From contig JAFCDI010000015.1 of NCBI GenBank assembly GCA_017609755.1, forward strand, positions 1 through 9,329: a stretch of DNA of 9,329 nt, written 5' to 3'. The notes under the pieces were generated by a model. It saw nothing but the letters and a program-made list of their open reading frames with translations. It searched no databases and had not been told where the DNA came from. Of the stretch, positions 1 to 9,329 are shown piece after piece. Each line of letters starts with the position of its first letter. Position 1 is the first letter of the stretch. The position numbers and the translations under genes are program-made. This DNA comes from Candidatus Pacearchaeota archaeon (GTDB lineage Archaea > Nanobdellota > Nanobdellia > Pacearchaeales > GW2011-AR1).

Positions 1-1483
1 TCATTGCTGGAAGAGTTTGATTATATGCCCATAAATCATAAGTTGCATTATAAGTTGAACTCCAAGAATCATTATATGCTGTATAATTAGCACTCCAATA
101 AGGATCTGTTTCTGAAGTAAGAACTCCAGCTAAATAAGAGCCATCTCCAAAATAATAATCTGCTGTAACATTTCCATTTACACTTATATTTTCATTAAAA
201 ATAACACCAGAATCTGTAATTTCTATTACATTTTCATCATTTGCAATTAAATGCAGACTTTGGCTTCCATATCCAATACCATATCCAAAAGCTGCTTTGC
301 TAGGAATAAGGGTTGGATTTGTTGAGGAGGTAGGTTCATTTAACAAAGCAGCACTTGTATCAAGATTTCCTGAAAGAATATTACCAATACTTCCTCCAAA
401 AGTTACATTTGATGTAAAATTAGCAGATTTCCAAGAAGTTAATTGAGAAGAAGTTGCTTCTAAAATATTAGTATCTCCTGCAATAAGATGAATACTTGAA
501 CTTCCATATCCTAAACCATAACCCGTTTCATCTCTATTTGGAAGAATTGTAGGAATAGTTGAAGTAGATTGAACATTTGCAAGTCCCCAAGAACCAGAGA
601 CTCCGCTTGTAGCATTTTCATTAAAAATAACACCAGAATCTGTAACTTCTATTACATTTTCATCATTTGCAATTAAATGCAGACTTTGGCTTCCATATCC
701 AATACCATATCCTAATTCTCCTTGATTTGGAAGAATTGTAGGATTAGTGCTTGAAGTTGCCTCATTTAAAATTGCTCCACTCGTTGCTTCTGTTCCACTA
801 ATTTGCCCTCCAAAAGAAATATTTTCTCCAACACTCAAATTCTCACTTATTGAAGCATTTCCAAAAATCTCTAAATCATACTGAGGACTATCAGTTCCAA
901 TTCCAATAAAACCATTATTATAATAAAGGTTGCTTCCATTTTGACTCCACAAACTTCCACTGCCAGAAGAACCAAAAGAATTCCAATCAGTTCCATTATA
1001 TGCTTGAAACTCACTTCCAGTCCATCTAATAACTCCTGCTTCTGCTGTAGATGTGTCTCCAATTTGAATTCCTCCAGCAACATCTAATCTTTGTGAAGGA
1101 GTTGTAGTGCCTACGCCAATATATTCTGCTGTGATATTTCCAGTAGTTGTTATATTTCCTGTTCCAATCACACTTCCATTAAAGTCTATATCAATCACAA
1201 AAAGTTTAGTAATTCTATTAACTAAACTTCCAAGAAATCCAAAAAAACCAGTTCCAGTGGTTGTTATGTTGTAGGCACTCATATCCAAATTTTCATCAAT
1301 TTCAACTCCACTCAAAGTTATATTCTGAGCTCTAAAGGAATAAGGAGTTCGAGCAATTTTTGAGGAATCTTTTAGAGCTCCATCTCTATAATAACAAAGA
1401 TAATATTGCTCATCATAGTCAAGTGTGACATCTGGAAGATAATAAGAAATTATCCCCCTATTGTCAGTGGTTTGTTTGAATAT
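1..1483 (-). CDS. Large secreted/cell-surface repeat protein, main body. 494 codons are open from 1483 to the window edge and the C-terminus lies outside the window. Not listed in the supplied ORF track.
   Basis: I read every plus-strand triplet starting at positions 2,5,8...1481 and found no TTA/CTA/TCA (minus-strand stops) until TCA at 1484-1486. The translation begins IFKQTTDNRGIISYYLPDVTLDYDEQYY and contains GNITAEYIGVGTTTPSQRLDVAGGIQIGD and AGVIRWTGSEFQAYNGTDW. From memory, such motifs are typical of tail-fibre-like or large surface proteins. There are three ~71-aa modules of the form LNE(A/P)TSSTNPT(I/L)(L/I)P....GYG(I/L)GYGS.S(L/I)HLIA.D.N. I counted about 19 N-x-S/T sequons by eye. 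The first in-frame ATG is only at 1282. Confidence 0.8.
   Translation of the reverse strand, partial: MFKQTTDNRGIISYYLPDVTLDYDEQYYLCYYRDGALKDSSKIARTPYSFRAQNITLSGVEIDENLDMSAYNITTTGTGFFGFLGSLVNRITKLFVIDIDFNGSVIGTGNITTTGNITAEYIGVGTTTPSQRLDVAGGIQIGDTSTAEAGVIRWTGSEFQAYNGTDWNSFGSSGSGSLWSQNGSNLYYNNGFIGIGTDSPQYDLEIFGNASISENLSVGENISFGGQISGTEATSGAILNEATSSTNPTILPNQGELGYGIGYGSQSLHLIANDENVIEVTDSGVIFNENATSGVSGSWGLANVQSTSTIPTILPNRDETGYGLGYGSSSIHLIAGDTNILEATSSQLTSWKSANFTSNVTFGGSIGNILSGNLDTSAALLNEPTSSTNPTLIPSKAAFGYGIGYGSQSLHLIANDENVIEITDSGVIFNENISVNGNVTADYYFGDGSYLAGVLTSETDPYWSANYTAYNDSWSSTYNATYDLWAYNQTLPAM
188..286 (-). repeat. 99-nt intragenic repeat, copy A (98/99 identical to 614..712)
   Basis: Direct comparison: the copies sit exactly 426 nt (142 codons) apart, with a single mismatch (T220 vs C646). 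Flanking sequence is much more diverged. Encodes GYGIGYGSQSLHLIANDENVIE(I/V)TDSGVIFNEN. Confidence 0.9.
614..712 (-). repeat. 99-nt intragenic repeat, copy B
   Basis: See copy A. A third, degenerate copy of the same module lies at about 470..560 (GYGLGYGSSSIHLIAGDTNILE). Confidence 0.9.
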
Positions 1484-1589
1484 TCAAATGAATGTCATCT
1501 GTTATTGATTCAGCAAAAACAAAACTAATTGAAAAAGTTAGCACTAGAGTGATTACTAAAATCTGAATAAAATTCCTCTTTTTCCTCAT
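1464..1589 (-). CDS. Signal-peptide segment (41 codons + TGA), probably the true N-terminus of the surface protein. It is +1 out of frame with the body, so the gene is frameshifted (pseudogene, assembly indel, or recoding).
   Basis: ATG at 1589..1587 gives MRKKRNFIQILVITLVLTFSISFVFAESITDDIHLNIQTNH*. This has a basic n-region, a hydrophobic core and a VFA/ES cleavage-like site. The stop TGA is at 1466..1464. The body frame opens at 1483, so the two frames are both open only across 1467..1483. Confidence 0.6.
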   Translation of the reverse strand: MRKKRNFIQILVITLVLTFSISFVFAESITDDIHLNIQTNH

Positions 1590-1772
1590 CTTTTTTTTGG
1601 CTTTTTTGGAACTGATTTTTTTGACTTTGGAATAGGATATTTTTTGAAAATTAATTCGTTTTTTTTAACTGAAAGATACCAAACACTTGCCATAATATAA
1701 TATTATAATAAAATAATAATATAGAATAGGGACTAACTTGGTACTGAAACGAAAGTAAAACAGGCCCAAAGC

Positions 1773-1891
1773 GTAGGAAAAAAGTAAGAAAAAATGATTT
1801 TACCGACGGTAAGAAACAAAAAAGAAAAATTTTCTTACATTTATCTTACAAAAAGAAAAAGTAGGGAAAAAATTTAATGTATTTTACCTAC
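1773..1891. promoter_or_regulatory. Array of seven GTA(A/G)G-plus-A-rich motifs in both orientations. Candidate operator or iteron array upstream of the RHH-like gene.
   Basis: Plus strand: GTAGGAAAAAA 1773-1783 and GTAAGAAAAAA 1784-1794 (a tandem 11-mer), GTAAGAAA 1809-1816, GTAGGGAAAAAA 1861-1872. Minus strand: tttcttac 1831-1838 (a perfect 8-bp inverted repeat with 1809-1816, 14-nt spacer), cttac 1845-1849, ttttacctac 1882-1891. A pure A/T tract follows at 1898-1920. Confidence 0.35.
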
Positions 1892-1971
1892 CTTTTTTAT
1901 ATATTATATATAATATAATAAGATTTATAAAAGACATTTTCTTATATTTATTATAAAATAAAAGAGGAAAA

Positions 1972-2160
1972 ATGAAACAACCTGTTAAAATTTATCTGGA
2001 TTCTGAAACAAAAAAGAAGTTGTTACAGAAAGTCAGTGAAACAGGGTTTTCTGGCAGAGGTGCTTTATCAAAATTTATGGAAAAAATAGCTGTTGAAGAT
2101 ATTTGTTTTCTTGATGAAAATTTAAGAAAGATGTTAAAAACAATTTTTCCAAGCAAATAA
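1972..2160 (+). CDS. Small (62 aa) putative ribbon-helix-helix (CopG/Arc-like) DNA-binding protein
   Basis: ATG is preceded by GAGG (1964-1967) with a 4-nt spacer. The N-terminus VKIYLDSETKKKLLQKVSETGFSGRGALSKFMEKIA fits a beta-strand/helix/turn/helix RHH pattern. The assignment comes from the pattern only. Confidence 0.45.
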   Translation: MKQPVKIYLDSETKKKLLQKVSETGFSGRGALSKFMEKIAVEDICFLDENLRKMLKTIFPSK

Positions 2161-2175
2161 AAATTCTTAAGTAAC

Positions 2176-2184
2176 TTTTAAATA
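2176..2184 (+). promoter_or_regulatory. TATA-like box (TTTTAAATA) for tRNA-Ile
   Basis: Centred about 28 nt upstream of tRNA position 1 (2208), the usual archaeal TATA-to-start distance. Confidence 0.35.
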
Positions 2185-2207
2185 CAATAAAAATCTAAAT
2201 TTTCTAT

Positions 2208-2328
2208 GAGCCTATAGCTCAGCCTGGTTAGAGCGCTGGTCTTATATGACGTTTGTTCATTAGAACATTTGCTCTTGAGATTAGTCTAAGAGAGCCAGAG
2301 GTCCTCGGTTCAAATCCGAGTAGGCTCA
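2208..2328 (+). tRNA. tRNA-Ile(UAU) with a 46-nt intron at the canonical 37/38 position; no encoded CCA
   Basis: Hand-folded cloverleaf: acceptor GAGCCTA/TAGGCTC; D arm GCTC-AGCCTGGTTA-GAGC; anticodon stem CTGGT/GCCAG (one U.G pair); loop C-T-TAT-A-[intron]-A; variable AGGTC; T arm CTCGG-TTCAAAT-CCGAG; discriminator A. The body resembles archaeal tRNA-Ile (TAGCTCAGCCTGGTTAGAGCGC...AGAGGTC). Confidence 0.85.
2247..2292 (+). other. tRNA intron with a bulge-helix-bulge-like junction
   Basis: CTTA (2241-2244) pairs with TAAG (2287-2290) to form the central 4-bp helix. It is flanked by 3-nt bulges TA|T (2245-2247) and AG|A (2291-2293), which places both cuts at 37/38. An outer helix forms from GAC (2248-2250) and GTC (2284-2286). 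There is an internal hairpin TGTTC-atta-GAACA (2254-2267). Confidence 0.7.
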
Positions 2329-2330
2329 TA

Positions 2331-2347
2331 GTAGATTGTAAATCTAC
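2331..2347 (+). other. 7-bp hairpin immediately 3' of tRNA-Ile (GTAGATT-gta-AATCTAC), followed by the palindrome TTAAATTTAA (2348-2357)
   Basis: Perfect complementarity read directly from the sequence. Function unknown; it could be a processing or termination signal, or part of the tRNA-derived remnant. Confidence 0.4.
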
Positions 2348-2358
2348 TTAAATTTAAA

Positions 2359-2441
2359 GTGCGCTTTCGGTTCAAATACAACAAATTGCCTAGTAATTTG
2401 TGTTTCAGAAAATTTAGTATTTTCTGAACCGAGTAGGCTCA
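2359..2441 (+). pseudogene. tRNA-Ile-derived fragment: D-arm 3' side + T arm + 3' acceptor strand. It lacks the anticodon arm and the 5' acceptor strand, and a 51-nt double hairpin is inserted in the T loop.
   Basis: GTGCGCT (2359-2365) resembles GAGCGCT (2231-2237). TCGGTTCAAAT 2367-2377 is identical to 2305-2315. CCGAGTAGGCTCATA 2429-2443 is identical to 2316-2330. The insert 2378-2428 folds into ACAAATT-gcctagt-AATTTGT (2381-2401) and TTCAGAAAAT-ttagt-ATTTTCTGAA (2404-2428). The single T-stem change (C to T at 2366) keeps pairing as U.G. Confidence 0.55.
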
Positions 2442-2465
2442 TAAATATGTAAATAAAAAAAGAAA

Positions 2466-2660
2466 ATGGCAAAAAAAAGATTGTATAGAAGCAAAAAAGA
2501 AAAAATGATTGCTGGAATTTGTGGAGGAATTGCAGAATATTTTGACGCAGATCCAACAATTGTGAGATTAATTTGGGCGATTGCAACTCTAATTTCACTT
2601 GGATTTGGACTTCTTGCTTATTTGATTGCATGGATAATTATTCCTGAAAAAAGCAAATAA
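2466..2660 (+). CDS. PspC-domain small membrane protein (64 aa)
   Basis: KRLYRSKKEKMIAGICGGIAEYFDADPTIVRLIWAIATLIS, followed by a hydrophobic helix and IIP, matches the PspC-domain signature as I recall it (L.RS...+.i.GVCgGlAeYf..Dp..VRl). Confidence 0.85.
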   Translation: MAKKRLYRSKKEKMIAGICGGIAEYFDADPTIVRLIWAIATLISLGFGLLAYLIAWIIIPEKSK

Positions 2661-2832
2661 AAGAGTAGTAGAATAATTTAAAAACTAATATCTTTTATTC
2701 TAATCATACTTTAGTGTCAATTGAAAATTAGGCACTATTATAAAGGAAAATTCAATAAAAAACTCTTGGTTAAAATCAGGCTTGACCTAATTTTAAAGGA
2801 AGAGTCATAAGAGAAACCTTGGTGTCTTTTAT

Positions 2833-2905
2833 GCCCCCATAGTTCAGAGGCCAAGAATGCAGCCCTTTCAAGGCTGTGACCCGAGTTCGAATCTCGGTGG
2901 GGGCG
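2833..2905 (+). tRNA. tRNA-Glu(UUC), 73 nt, no intron, no encoded CCA
   Basis: Hand fold: acceptor GCCCCCA/TGGGGGC; D arm GTTC-AGAGGCCAA-GAAT; anticodon stem CAGCC/GGCTG; loop CT-TTC-AA; variable TGAC; T arm CCGAG-TTCGAAT-CTCGG; discriminator G. Confidence 0.9.
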
Positions 2906-2909
2906 CTTT

Positions 2910-3776
2910 CTAATCAAATTTAACAGCATATTTTCTAGATTTTTTAGGAAAATAAAAACTAATTTTTTTCTCTTTAAAATTAACCTCACAATCTGCTCCA
3001 ATTGGAACACACAAATTTGGAGTTGTATGTCCAAAATTAAGATTAAAAATCAAAGGAATATTAGGAAAAAGATATTCAATCATTTTTCTCATTAATTTAG
3101 GATTTTTTACTCCAAGTCCTCCAAAAACCAAGACTTTTGGTTTAAAATAAGAATGATTTTTAAGAGAAAGAAGGAGATTAAAAATCTTATATTCTGTAAA
3201 GCCAGTTTCCTCTAAAAATACTATTTTTCCTCTAAAATCAAGAGAAATATAAGGAAAACTTTCTATTAATCTGCCTAAATTACCTCCAATTGCTTTTCCT
3301 TTTAAAATATTTAAAGATTCATTTGTAAATTCTTTAAATTCAAGTCCATAATTTCTCATTTCTAAAGCATTTTTTAAGGCAGCTAAACTCACTTTATCAA
3401 TATTCTTACTTAAATTAGGTCCATGAAGAGAAATAATTCTTAATTTTACATGCAAATAAAGCAATAAAGGAGTTATATCACTATATCCTATAAGAAGTTT
3501 TTTTCTCTTAATTCTTCTTTTATTAATCAAAGGCAAAAAATGAAGTACTCCAGAGCCTCCTTTACAACACATAACAGCATCTGATTTAGAATTCATAGCC
3601 AAATAAAAATTTTTTAAACGTTCATTTGCAGAATCCGCCCACTTATTAAACAATTTTTCTTTAGATTTAAAATCTTCTAATTTCTCAAAACCAATTTTTT
3701 TTATATTCTTATTAATATTTTTGGCTTCTTTTGAATCACAAAAAGAAGATGGAGTTAAAATAGAACAAATTTTCAT
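2910..3776 (-). CDS. Peptidase family S66 (LD-carboxypeptidase LdcA / microcin C immunity MccF-like) serine peptidase, 288 aa
   Basis: S66 hallmarks appear in the correct order and spacing. These are DAVMCCKGGSGV, the nucleophile motif LIGYSDIT (Ser99), GGNLGRL, acidic FLEETG (Glu189/190) and FGHT (His250). The Ser-to-Glu (~90 aa) and Glu-to-His (~60 aa) spacing is comparable to characterised LdcA. The ATG overlaps the upstream stop as ATGA (3773-3776). Confidence 0.85.
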   Translation of the reverse strand: MKICSILTPSSFCDSKEAKNINKNIKKIGFEKLEDFKSKEKLFNKWADSANERLKNFYLAMNSKSDAVMCCKGGSGVLHFLPLINKRRIKRKKLLIGYSDITPLLLYLHVKLRIISLHGPNLSKNIDKVSLAALKNALEMRNYGLEFKEFTNESLNILKGKAIGGNLGRLIESFPYISLDFRGKIVFLEETGFTEYKIFNLLLSLKNHSYFKPKVLVFGGLGVKNPKLMRKMIEYLFPNIPLIFNLNFGHTTPNLCVPIGADCEVNFKEKKISFYFPKKSRKYAVKFD

Positions 3777-4738
3777 TTCAAATATTTATTTTTTAATTTT
3801 TCTGCAACTGTTTTATTCAAATCATAAACATAATTCTTTAATCCCCATCCAGTTCCAACTCCATTATACTCCATAAAGAGTCTTTTTTCATTATTTGTTT
3901 CTATCCAGTCTATGCATCCTAATTCTGCATCAAAAAGACCCATTATCCGTCGAGAATCACTAAGTTCAGCAGGTGTAGGGTAATAGTTTTTTGTTAAATG
4001 TTTTCTCTTAACTTGTCCTTCTTTCTCCCAAGGCATAGATCTATCATAAATAATTCTAGAATCAAGAAATTTTCCATCAAAAAAAATCATTCTTTTTTCA
4101 TTTAGAATTTCAACTTCTTTTTGAACAATATAATTTTCAACATTTAAATTCCTAAAATTGTCAATATTTTGTTTATTAATTCTAAAAAGAGAATTTCCTC
4201 TTTCTCCAAAACGATGTTTTATTATATATTTTTCATTTGCATTGTTTATAAATGATTTCAATAAATCAAAATTAGAAAAATAAGCTGTTTCTGGAGTTTT
4301 AAATCCCAAAGATTGAAGTTTTAAAATACTTTTTTTATCTTCTGACAAAGTTCCTTCTTTAGAATTCACTAAATTTCCAATATTTCCTTTAGATTTATTA
4401 TCCTCTAAATAATTAATAATCTCTTCTACTTCATCTCTTAAAGGAAAAATTCCTTCTTTCATTAAAAAATTACTAGCTAAAAATAAGTCACAACTCACTC
4501 CTTGTTCAATAATATAAGGTTGAAAATTCTCTTTAAATGCATAAACAGGTGCTTTTTCTCCTGTTCTAACTTCTTTTTGAACATCTCCTGCTAAAACAAA
4601 TCCATAATCTTTAGCTCCAAACACTTCTCTAAATCCACTATATCTTTGAAAATTAATTGCTAAATCATCTCTATATTCATAAATTGTCCTTTCTAATCTA
4701 TTTAAAAAAGTTTGACTTGCTAGTGTTTTTACTTTCAT
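3773..4738 (-). CDS. Divergent ATP-grasp family ligase (321 aa) with an unassigned ~150-aa N-terminal region
   Basis: The C-terminal half has the ATP-grasp layout: YIIKHRFGERGNSLFRI (Lys + Gly-rich loop), IVQKEVE (hinge Q/E-E), EKRMIFFDGKF, and ELGCIDWIE...LFMEYNGVGTGWG (metal-binding D/E-x-N region). A GGAG motif lies 8 nt upstream of the ATG. ATGA overlaps occur at both ends. Confidence 0.7.
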   Translation of the reverse strand: MKVKTLASQTFLNRLERTIYEYRDDLAINFQRYSGFREVFGAKDYGFVLAGDVQKEVRTGEKAPVYAFKENFQPYIIEQGVSCDLFLASNFLMKEGIFPLRDEVEEIINYLEDNKSKGNIGNLVNSKEGTLSEDKKSILKLQSLGFKTPETAYFSNFDLLKSFINNANEKYIIKHRFGERGNSLFRINKQNIDNFRNLNVENYIVQKEVEILNEKRMIFFDGKFLDSRIIYDRSMPWEKEGQVKRKHLTKNYYPTPAELSDSRRIMGLFDAELGCIDWIETNNEKRLFMEYNGVGTGWGLKNYVYDLNKTVAEKLKNKYLK

Positions 4739-5667
4739 TTTATTTTCTCCATTATAAAATCAACTGTTTTACTTATTGCTTCAGGATATGCTCTTGTAGC
4801 AATTATTGCATTTGTTTCAATTAAACGAGAAATTCTCTTTCCAGATTTTGATTTATCATCCATTATATCAATTCCAATACCATAAAGTCCTGATTTAGCA
4901 GCAACTTCTAAGCAAAGTTCTTTTTCATCTTCTCTTAAATTTGTTAAAATAGCTTTTCCACCTAATGCAAGATTATCTTTCCATTGTCCTTTTCCAGGAA
5001 CTTTTCTATAAGAAATAACAAATTCAAAAGAATTTCTTTCTCCAGGATTTCCTAATAAAATAACTCTTTTTCCTCCTTCAAAGCAATAATGTAAAAATTT
5101 CTGTGCAATAACCTCTATTTTTTCATTTTGAGTTATTTTTTTAAATTCTTCATTATAATTGTCTCTAGAAGTTATTCTAAAAACTCCATCTCCATGTGCT
5201 CCAGAAGGATCTTTTACAATCATTTTGCCTTTAAATTTATTTTTTAATAAATCCTCTAATTTTGAAACATTTGATGTGATTCTTGTTTCTGGAATATATT
5301 CAGGATAATTTTTAACATAAGTTTTTTTATTTGCAGAATTATAAGTTGGAATTGGTAAATTAAAGTGAAAAGTGTTTATTTGTTGAAGATTTTTTGCAAA
5401 ATCCAAATTAACAATATCACTCATATCTAAAATAGCATCATAATTCTCTAAATTTAAAGAATAAGCAATCTCACTTCTTGTGATATTTCCATTAAATTTA
5501 AACAAAGGGTAACTCAGTGCTTTTTTTGTTTTAAAATCAATGCTTTGAGGATCTAATTGAAAAACATTGCAATTTTTATTTAAAAAATTTTGGACATAAA
5601 TATCAAAACTAGGTCCTTCACTATAAAAAGAACGAATCTTATCTATTAAAGCTATTTTTTTACTCAT
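4735..5667 (-). CDS. Glutathione-synthetase-like (GshB-family) ATP-grasp ligase, 310 aa from ATG 5667 (the track's 5703 start is a TTG)
   Basis: Aligns by eye to E. coli GshB. KMIVKDPSGAHGDGVFRI matches IILKPLDGMGGASIFRV. IAQKFLHYCFEGGKRVILLG matches MAQNYLPAIKDGDKRVLVVDG. WKDNLALGGKAILTNLREDEKELC...GLYGIGIDIMDD...RLIETNAI matches TRGNLAAGGRGEARPLTESDWKIA...GLIFVGLDIIGDRLTEINVTSP. Confidence 0.8.
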   Translation of the reverse strand: MSKKIALIDKIRSFYSEGPSFDIYVQNFLNKNCNVFQLDPQSIDFKTKKALSYPLFKFNGNITRSEIAYSLNLENYDAILDMSDIVNLDFAKNLQQINTFHFNLPIPTYNSANKKTYVKNYPEYIPETRITSNVSKLEDLLKNKFKGKMIVKDPSGAHGDGVFRITSRDNYNEEFKKITQNEKIEVIAQKFLHYCFEGGKRVILLGNPGERNSFEFVISYRKVPGKGQWKDNLALGGKAILTNLREDEKELCLEVAAKSGLYGIGIDIMDDKSKSGKRISRLIETNAIIATRAYPEAISKTVDFIMEKIK

Positions 5668-6607
5668 TTTTATTTGGATAGAACTCAAGAATATGATTAA
5701 CAATTAACTCTACCCAATTCTCTTCTCCCTCATCATAACCAGGTGTAGGATTGTTTTCAATAACAACTGGGCCATTTTCTGTGAGTTGTATATCCACTTC
5801 ATTTAAATTAGCCCCAATAGCTTTTGAAGCAAGAACAGCTAAATTACGTTCTTCTTCTGATGCTTCATAAGGAATTATTTTAGAACCATGATTACAACTT
5901 CCCATCCAAAATTTATTGTCTCCATTTCTAGAAACAAGTGTTCTTCCATAACTTATTAAAGGTTTACCATCAATTACTCCAATTCTAATATCATGATTTT
6001 TGTTTGGTTTTACAAATTCTTGAACAAGATATTTTCCTGAAATTATGTCTTTATCTCTTAAAACTTCTTCAAGTTTATTTAGATTGTCTATTTTTTGAAC
6101 ACCTATTCCTTTTCCTCCTGTATTTCTCTTTATAATCAAAGGAAAGGAAAATTCCGATGCAAAATAATTTGCTCCTCTTTCTCCTGTTATTTTCTCTGTT
6201 CTTGGAGTTGGAATAGCATATTTTTGCATACATTCAAAAGCAAAAAATTTATCATAATCTGCTGCACAAGCAGTTAAAGGATTTATTGTTTTACAATTCT
6301 CTTTACTTAACCAAGAAACAGCATTTAATCCTTTATTAATAACTTCTTGGCTTGCTTCACTAGGATAAATTCTATTCATCCAAATTTTATATCCTTTATG
6401 AACTAAATCTGATAATTCAGGCATTAAAATTTCTTCTGGATTTTTAACTAAAGAATAATCTCCACTAATTTTATTTGCATCAATAAGAACAACATCAATA
6501 TTTTTTTTCTCAAATTCTTTTTTAAAATAAGAAATATCCCAAGGTTCTACTCCCTTTTTATCGTACAAAATACCTACTTTTGTGTTTGAATATGCCTTTT
6601 CTTTCAT
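5660..6607 (-). CDS. RimK-family ATP-grasp ligase (alpha-L-glutamate-ligase-like), 315 aa from ATG 6607 (the track's 6616 start is a GTG)
   Basis: FPLIIKRNTGGKGIGVQKI, YLVQEFV, HDIRIGVIDGKP and NLNEVDIQLTENGPVVIENNPTPG parallel the RimK motifs PLVVK..GTQGIGV, LVQEYI, DIRCLVVGDE and GVDIL...GPLVMEVNASPG. The stop overlaps the next gene's ATG by 8 nt (ATGAGTAA, 5667..5660). Confidence 0.85.
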   Translation of the reverse strand: MKEKAYSNTKVGILYDKKGVEPWDISYFKKEFEKKNIDVVLIDANKISGDYSLVKNPEEILMPELSDLVHKGYKIWMNRIYPSEASQEVINKGLNAVSWLSKENCKTINPLTACAADYDKFFAFECMQKYAIPTPRTEKITGERGANYFASEFSFPLIIKRNTGGKGIGVQKIDNLNKLEEVLRDKDIISGKYLVQEFVKPNKNHDIRIGVIDGKPLISYGRTLVSRNGDNKFWMGSCNHGSKIIPYEASEEERNLAVLASKAIGANLNEVDIQLTENGPVVIENNPTPGYDEGEENWVELIVNHILEFYPNKNE

Positions 6608-6619
6608 TGCGATCACTTT

Positions 6620-6637
6620 CTATTTCATCCATTTCAT
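6620..6637 (-). CDS. 5-codon mini-ORF ATG AAA TGG ATG AAA TAG (MKWMK*) directly after the SD; speculative
   Basis: The ATG lies 3 nt after GGAGG. The ORF is in the same frame as the RimK-like gene. Its TAG stop is followed by AAA GTG ATC GCA and then ATG 6607. Confidence 0.25.
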   Translation of the reverse strand: MKWMK

Positions 6638-6646
6638 TCACCTCCC
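6638..6646 (-). promoter_or_regulatory. Strong Shine-Dalgarno-like site GGGAGGTGA
   Basis: Plus strand tcacctccc (6638-6646). This is the longest match to the canonical anti-SD that I found in the window. It is 21 nt from GTG 6616 and 30 nt from ATG 6607, too far to serve the ligase gene directly. Confidence 0.5.
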
Positions 6647-6726
6647 GATTAATAAAACTTTAATCATTACTTATTATAATTTGCTTTTATTTATAAATTT
6701 TTCGTACTTCTTATCAAGTAACAAAC

Positions 6727-6733
6727 AAAAAAA
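6727..6733 (-). terminator. Oligo-T tract (T7 on the minus strand) 9 nt after the Elp3 stop; possible archaeal intrinsic terminator
   Basis: aaaaaaa on the plus strand at 6727-6733. Archaeal RNAP terminates at oligo-T runs. A TATA-like TTTATAAAT follows (6690-6698) for the downstream operon. Confidence 0.3.
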
Positions 6734-6741
6734 TAGTAAAA

Positions 6742-8103
6742 TCAAAGATTTTTTACCATATAAGTGGATTCCAATTCATATCCTAAATTTCTATAATACT
6801 CTCTAACACCTATTCCAGAAATAACAAATAATTTGTTAATTTTCTTTTTTTTGGTAATTTCTTCTGCTTTTTTCATTAATATTTTTCCTAATCCTTTATG
6901 CTGAGAAATCTCTCCTTTCTCACCTAATTTCAAAGCTTGGCCATAAACATGAAGCTCTCTTACAATTGCTTTTTTATTAAAAATTCTTAATCTTAATAAT
7001 CCAAACAAGATATCATTTTTATTTACAAATTCTAAAAAATATTCTTTTCCATTTGAAGCAGAATATTTTGTTATTTTTAATTTTAAATCCAAATCAAGGA
7101 ATTTTTCTCTAGAAAGAGCAAATCCAATCTCACGATATCTTATTTCTTTAAGTTTAATTTTATTTTTTCTTAATTCTCTTTCAATTTCTTTACGTAAATC
7201 AATTCTAGTAGTTCCTGCAACCAAATATTCTGGAGGAATCTCTCTCATAATCCTCATTACCCTACAATATCTAGGAACAATCTTCAACATTTTTATTAAT
7301 ATTTTCTCAATTTCTTCTTTAGAATAAGGCAAATACTCTTTATTCCAATATCTTTTTTCTAGTTCAGAACCAGGCATAACCTGACAAGGATATAATTTTA
7401 ATTGATCTGGTTTAAATTTAGAATCTGTAAAGAGTTTTTTAAAGAGTTTTAAATCCTTTTTTATATTACTTCCAGGTAAACCCGGCATAATATGATATCC
7501 TATTTTAAATCCTGCATTTTTCAATGCTTTAGTAGCATCTATTACATCTTTTACTTTATGTCCTCTATTTACTAATTCATATATTTCGTCATCAATAATT
7601 TGAACTCCTAATTCAATTCGAGTAACTCCCCATCTCCTCAGTTTATCTATATGCTTTACACAAACATCTGGACGAGTCTCAATACAAAGTGCAACACATC
7701 TAGAACTAGAAATCTCATTTTTCCTCTGAGCTTCAGTTATACTACTCGAACAAACTCCATTTAATCCATCATAACAACCCTTAATAAAATTCTCTTGAAA
7801 ATTTTTAGAATATTCTAAAAAAGTTCCGCCCATAATAATTAATTCTATTTTATCTATTGGATGATTCATTGCTCTAAATGCTTTTAATCTATTTCTAATC
7901 TGCTTATAAGGATTATAATTAACTTCTCTTGCACGCATAACAACAGGGGATTTAGGAGTATAACTTTGAGGAACATTTAAATTAGGACAATAAATACATC
8001 CTCCATGATTACAGGGTCTAGGAGGAAGCATAACAGCTACAGGAGTTATTCCTGAAATTGTTTTTACAGGTTTTCTAATCTCTCCTTTCTCTGGTTTTTT
8101 CAT
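6742..8103 (-). CDS. elp3: Elp3-family tRNA U34 carboxymethyl (cm5U) synthase with a radical SAM + GNAT acetyltransferase fusion; 453 aa from ATG 8103 (the track's 8112 start is a GTG)
   Basis: Elp3-type Cx4Cx2C cluster motif CNHGGCIYC, then IMGGTFL, IETRPD, TRIELGVQ and GYHIMPGLPG. The C-terminal GNAT acetyl-CoA motif is QHKGLGKIL, followed by YYRNLGYE. The length and domain order are typical of archaeal Elp3. Confidence 0.9.
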   Translation of the reverse strand: MKKPEKGEIRKPVKTISGITPVAVMLPPRPCNHGGCIYCPNLNVPQSYTPKSPVVMRAREVNYNPYKQIRNRLKAFRAMNHPIDKIELIIMGGTFLEYSKNFQENFIKGCYDGLNGVCSSSITEAQRKNEISSSRCVALCIETRPDVCVKHIDKLRRWGVTRIELGVQIIDDEIYELVNRGHKVKDVIDATKALKNAGFKIGYHIMPGLPGSNIKKDLKLFKKLFTDSKFKPDQLKLYPCQVMPGSELEKRYWNKEYLPYSKEEIEKILIKMLKIVPRYCRVMRIMREIPPEYLVAGTTRIDLRKEIERELRKNKIKLKEIRYREIGFALSREKFLDLDLKLKITKYSASNGKEYFLEFVNKNDILFGLLRLRIFNKKAIVRELHVYGQALKLGEKGEISQHKGLGKILMKKAEEITKKKKINKLFVISGIGVREYYRNLGYELESTYMVKNL

Positions 8104-8115
8104 GAAAATCACAGA

Positions 8116-8133
8116 ATTTTTAACCTTAAAATA
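8116..8133. promoter_or_regulatory. Back-to-back TATA-like boxes in the 42-nt Elp3/Trm9 divergent spacer
   Basis: ATTTTTAA (8116-8123) is centred ~26 nt upstream of ATG 8146 on the plus strand. TATTTTAA (minus strand, 8133-8126) is centred ~26 nt upstream of ATG 8103. No SD precedes either start, which is consistent with leaderless mRNAs. Confidence 0.35.
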
Positions 8134-8145
8134 CTTGCTATCTCA

Positions 8146-8784
8146 ATGAATCAACAAGAAGTTTGGAATAAAATAGCAAAAAAATGGAAAAATTTTAGAA
8201 TTAATACAATCTATGAAGTAAAAGAATTTTTAAAAAATAAAAAAGGAAAAGTTTTAGATTTGGGTTGTGGAAGCGGAAGAAACTTTATTGAAAAAAAGGA
8301 TTTAGAATTTTATGGAATTGATTTTAGTGAAGAAATGGTTAAAATAGCAAGAAAAAAACCTTATAAAAAAGTTCTAGTATCCAATACATGGAAAATAAAG
8401 TTTCCAGACAATTTTTTTAATTATGCACTTTATATTTCTGCTCTCCATTGTATTCCTTCTAAAAAAAATAGAGAAAAGAGCTTAATAGAACTAGCAAGAG
8501 TTTTAAAACCAAAAGCAAGAGCGCTTATTAGTGTGTGGAATAAGGAACAACCTCAATTCAAAAACAAAGGAAAAGAAATCTACAGAAAATGGAGATTTCA
8601 AGATAATGGAAAAGAATCTTATGTAGAAAGATACTATAGACTTTACAATAAAAAAGAAATAACAAATCTATTAGAAAAATACTTTAAAATAATAAAGATT
8701 TATGGAAAAAACGAGAAAGGGGATAAAGGAACTCGTAGATTTTCAAGAAGAAACTTAAATATAGAAGTAGAAGTAAAAAAATAA
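8146..8784 (+). CDS. trm9: Class I SAM-dependent methyltransferase, Trm9/ALKBH8-MT-like (tRNA cm5U34 to mcm5U34 methyltransferase candidate), 212 aa
   Basis: SAM motif I VLDLGCGSGRN. The Trm9-like N-terminus is VWNKIAKKWKNFRINTIYEVKEFL (yeast VYNEIAPHFSQTRYKPWPIVTQFL). ISALHCIPSKKNREKSLIELARVLKPKARALISVWNKEQ parallels ISIAVVHHWSTRERR...GGQALIYCWALEQ. ERYYRLYNKKEI parallels YRYYHLYREGEL. The comparison is from memory. Confidence 0.7.
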   Translation: MNQQEVWNKIAKKWKNFRINTIYEVKEFLKNKKGKVLDLGCGSGRNFIEKKDLEFYGIDFSEEMVKIARKKPYKKVLVSNTWKIKFPDNFFNYALYISALHCIPSKKNREKSLIELARVLKPKARALISVWNKEQPQFKNKGKEIYRKWRFQDNGKESYVERYYRLYNKKEITNLLEKYFKIIKIYGKNEKGDKGTRRFSRRNLNIEVEVKK

Positions 8785-8786
8785 GC

Positions 8787-9287
8787 CTATTTCTTTCTAA
8801 TTATTTTCAAAATATCAAAAAAAGATTTTTTATCAAAAGAAATAATCTTGTTTGAAATTGGATTAATATTTACTTTTAACATTCCTAAACCAGAAACAAA
8901 AACAGTTGCAGTAATAACATCTTTTCCTTCTAAATTTTGAAGAGATAAAAGAATCTTTTGAATTTTGCTTTTAATTTTCTCTTCAATCATTCTATTTCTA
9001 ATTAATTTCTCTATTTCCTCTAAATCAAAATCATAATCTATAGAAAGTTTTCTAGGAATTTTATCTTCAAAACTCTCTAAAGGAACTTTTTCCACTCCAT
9101 TTTCTAATTTAAAACTAAATACCTTTTTCAAACTAGGAGCATAAACATCTAAATGTCTCTGAAAGTCAGATTTTTCAAAATCAATAACAAAAAATCCAGA
9201 GCAGATATATGCATCAGGATTCTTTAAAACAAAGTCTTTATATTCCTCAGAATCATTTAATTTTTCCAAATAAAAGCTTAAATTCAT
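8787..9287 (-). CDS. Hypothetical protein, 166 aa, no family recognised
   Basis: Clean ATG-to-TAG ORF, convergent with the methyltransferase (2-nt gap). TTATAAAA on the minus strand (9315..9308) sits ~25 nt upstream of the ATG. Composition is typical of the neighbouring genes. Confidence 0.6.
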   Translation of the reverse strand: MNLSFYLEKLNDSEEYKDFVLKNPDAYICSGFFVIDFEKSDFQRHLDVYAPSLKKVFSFKLENGVEKVPLESFEDKIPRKLSIDYDFDLEEIEKLIRNRMIEEKIKSKIQKILLSLQNLEGKDVITATVFVSGLGMLKVNINPISNKIISFDKKSFFDILKIIRKK

Positions 9288-9329
9288 ATCTAATTTAAAG
9301 AATTTTCTTTTATAAGTTTTAGTATATAA

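Follow-up and report, generated by a model that had tools for sequence, protein, structure and literature searches.

The window analysed here, a 9,329-nucleotide stretch of DNA from a Candidatus Pacearchaeota archaeon, contains an operon encoding three dissimilar ATP-grasp ligases (G1, G2, and G3) and an S66 serine peptidase (G4). We propose, with a probability of about one half, that this operon specifies an assembly line of soluble enzymes in the cytosol, which makes a short peptide or peptide conjugate without the ribosome. The product of the wider family most likely often contains a D-amino acid, and a D-acidic residue in those forms that bear an aspartate racemase. The racemase gene, which lies directly upstream of G1 in related operons and outside the stretch on which the original prediction was based, is the most informative partner of these enzymes and favours a D-amino-acid-containing peptide as their product.

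The open reading frame list and sequence reads place the four genes co-directionally on the minus strand in the order G1-G2-G3-G4. G1 (5660..6616; 318 amino acids from a GTG at 6616) and G2 (4735..5667; 310 amino acids) share the 8-nt overlap ATGAGTAA at 5660-5667, in which the start of G2 overlaps the stop of G1. ATGA overlaps at 4735-4738 and 3773-3776 join G2 to G3 (3773..4738; 321 amino acids) and G3 to G4 (2910..3776; 288 amino acids), exactly as described in the original prediction of one tight expression unit. A convergent tRNA-Glu(UUC) gene (2833..2906, plus strand; ARAGORN and Rfam), 3 nt from the G4 stop, marks the 3' boundary of the operon without belonging to it; the same tRNA is found from 3 nt to about 4 kb from the operon in other loci, and its proximity represents neighbourhood synteny only. 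The operon is surrounded by housekeeping genes and its GC content is host-like. No transmembrane or signal segment was predicted in any operon protein, and a LysW-like carrier, a transporter, and a regulator are absent from the unit, as the original prediction had noted. A protein with an SLT lytic-transglycosylase domain is encoded on the same contig, about 6 kb away (L003 2533-3255).

The 125-nt gap that follows the Elp3 stop codon contains an archaeal TATA-box-like element, TTTATAAATAAAAG (6684..6697, minus strand), which has a single match within the window and none in 200 shuffles. The same 14 nt recur upstream of G1 in a Pacearchaeota ortholog locus (L008; 76% identity), and TATA-like AT-rich boxes occur at comparable distances in other loci, suggesting that this element is likely the operon promoter. 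Position 6646, the end coordinate of the operon in the original prediction, is no start codon but the first base of a Shine-Dalgarno-like motif, GGGAGGTG (6639-6646, minus strand; sequence reads). The ATG at 6637 opens a frame of only five codons (ATG AAA TGG ATG AAA TAG; 6620-6637, minus strand) that is in frame with G1 and closed by a TAG at 6620-6622, and G1 therefore starts at 6616 or at an ATG at 6607 (315 amino acids). This mini-frame is an N-terminal remnant of G1; at its position L008 reads ATG AAT CAG and continues open into G1. As a candidate precursor-peptide gene it was ruled out because it is not conserved in other loci.

The three ligases are distinct from one another. G1 matches the Pfam RimK model (78.1 bits) and TIGR00768 rimK_fam (121 bits, cut-off 143), its PDB sequence matches are RimK and LysX, and its residues K160, D272, E284, and N286 are kept in at least 95% of 16 orthologs. 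To our knowledge, all characterised relatives of the RimK/LysX/MptN group add an acidic amino acid, and G1 would for this reason most likely add an Asp/Glu-type residue. G2 is GshB-like, with 81.9 bits to Pfam GSH-S_ATP, 80-84 bits to the GshB equivalogs (cut-offs 272-299), a PDB match to 1gsa (1.4e-7), and conserved residues K152, D267, E284, and N286. G3 is divergent: nothing in Pfam exceeded threshold, GSH-S_ATP being a sub-threshold match, although its predicted structure (AF2, pLDDT 90) has a complete three-domain ATP-grasp fold and residues K174, D277, E290, and N292 are invariant. It is also rare, with 30 representatives at E<=1e-30 among 1.84 billion, and serves as the family-specific marker of the operon. 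Global identities of 19.7-21.3% and pairwise BLAST E-values of 0.001 or worse indicate that the ligases are not recent duplicates, as had been predicted, and all three keep the ATP-grasp Lys, the Gly-loop, and the D/E..E-x-N Mg ligands, conserved residues by which they are judged catalytically intact. The original prediction had allowed that these proteins might belong to pathways already explained; however, no operon protein reaches the curated cut-off of LysX, CofF, MptN, Ddl, GshB, LdcA, or any other characterised family.

The nearest relatives of G3 raise the question of whether the substrate is ribosomal. G3 is weakly similar to the MvdC/MvdD/MdnC graspetide maturases: MvdD and MvdC are its top NCBIfam matches, MdnC, AMdnB, and PsnB are its best PDB sequence matches (7e-6), and MdnC is the best Foldseek match of its model (5e-15), with RimK, ArgX, and GshB near 1e-12. 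G3 might accordingly close macrocycles in a ribosomal precursor by way of ester or amide bonds at its side chains, with G1 and G2 adding residues and the S66 enzyme trimming a leader or tail, and a bacterial relative of the operon (L028) does carry an rSAM/SPASM enzyme of a kind known from RiPP clusters. We regard such maturation as having very little probability. The MvdD and MvdC scores of 31.7 and 31.6 bits fall far below cut-offs of 475 and 425, and by hhalign G3 is at least as close to G1 (3e-10) and to G2b, the middle ligase of related operons (1e-12), as to these maturases. No conserved small ORF was found within 700 nt of the two ends of the operon across about 15 loci, the sole nearby mini-frame being the non-conserved remnant of G1, and we know of no S66 enzyme that acts as a leader peptidase.

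A second reading, in which G1-G3 lengthen a protein made from another part of the genome, at its C-terminus or at an acidic side chain, and G4 removes the tag, is unlikely, though less so. RimK modifies ribosomal protein S6, and LysX and ArgX modify LysW. G1 is nearest to these enzymes by sequence, G3 superposes on the ArgX-LysW and RimK-RpsF complexes (TM about 0.6) roughly as closely as on any other structure, and all three ligases fall in the RimK/GshB/MdnC branch, whose members often use polypeptide carboxylates. Yet none of the roughly 15 loci has a conserved carrier or target gene beside the operon, the LysZ/Y/J/K genes that LysW systems keep near their carrier are absent, and every equivalog score lies far under its cut-off. 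The racemase linkage and the aminomutase of L028, described below, are moreover typical of small-molecule assembly, not of tagging.

The distribution of the operon supports the assembly-line reading. About 15 independent loci share this gene order, with junctions of at most 15 nt and protein identities of 35-76%, and the arrangement is more than chance. All named relatives are DPANN metagenome-assembled genomes (Woesearchaeota, Pacearchaeota), in keeping with the archaeal context first proposed. The operon neighbours differ: one locus lies beside CTP synthase and DnaG (L013), another beside SRP54 and ribosomal proteins (L020), and L023 is a further copy in an unrelated neighbourhood. The co-conservation that the original prediction had asked to test held in that the set is kept across genomes and neighbourhoods, but the four-gene set is not itself the conserved unit. 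No related locus lacks G1, and G1, G2, and G3 lie side by side in all operons of the window's type, whereas S66 is missing in 2/8 of these operons and in one of the six sister-type operons readable past G3; L005, L010, and L020 lack it. The sister type also replaces the middle ligase with a different one, G2b, which is probably not orthologous to G2 (G2a) of the window (hhalign only 2.5e-7). The forms are modular (racemase-G1-G2b, racemase-G1-G3-S66, G1-G3-like, and the full set), and this variation, including forms with two ligases, is as expected of stepwise addition.

In the sister type an aspartate racemase gene, often overlapping G1 by ATGA, lies directly upstream of G1 in all seven distinct operons with a readable 5' side. 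It has this position in loci L013, L014, L016, L018, L020, L023, L024, and L027, and in L028 as well. The racemase matches Pyrococcus horikoshii AspR at 1.4e-58 with both Cys motifs present, and scores 211-213 bits against TIGR00035 (cut-off 93). Outside the type found in the window, no pair is spread more widely than racemase and G1. In L028 they are linked to a KamA-family aminomutase and the rSAM/SPASM enzyme, two further enzymes that supply or modify non-proteinogenic amino acids. The sister type occupies other chromosomal contexts but occurs once at the window's Elp3-flanked site: in L016, an Elp3 gene 72% identical to that of the window is followed by racemase-G1-G2b-G3, and the racemase form thus stands at the same site as the window operon. 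A neighbour-joining tree of G1, which carries no support values, places the window type in one clade and the racemase-bearing forms on the remaining basal branches; the latter form is probably ancestral. No racemase gene lies within 8-10 kb of the window operon or its closest relatives, and for this reason the D-residue inference may not apply to the window's own locus.

G4 matches both Pfam Peptidase_S66 domains (65 bits N-terminal, 56 bits C-terminal), and the predicted Ser-Glu-His triad (S99, E189, H250) is intact and invariant in 19-22 sequences. The operon-linked S66 clade comprises 17 clusters, with a drop from 1e-50 to 1e-17 to other S66 proteins. The best fold match of the G4 model (AF2, pLDDT 93.6) is Pseudomonas aeruginosa LD-carboxypeptidase (TM 0.85/0.83, rmsd 2.5 A), closely followed by Escherichia coli LdcA (0.84/0.80, 2.9 A). 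Should G4 be a true LdcA acting on imported L-Ala-D-Glu-DAP-D-Ala, the ligases could rebuild or re-use salvaged murein peptides; the lytic-transglycosylase-domain protein on the contig and the fusion of S66 to a GH130-like, sugar-acting DUF1861 domain in three loci, which would suit a glycopeptide substrate, are in line with such salvage. We consider it very unlikely. G4 scores 70 bits against the LdcA equivalog (cut-off 378), and Mpl, AmpG, NagZ, an amidase, and a transporter are all absent from the unit. Catabolism explains neither three ATP-consuming ligases translationally coupled to a peptidase nor an in-operon racemase making D-Asp, a residue that does not belong to the core stem peptide, and it is the ligases that are constant and S66 that is dispensable.

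The original prediction had also raised a toxin/immunity option, in which the ligases build a toxic peptide or aminoacyl-nucleotide mimic that an MccF-like S66 enzyme detoxifies in the producer. Antibiotics made by L-amino-acid ligases do exist, and MccF-family proteins appear among the sequence matches of G4; nevertheless no support emerged for this option, which is extremely improbable. The G4 model fits LdcA structures (TMt 0.79-0.83, rmsd 2.5-2.9 A) better than MccF (TMt about 0.70-0.76, mostly 0.70-0.72; rmsd 3-6 A), consistent with a missing MccF insertion. MccA/B/C/D/E-like genes, an exporter, and an adenylating enzyme are absent, PADLOC returned no matches, and the unit sits among housekeeping genes with host-like GC content. 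Several lineages (L005, L010, and L020) retain the ligases but lack the presumed immunity gene, and under this option they would poison themselves.

For the proposed assembly line we infer the following steps. Each ligase would convert a carboxylate to an acyl-phosphate and couple this to the amino group of the incoming building block, with as many steps as there are ligases (2 or 3). G1 would add its acidic residue, supplied as the D-isomer by the translationally coupled racemase in the sister form. G4, as an LdcA-like L,D-carboxypeptidase, would remove the C-terminal residue of the product or of an over-extended intermediate, amounting to trimming or turnover; since S66 is frequent yet dispensable in some lineages, this trim is not an obligatory step. 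The window variant, G1-G2a-G3-S66 without a racemase, would be a derived version that either makes an all-L analogue or obtains its D-residue through a gene at another genomic site. The product might be a compatible solute, an envelope or glycoconjugate building block, or a cofactor tail, and the tetrapeptide size envisaged in the original prediction is pure conjecture. Several points weigh against the proposal. The closest relatives of G3 are macrocyclases of ribosomal peptides, and proteins are the substrates of RimK and LysX; the operon may therefore act on a protein or peptide that is encoded at another site in the genome. Pairing ligation with a peptidase that reverses it would also seem futile in the absence of regulation.

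Each enzyme resembles a known system in part. Like RimK, LysX-ArgX, MptN, and CofF, which attach acidic amino acids to carboxylates and include its best NCBIfam and PDB matches, G1 has a RimK-type ATP-grasp domain in which the predicted catalytic residues are all present, but it falls under every curated cut-off, lacks S6-type, LysW-type, and cofactor-pathway partners nearby, and in the wider family is coupled to an aspartate racemase, as none of those enzymes is. G3 differs from the microviridin and plesiocin macrocyclases MdnB, MdnC, and PsnB in having no precursor gene beside it. LdcA of murein recycling shares with G4 a two-domain fold, the triad, a similar length, and a soluble cytosolic nature; however, identity is only about 20%, and G4 is archaeal, is accompanied by neither Mpl nor other murein genes, is coupled to ATP-grasp rather than Mur-type ligases, and has relatives with the GH130-like fusion. 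Because the racemase supplies a D-residue in sister operons, an L-D scissile bond is plausible for G4 and the label "LD-carboxypeptidase" becomes meaningful. Known "build and trim" pairs are cyanophycin synthetase/cyanophycinase, glutathionylspermidine synthetase/amidase, and the NAGGN Ngg/M42 peptidase cluster; in each, a ligase of the ATP-grasp type is linked genetically with a peptidase that acts on what the ligase makes, a peptide that is small or oligomeric and of non-ribosomal origin. The window operon has the same genetic tie, but its peptidase is S66 rather than S51, CHAP, or M42, its three ligases are separate and divergent (the CphA model gives only 25 bits, cut-off 850), and the system is distinguished by its racemase linkage and DPANN-restricted distribution. 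Finally, in Enterococcus faecium the D-aspartate ligase Aslfm, a cell-wall cross-bridge enzyme acting on UDP-MurNAc-pentapeptide, works with the aspartate racemase Racfm. Although Aslfm is a single ligase of another ATP-grasp subfamily without an S66 partner, the operon logic is the same, with an aspartate racemase adjoining the ATP-grasp ligase that installs its D-Asp.

The four genes lie co-directionally on the minus strand of the window, an AT-rich sequence (GC 23-35%), and span positions 2910-6616: a RimK-like ligase (G1, 5660-6616) is followed by a GshB-like ligase (G2, 4735-5667), a divergent ATP-grasp protein (G3, 3773-4738) and an S66 peptidase (G4, 2910-3776), as read from the ORF list. 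Adjacent genes overlap, with ATGAGTAA at 5660-5667 and ATGA at both 4735-4738 and 3773-3776, and the junctions cited in the original prediction agree exactly with the sequence at all three sites. The operon that it described is confirmed, apart from its upper end, which had been placed at 6646; at this position a GGGAGGTG motif starts, and G1 begins lower. On the minus strand at 6620-6646, the strong GGGAGGTG motif precedes the sequence ATG AAA TGG ATG AAA TAG (6620-6637), which is in frame with G1. Because this mini-frame is closed by TAG, the start of G1 is either GTG 6616 or ATG 6607. The TAG is replaced by CAG at the equivalent place in L008, a Pacearchaeota ortholog locus, and it is not a sequencing error, since the TAG-bearing sequence is also present in two further assemblies (L002 and L003). 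G1 must be initiated 21-30 nt downstream of the mini-frame start, or else by re-initiation or readthrough. A precursor peptide of biarylitide or pheganomycin style was considered for the mini-ORF (MKWMK, 6620-6637) and rejected, as the ORF lies in the G1 frame, is not conserved, and is read through in L008.

Upstream, a TATA-like box, TTTATAAATAAAAG (6684-6697), is the sole match in the window and is identical in the 76%-identity ortholog locus L008. In another window-type locus, L012, AAATTTCAAAA-like units are repeated in tandem over a short stretch (~5900-5990) between the TATA-like box and the G1 Shine-Dalgarno motif. Scanning with bacterial promoter and terminator models, which say little about an archaeal sequence, gave fewer sigma-70-like sites than in shuffled sequences and no terminators. 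An Rfam search of the window revealed no riboswitch or leader RNA, only two tRNAs. The 3' end of the operon is adjoined by a convergent tRNA-Glu; a functional tie between it and Glu-type ligases was dismissed, its distance varying from 3 nt to ~4 kb and the gene being missing at L010 and L011. The 121-nt tRNA at 2208-2328 (plus strand; Rfam, 58.8 bits) was missed by ARAGORN; from its length, it presumably carries an intron of ~48 nt beside the anticodon loop, as is typical in archaea, and its anticodon region, CTTATA, is possibly that of Ile-UAU. Also on the plus strand downstream of the operon are a 64-aa PspC-domain protein (2466-2660, 95 bits) and a 62-aa ORF without a family match (1972-2160), both syntenic in L002-L004 and L008.

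G1 carries a RimK ATP-grasp domain (PF08443) well above the Pfam gathering score (78.1 bits against 21), and G2 a GSH-S_ATP domain (PF02955, 81.9 against 23); no Pfam match of G3 passes the threshold. The families nearest to G1 are rimK_fam, LysX, MptN and CofF, and it scores below the curated cut-offs of them all: 121.3 against 143.4 for rimK_fam (NCBIfam TIGR00768), 87.9 against 275.6 for LysX (TIGR02144), 82 against 350 for MptN and 66 against 300 for CofF, the last two being cofactor-glutamylation models. G1 also fails the S6-ligase equivalog (NF007764, 49 against 331), and protein tagging by the ligases is an unlikely use of this RimK-like enzyme and its partners. The best D-Ala-D-Ala ligase (Ddl) model reaches 42.5 against a cut-off of 243. 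G2 does not qualify as a GshB equivalog (NF003573, 84 against 272; TIGR01380, 80 against 299); the Pfam search gave no match to the GshB N-terminal domain, GSH-S_N, and the alignment of G2 to 1gsa is confined to residues 96-272. When the G3 family profile was compared with the PDB, it matched only the graspetide macrocyclases MdnC (7e-6) and AMdnB (2.5e-5), and G3 scores 31.7 and 31.6 against graspetide maturase cut-offs of 475 (TIGR04184) and 425 (TIGR04185). RiPP maturation by the operon is nonetheless highly improbable, given that an adjacent precursor gene was not found: within 700 nt of either operon end at 17 loci, there was neither a LysW-like carrier nor any other conserved small ORF.

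The AlphaFold model of G3 (pLDDT 90.1) has a complete three-domain ATP-grasp fold that superposes about equally on MdnC/PsnB, RimK, ArgX and GshB (E 5e-15 to 1e-11; TM ~0.6; ~340 columns). All three ligases possess the ATP-binding Lys, the Gly-rich loop and the D...E-x-N Mg2+ ligands of the ATP-grasp family, the conserved residues being K160/D272/E284/N286 in G1, K152/D267/E284/N286 in G2 and K174/D277/E290/N292 in G3. Their pairwise identity is ~20%, and profile-profile comparison of the families gives E-values of 1e-6 to 1e-15. Judged by their sequences, the three are ancient paralogues, and recent duplication is ruled out. The operon supplies three new, highly divergent ATP-grasp ligase subfamilies for enzymology. 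None of the four proteins has a hydrophobic segment, so all are predicted to be soluble.

G4 is a member of the S66 family with both domains (PF02016, 65 bits; PF17676, 56 bits), a Ser99-Glu189-His250 triad that is invariant in family alignments, and the LdcA fold. Its model (pLDDT 93.6) superposes on the Pseudomonas aeruginosa LD-carboxypeptidase and Escherichia coli LdcA with a TM of 0.84-0.85 and an rmsd of 2.5-2.9 Å (0.85 to 1zl0/1zrs), and its score against the LdcA equivalog NF008424 is 70.4 for a cut-off of 378. Peptide salvage from murein would suit such a fold, and an SLT-domain protein (lytic murein transglycosylase; L003 2533-3255, minus strand) is encoded on the window's 159-kb contig, ~6 kb away from the operon; we consider this explanation very improbable. 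The occurrence of an SLT-domain protein on this contig is in itself unexpected for an archaeon. MccF is covered less well than LdcA (TMt mostly 0.70-0.72 against 0.79-0.83), and G4, at 288 aa against ~335-345 aa, does not have the MccF-type architecture, to which a nucleotide-binding insertion belongs. No mcc biosynthetic genes are present in any locus of the synteny comparison, and the proposal that the ligases make an antibiotic to which G4 confers immunity is scarcely credible. Anti-phage defence was likewise discarded, with 0 PADLOC matches.

The S66 proteins linked to the operons fall into a single tight clade (17 clusters at E<=1e-50, with the next matches at 1e-17) that takes in both operon types described below and constitutes a new S66 subfamily for enzymology. 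In three loci, the peptidase is fused to a C-terminal domain of ~300 aa (L007 9003-10802 and L012 9001-10803, both of type A; L017 1162-3027, of type B). This domain is DUF1861 (PF08950; 7.9e-21 in L007 and 2.1e-30 in L017, the two that were scanned), and that of L017 matches the structures of Leishmania MPT-2 (9e-10) and MPT-4 (7e-6), two mannoside phosphorylases/transferases of GH130-like type. From the fusion there is a hint that the substrate of the S66 enzyme may be a glycoconjugate or the neighbour of one.

Type A, to which the window belongs, consists of G1-G2a-G3 (G2a being the G2 of the window) with or without the S66 gene, and comprises eight distinct operons: those of the window (identical to L002/L003), L004, L005, L007, L008, L010, L012 and L015. 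The S66 gene is missing from L005 and L010, where homologous convergent ORFs of ~90 aa directly follow G3 (L005 10955-11239 and L010 8969-9235, both minus strand; 32% identity, E 6e-13; no Pfam match). Type B, found via divergent S66 relatives and a metagenome scan with a sister-clade G3 alignment, consists of racemase-G1-G2b-G3 with or without S66 (L013, L014, L016, L018, L020 and L024); G2b is a different ligase at the middle position, which is missing altogether in L022/L023. In all seven distinct type-B operons whose 5' side can be read, the first gene is an Asp_Glu_race gene, and it often shares an ATGA overlap with G1. The racemase scores 211-213 bits against the asp_race model TIGR00035 (cut-off 93) and matches the Pyrococcus horikoshii aspartate racemase 1jfl at 1.4e-58, with both catalytic Cys motifs (PCNTAH and GCTE) aligned. 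No copy was found in the window, nor within 8-10 kb in window-type loci.

Shorter and more distant arrangements also exist. L027 contains racemase-G1-G2b only, and L029 pairs G1 with one G3-like ligase. Divergently upstream of this two-ligase variant are an 89-aa PP-binding (carrier-protein) gene (9098-9367, minus strand) and two small acidic ORFs, and an amino-acid permease is encoded nearby. L028 is genuinely bacterial, encoding sigma-70 and a DnaG with a DnaB-binding domain; its cluster (9220-14409) comprises an Asp racemase, a G1-type ligase, a 428-aa protein without a family match, an rSAM/SPASM enzyme and a KamA-family 2,3-aminomutase, and may be a distinct small-peptide cluster with a common racemase-G1 core. 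Type-B neighbourhoods are unrelated to that of the window, so the linkage of these genes is more than inherited gene order, which points to a functional connection. At L016, the type-B operon occupies the same chromosomal site as the window's, directly behind an Elp3 gene (72% identical to that of the window). In a neighbour-joining tree of G1 (rooted on RimK, without support values), type A and L029 form one clade, the racemase-bearing forms lie on other basal branches, and the bacterial L028 copy nests among racemase-bearing DPANN copies. This topology suggests an ancestral racemase whose loss occurred on the branch toward the window's type. The middle ligase was probably swapped between types: in profile-profile comparison, G2a matches G2b at 2.5e-7, a more distant relationship than that of either with G1 or G3.

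The G3 family is small, with 21 clusters at 90% identity among 5.8 billion proteins and 30 representatives at E<=1e-30 among 1.84 billion, and its six matches among 185,579 species genomes all belong to DPANN MAGs (five Candidatus Woesearchaeota and one Pacearchaeota, by label). The operon of the window is flanked by genes for Elp3, a methyltransferase, ThrRS and tRNAs. Archaeal hallmarks include the Elp3 match (526 bits) and the 121-nt tRNA with its presumed intron, and the ThrRS on the window's own contig has a tRNA-Thr_ED editing domain, as archaeal ThrRS enzymes typically do. The L027 contig (Ga0369713_1000010; MBW6442283.1) bears the NCBI label 'Patescibacteria group bacterium', yet it has Elp3, a tRNA-Thr_ED ThrRS and a window-like neighbourhood; it is probably a mislabelled DPANN archaeal contig.

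In the RimK/GshB/MdnC branch, the carboxylate of a peptide or amino acid is converted to an acyl-phosphate, which is then attacked by an amine. Given this chemistry, the best-supported reading is that a short peptide is put together step by step and without a template, each bond being made by its own ligase. G1 is present in every operon and always first, the racemase, where present, always adjoins it, and to our knowledge its characterised relatives all add an acidic amino acid; on these grounds G1 is likely to be the ligase for an Asp/Glu-type residue, which in type B would be the D-isomer. Further units would be added by G2 and G3, and, since G3 is akin to side-chain-activating macrocyclases, it could form an isopeptide (beta- or gamma-linked) bond. 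G4, the most dispensable member of the operon, may remove a C-terminal residue in trimming or turnover. We assign a probability of about 0.5 to this overall model of a ligase-built short peptide trimmed or turned over by an LdcA-like enzyme. The original interpretation retains its 'build' half, which is well supported, and its 'trim' half as a plausible accessory, and its toxin/immunity alternative is unsupported; the racemase link is the key addition. A D-residue in the product of the window's own type-A operon is an extrapolation. An improbable elaboration is that the product resembles a murein stem, an oligopeptide with a D-amino acid, maybe sugar-linked, made by ATP-grasp enzymes instead of Mur ligases and edited in LdcA fashion. 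Three findings are compatible with it: an Asp racemase is encoded inside the operon, G4 resembles LdcA in its fold, and G4 has repeatedly been fused to a GH130-like glycoside phosphorylase/transferase domain. If true, archaea would have a counterpart of their own, independent of the bacterial one, to the synthesis and trimming of peptidoglycan stem peptides, and would use it for a structure of the envelope or the host interface.

DPANN genomes are stripped down and have scant biosynthetic capacity. Despite this reduction, many Woesearchaeota/Pacearchaeota-type lineages keep a unit of 3-5 genes that spends ATP to join amino acids, and its sister form additionally makes a D-amino acid. The operon is a compact candidate for the source of a peptide, often with a D-amino acid, in organisms deemed biosynthetically minimal. 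If identified, the product would be among the few dedicated biosynthetic products known for DPANN archaea and a rare case of archaeal D-amino-acid peptide chemistry, and it could bear on the envelope, osmoadaptation or host interaction. Because the unit is small, soluble and self-contained, heterologous expression offers a feasible direct test.

Several known systems come close. The operon differs from LysX/ArgX-LysW in the score of G1 against LysX, in having no LysW-like carrier and in the absence of LysZ/Y/J/K among its neighbours. It differs from the graspetide maturases MvdC/MvdD/MdnB/MdnC in that G3 is far under their cut-off and no precursor gene is adjacent. G4 is shorter than MccF, fits it worse than LdcA and is without mcc genes in its loci; it has the fold of LdcA, but not its equivalog score. 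Among the families considered (RimK, LysX, MptN, CofF, GshB, Ddl, CphA, MvdC/D and LdcA), every protein fails the curated cut-offs, and the defining partners of these systems are absent. No description of the gene set was found in searchable full text (ATP-grasp with S66/MccF/LD-carboxypeptidase, Woesearchaeota/DPANN, aspartate racemase with RimK or ATP-grasp), a search that did not extend to Iyer et al. 2009 (Mol Biosyst), the comparative-genomics survey likeliest to have catalogued such clusters. For these reasons, what is new is the form, a modular operon centred on DPANN archaea that combines a racemase with two to three ATP-grasp ligases and an S66 peptidase, and what is known is its logic. 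The pairing of an ATP-grasp ligase with a cognate peptidase and LdcA-type trimming are both familiar, and in Aslfm/Racfm a racemase stands beside a D-amino-acid ligase.
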